The position numbers and the translations under genes are program-made. Below are positions 1 to 64,000 of a stretch of DNA of 64,000 bases, one piece after another (within the stretch, counting starts at the first letter, position 1; every line of letters starts with the position of its first letter). Under the pieces are notes generated by a model. The model made no database searches. It had not been told where the DNA came from and worked only from the letters and a program-made list of their open reading frames with translations. This stretch comes from Scyliorhinus canicula (lineage: Eukaryota), in the NCBI RefSeq assembly GCF_902713615.1, contig NC_052167.1, positions 19,582,690 through 19,646,689 on the forward strand, in the 5' to 3' direction.

Positions 1-700
1 GAAAAAAAAATATATAACCCTAGGCTACTTACTGGATGGTTTCGTGGAGAAATGAAATATTCAGAGATTTGTACCTGTAACCAGTGTTTTGGGGCAGTAT
101 TCTCATAATCACGCCGAAGAGGTTATTAAGCAGTGGTCTCCTTCACACTGGGTAAGCTAAATACAGATTCGGCACTGCCTTGCAGAACTCCTTCAGTCAA
201 CTTCCAAACGGCCAGTCACTGGTCACTTCACTTCTTTGTTCCACCCCCGCTCTCAAACTCGGCCCCTCAAACCGTTCCAATGAAGCTCTCTGTAAGCTCA
301 AGGAACAGAACCGCGTTTCCTTAACGAGCCGCTTTACAATCTTGCGGGAGCAATACGGAGTTCGACAATTTCAAATGATAACCTCTGCCCCACTGCCGGC
401 ATTGCCGTTTGGTTTTTGGACACACATTGTTGGCAATGATCCTGCTTTCTCATTCATTCTACCGCCAGCCACATCCTTCACTGCACCATGTGCTTTAGCT
501 CAGTGGGCTAGACAGCTGGTTTGTGATGCAGAACAAGGCCAGCAGCGCAGGTTCAATTCCCGTACCAGCTGAGAATTCTGAATTCTCCCTTTTTGTACCC
601 GAACAGGCGCCGGAATGTGGCGACTAGGGCTTTTCACAGTAACTTCATTGCAGTGTTAATGTAAGCCTACTTGTGACAATAAAGATTCTTTACATTTTTC

Positions 701-1440
701 ACAGAAACATGGAAAATAGAAGCAGGAGGCCATTCGGCCCTTTGAGCCTGCTCCACCATTCATTAAGTTCAATACTCTGATCCCGCCTTCCCCCTCATTT
801 CCCTTGATCCCTTTAGCCCCAAGAGCTCTATCAAATTCCTTCTTGAAATCACACAACGTTTTGGCCTCAACTACTTTCTGTGGTAGCAAATTCTACAGAT
901 TCACCACTCTCTTGGTGAAGAAATTTCTCCTCACCTCAGTCCTAAAACGTTTACCCCTTATCCTCAAACTATGACCCCGAGTTCTGGACTCCCCCACCAT
1001 CGGGAACATTCTTTCTGAATCTACCCTGTCCAATCCTGTTAGAATTTTATAACTTTCTATGAGATCCCCCTTCTCACTCTTCTAAACGGCAATGAATATA
1101 ATCCTAACTGACTTAAGTTTCTCCTAATATGACAATCCCGCCATCCCAGGAATCAGCCTGGTAAACCTTCGCTGCTCTCCCTCCATGGCAAGAACATCCT
1201 TCCTCAGACAAGGACATCAAAACTGCTCACAATACTCCAGGTGTGACCTCACCAAGGCCCTATACAATTGCAGTAAAACATCCCTATTCCTAAACTCAAA
1301 CGCTCTCGCTATGAAGGCCAACATACCATTTGCCGCCTTTACTGCCTGCTGTACCTGCGCGCTTACTTTCAGCGACTGATGCACGAGGACACCAAGGTCT
1401 CGCTGAGTACCCACCTCCCTCAATTTACACCCATCCATCA
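701..1440 (-). mobile_element. CR1-type LINE 3' fragment
   Basis: ORF 1217-1441 (QRDLGVLV...LYRALVRSHLEYC) is CR1 ORF2 C-terminus; gggccgaatggcct-type 3' tail. Confidence 0.88.
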
Positions 1441-1712
1441 TCCTTTGTCATTTACTTGCTCCCATTTTCCACTCTAACATGGATTCCCCCTTCTGTTCTA
1501 TTGTCTCCTCCCCTCCCCCCATCTCTGCTTCTGTGCCCCTTTTAAACCTGGTAAACCCCTTACCAGCTTTTTCAGTTCCAGTGAAAGGCCATCGATCTTG
1601 AAAAGGTTGAGCCAGTTTCTCCTCCCGCAGATGCTGCCACACCTCGGGAGGGTTCCCAGCATTTTCTACTCCTGTTTCAGATTTCCTGCAGCTGCGGTTA
1701 TATTTGCTGTGG
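1441..1712 (+). mobile_element. Old Penelope-like terminal fragment (related relics at about 60565-60670 + and 61290-61365 -)
   Basis: cagatgctgcc...ccagcattttct...tttcagatttcc tail shared with the other copies. Confidence 0.5.
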
Positions 1713-2070
1713 CCTTCGGTGAAACCAATCTCGAGATGTTCTGGCTAAGTGACGGACTGGGGGGGGGGGCGCATCAAGAATGACGTCTTCGTTCGAAAAA
1801 GGGCAAACTTCTAATGCAAGCGTAGTACTGGAAAAAAAGACACTTAGGCCCCCCCACCCCTACACTTTCCTTAGTCTTTGATTGTAGCTAATCATTTTTT
1901 TTAAGTTGCTGTGGAACAAGCATTTGAAAGCCAGTTTCTACAGCTCCCTTTAAAAGCAGTCCCCCCTCTCTAAACCAGACCGGGCACACGCATTTTTCCT
2001 TGTAAACTCAAGTGGAGTTCAGGTCATGAATATTTCAGCGCTCAGCAGAGACAAAGCATTGCAGGATTCA

Positions 2071-2175
<105 letters not shown>

Positions 2176-2748
2176 TTAGAAAAACCCTTAATCCACGGAG
2201 AAGAACACAAGATCACAAGAATCAGGACAAATCTGCTTTGGACCGTTGGTTGCTCATTTTGTGCTTCAAGAAATATGATCCAATTGAAGGCAGATTACAT
2301 ATCAGCGGTAAATCAGGCACTCAGAACTGTCCTCAACATTCAAGTCTATAAATAGTTGCCAATAATTCAGCACAGTGCTATAATCGTAGTTACGGGTGAA
2401 TGTCAACACAATTAATTCTTACAGCCACGCAACCAATATAGAATGTTGCATTTTTCTTCTAGAATGACATGCCTATGGTAACCAAAATGTTCAATGATTG
2501 CCCAAGAGACAAGTATTCTGAGAGTTTAGATAAAAATGCAATGTCCCGGTGCATTTATTAGATCAGAATGTACGAGGCATACAGGGGAAGAGATGGTGGT
2601 AGAGGGGTGACGGGGAGAGGCAAGTTTCCACTGACACTCCATGGACACTCATCACATGCAACAATATAATGTTCGCAGAGTTGTAAACAAAAAACCCTTT
2701 TAAAGCTTTGCTCTCCTTTGGCAAGGTACGTCCTGGCGAGCCACATGG

Positions 2749-3133
2749 TGTGGTATTATGATACATGAAGGCAGTGCAAGAGTTAATAAATGTATACAGA
2801 CAGCGACTAGAGGGAGCTAGTCCTACGAGTATATAAGGGAGGATGCTAAGCCTTGTGGTACAGAAGGTTGGAGAAGGTGGTAGCAGAAGGAATGAGGAGA
2901 TAGCTAGACAGACTAAAGATAGTGAGAGAGAGCAGATAGTAGTTTAAACTAGTAGTGAGTTTAGATGTAGCTGAGAGTAGTTTGTGTCATTTATCAACCG
3001 TATCTTTCTGTGGGATAAGTGTCTAATCCAGTTAGTAGCGTTAAATGAAGTAGTTTGTTAACAAAGGTTGTTGTTCTTTGATCAACACTACGCATCAAAA
3101 CCATCCGGATAAAGTAAAGCAGAGAACAACACA
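2749..3133 (+). mobile_element. Solo LTR, 385 bp
   Basis: TG...CA termini; flanks CATGG/CACGG (5-bp TSD with one CpG transition); TATATAA near 2831. Confidence 0.65.
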
Positions 3134-4789
3134 CACGGTTTCCACAGAAGCTCCCCAGGCTTCAGTCAGAACTGGCAATTCACCAAATTCAATACAGTCT
3201 AGTGCCACGGTTGGGGAGATAGAACTGTAAGTGCTGTAGGCGCAGCTAACAAATGGCTTTGCTGTGAATAGGCAGCCTTAAAGTCTCTCTTGGATTGAGC
3301 CTGGATTTTGAGCTGTTATTGAAGATTATGTAGCGAAGCCAAACCTTGGATGGCTTGGTCCTATACTCTATCATTACAATAGGAGAGGAGAGGGCCATTC
3401 TTGTATTTGGCGTGCCGCCTCAAATTAATTTGTAAAACTCATATTTTATTTACAGCTATAAACAACACTTTGATTTGCAGAAAAACAGATTAATACTTTG
3501 GAACAGGGACCCCCACCCTATCCACAACCCAATTCATTTAGCTTTGTTGCTACTTCATAGAATCTTTGCCCTTCTAATCTTGACTTTATTGGCCAAAAGG
3601 TAATTCGCATGACTGTAACAAAATGGCTTCCAAAGGATTAGGTTATCCACAACATTACTCATGGCAAATCAAATAAACAAGTATTTAGAACAATTGTCAG
3701 GAAAATGGCAGCACGGTGGCGGAGTGATTAGCACTGCTGCCTCACGGCGCCAGGTTCGATCGCGCCCCTACGTCACTGTCCGTGTGGAGTTTGCACATTC
3801 CTCCGTGTCTGCGTGGGTTTTGCCCCCACAATCCAAAGATGTGCAGGGTAGGTGGATTGGCCACACTAAATTGCCCCTTAATTGGAATAAATGAATTGGT
3901 TACATTAAAAAAGAATTTTTTTTAAAGTAGTAACAATGGTCAGAAACAATAGACTATTTGCAAACAACATACTGCTCTGCTGGTGAAGGGGGAATTGCAT
4001 TTACGTAGTGCCTTTCATATCCTCAGTGAGTCTCAAAAGTGCTTAGCAATCTCTGCTACTGGGAGCAATGGTTGGACCAAAGGTCGGCATTTTAAGATCG
4101 TCTGTTCCAGTTTGCGTTGAAATTAAATGTTTCTGGGGCGCAGTAGTTAGCGCTGCTGCCTCACGCCGCTGAGGACCCGGGGACGATTCCGGCCCCGGGT
4201 CACTGGCCGTGTGGAGGTTGCACATTCTCCCCGTGTTTGTGTGGGTTTCACTCCCACAAACCCAAAAAGATGTGCAGGCTAGGTGGATTGGCCACGCTAA
4301 ATTGCCCCTTAAATTGAAAAAAAAAGAGAATTGGGTCCTCTAAAATTTTTTTAAAAGAAATTAAATTTTCTTCCTACGAGAAGGCCTGGTTTTACATTGC
4401 ACCAGAGCAGGAGAGGAGTAACTGACTCCACAACACAAAACGTAGCAAGGGAATTATTGGATAATAGACAAACGTGTTCAGGCATTCAGAATGGTTGTGA
4501 ACCGCCCTGACACTCAAATTGAAAATCACTCAGGATTGTTTGTTCTTGCACAAACTATGAAGGAGGGCATGCAAGAGAATTACCTTTTGGGAGTGGGGGA
4601 AAAGACGAGGAACTGTACAATTGACAACTGGGCGTTCCTGTATTTTGGAAAGATTTAGGTAGGCAGTGAGACGAGCAAAACTCCTTTCAGGAGAGCAAAG
4701 GAGGTTAACCGGGGATCTGTCAGAGGTGCTCCAGATAGTGAGGTGTTCATGAAGCGAACTGAGAAAACCATTTCCAGTAGCCAATAGGT

Positions 4790-5112
4790 TGGGGCAACAC
4801 GGTAGCACAAGTGGCTAGCACTGTGGCTTCACAGTGCCAGGATCCCAGGTTCGATTCACTGCTGTGTCACTGTCCGTGCGGAGTCTGCACGTTCTCCCCA
4901 TGTCTGCGTGGGTTTCCTCCGGTTTCCTCCCACAGTCCAAAGACGTGCAAGTTAGGTGGATTGGCCATGCGAAATTGACCTTAGTGTCCAAAAAAAGGTT
5001 AGGACTGGTTATTGGGTTATGGGGATAGGGTGGAAGTGAGGGCTTAAGTGGGTCGGTGCAGACTCGATGGGCCAAATGGCCTCCTTCTGCACTGTATATT
5101 CTGTGTTCTATG
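4790..5112 (+). mobile_element. tRNA-derived V-SINE (HE1-like), long form with CR1 tail. Similar copies at about 13499-13847 -, 22170-22510 -, 27155-27472 +, 43256-43520 -, 55016-55545 +; partial at 59440-59615 - and 60765-60900 -
   Basis: A/B boxes (tggctagc, ggttcgattc); core gtttcctcccacagtccaaaga; tail ggccaaatggcctccttctgcactgta shared with CR1. Confidence 0.85.
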
Positions 5113-5785
5113 TATGGATATAACTACAGGGAAGAAATTTAAAGTTACCACCATTAGAAAGAAGGGAGATGTTTGGAATTTTATCCGAGGATTATTAAAA
5201 CATGGAATGCCCCAACAAGAACCAGTGCTGAATTCAGAACAGTTTTTCAAACAGAAAATTCTACGTACACATATTTTAAATGTTGGAAAAGGGCATGGGA
5301 AAAAGTTAATGGGAACAGACATATGTGGAAGAAACTGGCAACACTTTGGTGCGTCAAATGCACCCTTCAGTGCTATAAATGCCGTTGTCACCATGAGATC
5401 GGAGTCTACTATAAACAGTCAGGTTTAAAATGCGCCTAGCAGCACAGAGGTCTCCCCCACAGGGCTCAGCAATGGGAGAGCTAAATTTTGAGATTGATGG
5501 ATTTTTGGTGACAAAGGAAACTCAGGAATCTGGAGACCGGATTGAAAAATTGAATTCAAGCGCACATCAGCCATGATCTTATCAAATGGGAACACAGGCT
5601 CAACACTATTGGCCGAACTCCTGAGCTTAGTCTTGCATTAAAGTGGCATCTCGTCCGATTTCTACTACCCAAGGAAAATGAGTTTTTTTTTTAATTGTAG
5701 ACCCACAAGCTTGGGGTGGTCATTTTGCTCACATTTCAGGAATGAATTTACAATTGGTGGCTGTGGGTTCAAGATATCAGCGTTA

Positions 5786-6016
<231 letters not shown>

Positions 6017-6229
6017 CTATAATCATAAAACACATCTTTCAACGAGCATTAAAAATGATTTCAGAGCGGAATTGTTTTGCGAGTTAGCAATAGGGCAGGC
6101 ACCCAGGGGAGAAAAGAGGAATCTCCAAATCCCTCACCCGCGGCCTCTGAACAGCAATCGTTTTATCTGTCCAACCACATGCATGAAACAAAGTTAGTGC
6201 TGTGCAACTTAGTTCCTTCCATCAGAGGA

Positions 6230-6572
6230 ACAAATAACCTTGCATTCATTAAGTGCCTTTCACTGCCTCAGGAAGTTGGTCAATGAAGTACTTTTTGAAA
6301 CGTAGTGACTTTTATAACTTGGGAAAACCTGGCAGTCAGTTTGCAAGCAACAAGGTCTATAAAATCACACAAAAGGTCATTTATAAAAAAACTTTAAAAT
6401 CAATTGAGGGACGGATATTGTCCGGTACACGGAGAGAATGTCACCAGCGCCGCCTGATGGAGACGAAAAACATCGCACTCCCTCAGTACTCTCCCGGAGT
6501 GTGAGCCTGGACTACGTGCTCATCTCTCTGGGATGGAGCCTGAACGCATGACCTTCCGACTCAAGAGCTGCG
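6230..6572 (-). mobile_element. Old DeuSINE/SacSINE1-like relic
   Basis: gcactccctcagtact...gagtgtgagcctgga...gaccttccgactcaagag resembles the Deu-SINE head and core; diverged, recognised from memory. Confidence 0.5.
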
Positions 6573-7067
6573 GCGCAACAATTCTTCCCAACTCCTCTCA
6601 ACATGCTGAATTGATACATCTTCGAACATCAGCTACATGGACTTTGCACAGGCTGAAAGAGGAGAGGGGGACCAAGTGGATCGGTTTCCAAAGAGTCACA
6701 CGGGTTCAAAGGCCTACCCTATTGTGGTGCGATATGTTAGAAATGCCCAGCGTCATTTGGAGCTTCTGCGGCAGTAGCTGTCGCTGGTCAAGCTACTCCG
6801 TTTTGACTAGAGTTGCCCTGCACGATGGGCTTTTCTGAAAACCGGGCACCGGGTACCAAAGTAAATTGGGTTTTTTTCTGAATCTATTTAAGGAGGTTAC
6901 TTGGCCACTAGAATCATCACCCAAAGGATCAACTTTGAAAATATTTTACCTGATGTGTTACCAGTGACAGAATAAATGGCACCCTCCCGGAAGTGGAAAG
7001 GAAAGACGACAAAACACCAAAAGCAAATTAGCAGCCCAGTATCTGAAATATTACATACGGTGCAGTT

Positions 7068-7412
7068 TATTTATTTACTTGTTCATGGGATGTGGGCGTC
7101 GCTGGCCGGGACAGCATTTATTGCCCATCCCTGAGGGCATTCCAGAGTCAACCACATTGCTTTGGTCTGGAGTCACATGTAAGCCAGACCAGGTAAGGAC
7201 GGCAGATTTCCTACCCTAAAGGACATTAGTGAACCAGGTGGGTTATTACGACAATCGGCAATGGTTTCATGTTCGTCATTAGACTTTTAATTCCCGATTT
7301 TTATTGAATTCAAATTTCACCATCTGCCCTGGTGGGATTCGAACCCAGGTCCCCAGGGCATTACTCTGGGTCTCTGGATTGCTAGTCCAGTAACAATACA
7401 ACACTGCCTCCC
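7068..7412 (-). mobile_element. Third tRNA-derived SINE
   Basis: Minus-strand B box gggttcgaatccc near 7335-7347; (taaa)n tail at 7068-7078. Confidence 0.7.
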
Positions 7413-7601
7413 AATTGGCGGTGGAAGCATTCCAGTAGCTCAATAATTAAAACGCTCAACTTGCAAGTGATCCACATTACAATTCACGGCCATTATACGA
7501 ACAGATCGGAGCTTGGGATGGGTTTGTTCACTTCTAAGCCAATATTGGACAATTAGAAGTGCAGGATTTCAACTCCAAGGAGGACTGCCAGTCAGAGTTA
7601 T

Positions 7602-7685
7602 AGTAAGAAGTCTTACAACAGCAGGTTAAAGTCCAACAGGTTTGTTTCGAATCACTAGCTTTCGGAGCACAGCTCCTTCCTCAGG
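7602..7685. mobile_element. Short Penelope-like fragment
   Basis: Near-identical to 44703-44780; flanked by a GTTAT duplication. Confidence 0.7.
7652..7685 (-). ncRNA. Minimal hammerhead ribozyme relic, helix I 5' arm truncated
   Basis: Minus strand C-CTGAGGA-A-GGAGC-tgt-GCTCC-GAAA-GCTA-GTGA; element ends at a GTTAT duplication. Confidence 0.6.
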
Positions 7686-7878
7686 GTTATGGTGGCGACT
7701 ACAGCACAAAATAGTCTGATCATTTGGCCATTGGGGCACTTGGCAAAGAGCCTTTGGGAGGAGCAAACCAAAATCTGAAAAGCACTTTCAGTTCAACAGA
7801 ATCAATTGGAGCACAAGTACACTTGGGCGACCGATAGGGGATATAGTAGAACCCCTCTCTCCAAACAGTGCACTTTTA

Positions 7879-8241
<363 letters not shown>

Positions 8242-9547
8242 CTAATTTGAAACCGTAAAATTGAAGTGTTGAAACACAGAATGGGATTGAATGAAATACA
8301 TCCTTTCTAAAACGGTCGTTTTTTATTCTTGGCTATGAGTGGAATTTCCACGGTCCTTAAAATGGATGAATAAAATGCAAATTGCTGGAAATTAAGATAC
8401 AAACTTACTCTGAGCCCGACTGAATGCTGCAAAATAATTTAAGCAGCCACACAAACAAGCTGGAAATTTCCAGCCGTTTATCATTTGAAGTTTATTGTTA
8501 GCACCTCGGAAAGCTACGAGCAGGATGGTACGCCGAGTGCAGAACCTTCAGATAGAATCAATCAACAAAAAGAGCTCTGGCTTTAAATGTGGCTTTGGAA
8601 TAGGTCCCAACTGCACTTAAAACAAACAAGTCATGGGTCAGGCTAAAGAACTCAAAGACAGGAGAGTGAATGAATTTGGAAGGACGATCCAATACAGGGA
8701 CATACAAGTGAAAAGGGGCAGGTTTAATATCAATACGGTCACCTTAAATTCAGAGACTGCCTCTTTAAACTGTTAATGTAAACATGCTAATACTGACCAT
8801 TGTTATTTTAGTGCGCCAAATAGTAACGACACTTTTAAAAACATAGAACTATATTCCTAAGATTTTTTTTCCCAGCTAATCTGAGAACATGATATGATAT
8901 TATCATGTCATTCTGATTAAGCACAACTGTCAGTTCCCTGGCTTCTAAATTCCTGCTCCCGGAGCCCATTTAGACACATTCAACGTACATTTAACTGCTG
9001 GCGTCAAGTAGATTAAGTGCCAACTAAAATAAATTCACCAGCTACACAGGTTCCCTGATGGTGCAGCGAGGTTACGAGTAGTATGTAAAAGCAGAAAAGG
9101 TGTCGGGTTCGATTCCTAGCTTGTTGCACAGTTCACACTGACCTTCGGGGACAGATTAAACCAGATTTCATTTTTCAATTAAAAAAAAAATATATAAACG
9201 CCTTGCACTCTCAAAATCTTTGAGATGCTCTACAATTGGTCAACCGATGTTGCCCCAAAAAAGCCACAAGGGGAATGGCTTTGATGCCACTTACATTGCC
9301 CCCGTGGCAACATGGCTGAGATCAGAACACACTCGGGCAAAAAGTGGAGATCTGGAGCACGGGGTCTGTGCCGAGCCATTCCGTAAAACCGTGTACTGGA
9401 ATTTCAATGCTAAACCTGCATTTTAAATCCACTTCATTGTATCGACAGAAATGCAAGATGAATTAATGACACATGCAAAGGAAAATTAGATAATGCTCTA
9501 AAAAGGCTGATGTGCTTATAAAACTTCTTCATCCATGCAACATCCTA

Positions 9548-9886
<339 letters not shown>

Positions 9887-10356
9887 TTACAAAATGCTTC
9901 ACTCAAATCCTGTTCAAAAAGGTCAACCTTGGGTGTGTCTCCATGTATTAGCTATTTCTTACCAGCGGGGAGAGAATGTTTTTGAACGCATGGTTGAGCA
10001 GTAACCTGCAACGGCTTCCATCAGCAAGCGGATCTCAAGGCTAGGAACCACAAGGTAACTATGGATTTTACAATAAAATTCTTTATTGCAACACCAATAT
10101 TCGTTCACTAGATTCTGCGAAGCAGTACAGGGACAGACACAAACATACCAGCAATGTAGGGCCACAGTAAAATGGTCACAACAGATTTAGCATAGATGGT
10201 CAGTACATATAAACTTGGAAACATCGTCAAAGTAACCAGCAGAGACTGTATGTCCCATCGCCAGATGCAGTCTCTCCGAAAGAGAGATTTGCTACAGGTC
10301 CTACCTGGATAATTTGAAATCAAGGAAGGGAGAGCAATTTAAACTCTTAAAAGTTA

Positions 10357-10548
<192 letters not shown>

Positions 10549-12028
10549 TTAATCTTGTTGAAGCAGGTTTTAATTAAAATTGTTTGCAATCAAAACACGA
10601 CAAGTCTTACATGTACTGAGTGTGCTGGACACCCAGAAACATTACACACAGACGGCAAATCATTTGGATGCTGGTGTAGCAATTCAGCTCAACATCTCCC
10701 CCCCCACCTTTGTAACTTACAGCAAATGCAGTCATGACGTTATGCAATGGAGCACATTTGAATTACAGCAACACATACAGATGGATTAATAAGAAGAACA
10801 TGTCTACGCTGAGCATGTCAAATTCAATCTTACCATTACGTCTGTATTAATTTTATATATTGTATCCCTCAATCCATGTGCTCTGGCAGACTTTCCTTTA
10901 ATACCCATTTTCATTAAGAATGAAGAACCTCCAGCATTTACTGAAAATGACTTCAATGGGTTTCACAAAATATATTTTAGCACAGAAACAGCACATTAGC
11001 AAAATACAGCACTGCAGGAATGTTGGTTGGTTATCAGCAAGCAGCTTCTGCTGATGCTTCTGAAATTTTCTGCATATAAATTGCAGAGTATAAAATAATT
11101 CATATAGTTTACTATGGATGACACCAGAATATTGAAATGCACAGAACGCTGATGTTAATCTGCCTAACTTTTAAGGAGCAGGCAAGTGAAATCTATTTTG
11201 ACTGCTGCTGTATTTTTTTTTAAAGAATGTAACACTTCTGCATTTCAAGTGAGCTGGCCCCAAACATGCATTTGTAGATTTTTATCACATTGGTCTGTAA
11301 TGAGTTTAAACTCAAAAAACGCAAAGGTGAAAGGCTCACATACTTAGAACCCCCTGCCGGTCTCTAGGTTAACAAAACATCACCACTAACGAGAGGTGCT
11401 GCATGGAGCAATCCAGGGCCACGCAGCGTCAGTGCCAATTTTGTGATTTAAAAAAAAGTGATTGTAAGCTCCAACTTTTTAAGCAGTGCCTGTGTTGGAT
11501 GAAATAGGGCAAGAGGAGTCTGACCATGGATACATTCAAAATTAAATCCAACAAAAAAAACGGAACAAACGTACATAATTGCTTGGTTACAGACCGAGGT
11601 CGTCCCAAAGTAAATTTTATTTACTTGCACAATTCAATTAAGGATTTATTAAACTAGAAATAAATAACTTTTACTGAAGTTTGGACCCAGTTCACAGCCC
11701 CACAGAACCTTACGAACAAGAATAGTCTTGCACCACGTCGATGTTATTGGATACCCAAATACTCCAGGTACATCAAAAATCTGTTTCCCCCCTCCACTCA
11801 CTAATTCCCATTATTAAATAGATTGATAATAGAAATTATTCAAAATAAGAACTGATGGAAAGACTAGATGAGATTAAAACCCCTATTTGGAATTTACAGG
11901 CAAATGTAACTACAGCAGTTTTATCCAGAAGGGAGTCAATAGGATGAGGACAACACCGACCCATTTGGTCCAAAGGAACAAGCTCGTCTTCTGTCCCTCT
12001 ACTTATGCACATACTTTAGCACACACTA

Positions 12029-12196
<168 letters not shown>

Positions 12197-15100
12197 CTAA
12201 AAGTTAGAAACAAAATCAAGTTTTTATTTGGTTGCGGGGGCATAAATTCTAGCCCATTCTTAACAGCAAAGTACAAGTGAGCACAAGGAATTGGGAACAG
12301 AACAAACGGCAGAAGCTGATAAAAGGTGAAAACTATAATCGCATAGGTACAGGACAATGGGGTTTGGCTGACAGATGCAATAGGAGATGGTACCTGCTGT
12401 TAGATCAGAATTGTACACGTCACTGCCTGCCTGGCAATATAGGTGCTCTGTGAATTCATGTAAACGCACAAATGCAGAACTCTGCTCATCATCCTGTTAG
12501 ATGTCAAGGTCAGGACTCTGGGCTCCCGCCTAATACTGGATGAAGTTTGGTTCAAGAAGTATCCAAACGGTGCATAAGACCTGGCTTCCAGTTGTACTGC
12601 ATCCAACCAGAACCTTGAGCAGTGAAAAGGCTACCTGGGGGGGGGGGGGGGGGGGGGGGAGATCTCTCATCTTGCGGCAATAGAGGTGCCCTGGGGGTCG
12701 AGACTGAAGACCCAACTCTGGAGTTGTACAACTGCATTTACACTGTTAAATATCCAAACCCATTTGACACTCAACATAGCAACGCAGAATATTCCTGTGT
12801 TTAAGTATTCTTCATTTCTGCTTCATAGGAATTGCTCTTTATTTGCTGCATTACTTGCATTGGGTTACTGAATTGCTCATCAATGACTCCAATCGACTCC
12901 AAGTGGATGTTACATGTATCCTGTTGCGATGCAGTCATTCTATTATTGACTGGGAAAAATATAAAAATCATACAACTAATAAGTTTCTTTAATATTCACC
13001 AAAGCCAAAATCATATTTTCTTCTCATTGTTGTCCAAACACTAGAATTTAATTTACAAAACACAGATGATTTATCTCAGTGGGAAGGGTCAGTGTAAACA
13101 TTGAGCTGCATTGTAATTAACTCCCTTCCTACGAGAGAAAAAGCAAATGCATCAGGAAGGAAGGAAAAGTGTGTGGAACAACTCAAACAATCGCAAGGAC
13201 AGACTACAGGGCACGCGATGAAGCCGGTGTGTCGTTTCACCTTCCCTTCTGCAACATGGACTCTCAGCGAAGTGGACGTTACCCCATGAACTCCCTGAAC
13301 AGTCTGAATCTGGGATGAGGTTTGTGTGGAACGTTTCAGTTTCACCAAATGACCCCTCTCCTGTGTCGTAGATTCCATGTACAGACCATCGTTGATCCGT
13401 ACAGGTCAAGATAGGACCCAAGTTCAGGCCCTGGTCTATGATAAATTAACCGTTCTCCCCCAAAGAGTGCCAGAGTAGACAGGATCGGCTTCAGCTACCA
13501 TAGAATTTACAGTGCAGAAGAAGGCCATTCGGCCCATCGAGTCTGCACTGGCTCTTGGAAAGAGCACCCTACCCAAGGTCAACACCTCCACCCTATCCCC
13601 ATAACCCAGTAACCCCACCCAACACTAAGGGCAATTTTGGACACTAAGGGCAATTTTATCATGGCCAATCTACTTAACCTGCACATCTTTGGACTGTGGG
13701 AGGAAACCGGAGCACCCGGAGGAAACCCACACACACACACACACGGGGAGGATGTGCAGACTCCGCACAGAGTGACCCAAGCTGGAATCGAACCTGGGAC
13801 CCTGGAGCTGTGAAACAATTATGCTATCCACAATGCTACCGTGCTTCCCAGATCCTATATATGGGAGGGGTTCACATTTTAATAAAGGCCATATTGTTAT
13901 GAAGGCAACCTCTGCCTATCGGACTCCACATCAGAAGATGGGAGAAAAGTTTTTTAAAAAGGGAGAAACGCAACTCACAGGATGGATCACCATATCCCAT
14001 TTCAGGATTAACATATCAGATTTGCCATCAACATATCTGGCTCAAACAGCCCTTGTGAAGAGTTGGCAGCTCTATCAAGGGATCCTCCATCTGAATCTAG
14101 AGAGTGAACGTTGTTGATGGTAAATGCAGCTCAGCCTATCGCAGTCTGATGATAAACAATTACAGTAAGGACCAGTAGATAACAATTAGGATAGGAAGCC
14201 TGAGCTGCAATCCCTTTTCAAGCTGAGGACTGGCCCAAAGTGCCTCCAACATTGTTCTAAAATGCCTCCATACTCACGTGGGGCTTAGTACCGTGTGATG
14301 TTGTTACTTAATAAATAAAGGAGAGTTCTCTCTCTCCCCGAATGGTACATTCCCAGAAAATTGGGATCAACAGATAAAGACTATTTTCCGCTTTCAGTAT
14401 ATTATTATTTTGGCAGCCATTCAGCAGTCAGGATACTATCTCAATGGACCATTTTGTTGTGATGTCTACTTGTTCAGTGCTATAATGCAATGTCTACGCT
14501 TACTTGTTCAGGGATCGTTCAGCTCCACTCTTTGAGCTAAGACTTTGGAGAAATAGTTGCGTCAGTTATTTTTATATGCTTAAAGTAGACCTCAACCACA
14601 GCTTCAGGACTACAGCAAACACTTACTGAGCCTTAAATAAACGTTTGTGGGGGAAAAAATGTTAGTTTTATTCAAGTTCGCTAAAGTACTTTAATGTAAC
14701 ATTTAATTCATACTCAAATCGGACTGAGGCAAGGAAAGATTTCTTCAGGAAAGGAATTCACTACCACAGAAAGTAGTTGAAGCCAAAATGTTTTGATTTC
14801 AAGAAGGAATCAGATGTAGCTCTTACGGCTAAAGGGATCAAGGGATGGGGAGGGGATCAGGGTATTAAACTTGATGATCAGCCATGATCGTAATGAATGG
14901 CAGAGCAGCTCGACGGGCCGAATGGCCTCCTCCTGCTTTTGTTTTTTATGTATCTTAATGATCAGCTGCTGGAGACAGCGTGAGGAGTTAGGCCAACAAC
15001 GAAGAATCTGACATCTCCTAATACAATAAATAACTGGGCAGAAATAATGCTTAGATTCAAAACATAAACACTGCTAGCAGTCTAGCATATCCCCGGGGAG

Positions 15101-17323
15101 CAGGCGAGAAGAGGGGCAACTAAGAGAGTCAGGACAAAGTCACCTGTCTCAACAGTCTTGGTCTTCAACGTGTGTGAAATATCAATTGCATTGATGTATT
15201 ACACACACTAAAATTGTGTGAATAAGATGTTTGGTTTCAAAATCAGTTTGCAAAAGATAACAGGATCGTGGGAATCACATTTGTTCCAACTGGAGAAATT
15301 TAATTTAACTGTTGACTATCATCCGTTGTAATATGGAAATACTGGCTGAAGTGCAGTTTGGGCATCACAGTGCAATGGTTCCTGTTGTATGGCTCCCAGG
15401 TTGGTGCGTAAACTGAGGTCCTTCCCAGCAATCTCCAAGCTGGACCAGAGTTGAAACTCTCAGGAGCTGGGGTTTCTATGACTGAACAATAGATCCGAGA
15501 CTACAGCAGAGTTGGGATCAAAGGCCACAGCTGAAACTTTGCTGACAGGACAAGTTAAAAAAAAAATTCAGTTTTCGAGGGTCGATGCAGGCATGAAGGG
15601 CCGAATGGTGGCCTCCATCTGCACTGTGTGAATTCTAAGGTTCTATCTCAGGTAAGATCAATCATCATTCACTTGGTGAGCCACCAGGGCACCTGATCAT
15701 TCAATGGCTGAGTCGATGCTCGGTGAAGCAAACACAAGCAGACCATTCCTCAATTTGAAAAAAACAATTTAGGATCTCCTTTCCAACCGTCAAGAGGATG
15801 GTAGCCTCCAGTAGCTGATATGTCCTATAATAACTCTGGGTTACATAGATTGTTACATTGCACAGTGCATAACAATTGAAGAGCTTCCACTCCGCAAAAG
15901 TAACATTTCTGCCAAAGATCTGAGACAGTTTGTGAAGTAACCGCAAACTGAAAACACCATGGACGCTTCCACATTGCACAATCAATGCCTTTTAAGCATT
16001 GAAGTTTTTCCAACAGAACAACTCACTTCATTTACTATCAACCAGCTACATCACAAAGAAAAAAATGCTTTCCAGGCTATTTTTCAACATCATTAGCAAA
16101 TCTTAAGTTTCCCTTGAAGTGTACTTCAACCAAAAGCCAGTCAGCGCACCACTGATAGACGACGCTCGGGCACTCATTGTCCTTCAACTTTGAAAAACTT
16201 ATCTTTGTTTCTCCGCTGTCAGACCTGCATCATGTTGTTTTATCCCACATGGACCCCCTTATACTGACTGACCGCAGAGCAAAGATTGTGCTTTGAACAA
16301 CGGCCCACTTTCCATTTTGGAACACTCACTCTCCTAGCTTCTTTGAACACATGCACTACAAAAAGATCATCTTTGCTGAGAAAACTATCGATTTAAAAAT
16401 CAGAGAATGCTGCCGGCTCCAATAAAATCATCCCAGTACAAAAAAAAACTACTTTATATATTTTTTAAAAATCTGCATTTCAGACTGTAGTTGTCAAACG
16501 GACGGAGAACTGTTTTATTTGGAAATGGGCACATCAAGTTCAAGGCCAAATTAACCATGCGATATTACAATTCAATCTACAGCACCATTTTCAGCAAATG
16601 CGCAATCTACACGGGAAGCTCGTTTTAAAAATTACGACGGCAAATCAACATTACATTAACGTCCGCAACTGGAAACCAATCTGGCTCATTATGAAACGTA
16701 CAACTAAACCCTCAACCCCCCCCCACCCCCATCCCAACACACACGCACCCCCACCACCACCCCTTCATTTCAGCTTCTCTGCACTGTATATTTTGTCTTG
16801 CAAGAAAAAGCAGGGGTCAGAAGTCAATGTATTATTGCAGGTCTGTATTTCAACAATCCCAACAAGCAGAAACCGTGACTGACCCCTTCCCACCTTCCAA
16901 AATAAGGACACCACTGTTGGCATAATTAATTCAATATATACTACCACTGAAAAGGAAGAACCAATCAAACAGTAAATGATTCTTTTGTTTCGTCTTCCCT
17001 TCAACTCTGCATTGCAGCAGTTAATTGTTCCTAGATCTCTTGCAATATTATTGACAACTAAGTACGAGAGGGTCTCCAGTTGACAAATAGTTCTTCCCTC
17101 CCTCCCCCACTGTGGGGAGGGATTCCACTTCCCTCCCATCAGTCTTGGGGGGAAAAGAATCAATGTGGGGAAAAATAACCTGGCACCTTGAAAACATGCC
17201 TTCACAACACACCATCCAAACCATCACTGCTGCGCAAGTTATTTTGCCAGTGGAAAGTTTTCAGGTGATCTCAACGAGGTAAATAAAGATTGAGCACGGC
17301 ACAAAATTTTGAAGACTTATTTA

Positions 17324-17608
<285 letters not shown>

Positions 17609-18126
17609 TCAGAAATGAGTGACTAAGATATCACACAGGTTTCCTTCCAGGAAGGCAAATGGTACGTTGGCCTTCATTGAAAGAGGATTTGCGTTCAGGT
17701 GCAAGGATGTATCACTGCAGCTGTACAGGGCCTTGTTGAGGCCACACCTCGAGTACTGTTTTGGTCTCCTTACTCAAAAAGGATATGTTTGACTGAGGGG
17801 GAGTGCATTGAAGGTTCACCAGGCTGATTCCCGAGATGACAGAATTGTCATCGTCGGAGAAATTAGTTCGACTAGGCCTGTGTTCACTGGGGTTTGGCGG
17901 ACTGAGAGGGGATCTCATTAAAATGTATAAAATCAGAGAGTCTGGATACAATGATGATGTTGGGGGGGGTTATGCAAGGGTCTCTAGAACAAAGGGTCAC
18001 AGCAGGATACTGGGTAGGACATTTAGGACTGAGATGTGGAGAAATCTTTTCTCAGGGGGGCGGTGAACATGTGGACTTCTCTACCTCACAAGGCTGTGGA
18101 AGCCAATTCAATGACTATTTAAGAAA

Positions 18127-18326
18127 TGATGTGGAGATGCCGGCGTTGGACTGGGGTGAGCACAGTAAGAAGTCTTACACCAGCAGGTTAAAGTCCGACA
18201 GGTTTGTTTTTTTCAGAGCACTGCTCCTTCCTCAGGTGAATCATTCACCTGAGGAAGGAGCAGTGCTCCGAAAGCTAGTGTTTAAAAAAAACCTGTTAGA
18301 CTTTAACCTGGTGTTGGAAGACTTAC
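18127..18326. mobile_element. Penelope-like element fragment forming an inverted repeat, inserted in a CR1 relic
   Basis: Arms at about 18164-18241 and 18243-18326 are reverse complements; TSD TTAAGAAA at 18119-18126 and 18327-18334; hammerhead motif. Confidence 0.75.
18246..18280 (+). ncRNA. Minimal type-I hammerhead ribozyme (Penelope-associated), core intact, antisense to MAPK8
   Basis: CAC-CTGAGGA-A-GGAGC-agt-GCTCC-GAAA-GCTA-GTG: CUGANGA and GAAA core, 5-bp helix II, palindromic AGCT helix III, CAC/GTG helix I. Confidence 0.75.
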
Positions 18327-18521
18327 TTAAGAAAGAAATAGATGGGTTTCTGGACACTAAAGGAGTCAAGGGGTATGGTGAGAGAGCGGGAATATGGTGT
18401 AGAGATAGAGGATCAGCTGTGATCACATTGAATGGCAGACCAGGTTCGATGGGCTGAATGGCCGATTCCTTCTCCTAATTTCTATGTTTCTTTATACTGC
18501 ACTGTCAAACAAAATACTTAC

Positions 18522-18580
18522 ACATCTTGAAATTCCTCTAGTGATTTCTGTGGGGTAAATACATTCAGCAAACCAATTAT
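18522..18580 (-). CDS. MAPK8: JNK1 coding exon 3 (IIGLLNVFTPQKSLEEFQDV)
   Basis: 59 nt with CAG/GTAAG boundaries. IIGLL and QKSLEE are JNK1-type residues. Not in the ORF track; read by hand. Confidence 0.96.
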
Positions 18581-21500
18581 CTGAAAGAAATAGATTATAT
18601 ATTTAATGAAACAAACATTTAGTCTGTGATAATTCAAAGTCTACTGCTGTTCCAAAGACTATAATAAGGAAGAGTGGTTAAATTTCATTGCTGAAGGCAT
18701 TCAAATTTAATTGCTAATAGTCATTAAGAAAACTGGCAAGCAGGAAGTATCGCACAAAAAAAATTACGCTTCTCAAATTAAACACTAATTAGTTGGAAAG
18801 ATTAATTTCGAAAAAGGCAGTTGAGGTAGGTGGAGAACGACACTATCTACCAAAGTTCAGCCAAGCACAAAAGAGAGGGAACATAAACAGGCCAATCAAG
18901 CTGTTTGCTATACTGTTATTTTTTTTTCTGCAGATGGGAAGAATTTCACTGTTTGATTACTAAAGCTATGCAAGGCTTAGTGCTGAAAAAGCTTAATGGT
19001 CATGGGACAAAGAGGACTTTAATCTGGTAGCAAATCAATGGGCTTCGTGCAACCTGCAGAATTTCTTTTCAAGCGGTTTTAAAGGTGATTAACTTAACAG
19101 CTGACGCAAATTTATTTCAAACGCCAGTGGGAGTATGCATTCATAACCTGAGAGAAAAATGCTCTGCATCTGATCTGCTACTTCTATCACAGGGGGCTGG
19201 TCAGTGCAGTATTTGCTGTTCCGCTATTTCCAAACCTCAAGGAACTAGTCAAAAATGGTGATTGATGACTGGAGTAGGGGGCTAGCCTCTGTTGGTCTCC
19301 ATAAGATAGTGTTCAAAAATAAAACTGAAAACCATGGACCTCTTATTTTCAGGGACTGAAATGGTTATGAAGGGATGCACACCTAAGAGACGTCCATTTC
19401 TAACTTGCATCCCAGTGGTATAAAGCCAAATGTTCTTTAACATATAAATATTTTGCTTTTTTCATTGATCTTCTGAAGTGCCCTCCAGCATGTGTGCAAT
19501 ATGGATTACATTTACAACCCTTCCTGAAAGCGCACGCCCCTTAACTGGGTTTGGTTTAACGGAGTGTCTGGAGCTATTCAGTGCCTCACCTCATTAAGTG
19601 TGAAAGTAAATCATGATCCTTCTGCACTGTAAATTCTATGATCCTATGTCAAACAGAACTGTGGGGCCCACCGCTACTAGGCCAGATTGTGCTCTTGCTT
19701 GATGTTTGTGCGCGTGGATCTTTGGGCAGTGGTTGCGTTTTGGAGGAAGGACTCTTGACTAGCTTTTCAGTTCCCTATCCAGCAAATCCAAGGCCTGGGT
19801 GCTATCCGAGTTGAGCTAAATTAGTACAGACCGGGAACCAAACACGTGACCACCATATCTGTATGTCTTAGCATGACAGCACAGGCAGCTTTCCTTCCAC
19901 AAGGTCAAAATGTAATAACTTTGAGAATTGGCCCCACCAGTTACCTTATAAAGCATAACCATTTATTACAACTATAAACATTTCTTTACGAAGCGCCCAG
20001 CTGCCAGGACAAGTCCCAACACATCCCAGTGAAATCCCAACTCCGTCCCGGATTGACTAGCAGGTCACATGATTACACCCTCAGAGAACGGCCCTTGCAA
20101 CAGAGGCTTGCTTGTGTTTACCATTTTTCCATTTTATCATCAGCACTAATGAATCAGTGCCTTGGAAGAAAAAACAGAAAATCAAAATTTTCCAGAAAAT
20201 TTGCTAATTTGACTTCTCGTTTTCAATTGTGAAACCAACAGATAAATGGAATTGTGCATTTACGCACCAGGATATTATAAGGGATCAGATTTTTGACAAC
20301 GATTCACTGTTCCTTCAGGCACAGAAAAGACTTAATTCAGACTGAACTTTAGCCTTTCGGTTAACTGAGAGTAGACATGAGAAACCCTACAGTGCAGAAG
20401 GAGGCAATTCAGTCCATCGAGTCTGCATTAGGCCCCCAATCCTAAACTTCAGGACACTAGTTACGGAATGCCACTTCCTGCATTTAATTCACCATTTCTG
20501 TTGCAGTAATTTTGTAGAATGCTGCAAGTTGCCAGCACTGGATTTAAAAAGATATAACTTTTAAACATAAAATACTGATTCCAAAACTTGTGTATTTCCC
20601 CAGAATCTTTTGACTATACAAACAGTTGATTATCCAGCACTCAAAATATTCGGTGGACGGGAATGTTTAATTTTTTAAATAAATGAATCCAAAAATGATC
20701 TGTAGGTCTGGAGTTCTCCTTCCACTGGAAGTGAATCACTTATGTTCCTACCTGGCCAATACATATGCTGGGCAGTCTCCCAGTGATATCCTTGTTGTCA
20801 AGGGAAAGTTGCAAAGCGGCACGTGGTCAGGATGTGGGTTATGGTAGCAGGGTAAAAGAAAAACGTTAAACGACCTGTTTCCCCTACCTGATGGATCAAT
20901 TACCAGTGGGCACATTTAAGGTGATGGGTAGAAGGATTAGAGGGGGCAGGGGGGAAAAAATCTATTCACCAAAGTGTGGTTAGCATCTGGAATTCACTGC
21001 TTGAATTGGTGGCTGGGGTTGAAACGTTGACCTCATTTAAATTGCATCAAGTACTGTCGCCTGCCAGGCGAGGGACCAAATGCTGGGACGAGGGATTAAA
21101 ATGAGTGGCGAGTTTACTTTTTTTTCCTCTTTTGTTTAGCCAGCGCAGACATGATGGGCTCAATGGCCTCTTCTCTTCTGTGCCCTAATTTGTCCATGGT
21201 TCTCTGGTGCCTACATTACTGGACTGATAATCCAGAGGCCTGGACTCAATAATCAAGACAATGAGAGGTTAAAGGCAGGAGCTTCAAAGCAGCCAAGAAT
21301 TGGTACTTGAGCAATTTACATGGGATGACAGACAGGGGGAGGTGGCCGCTGCTAGCCTTTAGCCAACTTCCATGTTCCGCCACCACAATAGCTGTCCTTC
21401 CCCCCAACCCATACACCCACTTCTGGTCTTGTCATGTAACGCTGGTTCATGGTAGAGAAGGAAGTCCATTCAGCTGTCGCAAGCTTACTCTCCCTAATTT

Positions 21501-22678
21501 ACATGAGCTGCCGTGGGCAATGGGAGAAGCTAATTTTTTATGTTTGCCCGGGAGAGAGAGAGAGAGAGAGAGGCGTGGGGAGTTCAACAGAACTGCTCTA
21601 TTTTCCTTGGGGTACCCCTCTGGATAGTATCAAAAATTGGGAGGTTTCTGGAGGAAGATACAAGCCAGGGCATTTACTGTAACATACAATTAGGCTAAAT
21701 TTGCCCTAATGGCATTGGTGTTTTTTTTTCTGGCATTAGATGAGTCTGAATCAGCGCTCAAGATCATCATTGGTACTAAGCTAACCCAGAAGATGCAAGG
21801 CAATTCGGTGGTTTGGTCCAGAACATCTCCCAATGGAGCACGCTCCATTAATGTGCGGATAGGATGTGGTGCAAGTTGCTGATTTCCTCAAGCATGTCTG
21901 TGTGGGTCTCACCCCCACAACCCACGTGCAGGGTATGTGGACTGGCCATGCTAAATTGCCCCTTAATTAGAAAACCTTTTGAAACCATCAACCAATGGGC
22001 ACCATTGACATTAAGAAGGAATTGGAAGTCGTCGAATTAACGTCTAGTCAACTAAAGCACCCCGAATTATCTTAGTTAGATAGATTTTTGATTGAGAAAG
22101 GACACAATGATTATGGGGTCAGACAGGAAAGTAGAAGTTGAGACAATAAGTTATCTTATCGAATGGTTTCATAGAGAATTTACAGTGCAGGAGGTGGCCA
22201 TTCGGCCCATCGAGTCTGCACCAGCCCTTACAAAGAGCCCCCAACTGAAGCCCACATATCTACCCTATCCTCGTAACCCAGTAACCTCCACTTAACATTT
22301 TTTGGACACTAAGGGCAATTTAGCATTACCAATCCATCTGACCCGCACAACTTTGGACGGTGAGAGGAAAGGGGAGTATCCAGAGGAAACCAACGCAGAC
22401 ACGGGGAGAACGTGCAGACTCCACACAGACAGTGAGCCAGCCGGGAATTGAACCTGGGACCGTGGAGCAGTGAAGCGACGGTGCTAACCACTATGCTACT
22501 GTGCTGCCCACGAACGGTGGAGCAGCTTGAAGGGCTGTGTGGCCTACTCGCGCTCCCAAGTCTTATGTCCTGATGAATTAAGATCAGTTCATGTTACGGT
22601 ACCTGCTACAGTATTTGCACAGTCAAAGAGCTGTGACATATAAATATTCAAGAAACAGGGAAACAAACATTTAATTCA

Positions 22679-23020
<342 letters not shown>

Positions 23021-24504
23021 CTAACCCTGAATGTTATGGTGGTGTAAAAGAATATCAAATTACCACAGCACAATGAAGAGAAAACGGATTGTTGCAACAT
23101 GAAACCGGCACAGTTTCAAACAGTTCTTCAACTAGAACTTTTCCATTCATACACAGCACTACACAGTGATGTACCACAACTCAGTTATCAGCCTTGCTGC
23201 CCTGTCTTTGTCATAGAAACTCGTACTGGACCAAAATATTGCAAAATGTACCAGTTAGCTGGATTATTATTCTTGGATTAATTTATTTGTTTATAGGAGG
23301 AAAGACCATACAGAAATATCATCTGGAGATAGACACTGCTATCAGATGGAAATGACCCTTCAGTCGTAGACTGTTCGTAAATTACTCAATCAAATTATTT
23401 ATTTCAATGCTGTGACTTGAAAGAACAACATGCATGCATTTGAAACTGTTCTTTCTCCTCAAAGGAATCACTCACCAGATGATCTTGCAATCGGCTTTTT
23501 GGGGGTTTTGGACCATGGTCAGGGAAATGACCCAGCCTAGGTGCTGCCACTTACATCCCATCCATTCGAATGGTAGAACAACATTTGGATACCAGAAATA
23601 ACTTGGTAGGTATTCAGCCTCTCAGGAATTAATGCAGATAGCCATTGAAGTGTGTTTGCTTGTTTTCACCTTGTAGTAGTGGAAGGAGCTCTGTGGAGCT
23701 GACATGTCTAAATTACAGTCATTCAAGTTCAGTTGGATGATTCAGAAAGGTCACTATAACATATATTGGACGTTTTGTTGTTTTCAATATAGCTTATTTT
23801 ACAGTTCAAGCATTTTATAGCTGATTATGCTGTTTTGTTTAGTCATATCCCAGGTCGATAAATTATACTATTTTGGACTGAATATCCGACTGCATGGCAC
23901 TTTCATCCTTTCAAAGCGAGCATCTCTTGTGCGGAATACTCCAATGAAAGGACACATGGCACAAAGTCACAAATTTCAGATGGTGGATGTGGGTTTAGTC
24001 ATGGAATCTTCCTGCTGCGAAAGCAGTTGGTTGAAAAGATTTGCTGGAGCAAATTAATCTCGGGCAAAAAAACTATCAATCTGCCACACCAGTCGAGTGT
24101 TCCTGCAGTGAAACACCTATTGGACTTCCACTCACAAGACCCGATGTAAGGCATTTTTAAAGCTGCTTGGCTAAGAACAAACTCACTCTGAACATGTGAT
24201 GAATTTGATTTTATAAATTGCTACCAGAAATCAAATTTAATGAAATACAGTTAGGGTTAAGCCAAGATGGTATGTCGCCATATACATTTACTGTTCCATA
24301 TTATTGTAATGTGTGAATCCTTCTAGAAATGTATTAACATTAACTGCAGAATGTTTACAATGCGGTAATTTTCTTGTACCTGGAGATATCCTCCAACTCT
24401 CAGCAATTGAAATCACTCCCAAGTCCTTTAAAACCCCAGAATGCCGCTTCAATATCAAGGTGACAATCTCATTGATGTGAAAACGTTTTCAAGCACAACA
24501 TAAG

Positions 24505-24590
24505 GGGCTGGATTCTCCCGTCCTCCAGATGCGTGTTTCCCAGCGGCGTGCCATTCACTGGCTGTTTGCCAATGGGATTTCCCATCGAAG

Positions 24591-24621
<31 letters not shown>

Positions 24622-24672
24622 CCCTCCCCCATGGCAGGAACAGCAGATCCCAACGGCCAGAGAATTCCAGCC
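24505..24672. mobile_element. Short Harbinger-like MITE with an internal poly-C run
   Basis: GGCTGGATTCTC...GAGAATTCCAGCC imperfect TIRs, similar to those at 41913-42705. Confidence 0.55.
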
Positions 24673-25104
24673 AATGCTGTTGAAGGTAGACACGCGAGCC
24701 TCTTCATCAATGGCGGCTACAATCCAAGACCCAACATCAGCCTCCCACATTTTTCAGAGCCTCAGTTCTGCTGCATCTTTAATCAACGGAACAGACATGG
24801 TGCTAGATTTTTTTCCCCTCTTAGCAACAGCAACTGATGTTCTATGACTTTGACTTAAGCAACAGCAAAACGGTAATTGGGGAGAAGGGCACATGGACAT
24901 GGTGGTCTTGTATGTGCACTGCCATCACAGAACTAATGGTTGGCTTTTTCTCTACCCTGTCAACACCACTGGGCTTGGGGTTTGCTCCAAACGCCTTTCC
25001 CTTTCTACCTCTGACAATTGTCCAAAGCTGAACAAATGATTCCCAACCTTTACGCTGATCTAGAGATGAGTTTCTGACCACATATCTGCACTAATACTCC
25101 CCGT

Positions 25105-25722
25105 GCCTACCTAATCCCATTTGCCAGCACTTGGCCTATAGCCTTGAATGTTAAGACGTGCCAAGTGCTCATCCAAGCACTTTTTAAAACGATGTGAGGC
25201 AACCTGCCTCTACCACCCTCCAAGGCAGTGCGTTCCAGACCGTCACCATCCTCCGGATAAAAACATTTTCCCTCAAATTCTTCCCTAAACCCCTCACTTT
25301 GAACTTGTGACCCCTCGTACATACCCTTCAACTAAGGGGAACAGCTGCTCCCTATCCACCCTGTTCATGCCCCTCAATCCTGTTCACCCCAATCAGGTCG
25401 TCCCTCAGCCTTCTCTGCTCCAGAGAAAACAACCCAAGCCTATCCAACCTCTTTTCATAACTTACAAATTCCACCCCAGGCAACATCCTGGTGAATCTCT
25501 TGTGCACCTCCTCCGGGGCAATCACATCCTTCCTATAATGTGACGACCAGAATTGCACACAGTACTCCAGATGTGGCCTCACCAATGTTCTATACAACTC
25601 CAACATGACATCCCTGCTTTTGTAATCTATGCCTCGATTAATAAAGGCAAGTGTCCCATAGGCCTTTTTCACCACCCTATTAACCTGCCCTCCTGTCTTT
25701 AGAGATCTATGGACAAACATAG
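25105..25722 (-). mobile_element. CR1-type LINE 3' fragment
   Basis: ORF 25352-25726: KAYGTLAFINRGIDYKSRDVMLELYRTLVRPHLEYCVQFWS. Confidence 0.9.
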
Positions 25723-26034
25723 ACAAATGGAGGTAATTGTCACTTCCTTGCTCTGTATATCAGATCAATGACGGTTGCCCTGAGATCAGCATTAAGTCAT
25801 GCTTTCAATGTCGGCTGCATAATTTCCAAGTTGATAATTACTATTTTTTGCTATGGAATGAAGGACACCACAGGAGCAAAACATTGTTCACTTTAAAACG
25901 AAATAAGGAATGAATGAAGAGAAAGAGCAAAATCCCATTCGGAAACTGCAGATCTGTAAAAACGCACTGTTATCTAGACTCAGAGTATTCTTGCCTCGCT
26001 GTGGTTGAACGTGGATGCCAAAGCTGCCAACTCA

Positions 26035-26244
<210 letters not shown>

Positions 26245-29200
26245 TCAAAATGACACAGGGGAACAGCTTAAAATGATGAAAATAATTTAAACTGATCGGG
26301 TATCACACTTGATATGGGCCTCCTGTGAAGCCCAAGGCAAGTTTACAATAATCAGTACACCGCAATTGAAGTGACTCGACATACAAGATTAGACTAACTC
26401 TCGCAAAGGCTCAGCAGGTTCACAGCAAGCAGCTTAAGCCAAACACACCTGCTGCGTTCAACATCCACCGACTAATATCAGAAATAAAGTGAATTCTGTG
26501 CCTTTAAAGTTAGGAAATACAATTGGGAAATATAACAACATTATAAAGCTCTCAACTGTGTACGCCTGCCCACAAAAGTTCACTTCTAGGTTTATTGCTG
26601 TGTGCTTGGTCACATGTTTGACTCAACTTTTTCCATTATAAATTCCTATGTCACCAGGAAATTGAGTGCTTTCTACAGAGGCTGGCAAACGGGCAGAGAT
26701 TCAGGAGCGGCTCTGCAAATATTTCCTGACTGTTTGAGCAAAGCAAGTACAACATTGCGCTCAGCAGTAGGTGGCATGCTGGGTGGGATAGTTTAAAAAT
26801 GATTTTAAAATTAAAGTCGAATTAGTAACAGCAGCAATAATAAAAGGTGTATAGTAATTGAACTATTTCTCCCAAAGGGTTATGAATCTGTTGAATTTAC
26901 TACCCCAGAGTGAGGTGGATGCTGGCACAGTGAGTAAACTTGATGAGTTAGACAAATTTTAAATTGGTAATGGGTTGAAGGGTTATGGAGAACGGGCAGG
27001 ATGTTGGAGTAAGGCCAGGATGAGATCAGCCATAATCGAATGACGGAGCAGACTCGCTGGGCCAAACAGCCTAATTCTGCTCCTATATCTTATGAACTAA
27101 TTGCACCCTCTCACCAGTGGTGGCAATCTAACATTTGCTTTGCATGAGATGGGTCGGCACAGTGGTTAGCAGCTCACAGATCCAGGGACCTGGGTTCAAT
27201 TCCGATATCGGACGACTGTCTGTGTCAAACAATTCCGACCTCGGGTAATTGTATCAAGTTTGCACTTTCTCCCGGTATCTGCGTGGGGTTCTTACGGGTG
27301 CTCCGCTCTCACAGTCCAAAGATGTGCAGGTTAGGTAGATTGGCCATGCTAAATTGCCTTGGAGGGTTGGGTTGGAGGCGTGGGCTTAAGTAGTGTGCTC
27401 TTTCCAAGGACCATTGCAGACTCGATAGGCCGAATGGCCTCTTTCTGCGGTGTAAATTCTATGATTCTATGATCCAGTCCCTCAGGCCGAATGACAGATA
27501 CCCCCAGGTTCTAATCACTTTTATGCATCCCAAACTGAAGTAAATTCTGCTCTTTCAGTATAAACACAAACTCAAAATACTTAAAAAAACAAAACAAGAT
27601 AATACTGTAACTGTAAAATCTGAACTGAATTACATCTGTGCACCCAAATCCAAAAACGGTCGTCTCCATTCGACCCCTCCATGTGGAACACTTCAGGACA
27701 CTGACAAGTAACACAACTAATCCATGTGCTTATTTTGTATCCTATGGTAAAATAAGCGATCGTCAACATCCAAATAAGAAAGACTAGATTGGTGAGCAAG
27801 TGCGCGCAGGTGGTTGACATGACCTCACTCCTGACACTTTACAAGGTACAACAGGCACCTCGAACACTTTGAATTCGTTGAATGCGAAGCTAACGTGGAC
27901 ATGGATGAAAATCAGTCTGAATATCCATCCTGAATGTCACAAACTAAAGATCATCTCCCTCGGTTAATCGCCAAATCCTGCTCTAGGGTCATTCTGGAGA
28001 GCAATCGCCCCAAACTCTTCTCAACCACTTCATTTATGCTCCCGTCCGCACCCACACATTCCTCAACTTTGCCATCCGCAAAGCATCTGGATGTTATTTC
28101 CGAAATGGAGACCAGCGACTTGGTTGCCCTGGTCTCCTTTGGTCTCAGGACAGGCACACTGCAGATCCAAAGACACATAAATATTGACTGCTGATGTCAG
28201 ACTGATACTAAAGCTTATGAATCATAAAAATGAGCATATTATAAAGATTCCTGTACATTGCACTACACAAATAGAACAAGCTGCTTTAAAAGGCTGTATT
28301 TGTAGAAGACACTATTCAGCTCTTTGCAACAGTACCCAATCAATCTTTTCCAATTAAGGGGCAATTTAGCGTGGCCAATCCACCTGCCTTGCACAGCTTT
28401 GGGTTGTGGGGGCGAAACCCATGCAAACACGGGGAGAATGCGCTAACTCCACACGGACAGTGACCCAGAGGCGGGATTGAACCTGGGACCTCGGTGCCGT
28501 GAGGCAACAGGGCTAACCGACTGCGCCACCGTGCTGCCACTCCAAAGAATCTTAAGGCCCGTGGGTGATACCACTTGAATCTACGGCAACTTTTGCAAAT
28601 AAGCTGAACGATGATGGATAGTTGTCACCATAAAAAGCAGGATATCATTGTTCAGCAATCAGAATCTTTGTGAATGATAGCGAATAATTTAAGTCATAAA
28701 GTGCAAGGACTCATAGATACACAGACAGAAGCCTTCAAGCCCTAGGTACATGCACGTTAGAGGAATTGAATATCAAAACTACCCCGCTCTTCCCCATTAA
28801 TTGTTTTTCTCAGTTTCAGATAGGTAACTTAAAGGAAACAATGGTCTTTGCCAACAGCTCAGAAACCTGAAGTTACTCGTTCTCGCAACAGGAACATTTC
28901 TTACATTTCTTTAGAGGTTCAATTCATAAAGTGAGTGAGCGTGATCGCCTTATGAAAAACAGAGTCCATGCAGGAGAAATGGACTTTGTTAACTTACTGA
29001 ATCTTGACACCATCCACTGAAAAGAGTTCAGCTTTTGAAAAACCCTATGTTCAGTTGCCATTGCTACTCTATACAGGTCACAGGACCAATTCAAACCAGA
29101 CTGCCTACTCCAAATGGCATTATTATATTTTTAAAATTCCCGTTTACAAGGTTGCCTCAATGAAAATTAAACAGTCAACTGGAACAGCATCACTACTGTA

Positions 29201-29814
29201 GACTCGCCCAACGGGTTTACTGCCAAGCGTCAGGTGAATTTAACCAAATGCAGAAGCTGTTCTGTATTTGACGTTTTACTTACATTAGCATAGTTCCGTT
29301 AGTTTATTGACAATGGCGAATCCACAGCTGAATGATGGCCAAAATGGCAGAATAACACAAGATGGAGTGTTAACCAAAACTGCGCTGAGGAAACCATGGC
29401 AACACCGCAAAACAAGAGGAGAAAGATACCTGGCTGGCTGCAATTTGCGCAAATCAAGCTGGTGTAACTAAAACATTGCGATCCCTTCCCAAACCCCCCA
29501 AGCCTAAAAGGTTCATACAGGCCAATCCAACAAATAAATACAAACATAGCTGAATTTTAAGTTGCCTGGGCTTCGAGGGCATATTGCTCACGCAGAGGGT
29601 GCCACTTCTGACCTGTTCCAGCTCCAGTTCTAACGGGCAAGATGAAGTAGCATTTGAATAGTAAGAAAGAGTAGGGGATTTAAGAGACAGATCGTGTTAT
29701 ACGAATACAAACAACCAAGGACATAAGAGGTGGACAATGCAATGTCTGTGACCCAGTTTACAGTAAAGCCAATCAACAAAGCCAATCAGAATTGAAACCC
29801 GAAGCGAAGCTGTG

Positions 29815-30130
29815 AGTGGACATTCAGCGACTTTTTCCTCGGGTGGAAGTAGCTGTTACAAGGGGGTATAACTATAAGGTTCATGGTGGAACATATAGGA
29901 AGGATGTCAGAGGTAGGTTCTTTACTCAGAGTGGTTGGCGCGTGGAATGCACTTCCAGCTATGGTAGTGGAGTTGGACACTTTAGGAACTTTCAAGCGGT
30001 TATTGGATAGTCATATGGAGTGCACTAGAATGATTGGGAGCAGGTTGATTTGTTCTTAGTTTCAGACTTGTTCGGCACAACATCATGGGCCAAAGGGCCT
30101 GTACTGTGCTGTACTGTTCTATGTTCTATG
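29815..30130 (+). mobile_element. CR1 3' fragment (further short CR1 tails at about 14755-14955, 20875-21200, 26875-27100 and 52750-53015)
   Basis: QRLFPRVE...RGRFFTQ remnant; gtactgttctatgttctatg tail. Confidence 0.82.
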
Positions 30131-30654
30131 CTTCGCCTAGCCCCAATGCACAAAATCTTATGAGACGAAAATATCTTCCTCACAAGCTGAAACAGAATTT
30201 AGTAGTTCTCTCCCCGAATGGTTTTCTGACCAAGTCACAAGCGCAATGGAAATTGAAGCTTCCACTTTATGAATTTGACAAGATTGAATTCACACTGTAC
30301 GCCATTTGTGTGGGTTGAACTCCAGCTATTGATGGCCACCTACAGGAGGCCGATTGATCCTTTGTCAGCTTTCTGTAAGTGACCATTACCATGTAATTAC
30401 ACCATGCATTCTCACTATCTGCACACAAGTACCTCTCCATAACTCCCACTTCAGCCCACTGCAGGATTCAGCTCGTTTGTTAATCAAGTTGGTCATCCTT
30501 TTTTTAAAAATAAATGAAATTGAAAACCCATTTAGGGATAACACCAAGAGATTGGGGCTGTTTGGCGTGTAAATCCCTTGAATGTCTCAGTTTATTTGCT
30601 GGCTCATAGCTTCGACACAAATTTTCCTACTTCAAACCTCATTTCGTCAGGGAA

Positions 30655-33455
30655 AGGTTTTTTTATTAAGATTTTCCATTTTTACAAATAATGCAACAAA
30701 CCCTCAAAACTAGTACAGTAAAGTAAATGCTTCTATGTACAGAAATATGGAGAGGTTGGTTCAGTGTAATCATTAAACTTGTTGCTTCCGTTTATAAAAG
30801 GAAATAGATAAGCTCGAGAATGGGGAGAAAGAGGATAATGCCTTGTAAACAGGGTAAAATGGTGCCCACTTACACTTACTCATGCAGTTAAAGAAAATAA
30901 AGTATAAGATTTTCAGGTCCCGTTCGGGCTGCATTCGAACATACCTCCCCCAATTCCAAATACAGTATACCAAAGGCACCAATGACACATCATAATGTCT
31001 TTTTCTCAGATATGAAACCTGCCTGTACCTTTACAGGAGCCATTTTAACGATTCAATTTGCAAACAAAATATTTGCAAAGGCATCAGTTCAAATTGGGCA
31101 TTTTAAATTTAACCACGAGATGCAACAAGTCTGGTACAGTGCAGGGAGGTTATTATTCCACATACAGAAAAGACCAGCAGATATTCATACAATTGGTTCA
31201 GGTTACAATTACGGTCATCGCTATAGTCGGCGGCGTCTTTCATACAGAAAATGAAAGAATATCTCAGGATAACGGGATAAAGCCATGAGCACATGGCACC
31301 ATGGTATACATCCTCCTCCACAGGACAAGAACAGAGCTACAGAATATAGGGGATCTCTTTTGGAGCAAAATACAACCAACCGGGATGTAACTCAGCATCC
31401 CAAGACCTCCAAACAATAAAAGGATACCCCAGAAAAAGGGGAACAACAGGAAATGTGGCGACTAGGGGATTTTCACAGTAACTTCATTTGAAGCCTACTT
31501 GTGACAATAAGCGATTTTCATTTTTCATAGCAAACAGGATACTGCATCCCCAGGGGAACCAAATCTCAAGGCGAGTAATCCAGAAGACCCTAAAGGGGAG
31601 ACATCTCGGGGGGACCTGGTAAACAGTTACTCAGTCCTAACTCTCAATCGGGCTAATCCAGAATCAAAGACCCATTAGAATCGGGGCCAAAAGGCCAAGG
31701 ATACCCACATCACTCTTTCACATTGAACAAAGCAAACCACCTTCGTCTCTAAGCGTCCCAGAGGCACCACGTAGACCCTGCCATCAACGTGATTCTACCC
31801 ATTTCCCCTCATCTACCCATTTCCCCTCAAAGAAACCCTAACAACAGGATGATATACCCACTGTGCATTCCATGAGCCAAGTAATCAAGTAACGACTGTC
31901 ACTACCCGTGCAGCCAAATAAATATAGATGGCCAACCCAAGAAAGACCAGATAGCCAAGGAATAATAACCCACCACACCTAGGCATGTACCAGTACATAT
32001 TTCATCTCATTCCAACAACAGAAAACAAAAGGAACCTAGTCTTTTCGACGATACATGATCTGTCTGTACCTTAGTAGAATAGTAAGGAATGCAAAAATAA
32101 CCAGAGTATAAAAGAAAAATATGATACAATAGTTTGAACGGGGGATTTCCCCACCCACAGTAAAGCCAACCAACCACCTAAACACTAAACTACCTACCAC
32201 CACCCATCTATGGTGCTACTCATCTCACCTATAAATAAAGTCAAGGGTACCAAGAAATGTACTCCCTCAGTGTAAAAGCAAGGATTACAGTACAAAAAGG
32301 ACAGGTAAATACTGCACAACCGTTGTGCCACACAACTCAGCATGATTTCCACATTACAACAGGCAACAAGCACCTCTGTGCTCATATATCATGCCATATC
32401 TGGATAAAAGGCAACAACAGAACTGATATAATTACAAGGAAATGAAGTTCCAGATTAACGATGAAGCACAGAATAATATAACCATCCATGGAGCTTGAAA
32501 AGGACAAAGCATTGACAGGACCATCAAGCAACATTCCGAATCCATCCAGAGTTTCTGGGCCCCGGATTGTGGCGAAGACCCTTCGCGTCCGGCCGCCTCC
32601 AACCCTTCTCGACAAACATGGAGGACAAGGCCAGCCATCGGAATCCGTGACCTCCCCCAGGCCTCGAAGACTGGATACAATGCACGCTCCATCTAACTTG
32701 AAACACCCAGCCTTCAAATCAAGATTGTGAAAGCGTAGCAAAGAGTCCTCAAATTCAGCTGGGAGTTCATCCTTAGCTCCCTTTGGGAAAGCAGGCGCAA
32801 GGACACTCCCTGCCAGCCCCATCTCCCTGAATCGACCAGGATGTTCGACATACTGTGCAGCAGGATTTCCGAGGGCTGAAGGTGGGTCGCCAACCAAGGA
32901 AACTGCTCGATCGACTGGCAGGATTCTCTTCTCCACTTCATCCATTCTCTCGAGGATATTTTCAGGTCTTAATTGTGAGTATCAGCAAACTGTGCTGGGG
33001 AGCAGAGACCATTGTCCACGACTTCAGCACAATGGCAGCCACCATCTTAACACCAACGGCATCGCCAAAGCGTCAGCCTGCTGACCAGCGGAAGTGCCAC
33101 TACGAACTGGACACTTCCCATGCCGTCTCCGATCAAATAAAGATTTTCTTGAATCTGCTCTCCTTTGCCAAAATTTAGCCAGGAACACAACGCAGGATTT
33201 TAAAAAGGAGCTGGTTTAGCACACAGGGATAAATCGCTGGCTTTTAAAGCAGACCAAGGCAGGCCAGCAGCACGGTTCAATTTCCGTACCAGCCTCCCCG
33301 AACAGGCGCCAGAATGTGGCGACTAGGGGCTTTTCACAGTAATTTCATTTGAAGCCTACTTGTGACAATAAGCGATTTTCATTTCATTTCAAGAGATAAG
33401 TAGTGCCGGAGCTCGCGAAAAAGCAGCCGCTCCCACACTTACATCACATGGCCCC
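30655..33455 (-). mobile_element. Older, heavily decayed L1-like element, head-to-head with the + strand L1
   Basis: AATAAA and A-rich end at 30658-30667 (minus); ORF1-like remnants in ORFs 32382-32945 and 32432-32692; interrupted by SINE copies. Confidence 0.45.
33207..33390 (+). mobile_element. Second tRNA-derived SINE family (copies at about 490-690, 61718-61899; partial at 31449-31525 and 61395-61500)
   Basis: Near-identical copies: ggttcaattcccgtaccagc...gtggcgactaggggcttttcacagtaacttcatt...gtgacaataag, with a (catttt)n-like tail. Confidence 0.85.
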
Positions 33456-33459
33456 CACA

Positions 33460-36217
33460 GGGAAATTGTTTTGATTGGAAGTGGATCGAGCGCATAGGTA
33501 TCTGAGGCAGAAGCCTAGAGCTGGGGAGCCGCCGCGGGCGATGATTGTGAGGCTCCGTCAATTTGTGGAGAAAGAGAAAATTCTGCGGTGGGCCAGGGAG
33601 AAGCGTAGCTGCGACTGGGAGGGAAGTAACGTCCGGATTTATCAGGACATTGGAGCAGAGTTGGGAAAATGGAGGGCAAGTTTCAACAAGGCCAAGGCGG
33701 TGCTGTATCGGCAGCAGATCAGGTTTGGGGTGCTCTAGCCTGCAAAATTATGGGTGACGTTCGGAGGCCGGGAGTATTATTTCGAGACCCCAGAAGCGGC
33801 CGAAGACTTTATTAAGGAGCATAAACTGGGGGAGAACTGAGAAGACAATGCTTGGGAACCGGGGTGCTGGCACTATGTAATGGTCGGGAGCATGTTTGAA
33901 GTGGGTGGAGTTCAGGAGAAGTCTTTGTTTGGGTGGGAGAGGGTAAGACCAGCAGGAGGCCGCCTTCTTTGAGCTGAGTGGGGGGTTGTGGGAAGAGGGA
34001 GGGGGAGGTCATTAGGATGTGCCTTTGGGCAGGGGCAGCCACGCTAACAGGTTATGCTGGTGAACGGAAGTGAAGTGGTGGGGGAGAAGGCCACGAGAGA
34101 TGGCCGGGGTGAGGGGGGAAAGGGAAAGTGTGGGGGGGGACATGGGAAGTGGGGGGGGGGAAAGAAGGGGAAAAGCGGGAGGGGGGGTTGCGACTCAGCA
34201 GGGGTGAGAGATGACATGGTCATGGGCGAAGGGGCCACCTGGGATGGGCTAGGTACAGACTGGAATTAAAGGGGCAGGAGTTAAGTGGGGAAGGTGACGG
34301 ACGGTAGAGGGGATTGGAGGCGTAAGCCTCTGGTAAGGGTGGTAATGTGGAACATCCGGGGACTGAACGGGCCGGTTAAAAGGTCACAGGTGTTCACGCA
34401 CCTCAGGAGATTGAAAGCGGGGATCTTTTTGCAGGAGACACACCTCCGTGTGAAGGACCAGGTTAAGTTAAGGAAAGGGTGGGTTGGGCAGGTTTTTCCA
34501 CTCAGGGTGTGATTCGAAATCGAGGAGTGTGGCGATTTTAATGAGCAAAAAAATAGGATTCGTGAGTGCGAAGGAGGTGAGGGATCCAGGTGGGAGATAT
34601 GTGATTGTGATTGGGGTATTAGAAGGGGCACCGGTATTGTTGGTAAATGTGTATGCCCCAAATTGGAATGATGTGGGTTTAATGAGGGGGTTGCTGGCAG
34701 CAATCCCAGATTTGGAGACGTACCAGTTGATCATGGGAGGAGAATTTAACTGTGTCCTGGAGCCAAGGGTGGATAGATCAAGCCCCAGGTCGATGGGTAG
34801 GGTACGAATGGCAAGGGAGCTGGAGGTTTATGGAGAGGATGGGTATGGTGGATCCATGGCGCTTTCAGAATCCAGGGGGAAGGGAGTATTCCTTCTTTTC
34901 ACACGCCTATAAGGTGTATTCGAGGATTGATTACTTTGTAGTGAGTCGGGAGATTTTGGTTGGGGTGGAGGGGGCAGTGTATGTCGGGATAATTATCTCG
35001 AACCATGCTGGATAATCGGTCAGTACGGGACGAGAGCAGAGGCCGGGGTGGAGGTTTGACTCGGAGTTATTGGCGGATGGAGGTTTTTGTGATAAGGTGC
35101 GGTTGGCCATTTGGGATTATGTGTAGTTCAATCAGAATGGGGAAGTGTCGGCGGGCATTTTTAGGGAAGCACTGAAGGCAGAGGTCCGGGGAGAAATTAT
35201 CTCATTTACGGTTCGTGCAAATAAGTAAAGGAGGGCAGAACATGACAGTCTAGTGAGCAAGATAGTGGAAGTGGACAGGGAATATTCGAGGGCAATTTGA
35301 CAGGCTGACAACGGGGAGTGTGGTAGGGCAACTGCGTAGGGCAAGAGGGGTGCAGTACAAGTATGGGGAGAATGTGAGCTGCATGCTGGTGCACGAGCTG
35401 TGGAAACGCTGCGTCCAGGGAAATATTGAAGATCCAGACTGGGGCTGGGGATGTGGTGTCAGAGCCAGGGAAGATAAATGAGAGTATTACTAGGGACTTT
35501 ATGAGGTAGACCCAGGAGGAGGAGAGGGACATGGGGTGATTTCTGGACGAGCTGGAATTTCCCCAGGTGGAGGAAGCAAAGAGGCAGGCGTTGGAGGAGC
35601 CCCTGGGGCTGAGGGAGGTGCTGAAGTATCAGGGGTATGAAGTCGGGGAAGGCCCCTGGGCCGGATGGATACCCGGCAGAATTTTATAAGGAATTTGCAG
35701 CGGATCTGTCACCACGTCTGTTGGGGGCGTTTAATGAAGCACTGGAGAAGGGGGAGTTGCCGGAGACGATGAAGCAGGCAGTAATCACACTAATCCCAAA
35801 AAGAGGAAGGATCCGGTGGAATATGGATCGTAAAGACCCATATCACTATTGAACACGGATGTGAAAGTATTGGCTAAGTTGTTGGCGGGGAGGATGGATG
35901 ATTTTGTCCCGGGGGCGGTTGCAGAAGATCAAACAGGCTTCGTGATGGGCAGGCCACCGGGAATAGCAGCATGATTGGGTGACCTGTACGAGTTCCTGCG
36001 GTTAGAGAAGATAAAGTATGAGTTAAGGGACTCAGCAGGGGAGTTTCAGAAAAGGTGGGGGATGTTTGTGACCGTATTTGAGGAGCTGTTCGTCACCGGG
36101 GGGGGGAGGAGAGAGAGAGAGATATCATCTGTACAAACTGTATAGTTGATTGTTGGAAAGAATGTTTCCCGGGGTATTAATTTGCTGTAACTACTTTGAT
36201 ACAAGTTTGAATAAAAT
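33460..36217 (+). mobile_element. L1-clade LINE relic: ORF1 C-terminal half, APE endonuclease and start of RT, then an internal deletion to the 3' end
   Basis: EVDRAHR...PPRAMIVRL...IYQD (L1 ORF1p); WNIRGLN...FLQETH, NVYAPN, YSRIDY (endonuclease); KSGKAPGPDGYPAEFYK (RT); frameshifts and stops; AATAAA at 36210-36215. Confidence 0.9.
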
Positions 36218-37828
36218 GCGTGAAAGTCTCCAGAGATTTTCTCCAAAGTCTTGGGCTTTACAACATCAGGATCAGACTACATACTGTCATATTAAGGGTG
36301 AGAATAATTAATACAGTTTTACCAAGCCTGACCAGCATTTTTAGGTATTTTCAGGCGTTGTTGCTCCTATCAACAATCTTGTAATGTCTTTGCAATGCTG
36401 TGACAGGGAATGTTTCAAACCTTACAGAACCACCTATAAACTGTTATTTTTAATGCATCAAGTCACAGCACCATAAAAAGTACATTGATGTACAGAAAGC
36501 GCAAGACAGGTCCAAGCTGAAAAGGAAGTATGGGAGGAAGATTAAAGGAATTCAAGTTGCAGTTAAAATAGGTGGCAGTGAAGGTGAACATAGCAAGCTA
36601 CACAAAATCATAATTAGCAGGAAAAGCCAGGGTATTACCTCCAACTAAAATAGGTTATAGCTGGTTATGTTTCATCAACATTTCAATTTTAGCTACAAAG
36701 CTTCACAAAATTTGGGTGCAGCTAGAACCTTGGTATCTCATCGATTATCTTCAAGTCTTCTATCTTACAGTCAGTGGAGACACCGCATGCATGTTTGCAC
36801 AGGATTGTCCGGCTTTTTGTCGTTTACTCCCATCATTTACCCAAACAAAGTGGCCTTGATTTCGTCGGTCCTCATTACTGTCCCAAACATTCCATTGGAA
36901 AGAATAAAATTCAGGCACAGTCATCACACCCACGTTAAATGAGCCAACTCTATGGCATTATCTCTCTGACAGTTGTATATATGGAGTCAGACATTTTGAA
37001 CAGTACAACATGCAAACTCTGTCTTCTCTTTCCAGAAAACTTTTGTTCCCCCGAAAGCCATTTAGAAGTAGGCACTAGGGTTCTGAAAATTATCGTATGA
37101 CTATTTGCAAGGTAAATCGTTTTGAATGGCACAGAGCATTGTCCAAGATATTTACTTGTCAGGCTACAGAATACTCCCTAGTTAGTTATGTTGGGACACT
37201 GCAAATTCGATGTTCCCTTAGCAATGGCTCCAAGATTAATGGCCCCATGTGAGCATGTCTCAAATACTTTGACTGCTCTATAAGGACCAGATGTTTCCAC
37301 TCACACCCCCGGTGGGTTGGATTGCAAGGCGTGGAAGTGTGTGAAACTGCAGGGAGGGGACTCCCTCCAGGATTCCGCCCACCTTGCCGTGGTGAAGATT
37401 TAATGATAGGGTGGGCAGGATCTCTGAGGGGAGCCCGTCCTTATCCCAACTGTGGCCCAAGGGGCCTCTTGCTGCCTAGCCTCAAATCCTGGGGGGGCGG
37501 ATTGAATGGAAGCACCCCACGTCTCCTCGGGATCCATACCACTTACCTGTCTTCCGGTTCCTGGAACTTAGTTACAGGCAGTTCCCTGCAGTGGTTCTTC
37601 CGGCCACTGCAGCGCTGTGCCAGGAGGAACTTGAGTGCTGACGACCATGTTATTGGCTGGCAGCTCTCCAAAATGGGATGTCTTCCCCAGTGAGGACAGA
37701 GGTCCTGCCTGTGCCAATCAACATTCGTTGGGAGTGCGAAATGTCATCAGGGCTGCTGCAGTCGACAAGGAGGTGTCCCAAGCCCCCGCCATCCTGAGAT
37801 GCTCTGCATGTATGACATAGACCGAATG

Positions 37829-37931
37829 ATTGGATTGGATTTGTTTATTGTCACGTGTACCGAGGTACAGTGAAAAGTATTTTTCTGCAAGCAGCTCAAC
37901 AGATCATCAGTACATGGGAAGAAAAGGGAAT
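37829..37931 (-). mobile_element. LINE 3' tail fragment ending in AATAAA plus (CCAAT)n
   Basis: gattggattggatttgtttattgtcacgtgtacc... Confidence 0.5.
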
Positions 37932-38057
37932 TAAACTAGTTAACTAGTTATGTTAACTACGTAAACTAGTTGACTAGTTAAGATCGCTGTGCACATATTT
38001 TCAACCATGTAGGGTAAAATAACTATTCACAGCTGTATACATATATTGAATTTTGAA

Positions 38058-38163
38058 TAAAAGCAAATTACTGTGGATGCTGGAATCTGAAAATAAAGAG
38101 AAAATGCTGGACCTGGCAGCACCTGGCTAATGTTTTGAGTCCAGATGACTCTTTGTCAAAGCT
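38058..38163 (-). mobile_element. Penelope-like terminal fragment, second family, with a decayed UUGACAA hammerhead
   Basis: Minus strand AGCT-TTGACAA-A-GAGTC-atctg-GACTC-aAAA-CAT-T-AGC, followed by the ccagcattttct...cagattccagcatc tail. Confidence 0.55.
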
Positions 38164-38179
38164 ATATTTAATTTTGATG

Positions 38180-38403
38180 GCGGCACGATAGCGCAGTGGT
38201 TAGCATTGGTGCCTCACGGCTCCGAAGACCCGGGATTGATCCTGGTCCCAGGTCACTGTCCGTGTGGAGTTTGCACATTCTCCCCATGTCTGAATGGGTC
38301 TCACCCCCACAACCGAAAACATGTGCAGGCTAGGTGGATTGGCCACACAAAATTGCCCCTTATTCGGGAAAAGAAATTGGGCATTCTTCATTTAATTTTT
38401 TTA
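38180..38403 (+). mobile_element. V-SINE short form with AT-rich tail and long TSD. Similar copies at about 3707-3925, 4135-4356, 28330-28540 -, 38484-38680, 41310-41460, 45520-45646 -, 50686-50885, 51039-51240 and 55209-55408
   Basis: Same tRNA head; ends aaattgccccttaattgg then A/T-rich; TSD ATTTAATTTTGATG at 38166-38179 and 38404-38417. Confidence 0.85.
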
Positions 38404-39879
38404 ATTTAATTTTGATGAAATAGGTTTTAAATGACAAATATGCAGCTATAAATTAAGGCGGTCCATTTTAAAATTAAACTTTTCAGGGCTGTACTGTGGC
38501 ACACTGGTTAGTACTGCTGCCTCACGGCATTGAGGACTCAGGTTTGACCCCGGCCTCAAGTCACTGTCCGTGTGGAGTTTGTACATTTTCCGTGTCTGTG
38601 GGTCTTACTCCCGCAACCCAAAAAGATGTGCAGGGTTGGTGGATCGGCCACGCTAAATTGCCCCTTAATTGAAAAAAAAGTTTAAAATTAAACTTTTTGC
38701 GCATGTCTTTATTCTGTTCCAATCGTCACATGAGAATGCAAAACCTACGACCAATCTCTTGACATGACTATTTCAAAATTTCATCCCATGTTATCAAAAT
38801 TATAACAAATTATACTTCAGAAAATATTTGTGTTATAAAGCTGTAACAACGCTCTTCCTGATCTGATCTAACTTTATTGGTCTACAAAGCCAATCAGACT
38901 GCCAGCCCATAACTGGGCATGCAAATTACAGACCAATATGTTCCACTGCTCAGTGAGATATTCCACAATGTAATAGAGAGGCAACAAATATACTATTTAT
39001 CCTGATTTCCCTGTGTGTCTCCAACATAGTCCAGAATCTCTTTTGCATGCTGCTCTTTTCCAGTATATTCATCTTCCTAATGTCTGACCATAGTACAGCA
39101 CAGATGTTAAAGAGAAAAAGTAGCATTTTTAATGACCAGGCTAACATCATACTTAATGAATTAGGTCTCCAATCTCCACATAATGGACCAGATCTCAGAA
39201 AATTATTACTGAATGACCTCCATTGGTTTGTTAAAGCAATTAACACAACTTCCGGACAATAAACCCAGACTGAAGCTTATACTTAAGCAGTTAATGAAGT
39301 GAGCAAAGCATTAAGCAGCTGCCTCAAACCAAAATTATTTCACAAAACATAATCACCCAAGGTTATTCTGGCTTGCGAGCTACTGTACTATCTATACCCA
39401 GCTGAGACACAGCAATTCAGAGCCTCCGAGTTTCATACACAGATTAGTATCGCTTTTATTAATCTGGACAGCATGCCATTCAAACAGTAGATCCATCGGC
39501 TGGTGGTGCACAGCTTCAGCAGCAACTACTGGGCTCTGCAATCTGATCAGGGGAAGCATCAGACCTGCACATACGAATGCCAAACCTTCCAGTAACATTT
39601 CCCAGTTGCCCTAGGCTTTGGGATTTCCTAGTCATCTATATGATGAGCAGCCTTCTTCATGTGGCGTGAGGGGCAAGGAACATGAGAATGGTCCAAACAA
39701 AAAACAGAAGTCCATCTACTTCATCTTCTACCAGCCTAATGGTACACGAGTTGTTGACTTTATCACTTAGTCTAAAACAAAGGTTGAGCTTTGTGAACCA
39801 CAGGTTAAAAGTCAGCTGCTCCTGAGGTACTGGAACAATTTTGACTAGGAGTGGGGGTCACCGCCTGGGTGAAGCTCCT

Positions 39880-40580
39880 GTACAACGCTCCCAAAGTGAG
39901 TGTCCAAACTAACACCACCAGCTCTGAATACTTCCAGCTACAGAGAGGAAGACAGGGCTGCCCCTGTCCCCACTCTTGTTCGCGTTAGCTATCAAACCCC
40001 TGGCGATAACCCCGCAGGATACAAAAAGCTGGAGGGGAATCTGGAGAGGAGACAGAGAGCACAGAGTCTCACTCTATGCAGATGACCTGCTCCTCTGTGT
40101 CTCAAAACCACAGGAGGGGCTGAAGGCAATACGGCAAATACTGAAATAGTTTGGAACCTTTTTGGGCTACAAATTAACCTGGGCAAAAGTGGGGCATTCC
40201 CAGTGAACTCAAATGGGGGAGTGCAGAGCTGGAGGGGCTCCAGTTTGAAACAACCCAGAACAGATTCCTTTACCTGGGGATCCAGATAGCCAGAGGCTGG
40301 ACACAGATGCACAAGTGAAACCTGACCAGCTTGGTGGGGGAAGTAAAAAAGGACCCACAGTAGGTGGGGCTCACTCCCACTCTCCCTGGCAGGGAGAGTG
40401 CAGATGATCAAGATGAATGTACTGCCGAGGTTCCTCCTCCTGTTTAGATCTATACTGATCTTCATCCCCAAGGCCTTTTTCCAAAATGTGGACGGTCTAA
40501 TCATGGCGTTTGTGTGGGTGGCTAAGAAACCAAGAATTCCTAAACCAACACTGCAAAGAAGGAAGATCAAAGGGGGGCAT
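39880..40580 (+). mobile_element. L1-clade RT fragment
   Basis: EHRVSLYADDLLL near 40058-40096; YLGIQI; IKMNVLPRFLLLF. Confidence 0.85.
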
Positions 40581-41912
40581 CTTATAATAATAATTACAGT
40601 AGAGGTAATTGCTGAGGAAGACATAAAGGAAATCAAATTTTGGATGGATTGAGGTTTGTGTAGAATGGGAATTGAGAACTTAGAACAGAAGAATTGGAGA
40701 ACGTCAAGCCTGGAGATGACTGAAGCTTTGTTAGGGCAGTGACTGACTGATATCATGGAGGAGAAGAAAGTTAGCCTGATGATGATGAACCCGAGGTGAC
40801 ATTTGAAGCAAGGTTCAAGATCAAACAAATCTCTGAGGCCATTTAATACTGGTTCACAAAAGTAAACAGATAGGAAAGGGAGTGGATCAGGATTAAGGTG
40901 CCAGGTTTAGACAACTGCCAAATGATTGACTCAGTGTTGAGCTGGAGAATGTTCTGACTCAAGTCTGCTGATGAACACACAGCTTTAACTCTTCCCTATT
41001 CTTGACATACCCAAAATTGTCCACTGTAGCTAACATCACCAAGAGTCAGCTCATAAACAAAGGGTGGGAGGTGGCTTCTATTGAATATTGGTGAATGCCA
41101 GAGATGTGCAGGCATAAGAGGTGAACCCTTTCCAGGCAGTTTGCTGGCTATTTTTGGAAAACTAGAGACAGAACTATGATGTGGTGTGCCACAAGGAGCA
41201 GCACTTTGCACTGCAGGCAATTTAAATAGCGGTAAACCCCAACTGATGAAAGCGAACTGCAGTTCAAGTGCAGAGGTTAGCCAATAATTTTATTAACTGA
41301 ACCGGTTACGGCGCTGAGGACCTGGGTTTGGTCCCAGCCCCAGGTCACCGTCGGGGTGCAGTTTGCACATTCTCCCTGTGTCTGCGTGGGTCTCAGCCCC
41401 ACAACCCAAAGACGTGCAGAATAGGTGGATTGGCCATGTTAAATTGCCCATTTGTTTTTTTTTAATTAACTGAACCAGCATGTATTCTAATCTAGTTGTC
41501 AGATGGCCGGCAATGTGCATCCTTCATATGTCCTGCTCACTGACATTCACCATGAATTATGGTCCATTGATAATGCTGGTAGTGCGGGATGCAAATTGGT
41601 TTTGAAATGTATTCACGAGAACTGCTCGGAAGTCCTCGCGCTTTTTCCTGGTGCAAAATTAAGTACAGGATTCAACATTACTACAAAACAAATATATCCA
41701 TAACCGTCAATCCAAGCATATTACCACATCCATGAAATGACTCTCAGCATCATTTACTTTAAAATAAATTAATGACTCTTGCTAGAAGAGGACAGTTTCA
41801 GACAAATATTTCAAGAGTCCATGCACAGTATAAATTGGAGGCTACAGCAGTAACACATTCTTCTCCTATGTTCGACATTTTTGGTAAACCTTTGATGTTC
41901 CTCAGAGATAAG

Positions 41913-42705
41913 GGGCGAGATTCTCTGACCCCCCCCCCGGTGGGAGAATCGCCGGGGCCGGCATGAATTCCGCCCCCGCCGTCCTCCCAATTCTCCCGCC
42001 CCCCCATAAACCGACGTGGCGTGAGTCACACCGCCTGCCTCGGAGAATGACGGGGTCCGGCGCGACTCAATGGGCCCCGGGGCTGTCAGGATTCTTCAGC
42101 CCGCAATGGGCCTAAGTCCCGCCCGTTCTATGCCGGTCCCACCAGCGTAAATTGGAGTCGGTCCCTTACCGGCAGGACCTGGCAGCTCGGGAGGGCTCCA
42201 GGTTTCTTGGGGGGGTCGCGGAGGTATTTGGCCCCAGGAGGTGCCCCCACGGTGCCCTGGCCCGCGGTCGGGGCCCACCGATCCGTGGGCGGGCCTGTGC
42301 CGTGGGGGCACTCTATTCCTTCCGCACCGGAGGCCGTGGTCATCCGCCATTCCCGGTGCGGACGTGACTCCATGTGCGCATGCGCAGGGATGATGCCAGG
42401 ATGCACGTGCACGCCCCGACTCGCGCCGGCCGTGGTCATCCACCATTCCCGGTGCAGATGTGACTCCATGTGTGCATGCGTGGGGATGATGCCAGGACGC
42501 ACGTGCACGCCCCGACTCGCTCCTGTTAGCTTGGCACCAGGCCCCTATCCCGCCGGCTGGTGGGGCGCCAACCACTCCGGGGTGGGCCTAGCCCATGAAG
42601 GTGCAGAGGATTCCGCACCTTTGGGGCGGCCCGACACCGGAGTGGTTCACGCCACTCCGTCCTGCCGGGATGCCCCGGCCCACCGGGTATGGGAGAATCC
42701 CGCCC
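41913..42705. mobile_element. PIF/Harbinger-like non-autonomous element (MITE), GC- and CpG-rich
   Basis: 13-bp TIRs GGGCGAGATTCTC (41913-41925) and GAGAATCCCGCCC (42693-42705); 3-bp TSD AAG on both sides. Confidence 0.8.
42332..42523. repeat. 96-bp tandem duplication inside the MITE
   Basis: Units start at 42332 and 42428 (ggccgtggtcatcc...gccccgactcgc); differences are mostly transitions. Confidence 0.9.
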
Positions 42706-44702
42706 AAGGTATGTTAATGGTGTCTGCCTGAAGTATTCCGAGGTCATGTACAACACTGCTGCGTTATCCAATTCCAATTAAGTACTTCAAGGCCACCCAT
42801 TGACCCTATGAGCTGCACACACCAGCCTATTAGTATTTATGTTTTTTCTTTCGGACTATTCTTCCTGAAGTCAAGGTGAGGGTGAAAAATCCTAAATACG
42901 AACACCAAGGATCTATGTGTCAAAAACCTACTGTGCAGGCAAATTAATGGGAACATAGGCCAGTTTTGATATTAGTGACACTGATGTCAATTTTTACATT
43001 GTGGGTTGGGTGCAAAGTGTCCAAATAGATTTTATAAAGAAACCTTAAATGTGGCAGGACGTGTGAATTTTCATCCCATCAAGAATGGATGCTTTCGGAA
43101 CTGGATGCACCTGTCAGCATGCAGTAACTAACCCGACACCTCAATTTAAGAAGAGAGCACACAAATTCTCTATGCTCTGTAACCTTTCTCACTTCTGTAT
43201 GACTGACAACCAAGACCATCTGGTTTAGTAGACCCTCCAAACCATAGTAAGCGGATAGAATCATAGAATTTACAGTGCAGGAGACCATTTGGCCCATCGA
43301 GTCTGCACTGGCCTTTGGAAAGAGCACCCTACTTAAGCCCACGCCGCCACCCTCTCCCCATAATCCAGTAACCACACCCAACTTTTTGGACACTGAGGGA
43401 CAATCCACCTAACCTGCACATCTTTGGACTGTGGGACGAAACCTGAGCACCCGGAGGAAACTGACAGACAGTTACACGAGGCAGGAATTGACCCGGGACG
43501 CTGGAGCTGTGAGGCAGCAGCTGTGAAGGCTGTGGGTAGGAATGTGGCTCGGTCAGTCGAGCGCATGATATTAAATTATATTGGCTACAAGGGGACTGAG
43601 TATCAGGCACTTCATTTAACAGGAGGCTGATCCAATACCATTTGGCACCACCACCAGCGACAAATTTATACCCAGATCCCTAAAACACCATAAGGAATTC
43701 CATGTACAATAAACTGCTATTGAGTCACAGCAAAGTGGTGCCTTTCCCCCTCCCCCATTGGAGGGAATAGCAATGGGGAGGGTAATCAATTTTCATACGG
43801 GGGGTGGGGGGGGGGGGGGGAAGAGATAATTTAAAAATGCAATCCTCTATATCCCATTCCATCAAAAAGAAAATTAGATTTATTCAGTAACGGTAGCCTT
43901 GCCTATAATATTGAACTTTCCAAGAAAATGCCTCCTGCAGATTTTCAAACGATTTTCAGAAAGCTCCAGAAGAAAAATCAATCTCACTGGAGGGATTAAA
44001 ATAGGATTGGAGTCCTGCAGCTCGCTGAAACTGATGAATATCTTCACAGCAAAAAGGATAATGGAGCCATGGACAGACTTTTGTGTAAAAAACACAATCT
44101 TCGACTCAATGGAGTCTTTCACCTGGAAAGTATCTTTAAACAAACAGGGGAGTATTCACTATTGAGAGCAGGAAATCAATATACAGTATTGATATTAGTT
44201 TTTCCTCCTGGCATATTGCCTGAAGTAATTTTCAGAACATCACTGCCTCAGATCAATACAGACACAGGGACAGGCTTGCCAAGATTAATGGAGTCATGCC
44301 CTGAAACCTAGTGCGAACAATGGATATTTATGCAAGCAATACAAATGCCACCTTGTTAATTATTCATAACACAGATATTTTCAAAATGTTGTGTAGGCAC
44401 AAACTTCCCATCCAACAACCTGGCATGATTTTTGCTCATTCCTGCATGTGAAAGTGGCAAATAAGCAGAATAGAATTGCAACAAGGCAGAAGTAGCCTTG
44501 AACAATGTGCTTGCAAATGCTGGCCAGGAGGGGTTGCTGGCAAGCTAGTTTCTGGAATGCAAGGTTACTACGATTATGTTTTCAGACTATATATTTTGTT
44601 TTATATTATCATGGCTTGAAATTGTCCCTGTAAATGTAGGTTAATTGAAAGGAGTCACCTATGCTGGAATCTGCCCGACAGTAAAGCTAGGCAGTTAATT
44701 GA

Positions 44703-44836
44703 AGTCTTACAACACCAAGTTAAAGTCCAACAGGTTTGTTTCAAATCACTAGCTTTCGGAGCACTGCTCCTTCCTCAAGTGAAGAAATGTAAGACTTCTT
44801 ACTCACCCCAGTCCAACATCGGCATCTCCGCATCAT
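44703..44836. mobile_element. Penelope-like fragment with an inverted terminal segment
   Basis: Same family as 18127-18326; TSD AGTTAATTGA at 44693-44702 and 44837-44846. Confidence 0.72.
44746..44782 (-). ncRNA. Minimal hammerhead ribozyme relic with a C3-to-U change
   Basis: Minus strand TCAC-TTGAGGA-A-GGAGC-agt-GCTCC-GAAA-GCTA-GTGA. Confidence 0.62.
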
Positions 44837-47800
44837 AGTTAATTGAGAGACATTGTATTACTGAAAGGGAGGCAAATGATAACACCTGGGAACATACCCC
44901 AGATGCCATACTGCTGCCAATTCATACACTGCAACTTTGACTAGACTGCCAATAAAGTACTTCACCGACTCCATAGCGCTTTAAGACATTTGTCGAGCGT
45001 GGAAAGCTGTATATAAACGGATGTCCTTCCCTCTTTCTAGTTAGAAATAAGCAACACCAGGACGACAACAAATAATGCTACAGCAGGTCAGCCAGTTCAA
45101 TTTAATAAAAATCAACTGGTTTGCAAACAGTCTGTAACAATGCCAGTTTAAAAGTACCATTTCGTGTTTTTCTTTATTAATCTGATGAGATTGTGGATTT
45201 GAAAGACAGACTGCCACAATGAGATAAACTAGACGGCAACTTAGCTTTTATACAATGCCTTCTCTTGATGATGGATGCAAAATATTAGCATGATGGGATG
45301 CTAGCTGGGAGCTCAATTAAAGTTTATGGGAGGTGGACTGGCTTTTGTATGTGTCTCACTGCAGTGAAAGTTGTAGGATGAGTAATTCCAGCATACAAAC
45401 TTGATTCCAATATGAGAAAGCAGATTTGGATAACAAATTACCAGTATGCCAAAGCCAGAATTTAGACACTGTCCTTAGTTATATAAATGATCTGGCACTG
45501 TGGTTATGTATTGTCATCATTTTTTTTTATTTTAGAGTACCCAATTCATTTTTTTCCAATTATGGGGCAATGTAGCATGGTCAATCCCCCTAGCTTGAAC
45601 ATCTTTTGGGCTGTGGGGGCGAAACCCACGCAAACACAGGGAGAATGTATGTATTGTCATCATATTATGTAATATTCACAAAACCAGAGAGGATTTATTT
45701 TACTGAAACTATTGCATTCAACTATTTGAGAAAATGTCGACAATTGTTGTGTTGACAGAAACGATTGCTGAAGGTGTACAATCATCACGATACCAAAATC
45801 CTTTCCCTTCAAATTAAATACTTGGTGGTATTTTAAGAGTAGCAATTAAAATAATTCACAAATGGCACAAATACTCGAGAACAGGGAGGGGGGGGGGGGG
45901 GGGGGGGGGGGGGGAACTTATGGAACCTTTGCAGCGGATGTCATTATTCATTTTGCACAAGGATGCCAAGTCAGGCGGATCGAAGTTTAGATTTGAGGTG
46001 GAGGTCTTCAAACCTGAGGGCAGGTGAGTGAGAAAGATCGGCAATTGAAAGGGCACTCACTGATCTTCAGAAAATGGATTGATGCTCCCAAAATAAATCG
46101 TTTCACTTTGGTATGACTGCAGCTTACCTGGTCAGCATCTGAAACCAGTCCCGATCTCACTTCTGAGCTGTTTGTGGTCTCTAGAGATACAAATGTGCAG
46201 GATGCTTCCTTTTGTGCATAAGGTTAAGTTTATTTCGGATCTCTAACATGCAATTCATTTCAGAACGCAAAACCGCATTAGCTACAATAACATACAACAT
46301 GGACAGGAGATGTCCTAGCAATGGGAACCAAGTGAGCTGTACTGCAAAGATTTGTCAGGGGTTTCTACATATCAAGCCAAATGTTCCTCTTGCAGAGATA
46401 CCCCATTCATTATTCAACCTATCCATGAGCTTTGAATTGGTCATAGTTCAGTTTTCAAGCATATTTAGGTACCAAAGCAGGTTGCTAAAGCAGAGGGCAT
46501 TCTTCCAGGCCTCCTCCCATAAGAATGCCATCCAGATACTGGCAAAGATCATCAGCAGCAAGGAAAGTCTAGGGAAAAAAAGCAACAGACTTTCTGGGGC
46601 GAGAAAGGATGTACTGCATTTTAAAGTCTTTCAGTCCACACATGGTCATTTTCATGCCATCCCACATGGGCTGATAAACAATGGAAGGAAAGGAAGGTAT
46701 TGGGGGGGAAGAGAGAGAGAGAGAGAAAGAGAAGGGACTAATTGTGCTGTGTTCCAGTAATGTGACAATGGGCAGAATGGCTTCTCTTTATGGTACTCTA
46801 GATTCTAGTTGATGATCCGGCAACAGAGAGTCTCTTACAATATGGTGCTTTTCTTCTTCCTCACTCAAGAATTATTTTTCCTAACCCTCCCTCGGCACTG
46901 ACCTTCCTTGCCAGTGTTGCTTTGCGGGTTAATTAGAGGTTCTGCGAGGAGTTTCCATGATGACTAAGTAGCATTATGCAGCGGTTAATTATCCTAAATT
47001 CAATCAAATTATGCACCGATTTGTACCTGATCTCAGTCAAAGTGATGATGCAATAATTTGCTTCAGTCTTCCTGGTGCGTGTGTGCACACAATAAAGGAC
47101 AACCACCAAGCAAAAAAGGAAGTAACTCACTTTGGATGGAAATCTCTGTATGAATGTCAAATGCCAACAGTGGACCTGGCTGTGACACCACCTGATGTCA
47201 GTCTGTCGACATTCACTGTTAGTACACAGGCAGATGAATACCAGCATCAGCTGGATTGGGGGGGGGGGGGGGGGGGGGAAAGAGAGAGAGAGAGAGAGAG
47301 AGGAGAGAAATACGAGTAATCCCAGGTATGTGGAAGGGAAGAGGGAATTAAATCAATTTAAATAAGGAATTAAATAATTTTAAAGCAACTTAATCAAAGT
47401 TAGCAACAGATCCACAAGGGACCATAATTTCTTCAAAACACAGGAGAGAAGGTTTTTGTCATTTTGCCATGTAGTAGCATTACTCGAGAGTAAATTATTT
47501 CACTATAGCAGGAAAAGGATTGAAAAGGTGCAAACACGATGGCTCTCACAGACTGTCATTCCTTCTTGCATCACCTCAGTTCATTTGAACTCCCTCCACC
47601 AGTTTGTGATCTGAAAGTCACATATTTATTGCCAAATGAAATGAAACGCCTCCATACATAAGGATACAATTTTCTTGTCACTCCAGGTTAGGCTTCACCA
47701 GAAGTGCAGCTGCTTCTCTAGGCGCTCCATTTTCAAATCAAATTGGTGTTAACAGGATTATCTCCATTGTGCAACCCGTGAGATTTGTGAGGAAGCACAT

Positions 47801-48327
47801 GAGAAATTAAAGCAATGGCAGACTGCTCAAAGCTTAAAGAACAGCTGGTTGTATGTGGTAATTATGCGTAGTTAGTTCAGTTTAGCTTTAGTGCAATGCT
47901 TTCCTACGAAAGCAAGACTATCTTCATTAGACACTGGTTTAAACTGACCCACGTTCACAATTGACCCCAAATGGGCAAGAAAGCTGGACTCCAGAAAGAT
48001 TTTCAGAGGCATTTTAATTGACATGATATTCAGAGGCATCTTAATTGACATGAATTGTAGATTGTTTGGCTACTGTCTTTTACTGCCATGTTGCCTTTTG
48101 GGTAGAAGTGACAAATTGGAGAAAGGAAACGGGGGAAGGGAAACACCTCCTACATCTTTTAATCGGCACAGGAATTTTACACGAGAGCTCGCTCAATACA
48201 ATGCCTTACATGCCTACCTCTATCACGGCAGAAACACTCAGCAAAATAACTATCCGTTGTTATGAATATTGTTGATGTTATAACCATGATGTGGAGATGC
48301 TGGTGTTGAACTGGGGTGGGCACAGTA

Positions 48328-50460
48328 CATAGAACATAGAGCAGTACAGACCCTTCAGCCCACAATGTTGTGCCGACCATTTATCCTAATCTAAGAACAA
48401 CCTAATCTATACCCCTTCAATTTACTGCTGTCCATGTGCTTGTCTAAGAGTCGCTTGAATGTCCCTAATGACTGACTCCACTACCTCTGCTGGCAGTGCA
48501 TTCCACACACCAACCACTCTCTGTGTAAAGAACCTACCTCTGACATCTCCCCTATACCTTCCTCCAATCACCTTAAAATTATGTCCCCTCGTGACAGCGA
48601 TTTCCACCCTGGGAAAAAGTCTCTGGCTATCCACTCTATCCATGCCTCTCATCACCTTGTACACCTCTATCAAGTCACCTCTCTGCCTTCTTCGCTCCAG
48701 TGAGAAAAACCCTAGCTCCCTCAACCTTTCTTCATAAGACATGCCGTCCAGTCTAGGCAACATCCTAGTAAATCTCCTCTACACCCTCTCCAAAGCATCC
48801 ACATCCTTCCGATAATGAGGCAACTAGAGTTTTATAAAGCTGCATCAAAACATCGTGGCTCTAAAACTCAATCCCCCTGTTAATGAAAACCAACACACCA
48901 TACGCCTTCGTAACAACCCTATCAACCTGGGTGGCAACTTTGAGGGATCTATGCACGTGGACCCCAAGATCCCTCTGTTCCTCCACACTACCAAGAATGC
49001 TCCCTTTAACCCTGTATTCAGCATTCATATTCGACCTTCCAAAATGAATCGCTTCACATTTATCAAGGTTGAACTCCATCTGCCACTTCTCAGCCCAGCT
49101 CTGCATCCTGTCAATATCCGGTTGTAACCTGCAACAACCCTCAACACTATCTACAACTCCACCAACTTTTGTATAATCGGCAAACTTACTAACCCACCCT
49201 TCCCCATCCTCATCCAAGTCATTTATGAAAATCACAAAGAGCAGAGGTCCCAGAACAGACCCTAGCGGGACACCACTGGTCACTGACCTCCAGGCGGAAT
49301 ACTTTCCATCCACTACCACTTGCTGTCTTCTTTCGGCCAGCCAATTCTGTATCCAGACAGCCAAATTTCCCTGTATCCCATGCCCACTATCAAATGCCTC
49401 ACTGAAATCCATATGCACCACATCCACTGCCCGACCTTCATCAATGTGTCTCGTCACATCCTCAAAGAATTCAATGAGGCATGACCTGCCCCTCACAAAG
49501 CCATGCTGACTATCTTTAATCAAACTAAGTTTTTCTAAATAATCATATATCCTATTTCTCAGAATCATTTCCAATATTTTGCTCACCACAGACACAAGAC
49601 TGATGGGTCTGTAATTCCCAGGGATTTCCCTATTCCATTTTTTGAACAGGGGAACAACATTCACCTCTCTCCAATCATCCGGTACTACTCCAGTGGAGAG
49701 TGAGGACGCAAAGATCATCGCCAACGGCGCAGCAATCTCCTCCCTCGCTTCCCGTAGTAACCTTGGGTATATCCCATCAGGCCCAGGGGACTTATCTATC
49801 CTGATGCTTTTCAAAATCTCCAGCACATCCTGCTTCTTAATATCAACCTGTTCAAGTCTATTAACCTGGTTCACACTGTTCTCATGGGCAACAAGGTCCG
49901 TCTCTCTAGTGAATACTGAAGCAAAGTATTCATTTAGGACCTCCCCCACCTCTTCAGACTCTAATGCACAAGTTCCCTCCACGATCCCTGATCAGACCTA
50001 CTCTCACTCTGATCATCCTCTTATTTCTGACATAAGTGTAGAATGCCTTGGGGTTTTCCCTAATCCTTCCCACCAGGGCTGTTTCATGTCCCCTTCTGGC
50101 TCTCCTCAGTCCATTTTTGAGTTCCTTCCTGGCTACCTTGTAACCTTCTAGAGCCGAGTCAGATCCTTGCTTCCTCAACCTTACGTAAGCTTCCTTCTTC
50201 CTCTTGACTAGAAGCTCCACTTCTCTTGTCATCCAAGGCTCCTTCACCTTACCATTCCTTCCTCATCTCAGTGGGACAAAATAATTCAGCACTCACAGCA
50301 TGTACTCCTTAAAAAATCCCCACATTACTATTGTGCATTTCCCCCAAGAACAATTGTTCCCACTTTATGCTCCTCAGCTCCTGTCTAATAGCAGTATAAT
50401 CTCCCCTCCCCCAATTACATACCTTCCCATACTGTGTGTTCCTATCCCTCTCCATGACGA
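48328..50460 (-). mobile_element. CR1-type LINE, 5'-truncated, with reverse transcriptase remnant
   Basis: 373-aa ORF with KSPGPDG, NYRPISL, QHGF, GVPLGSVLGPLLF and FADY(D)TK; internal deletions; (ttctatg)n tail at 48328. Confidence 0.95.
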
Positions 50461-50506
50461 AGAAGTCTTACAACACCAGGTTAAAGTCCAACAGGTTTGT
50501 TTCGCA

Positions 50507-50543
50507 TCACTAACTTTCGGAGCGCAACTCCTTCATCAGGTGA
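50507..50543 (-). ncRNA. Minimal hammerhead ribozyme, sense to MAPK8; core intact, helix III palindrome changed AGCT to AGTT
   Basis: Minus strand TCAC-CTGATGA-A-GGAGT-tgc-GCTCC-GAAA-GTTA-GTGA. Confidence 0.7.
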
Positions 50544-53500
50544 ATTATAACTGGTCAGGAAAATCCCAGAATGGAATCCTGGCTCAAAAGACAAAACTTT
50601 TAAATAAAACGTGGAGGAACAGAGTCGCAAAACTACCCATTAGTTTCAACAACAAGAAACAAATAATGTATTAAAGATGAAATCAGGCAGCTCAGTTACA
50701 GAGTGGTTAGCACTGCAGCCTCACGGCGCCGAGGTCCCAGGTTCGATCTCGGCTCTGAGTCACTGTTCGTGTGGAGTTTGCACATTCTCCCTGTGCCTGC
50801 ATGGGTTTCGTCCCCACAACCCAAACATGTGCAGAATTGCCTCTTAATTGAAAAAAATTAAGTGGGTACTCTAAATTTTTTTAAATGGTAAAAGTTGGAT
50901 TATGATACAATACACCTTTACTCCCCCTTAGCTTAACAATTAGACAGGTTTTACGATTAACACGGATCACAAAGTACATCTTAATCTACTTTGTTCTCCT
51001 CAACACAAAGTCCCTTTTAAGCACACAAGATGACTGTGGGCAGGGGTGGCATGGTGGTTAGCACTGCTGCCTCACGTCGCCGAGGACCCGGGTTCGATCC
51101 CGGCCCCGTCCTTGTGGAGTTTGCACATTCTCCCGTGTCTGCGTGGATCTCACCCCACAACCCAAAGATGTGCAGGATAGATGGATTAGCCAGGCTAAAT
51201 TTCCCCTTAATTGGAATTTTTTTTTTTTTTTTTTTTTAAAAGAATCCTCCCAGATGATTGTCACATGGGAGTTTCCAAACTCCATTCCCAAAAGCACACT
51301 ATAAAATCTTCTCTTATGATTATGCTTTCCCTTCGCGGTTCGCATTCCAAAATCCCGGTTTTACAAGCTACACTTTTAAACAATGCTGCCTCTCTACTTT
51401 TAACAGCAAATCCAGTGAAGGATTTTACACCACTCCCTTTTAGCTTTCCTTTGTTTTAACTGCTTACATAGACTCAGCTTCTGCCACCAATTTCCTTAGC
51501 TATTTCAACTCACATTCCACAGGCTGTAGTACAATCTCACAAACCTGAAAATAACTTCAGATATCTTTCCGGTGTCTCAGCATGGTGTGGCTTTTCTTCT
51601 AGCAAAGCTGAGAGATGTTCCCTCTCCAGCCTTCTAAACCAACTGCTTCTAGCAGAGCTGCCTTGTCTCTCACTACCTATCTCCATCTGCAATCAAATTA
51701 GCTAAACTAAAACTTAAAAGCTTCTCGATCTTACAAGGTCTCAGTTGCTAAGCAACACCCACATTATTTATTCTTCTCACCACAGCACAATAGAAACACA
51801 ATTGGAATTTAACTAACCCCCCACATATAGGAACACCTTTATCCAGCATGAATATAACTACAGGTTTTACCCATACAGGCATCAAAACATTAAATTAAAC
51901 CCACTTAGAACAATACCTTATTTCTAATGTTTACCAATACAAATATAAATAAATTAAAACTACCTTTCTTTTCCTAACGCTGTAAAAGAATGCCCCATCA
52001 AAAATAAAGAATCTTTTATGGCACTGTCATTTTACAATTGTTCATCACCAGGAACCTACAGCAGTTTGCATACAGTACATTGGATCTTCAAATCCCCCAG
52101 CAGTGAAGTTGAAAAGCATCCTACTCCAGGTCACTGATATTCCTAACCTTCAACAAAAGTGCCACCCAAAAACAAGATGCAAATACCGAAAGGTTCTCCT
52201 TCCCTTTGAATTAAAAAAAGGAAAAATTGTTATACCCGAGAGGTCGCGTGGCACCGTGGGAAGTGTCCCTGCTGAGAGCCAGAAGCTCCAGGTTCAAGGT
52301 CCAAGTCTGGACTTGATGGCCAAGAAAGGTGCATTCTCAACATGGCTAAAAGGGAGTGACAACCTACAAAATCCTTCCAAAATGCCAACGGCAGGCAGTA
52401 AGAGCAGGGGAAAATCCTGGTTAGCATGGCTTGATGTGGAGTGGTACTCCTCAAGCCATAAGCCTCTGGTGACAGGCTAACAACCTGTTCCGGGGAAAAC
52501 ACACTACGAGAAGAGATGAAAGTCTGCCCAGAGCAACACTAAAATGCGAGAAGAACAACGAACACTAACTTGCCATACTTATCTGCGATTTGTCTTTTTA
52601 GCTAATGACATTTAGCCATCACAGAAAAATCAGCCAGTGACGTCAGAACCATGACAAACGTTCCTCAGAAAATCCAGCTCGTTGAGCAACACGTGCCAAG
52701 AATTAGAAACCATGGAAGACATCAGCACAGACTTCTGTTTGAAACATGAATTTGAGTGGCAAAGGAACTAGAGAGGAAATTAGGAGAAAATTCTAACCAC
52801 AGGTGGTTAAGACCTGGAATGTACTTTCCAAATGTGAAATGGAATCAGATTTCATAGTGAATTTCAAAAGATAATTAGACAATTTAAGAGATCCAATTTG
52901 CACATTTCAGGCAAAAAAGCTGGAGTATGGGATACAATGAGACAGCTGTTTCAAAGAGCAGACACAGACACGATGGGCTGAATGGCCTTCTGTGCTGTAA
53001 GATTCAAGAATTCTAGGATTTGTTTTACGTAAAGTGTGAACACCATTAAGGTTGCGTGTACACCGATAATGTTTGTGTAAGTGCCAGCCAGTTGTGGCTC
53101 ATGTCAGCATTATGTACAAATGCCGCACTAGGAAATTGTATCAAATCACAAACATGAAGTTGGAGAAGCCTTTAAAACACTGAGCTTTAGAAATGGTGAC
53201 TAAAGGGTTAAACTGCCGAAGCCGGTAGAAAGCAGACTGCTTTTCAACTAGTGGAGTCATATTTATCTACACATAAGGTTAAATGGCTACAAATTAAGAA
53301 TTTGAGACAAGCAATCTGGATAGGAGGCACTTAGTTTTCAACAGACACAGACTGAAATACTGCACTCAAAGCACTAAATGCAACAATTTGGAAAAATCAA
53401 TGCAGTTTACCCTTTAATTCCACTCTCCACAAGAATGTTGACAAGCCAAAATGCTGTAATGCATGAAACAGAGATAAAAGTGTTGCAGTAGTCAGCTAGG

Positions 53501-53977
53501 TTATAGTCTACTGTTTAATTTTGGAGGAAGTGATCATATTTTCTAAACCAATACCAAGGATACACTGAGAAATGTTAATATGCAGAGAGCCATGTTTAAC
53601 TTCAGACCGCCGCTGTTCTCATAGCATTGAGTAAGACTGAGGTACTGAGCTCTCTGTTGAGCATATAGAAGCAGAGACCAAAGCCCCTTTCTCCATGCAT
53701 CCTCAGTGTTACCCAACACCAGGCCTCGCAGACAATATTGCCATCATGCCCCATTGGCCCCGCCCCCACAAAAACACCACTGTCTTTTCATCCATCCAAA
53801 TCAAAGCCAATTCAGATCAAACCAAATTGCCGTCACAAAATGTGATTGATATGCCCTTTCCTTGCTCAGTCATTGCTGATCAGCAGAGAATCTACTAATC
53901 AGCAGTGGGCCTTTCAGAATCTGAGCACGTGTGCAGATTTACTGAATTAGGGTGAATGGAACTTACTCCAAATACGT

Positions 53978-54577
53978 TGTCATGTGAGTATACCTTTAAG
54001 GAATGTGTGCGCATATAAATATCTGTAGTGAGAGTACCTTTAAGAAATGGCTGTTTATTACTGCAGTGATATCAGAGTGTGTGTGGAGCTAGGCTGTCAG
54101 CTTTTTACTTTCGCTTTAGGCTTTTTGCTGCAAGGTGGGTTTGGTTTCATTTTAGTTTTGGAGAAGCCGCAATTACGGCAGGATGTGTGTGAATCTCTGC
54201 AAGCTTATGAGTGTCCATTTGCTAATTTCAACGTGGTAACTGTTCTCAGTAGTGAAGTTAAGCCTGATGTCTTTCTGTTAAAAGGTGTTTTTAAGTCTTA
54301 TGGATGTTAAAAGGAAAGTAAGAATTACTTGGTGTTGTATTCTTTGGGGGTTGTATTTGAATTAATGGTTGCCTAAGATGTTCACTGTGTGTTTTAAAAA
54401 GGTTAACTTGAGTTCATAGAATAAACATTGTTTTGCTTTAAAAAAAACTTTTCCATTTCTGCTGTACCACACCTGCAGAGTGGGCCGTGTGATCCCCATA
54501 CCACAATCTATTAAAAGTTGTGAGTCAGGTGAACTCCATGATGCACTTTGGGGTTCTCTAAACCCTGGCCCATTACA
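53978..54577 (+). mobile_element. Solo LTR, 600 bp, Gypsy-like
   Basis: TGT...ACA termini; flanks ACGT/ATGT (4-bp TSD with a CpG transition); AATAAA near 54420; internal short direct repeat gtacctttaag. Confidence 0.7.
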
Positions 54578-57500
54578 ATGTGGCTGCTAGGTTATTGAGG
54601 GACAAATGTTGTAAACTGGGGAAATTCCAGTATATCTCAATAAATACTACAAAACAACCCCTCAGACACAATGTTTAATTTTACAAGTGTGGTATTTAAT
54701 ACCTTCAGAATTTACAGATGGAGATATTGTTTAAAAAAAATAACTTAAAAACCAATTCTATTATCACTCTCTCTCAAGTCCATTTCTTTCCAAATATTTA
54801 CTTTGCTTTCTGTACATAATTTAAATTTAATTTATACTTCCTAGTTTAGACACTGTGTGGGCTCAATCAGGATTCTTTATTCAGATTGGTTGGAAAGCCT
54901 TGCTGTTTGCTTGCCCAGCTCACACATGGCAGAGATGCTCTGAAATTCCAAATGGTAGCAAATCTCTGCTCAAAAGCCTGCAAATACTCTGGGCAGCTGC
55001 CTATGTTGAGCATGGAGACATGGTGGCACAGTGGTTAGCACTGTTGTCTCACAGCGCCAGGGACCCGGGTTCAATTCCGACCTTGGATGACTGTCTGTGT
55101 GGAGTTTGCACCTTCTCCCAGTGTCTGCGTGGGTTTCCTCTGGGAGCTCCGGTTTCCTCCTACAGTCTAAAGATGTGCAGGTTAGGTGGGTTGCCATGAT
55201 TAATTGCCCAAGGGCAGCAAGGTGGCACGGTGGCTAGCACTGCTGCCTCACAGCGCCATGGTCTCAGGTTCAATCCCGGCTCTGGATCACTGTGTTTGCG
55301 TGGGTTTCGCCCCCCCCAAAACCCGAAGATGTGCGGGCTAGGTGGATTGAACACACTAAATTGCCCCTTAATTGGAAAAAATGCATTGGGTACTCTAAAT
55401 TTAAAAAAATGATTAATTGCCGATGTACAGGTTACAGAGCTATTGGGATAGGATGGGAAAATGGGACTGGGTGGAGTGCTGTTTTAGAAGTTTGGTACAG
55501 ACCTGATGGGCCGAATGGCCTCCTTTTGCACTGTGACATTCTATGGAGAGTTCCTAACATTTTTCTGCTGCGTTTAAAAGTAGATAATTTGGAATATGGT
55601 CAGCAACCTAATGCCATTATATTGATTTCAATGGCTAGTTTGCTGGTTTGCACCGTTACTGCGCAACTTGTGAAACAGTGGGGTATGTGCAAGATCAATT
55701 TCTGTATTTCCATGTTTAAATGCATCTGTAAGGATTCTGAAAGGCTTTTTTCAATTTACTTGTAATGGCCGTACACGCTGTTAGCTTCCCCTTTATTATC
55801 AATGCAAGATTCAGGCCACTGTTCTATTTAGAAGGAAAGTCAATCGGGTAAGGCTGGGTGACAAAGATTGGCTTCCAATAAAGGAGTAGGAGTAGGCAAA
55901 TTACTGCATACGGTGCAAATTAGGATACAGGGCTGGTAAAGATCACGCAGATAGGGTGGAGCAAGGACTTGAAGGTAAAAATGGGGTTACAGTGATTGGC
56001 AAGAACAGAAGCGAGCCTACTCAGCCTTGCAATGAAAAGCATATAGATCACAGAATATTAGACAAATAAACTTGTGTACAGGGAGAATGGGAAGGCCAGA
56101 AATAAGAGCCTGGTAATAATCTAACCCAAACTGCAGAATCAGTGCTTTGATTGAATAGCTGGAGCTCGAAGCACATATAGTATTGAGGGCTGACATGACT
56201 TCAGTTGATGTTGAACAGTGGAAAGTTAGCTGATGTAAACATTGATGTTGAATAGGCACCAAAAACAGTGAGCATCCAGTGTCTCACTGACTTATGAGAT
56301 GTAGATTTGGACCTCATTGATGGAAGGTATATATGGTGATACAATATCATTTCACCAAAGTACAGCATTCAGATGAGGAACGGATGGGGAATAAGGAAAG
56401 AATATTGGGGCTTATTGGAGGTCTCGTAGGCTTGGGAGGAGAAAGTGCAGAGGGATAACTTTACAATAGGTAGGAGTGGAACCACAAAATCACTTGAACA
56501 AAGGTAGACCAATTAAGAACGACTGTGGAGAAAAATGAAATGACTGACTGTTGAAGACAGCATGGGAATTGAAGATAAGCAACAGCTCTCAAACCTTTTT
56601 CCGAATGGATTAATCACAGACCTAAATTAGAACACTAAATCCTTCATATGAAAGTGTTTTATGAATGCATTTCAGAAAAAAAAAAGTTTTTCCCTATTGA
56701 TATCATGAGAGATGAATATGCCTGCTCCTTATTGCAAAGTCTGTCGAGTGTTGGCAAGAGTACTGGCAGAGTAGGGACACTGGAGAGTATAGGGTTGCAG
56801 CGAGAGATCTGGAGTGGGTGGCCCAAAGACTACTATTAGGTTGTAAACAGAATGGGAGAAGCTCAAATCAGGAAATGCTGAGGGCCAACAAAGAAGATCC
56901 AGAGAAGAGTAAACTTGTTCAACAGTCTTTTATTCAGTTAGCAATTTGATGCGCACGAGCGACGGTCTTTCGCAAAGAAAATTGTTGGAGAAACGGTGTT
57001 ATTACACCAGATAACTTTTCTCAGTTTTAGCATCACAAGGTGCTCCCATAAACAAGCCCCCCCCCCCCCCCCCCCACCCATATGGAAGTTTTGCAGCTTG
57101 CTCTAAAATCAAAGAAAAAAATGCTGCTCATTGTACACTGGCCAGGTCACCTGCTGCATGTGACTACCGCAACTTGGTATGTACTCTTCTACCATTCTAC
57201 CAGCTTGTCTGTAAATCTCATGGTTGATTGTTAAGGAAACAGATAAATGAACAAATTTTTAAAAACGAACAATGGAATAATAGTCATTACTCAAAACCAA
57301 TTGCTGAAATCACACACTTAAACATTTTATTACTGGTACAGATAACAATGTTGTTGCTTCTCAACGAATGCTCAATATCAAACGGAATGTGAGACCAGTT
57401 TCTCAGCTATGGCAACTCAACATCCCAAGACAGGAACTCTGGCCCTACACCTATTTCTAATGCACACACAGTGACGGAGCAATTCAGCTTAACACATTTT

Positions 57501-60500
57501 AAAATCATTTGAACATGGTATCATTAAAGAAAAGTGAGGGGGGGGGGGGGGGGGGGTGACCTGATGTTGGTCTTTAACGGTGAAAGGGTTTGGTAGGGCT
57601 GACGGCAAAAACATTAAACAAACCAGTGGACACTTACCTCCTCACCTGGATCAAAAAGACACAAGTCAGTCTATGGGAGAGAGAGGCAGGTAGCCAGACC
57701 AACCCTGGCCTGCACACATCTCACCTACTGAACCTGGTATTACCGAGTACACTCCTCTCCAAGTGCTAACCAAATCTAGAGCTGTTTAGCTTGAGAGAGC
57801 AATCCCGAACAGGCATTATCAGAGTACCACAGAATGAGAACAAATTAAAACCAGAATAACAATGCTGTGAAAACAATGGACAATGCAGCAGCAACCAGAA
57901 TCGATTATAAGTCACTAGGCCTGTAAAAATAAGGCGACTACTTCAGTAGTAGGTCTCATCAATACCACTCAGGAAAATTGTCCAGGTTTCCTAAACTGTG
58001 ACGCATCAATAAACAGTCTGAGCGCACCTACTTTTCAGTTAACTCGACATATACCATCGCAAAGGAAGAAGATACATCAACGGTGAAAAAAATGCTTCCA
58101 TCTCAGAAGAGCCTTAAGACCTCGGCCTGAATAGCAACGCTTAAATCGTTCAGAACGTTTCCTCGCCCACTGCAGCTGGGGGGGGGGGGGGGGGGGAGAA
58201 ACCGAAACCTTGCAAAAGCAAGCATTGTTTATACTGAGAATTTGAAATTAAGCCCGGCTGCTTCAAAATACCCTCACCTCGTTTCATTTCTCACTGAACC
58301 AGCCTGCCAATTAACAGGTTTGCTGTGAAACCTCAGCTGAAAGAGATCAAAAATGTGAATAAAAAATAAAAAAGATCCCCTATACTGTATTCATTCATTC
58401 AGACCGTCACATCCTGGCAATTTGAGAGGCTGGCAAACTTGATGGCGCCATCCTTCTGGCTCACGGCCTGGGAAGAATATCAATTGAGCCAGGCATTTGT
58501 CAGTAGCCGAGGTCATAGAATAAAAATGTTGATAATTTATTGGAGACGAGAGATAACTTCTAATGACACGTTCAATGGGATTACTGCGAAAAAGGTCATT
58601 TTTTTCATCTTTGCCGTTCTAATTTCTTTTCAGCACTTTGCTTCGTTAAATCCTTTAATTCACTGATAATTTTCATTGCAATTGTAGTTTTAAATTTCAT
58701 GTTCGTTTCGGAATACAAAATTCGAACCGTTAACAAGCGCAAAAGAAACTGCATGTCCTAATTGCAACATCCATTCTCATAATATTCCTGTCAGATCTCC
58801 CATGGCACTGATCACAGCAAGATGCACCATTCGAAAGAGGAGTGCTATACTTGGTAATGATGCACAATTATCCGGCCCAAATGGAGAGGGATCTCTTTAA
58901 AATCAAACTGAAATAAACAAACCCGCAACCATTGAGAGAGTAACAGTTTTTTCTGGGAACTATCGTGTTGGTTGAGATGCCGAGATTAGACATACAGCAG
59001 CATTTCAAGATGGTTTAGGACCTGTAATGTCGTATATGGTGATGTACTATTGAGATCTCACACTACATTGCGCACAGCAGGTTGGACAAGACATTGCATT
59101 CCTTTCAACAAATATGAAACAATGACATTTCTCCAGTTTGTTTTTTTAATTGCAGGGCAGGGTGCACAACACGATGGAAGAGAATGTTCCACGTTGAAGG
59201 GAATGAGGAGATAATAACAATATTGGAATGTTTTGACAGTGGTGGATGGCTTATTTAGTCTGGGAGCGATAGAATAGATTGGTGGGATCTGGGTAACCAA
59301 AGGGCAATCCAGTATGTGTTTATTGGCAAGGAGAATGCATAAATCTGAAATTGGGTTTTGGGTCAAGGAATAATAGCCTGCAAACCAGGTTTGGGGGATA
59401 CCGGAATTCTTTGAGAGTGCATGTGGGAAACTGGAAGTACCATAGAATTTCTATAGTGCAGGAGGCCATTCACCCCATCGAGTCTGCACCAACCTTCTGA
59501 AAGAGCATCCCACCTAGGCCCACTCCCCTGCCCTATTCCCACCTAACCTGGACATCTTTGGACACAAAGTGGCAATTTAGCATGGCCGCTCCTCTTAACC
59601 TCCACATCTTTAGAGGACAACTGGAAAAGAGTAGGATCACTGGGTGGTGGGGTAGTTTGCAAACGGCTGCAAAGCCCAACAATATTGTTGTCAAACGAGA
59701 GGTCCTGCGAGGGGAAATCTAGAACAATGTCCATTTCAAAAAATCCAAGAGGTCGAGCTGAATGGGTGTTTCACGAGGAGCTGATAGCTGACTGATCAGC
59801 TGACTTATTGACAAGACCAGATGGTAGTATACGATGATAGAAGACCTGCTCAAATGTTGGCAGCCATGACTCCTGCTGATCTCCCATTTCTCCAAAAAGA
59901 ATTCCCATGGATAACTGATGAATATAGAAAATGGTTGCTTGAAACCACAGTTCCACTCCAGCTACTTCAATCAAAAAATATTCACAAGTACAATTAAACC
60001 TTCTGTCCTTCAAAGTTAGGCTATCCCTCGACACATTTTGTGCTAAACTACTGAGAAGAGTAATCAGTCAGCTACGAGTCTCATATCACATGCATTTGCT
60101 GCTCTGCCCCCTGAAGTCTCCACATCACACAATGCCACAAACCTCCTAACTTGGGGAGAAACCTCTCGGCTTAAGTTTGATTTCTCCTACCGAACAGAAG
60201 TTTCCAGACATCATCGGTGAGTGCCACCATCTGCACCCCCCCCCCCCCCCCGACAAAACCCTTGGATATTTATGCTCCACAAGTGCCCCCTTTGTCCTAA
60301 GTAAGTGTTTTATCAATCCACAGGATGCTAGATTCCAATCCAATTGTTCTCAAAGACAGAGGAGAAATCTGAAGAGCTCGAAGTACTCACCATGTCTTCA
60401 GTCATAACTGTGCCCGAAAAGAGTCAATGACTTGCGCATTGGTATATTTATGCAGCAATTAAGAGATCCCACAGAAAGGTCTTTAACTAATGGAGCATCA

Positions 60501-62636
60501 CAGCCAGTGGTGGTGCATCATTGGACAATCTCGGAAGAACACATAAAGTTTAAATTTTGCCATTTCTGATGGAAGGTGACAGACTTGAAACACCAGCTGT
60601 TTCTCCCTCCACAGATGCCGCACGAGCTACTCAATTTTCCTACCATATTCATGTTTTATTTTTCAAATTTGTATTGCATATTTAGTTCCCATGAGAAGTA
60701 AAACAGCTTTGGATTGATGCTAACCCAGCAGTGTAAATGGATTCCAAATGGATTTTTTAATATGGAATTATAGAATCCCAATAGTGCATGAGGCCATTTG
60801 GTCCATCGAGTCTGTGCCCTCCGAAGGAGCACCCTACCTAGGTCCACTCCCCCACCCTACCCCCATAACCCCACCTAACCTTTTGGACACTAATGGGCAA
60901 TTCAAGCTGTAACACCCATCCATTATCCAGGGGTAGAACAGCAAACCCACAATAATTTACATTGTGATAACTTTGATCACTCCTTCACTGATGGCCATCA
61001 TGTTGTGTCGCACGACAAGCATGCTAAATCACTTCAGACAGATCTAGCAACTCAAAACCGGCATTTATGAGGCACTGAGGATCTTCAGCTACAGCAGATT
61101 GTACTCAAATGCAATCTGTAACCTCATGGCCTGGTATTTCCCCACTCTATCATTACCACCAAACCTGGTTCAATGAGAGTGTAGGAGGGTAGGCTAGGAG
61201 TAATACCAAAAAATAAGGTGTCAACCTGGTGAAGCTACAATACAGGATTATCTGCATGCCAATCAGCATAAGCAGCAAGTAATAGATAGAAACCAAAAGA
61301 GAAAAATCTCAGCAGGTCTGGCAGCATGTGTAGGGAAAGAAAGAGCTAACGTTTCAAGTCCAGAGTAATAGACAGAGCTAAGCAATTCCATACAATTCCC
61401 GTACCAGCCTCCCCGGATAGGCGCCGGAATGTGGCGACTAGGGGCTTTTCACAGTAACTTCATTGAAGCCTACTCGTGACAATAAGCGATTTTCATTTCA
61501 TTTTTCAAACGGAGCAGAAGTAAGCTCTGTGATCCTAGCGCATCCTGTCATGAATGGTGGTGGACAATTAAACAACTCACTGGAGGAGGCTCCACAAATA
61601 TCCGCATCCTCAAGTCATTCAATATGTATAGATGACAAACTGCTGTTACTTCTTTTGCTTCAATATAATTATAAATCTTAAATAAATGGAATTTCAAGTT
61701 TTAGCCAGAACAACCCAGGGGCTGGTTTCGCTCACTCGGCTAAATCGCTGGCTTTTAAAGCAGACCAAGCAGGCCAGCAGCACAGTTCGATTCCCGTACC
61801 AGCCTCCCTGGACAGGCGCCGGAATGTGGCGACTAAGGGCTTTTCACAGTAACTTCATTGAAGCCTACTCGTGACAATAAGCGATTTTCATTTCATTTCA
61901 ATTTTAATAGCATTATTCCGTCTCACATATATAGAACTACACAATATAATTTCATGTTCAAAATAGTTCAGCAAAAAAAGGTCAACAGTCAGGACATTCT
62001 GTTTCTATTCATGGTACACATAAAGGCATACATTTCAGATCACAGGAGATGAAGATCTGCCTATGGTAAAAGCATTTTGCTTGAGAACACAAAGAGGGCT
62101 GTCACAGAGCCAGAAATCTAACAGTGCCGAAGATAAAAATGTTAAATGCAAAGTGCCGACAGTAACTTAGATGAACATTTTACGGCAATGAAGAATATTT
62201 CTTTTTTTTTCAAATTCACCATCCGGGCAGGTTACTCATATTTCAACGAAAATATTATATTCATCCATTGTAAGACCTGCCTCTGGTTTTAAAGACTAAC
62301 AATGCACATCCCAAACTGCATTGTAATCCGCAGCTGAAGCAGAAATCATCCTACGTTTAAGCAGAGAATTCAAATATTTAAGGTGGTCTATTCCCATTGC
62401 TTCTGAGCATCACTATTGAACATTTGATCATGCTTCCCTGAACTCAGTCACACAGCCATGTGACATTATCCAATGCAGTGTTTCAATTTTTAATATAAAG
62501 CAAGAAAATCAGGTGCAACTTAACAATTTTACAAATCCAATGTGTTTTACTTGGTTGACTAACAACTGTAAGGAGATTCATTTCCCTCCCCATTTGTGGA
62601 TTCCTACCAGAATACTAGAATAAATTGCACAAGTAA

Positions 62637-62738
62637 GGCTTTGACAAAGAGTCATCCAGACTTGGAACGTGAGCTCCATTCTCTCTCCACAAACGCCATC
62701 AGACCTGCTGAGATTGTCCAGCATTTTCTGCTTTTGTT
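62637..62738 (+). mobile_element. Penelope-like terminal fragment, second family, with a decayed UUGACAA hammerhead
   Basis: GGCT-TTGACAA-A-GAGTC-atcca-GACTT-GGAA-CGT-G-AGCT, then ...gacctgctgagattgtccagcattttctg. Confidence 0.55.
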
Positions 62739-62984
62739 GTAAAAGGAGGTCTTGTTCAAGATTTCAATTAGTCTGCAGAATGAGTGTGTGGGGTTTGGAT
62801 ACACTGGTATGGGAAGGCCACAAAAGTGATGGAAAAAGTGCAGTGGGCGCTCAGCAGCCCTCTGCACCTCAAACAATACGCTCTGAAGAGACAATAAATT
62901 AACTCTTTATCCCACTGGAGCCGAAATGATTACGGGGTGACTTGCCAGAGGTCATGAAGTTGTCAAGAGGAGGTGGCGAGTCCG

Positions 62985-63572
62985 CAAAGGCACAGAGATA
63001 GGTTAAATGAGTGAGCATAAATGTGGCAGATGGAGAATAACGTGGGTAAATATCAACTTGTTCACTTGATAGGAAGAATAGAAAAGCAGTATACTATTTA
63101 AAATGGAGAAAGATCGCAGAACTCAGTGTTGCAGAGGGATCTGGTGTCCTGGTACATGGATTACAAAGTTAATATTAAGGTACAGCAAGTAATTAAGGAG
63201 ACAAATTGAATGTTGGTGTTTATTACAAGGGCAATGGAATATAGAGGTGAGGATGTTTTCCTGCAGCTGTTCAGGGCCTTGGTGACGCCACATCTGGAGT
63301 ACAGTGTGTAATTTAGGTCTCCTTATTTAAAGAACGATATAATCGCTTTAGAAGCAGTTTAGGGAAGATTCAGTGAACTCATTCCTGGAGTGAAAGGGTT
63401 GTCTTATGAAGAAAGGCTGAATAGATCAGACCTGCACCCATTGCAGTTTTGAAGAGTGAGAGGTGATCTTATGGGAACATACAAGATTCTGACAAGGCTT
63501 GATCGGGAGAATACCCAAACGATGTTTCCTCTTATGGTAAGAGTCTAAAATTAGGGGACATAGTTTAAAAAC
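62985..63572 (+). mobile_element. Decayed CR1 RT/C-terminal fragment
   Basis: WQMENNV, QRDL and LFRALVTPHLEY remnants. Confidence 0.8.
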
Positions 63573-64000
63573 ACATACATAGATACACAGTAGATAGGAG
63601 CAGGAGGAGGCCTGTTGGCTCTTCAAGCTAGCTCCGCCATTCATCACGATCATGGCTAATCATCCAACTCAATAGCCTAATCCTGCTTTCTCCCCATAGC
63701 CTTTGATCCCATTCTCCCCAAGTGCTATATGCAGCCGCCTCTTGAATACATTCTAAGTTTTAGCATCAACTACTTCCTCTGGTAATGAATTACACAGGCT
63801 CACCACTCTTTGTGTGAAGAAGTGTCTCCTTATCTCTGTCCGAAATGGTTTACCCTGAATCCTCAGACTGTGACCCCCTGGTTCTGGACACACCCATCAT
63901 TGGTAACATCTTCCCTGCATCTACCCTGCCTAGTCCTTTAGAATTTTATAAGTCTCTATGAGATCCCCCTCATTCTTCTCAACTCCAGCAAGAACAATCC
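63573..64000 (-). mobile_element. CR1 3' end, opposite orientation, running off the window
   Basis: Closely similar to 705-1100. Confidence 0.85.

What the first reader, a model, noticed from the sequence alone, without database searches (positions are those of the whole stretch)
62637..62675. Second Penelope-like family with a compensatory U3-A8 hammerhead core (UUGACAA)
Seen: two independent copies (62641-62647 +, and 38153-38159 -) read TTGACAA where CUGANGA is expected. Each is followed by A-GAGTC-loop-GACTY, and a third partial copy (about 61345-61362 -) supplies GAAA-CGT-T-AGCT. The reconstructed consensus AGCT-UUGACAA-A-GAGUC-N5-GACUC-GAAA-CGU-U-AGCU keeps helix I, helix II and a palindromic ACGU helix III. 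Known: positions 3 and 8 form a Watson-Crick pair (normally C3-G8), and U3-A8 is a tolerated but rare covariant. Inference: a high-copy vertebrate retroelement family used a non-canonical hammerhead that CUGANGA searches would miss. The copies in this window are individually decayed.
Basis: partly seen in the sequence, partly recalled or inferred. Interest (0 to 1): 0.7.

Follow-up and report, generated by a model that had tools for sequence, protein, structure and literature searches.

The report
Retrotransposon hammerhead with swapped core pair
This is a broken copy of a small, predicted self-cutting RNA motif (hammerhead) carried by thousands of copies of a Penelope-like jumping gene; its U-A core pair in place of C-G is the normal form in three successive subfamilies and likely preserved the fold, but the same swap is already published for flatworm elements of this class.

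Summary
Real, and fixed in the family, but of a known kind. The motif is the minimal type I hammerhead of a Penelope-like element (RT + GIY-YIG ORF upstream). With a 5-nt loop II, exact-pattern counts are U3-A8 1918, C3-A8 65, U3-G8 61, C3-G8 62. A younger subfamily with a 4-nt loop adds 3775 matches (A8 in 97 of 100 listed, U3 in 30 of 30 loci). Mismatched cores occur at about the background mutation rate; C3-G8 copies belong to older sister lineages. After the swap, 0 of 34 non-loop hammerhead positions differ between subfamilies B and A2, against 10 of 55 in the tail. U3-A8 is in print for natural hammerheads (PMC3088659) and for Schistosoma Penelope-like elements (PMC4209133); I found no vertebrate case in the searches run. 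All three window copies carry disabling changes. Cleavage is untested. A TATA-like box lies 30-31 nt before helix I and short copies start there, so transcription likely starts at the hammerhead. The scan noted both points before in other genomes.

The parts
62637..62675 (+). Minimal type I hammerhead motif, subfamily B copy. Disabling changes against the subfamily majority: A13 reads G (62665), N17 reads G (62671); also C11.1 reads T (62663) and A2.4 reads G (62637)
62641..62647 (+). Core U3-U4-G5-A6-C7-A8-A9 (U3 = 62641, A8 = 62646)
62638..62738 (+). Whole short insertion (hammerhead plus short tail); 87% identical to subfamily B copy L234; starts inside the 5' strand of helix I
38054..38166 (-). 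Short insertion of subfamily A1 with long tail and an internal deletion
38125..38163 (-). Hammerhead motif with UUGACAA core (38153-38159); G12 and G16.2 read A (both CpG sites), U1.4 reads C
61303..61364 (-). 5'-truncated subfamily A1 copy beginning in loop II; no core 5' half
1616..1683 (+). Tail-only fragment of the same family, no hammerhead
   Evidence: E 3e-9 against L010

Best explanation
The motif is a decayed copy of the minimal hammerhead of a Penelope-like retrotransposon lineage in which the C3-G8 core pair was replaced by U3-A8, likely as a compensatory change that kept a predicted self-cleaving fold. Shown: the element (RT + GIY-YIG), fixation of U3-A8 in subfamilies B, A1 and A2, C3-G8 in the older sister lineage C, and an unchanged hammerhead after the swap. 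Inferred: the swap happened once, in the master that founded B; the hammerhead cannot close helix III alone (ACGU palindrome, no loop) and would cut after U17 only as a dimer, for example between the 5' and 3' repeats of a full-length transcript, perhaps with help from the element's protein; transcription likely starts at the A of helix I, 30-31 nt below a TATA-like box, so that reverse transcription begun in the tail of uncut RNA runs off the 5' end and leaves the 100-140-bp stubs seen in the window. The window copies themselves are predicted to be inactive.
For: Core-state counts 1918/65/61/62 of 2106; 7.4 C3-G8 expected under independence. Core-blind samples: all 30 hammerheads found downstream of endonuclease hits in loci L100-L130 have U3 and A8 (L119 skipped as duplicate, none found in L129); B sample anchored on the 3' UTR U3 30 of 30, A8 22, G8 4, gap or other 4; C sample C3 22 of 30, G8 24 of 30. 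No other letter at 3% or more at U3 or A8 in 4 of 4 laid runs. In B, U3-G8/U3-A8 = 28/410 and C3-A8/U3-A8 = 22/410 (hand counts) match tail A>G 19 of 300 and T>C about 4% (hand counts). B-loop C3-G8 copies carry C-like tail letters (10 of 13 vs 2 of 30, p 8e-6). Divergence order C 14.6%, B 10.3%, A1 8.8%, A2 3.3%. All 4 differences between the C and B majorities are structure-compatible (positions 3, 8, free position 7, and one that restores a helix I pair); B vs A2 0 of 34 against 10 of 55 in the tail. The MFE fold of 4 of 4 real copies is helix I + helix II. U3-A8 described as active in vitro (PMC3088659 section 8). TATAWAW at 30-31 nt in 35 of 65 long copies; short-copy match to template drops from 71 of 115 at -4 to 30 of 115 at -5 (26 expected).
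Against: No cleavage assay. The swap is one evolutionary event, so copy counts are not independent evidence; only pair 3-8 and one helix I pair (3 cells) show two-sided change, and 288 of 500 shuffles reach that number of pairs. Helix II never covaries on both sides. The C majority has a C-A mismatch in helix I, so constraint on the fold is not absolute. The nearest-neighbour model rates the hammerhead dimer (-16.7 kcal/mol) below two monomers (-19.8). The endonuclease tree leaves B unresolved and neither shows nor rejects one U3-A8 clade (p-AU 0.385); polarity rests on age order and on C3-G8 being the usual state. In the anole element cleavage was not needed for insertion in vitro (PMC11167929). 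No extra G before AGCT in short copies (8 of 37, background 22%), and a polypyrimidine tract plus YAG at the same place also fits a 3' splice site.
Confidence: 0.75

Rival explanations
1. The hammerhead is no longer used for cutting; the two changes rode along in one successful master, and the 39 nt stay conserved for another reason (core promoter, 5' leader or protein-binding site).
For: The motif likely overlaps +1 to +39 of the transcript. Hammerhead mutants did not reduce insertion in vitro in the anole element (PMC11167929); many PLE clades thrive without canonical hammerheads (PMC8557442 passages). Integrated copies carry an uncut hammerhead.
Against: The only region that differs among B, A1 and A2 is loop II plus one G-U wobble; all 4 C-to-B changes respect the hammerhead structure, two of them making a Watson-Crick pair at 3-8. 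The same pair arose in Schistosoma elements.
Confidence: 0.2
2. UUGACAA is post-insertion decay of CUGACGA (CpG deamination at G8 plus a C-to-T transition at 3).
For: N7 is C in the U3-A8 lineage, so the ancestral 7-8 step would be a CpG; true CpG sites of the motif do decay.
Against: A8 in 97 of 100 and U3 in 30 of 30 copies of the youngest subfamily, whereas the CpG G12 is changed in only about 16% of X21 reads (104 of 636); the canonical family in the same genome shows 0 U3-A8 among 100 listed.
Confidence: 0.02
3. The short copies start at AGCT because the AG is a 3' splice site (as for the Drosophila virilis Penelope intron), not a transcription start.
For: A pyrimidine tract and YAG precede CT in A, B and C; the D. 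virilis intron ends at the 5' end of helix I (PMC4209133).
Against: Short copies keep the AG itself and share no upstream exon sequence; the second family has a TATA-like run 30 nt before a TCATT initiator-like word and no AG there; no joint into this position among the joints shown (7 joints not shown).
Confidence: 0.15

Closest known systems
U3-A8 minimal hammerheads of Cercyon Penelope-like elements, Schistosoma mansoni (Cervera and De la Pena 2014, PMC4209133)
   Same: UUGANAA core, extra nucleotide after A9, G10.1-C11.1, palindromic ACGU with no loop III, U17; row S. mansoni(4) reads UUGAAAAA ... C G U U; PLE-linked; about 1,300 hits
   Different: Vertebrate host, N7 = C, 5-bp helix II, several thousand near-identical copies, and a dated series from C3-G8 sisters to three U3-A8 subfamilies; the vertebrate rows of that paper's 56-row alignment all read CUGANGA and none is a cartilaginous fish
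Natural U3-A8 hammerhead core variants (Perreault et al. 2011, PMC3088659)
   Same: Same covariation of the 3-8 pair, stated there to be active in vitro
   Different: Those were several examples from a broad survey; here the pair is fixed in a high-copy retrotransposon lineage and sits in a minimal, helix-III-less motif
Neptune/Nematis-type EN+ Penelope-like elements (PMC8557442 passages)
   Same: Single ORF with RT then GIY-YIG, CX4CxxC linker (CNRRRCNTC), inverted 5' duplication, 5'-truncated copies, 3' tail
   Different: No RT phylogeny against reference clades was run, so Neptune versus Nematis is not decided
PAc, Poseidon element of Anolis carolinensis (Frangieh et al. 2024, PMC11167929)
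   Same: Hammerhead next to a tail with more than one 3' end; copies made from uncut RNA
   Different: PAc has C3-G8 and is of the Penelope/Poseidon clade, which lacks the zinc-finger linker; its protein-assisted cleavage is untested here

Membership tests
EN+ Penelope-like element | One ORF with RT followed by GIY-YIG endonuclease | tested here: met
   L111: 762-aa open frame, RVT_1 E 3.9e-7 above cutoff, GIY-YIG E 0.004 below cutoff; L011 GIY-YIG E 9.1e-5 above cutoff; UUGACAA motif about 320 nt downstream
EN+ Penelope-like element | Partial-tandem or inverted terminal repeats and a tail | tested here: met
   Inverted 5' duplication in L111, two hammerheads 433 bp apart in L116, tails of about 65 and 105 nt
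Neptune/Nematis clades | CX2-5CxxC zinc-finger-like linker between RT and EN | tested here: met
   CNRRRCNTC in L111; definition from PMC8557442
Neptune/Nematis clades | RT phylogeny within the clade | not tested
   No reference PLE proteins were fetched
Minimal type I hammerhead (min-HHR) | Core with 3-8 pair, U4 G5 A6, A9, G12 A13 A14, A15.1-U16.1, H17 | tested here: met
   Subfamily majorities B, A1, A2; not met by the individual window copies
Minimal type I hammerhead (min-HHR) | Helix I, helix II with G10.1-C11.1, extra nucleotide after A9, palindromic 15.2-16.2 | tested here: met
   features listed in PMC4209133
Minimal type I hammerhead (min-HHR) | Two-sided covariation in helix II | tested here: not met
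   0 of 5 pairs within this lineage; G-U in 5 cells only. Hand-picked 30-row alignment of pattern-selected copies
Minimal type I hammerhead (min-HHR) | Self-cleavage after N17 as a dimer | not testable with these tools
   Needs an in vitro assay
Rfam hammerhead families | Match to a covariance model | tested here: not met
   No hammerhead hit at E up to 10 in the window or on intact copy L137; the canonical-core family in the window was missed too, so this reflects the minimal architecture

The most novel reading that the evidence does not exclude
A vertebrate retrotransposon lineage swapped a catalytic-core base pair of its hammerhead in one step of its history and then froze every non-loop position through three amplification waves: genomic evidence that Penelope-like elements need an active hammerhead, which forms the very first 39 nt of a TATA-driven transcript and cuts only when 5' and 3' repeats dimerise.
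Probability: 0.45. Interest if true: 0.5.

Novelty: new member of a known kind. Interest (0 to 1): 0.3.

Why it matters
Whether Penelope-like elements need their hammerheads is open (PMC8557442 calls the function unclear; PMC11167929 found cleavage dispensable in vitro). A fixed compensatory core pair with older C3-G8 sisters in the same genome is a natural experiment in favour of function and gives ready-made constructs to test. In practice, several thousand motifs per genome are invisible to CUGANGA descriptors. The variant itself is published, so this is a new example rather than a new kind.

Tried and rejected
Rfam scans found no hammerhead in the window or on an intact copy. A transposing U3-G8 intermediate was considered: its frequency in subfamily B (28/410) equals background A>G (19 of 300), so it is not supported; faint hints remain (G8 in 4 of 27 ungapped core-blind B copies; one tail column p 0.075). 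Cap-derived extra G at the 5' junction: not seen. Target-site duplications: exact repeats of 7 nt or more in 28 of 133 short copies against 14 in a shuffled-flank control, so present in some copies only. No RNA holder listed on record; raw RNA reads of organism A cover the motif on both strands with no pile-up of starts or ends at the predicted cut, which says nothing either way because these are fragmented poly(A) libraries dominated by passively transcribed dead copies. Endonuclease tree: A1+A2 and C group, B does not resolve. Alignment A1 mixed strands and was not used. The sigma-70 scan does not apply to this organism. tblastn of the L111 protein found no ORF remnant of this family in the window. 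Lunse et al. 2017 (PMC5785218) is not held; only its title was seen, so a vertebrate U3-A8 example there cannot be excluded; supplement file 1 of PMC4209133, part 3 of file 2, and bioRxiv supplements were not seen.

Full report
Observation. The heptamer occurs 16 times in the window; 2 of 16 have this context. The three copies are short insertions of 62-113 bp with a shared tail, and a tail-only piece lies at 1616-1683. The genome is 4.22 Gb; that the host is a cartilaginous fish is my recollection from its repeats and from earlier scan notes, and was not tested.

Fixation of the core. One pattern (5-nt loop II) was run with each state of positions 3 and 8: U3-A8 1918, C3-A8 65, U3-G8 61, C3-G8 62; reversed controls 0. 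U3-A8 is 91% of 2106; 7.4 C3-G8 would be expected if the positions were independent. A further subfamily with a 4-nt loop gave 3775 matches, A8 in 97 of the 100 listed and U3 in 30 of 30 loci. These are exact matches, so lower bounds that favour young copies. Samples chosen without the core agree. Of 31 loci L100-L130 taken by endonuclease similarity (L119 skipped as a duplicate of L106, no motif found in L129), all 30 motifs found have U3 and A8. Thirty loci taken by a subfamily B 3' UTR have U3 30 times, and A8 22, G8 4, gap or other 4; thirty taken by a subfamily C UTR have C3 22 and G8 24. In four laid runs with two organism labels no other letter reached 3% at U3 or A8. The second hammerhead family of the window (9289 exact matches) shows C3-G8 in 94 and U3-A8 in 0 of 100 listed (hand count).

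The element. An endonuclease-like stretch upstream of copy L011 matches GIY-YIG and has 30,609 first-look candidates, 150 scored. L111 holds a 762-aa open frame with RVT_1 and GIY-YIG, a CNRRRCNTC linker of the type that PMC8557442 gives for Neptune and Nematis (passages), a UUGACAA motif about 320 nt downstream and an inverted 5' duplication with a second one. It is a Penelope-like element.

History. Four subfamilies are told apart by loop II and tail: C (C3-G8, 14.6% from its majority), B (10.3%), A1 (8.8%) and A2 (3.3%), the last three U3-A8 (the A1 sample was pattern-selected). The 62637 copy is B, the other two A1. In B (strict loop pattern) the states are 410 U3-A8, 28 U3-G8, 22 C3-A8 and 13 C3-G8 (hand counts). 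Background A>G in the tail of 30 U3-A8 copies is 19 of 300 and T>C about 4% (hand counts), so the mismatched states need no master of their own. The 13 C3-G8 copies carry C-like tail letters (10 of 13 against 2 of 30; 8 of 13 against 3 of 30): an older master. The C and B majorities differ at 4 of 34 non-loop positions: 3, 7, 8 and 1.2, the last repairing a C-A mismatch of helix I. B and A2 differ at 0 of 34, against 10 of 55 in the tail and most of the spacer above. The tree of 54 endonuclease stretches groups A1+A2 (89/100) and seven of eight C rows (93/91), leaves B open, and does not reject one U3-A8 clade (p-AU 0.385). On a hand-picked 30-row alignment pair 3-8 is 13 C-G, 13 U-A, 1 U-G, 2 unpaired; helix II has no two-sided change. 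All this is one event counted many times.

Mechanism. Real copies fold into helix I and helix II (4 of 4). ACGU has no loop, so helix III can form only between two motifs (established for minimal hammerheads, PMC4209133); the energy model does not favour that dimer (-16.7 against -19.8 kcal/mol), but it ignores core tertiary contacts. U17 after CGU is common in the published alignment. A TATAWAW word lies 30-31 nt above the A of helix I in 35 of 65 long copies and in all four majorities. In 115 short copies (loci L001-L030 left out because their pattern demanded GCT) the match to template is 71, 65, 72, 92 at -4 to -1 and falls to 30 at -5, with 26 expected; loose read ends cluster at the same place. 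I infer that transcription starts at the hammerhead and that stubs are run-off copies of uncut RNA; no cap-derived G was seen, and a splice-acceptor reading is not excluded. The window copies have lost A13 and H17 (62637), G12 (38153) or the 5' half of the core (61345) and are predicted to be inactive.

What is known. U3-A8 covariation in natural hammerheads: PMC3088659, section 8 read. U3-A8 in Cercyon Penelope-like elements of Schistosoma mansoni, about 1,300 hits: PMC4209133, parts 1-2 of 4 of the text and parts 1-2 of 3 of supplement file 2 read; its vertebrate rows read CUGANGA and none is a cartilaginous fish. PMC11167929, parts 1-2 of 4 read. Passages only: PMC8557442, PMC6155905, PMC7151607, PMC6765202, bioRxiv 10.64898/2026.07.22.740005 (no occurrence of U3-A8 or shark). 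Searches listed no paper on a vertebrate U3-A8 family; one search found the term only in PMC4209133. Lunse et al. 2017 was seen as a title only. Earlier scan notes on other genomes reached the same two readings; they are unreviewed and were looked up after my own tests.

Verdict. Real, family-wide and likely compensatory; a new, vertebrate member of a published variant. Interest 0.3.

Noticed in passing
window 18218-18310, 7605-7685, 44699-44779, 50460-50540: Four copies of a second hammerhead family with canonical core; the copy at 18218 is a fold-back that turns just before helix I. 9289 exact matches genome-wide; TATA-like run 30 nt before a TCATT word that precedes helix I.
   Followed up: partly
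L033, L053, L060 and the subfamily C sample L191-L220: Subfamily C has AACU as the 3' strand of helix I; its 5' strand is AGCU (mismatch) in 17 and AGUU (paired) in 9 of 30, so two masters may be mixed.
   Followed up: partly
L004, L062, L074, L139, L259 and others: Head-to-head inversions centred on or near the palindromic AGCT of helix I; 10 of 47 short copies with full AGCT.
   Followed up: partly
L119 (G000:C1:311571500-311581400): Two near-identical element copies about 4.9 kb apart, each with the same 3' UTR deletion up to the core; may be a segmental duplication.
   Followed up: no
window 3704-3891, 4131-4322, 38184-38373 and others (families D1-D8): Abundant SINE-like repeats with a tRNA-like head make up much of the window's repeat content.
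   Followed up: no
window 31452-31523, 33280-33388, 61395-61503, 61790-61898: A young repeat family (up to 97% identity) one copy of which sits directly beside the partial hammerhead copy at 61303-61364.
   Followed up: no
PMC4209133 supplement, Saccoglossus kowalevskii(1) row: A published PLE-linked row reads UUGAAGAA (U3 with G8), so the wobble state exists in nature.
   Followed up: no
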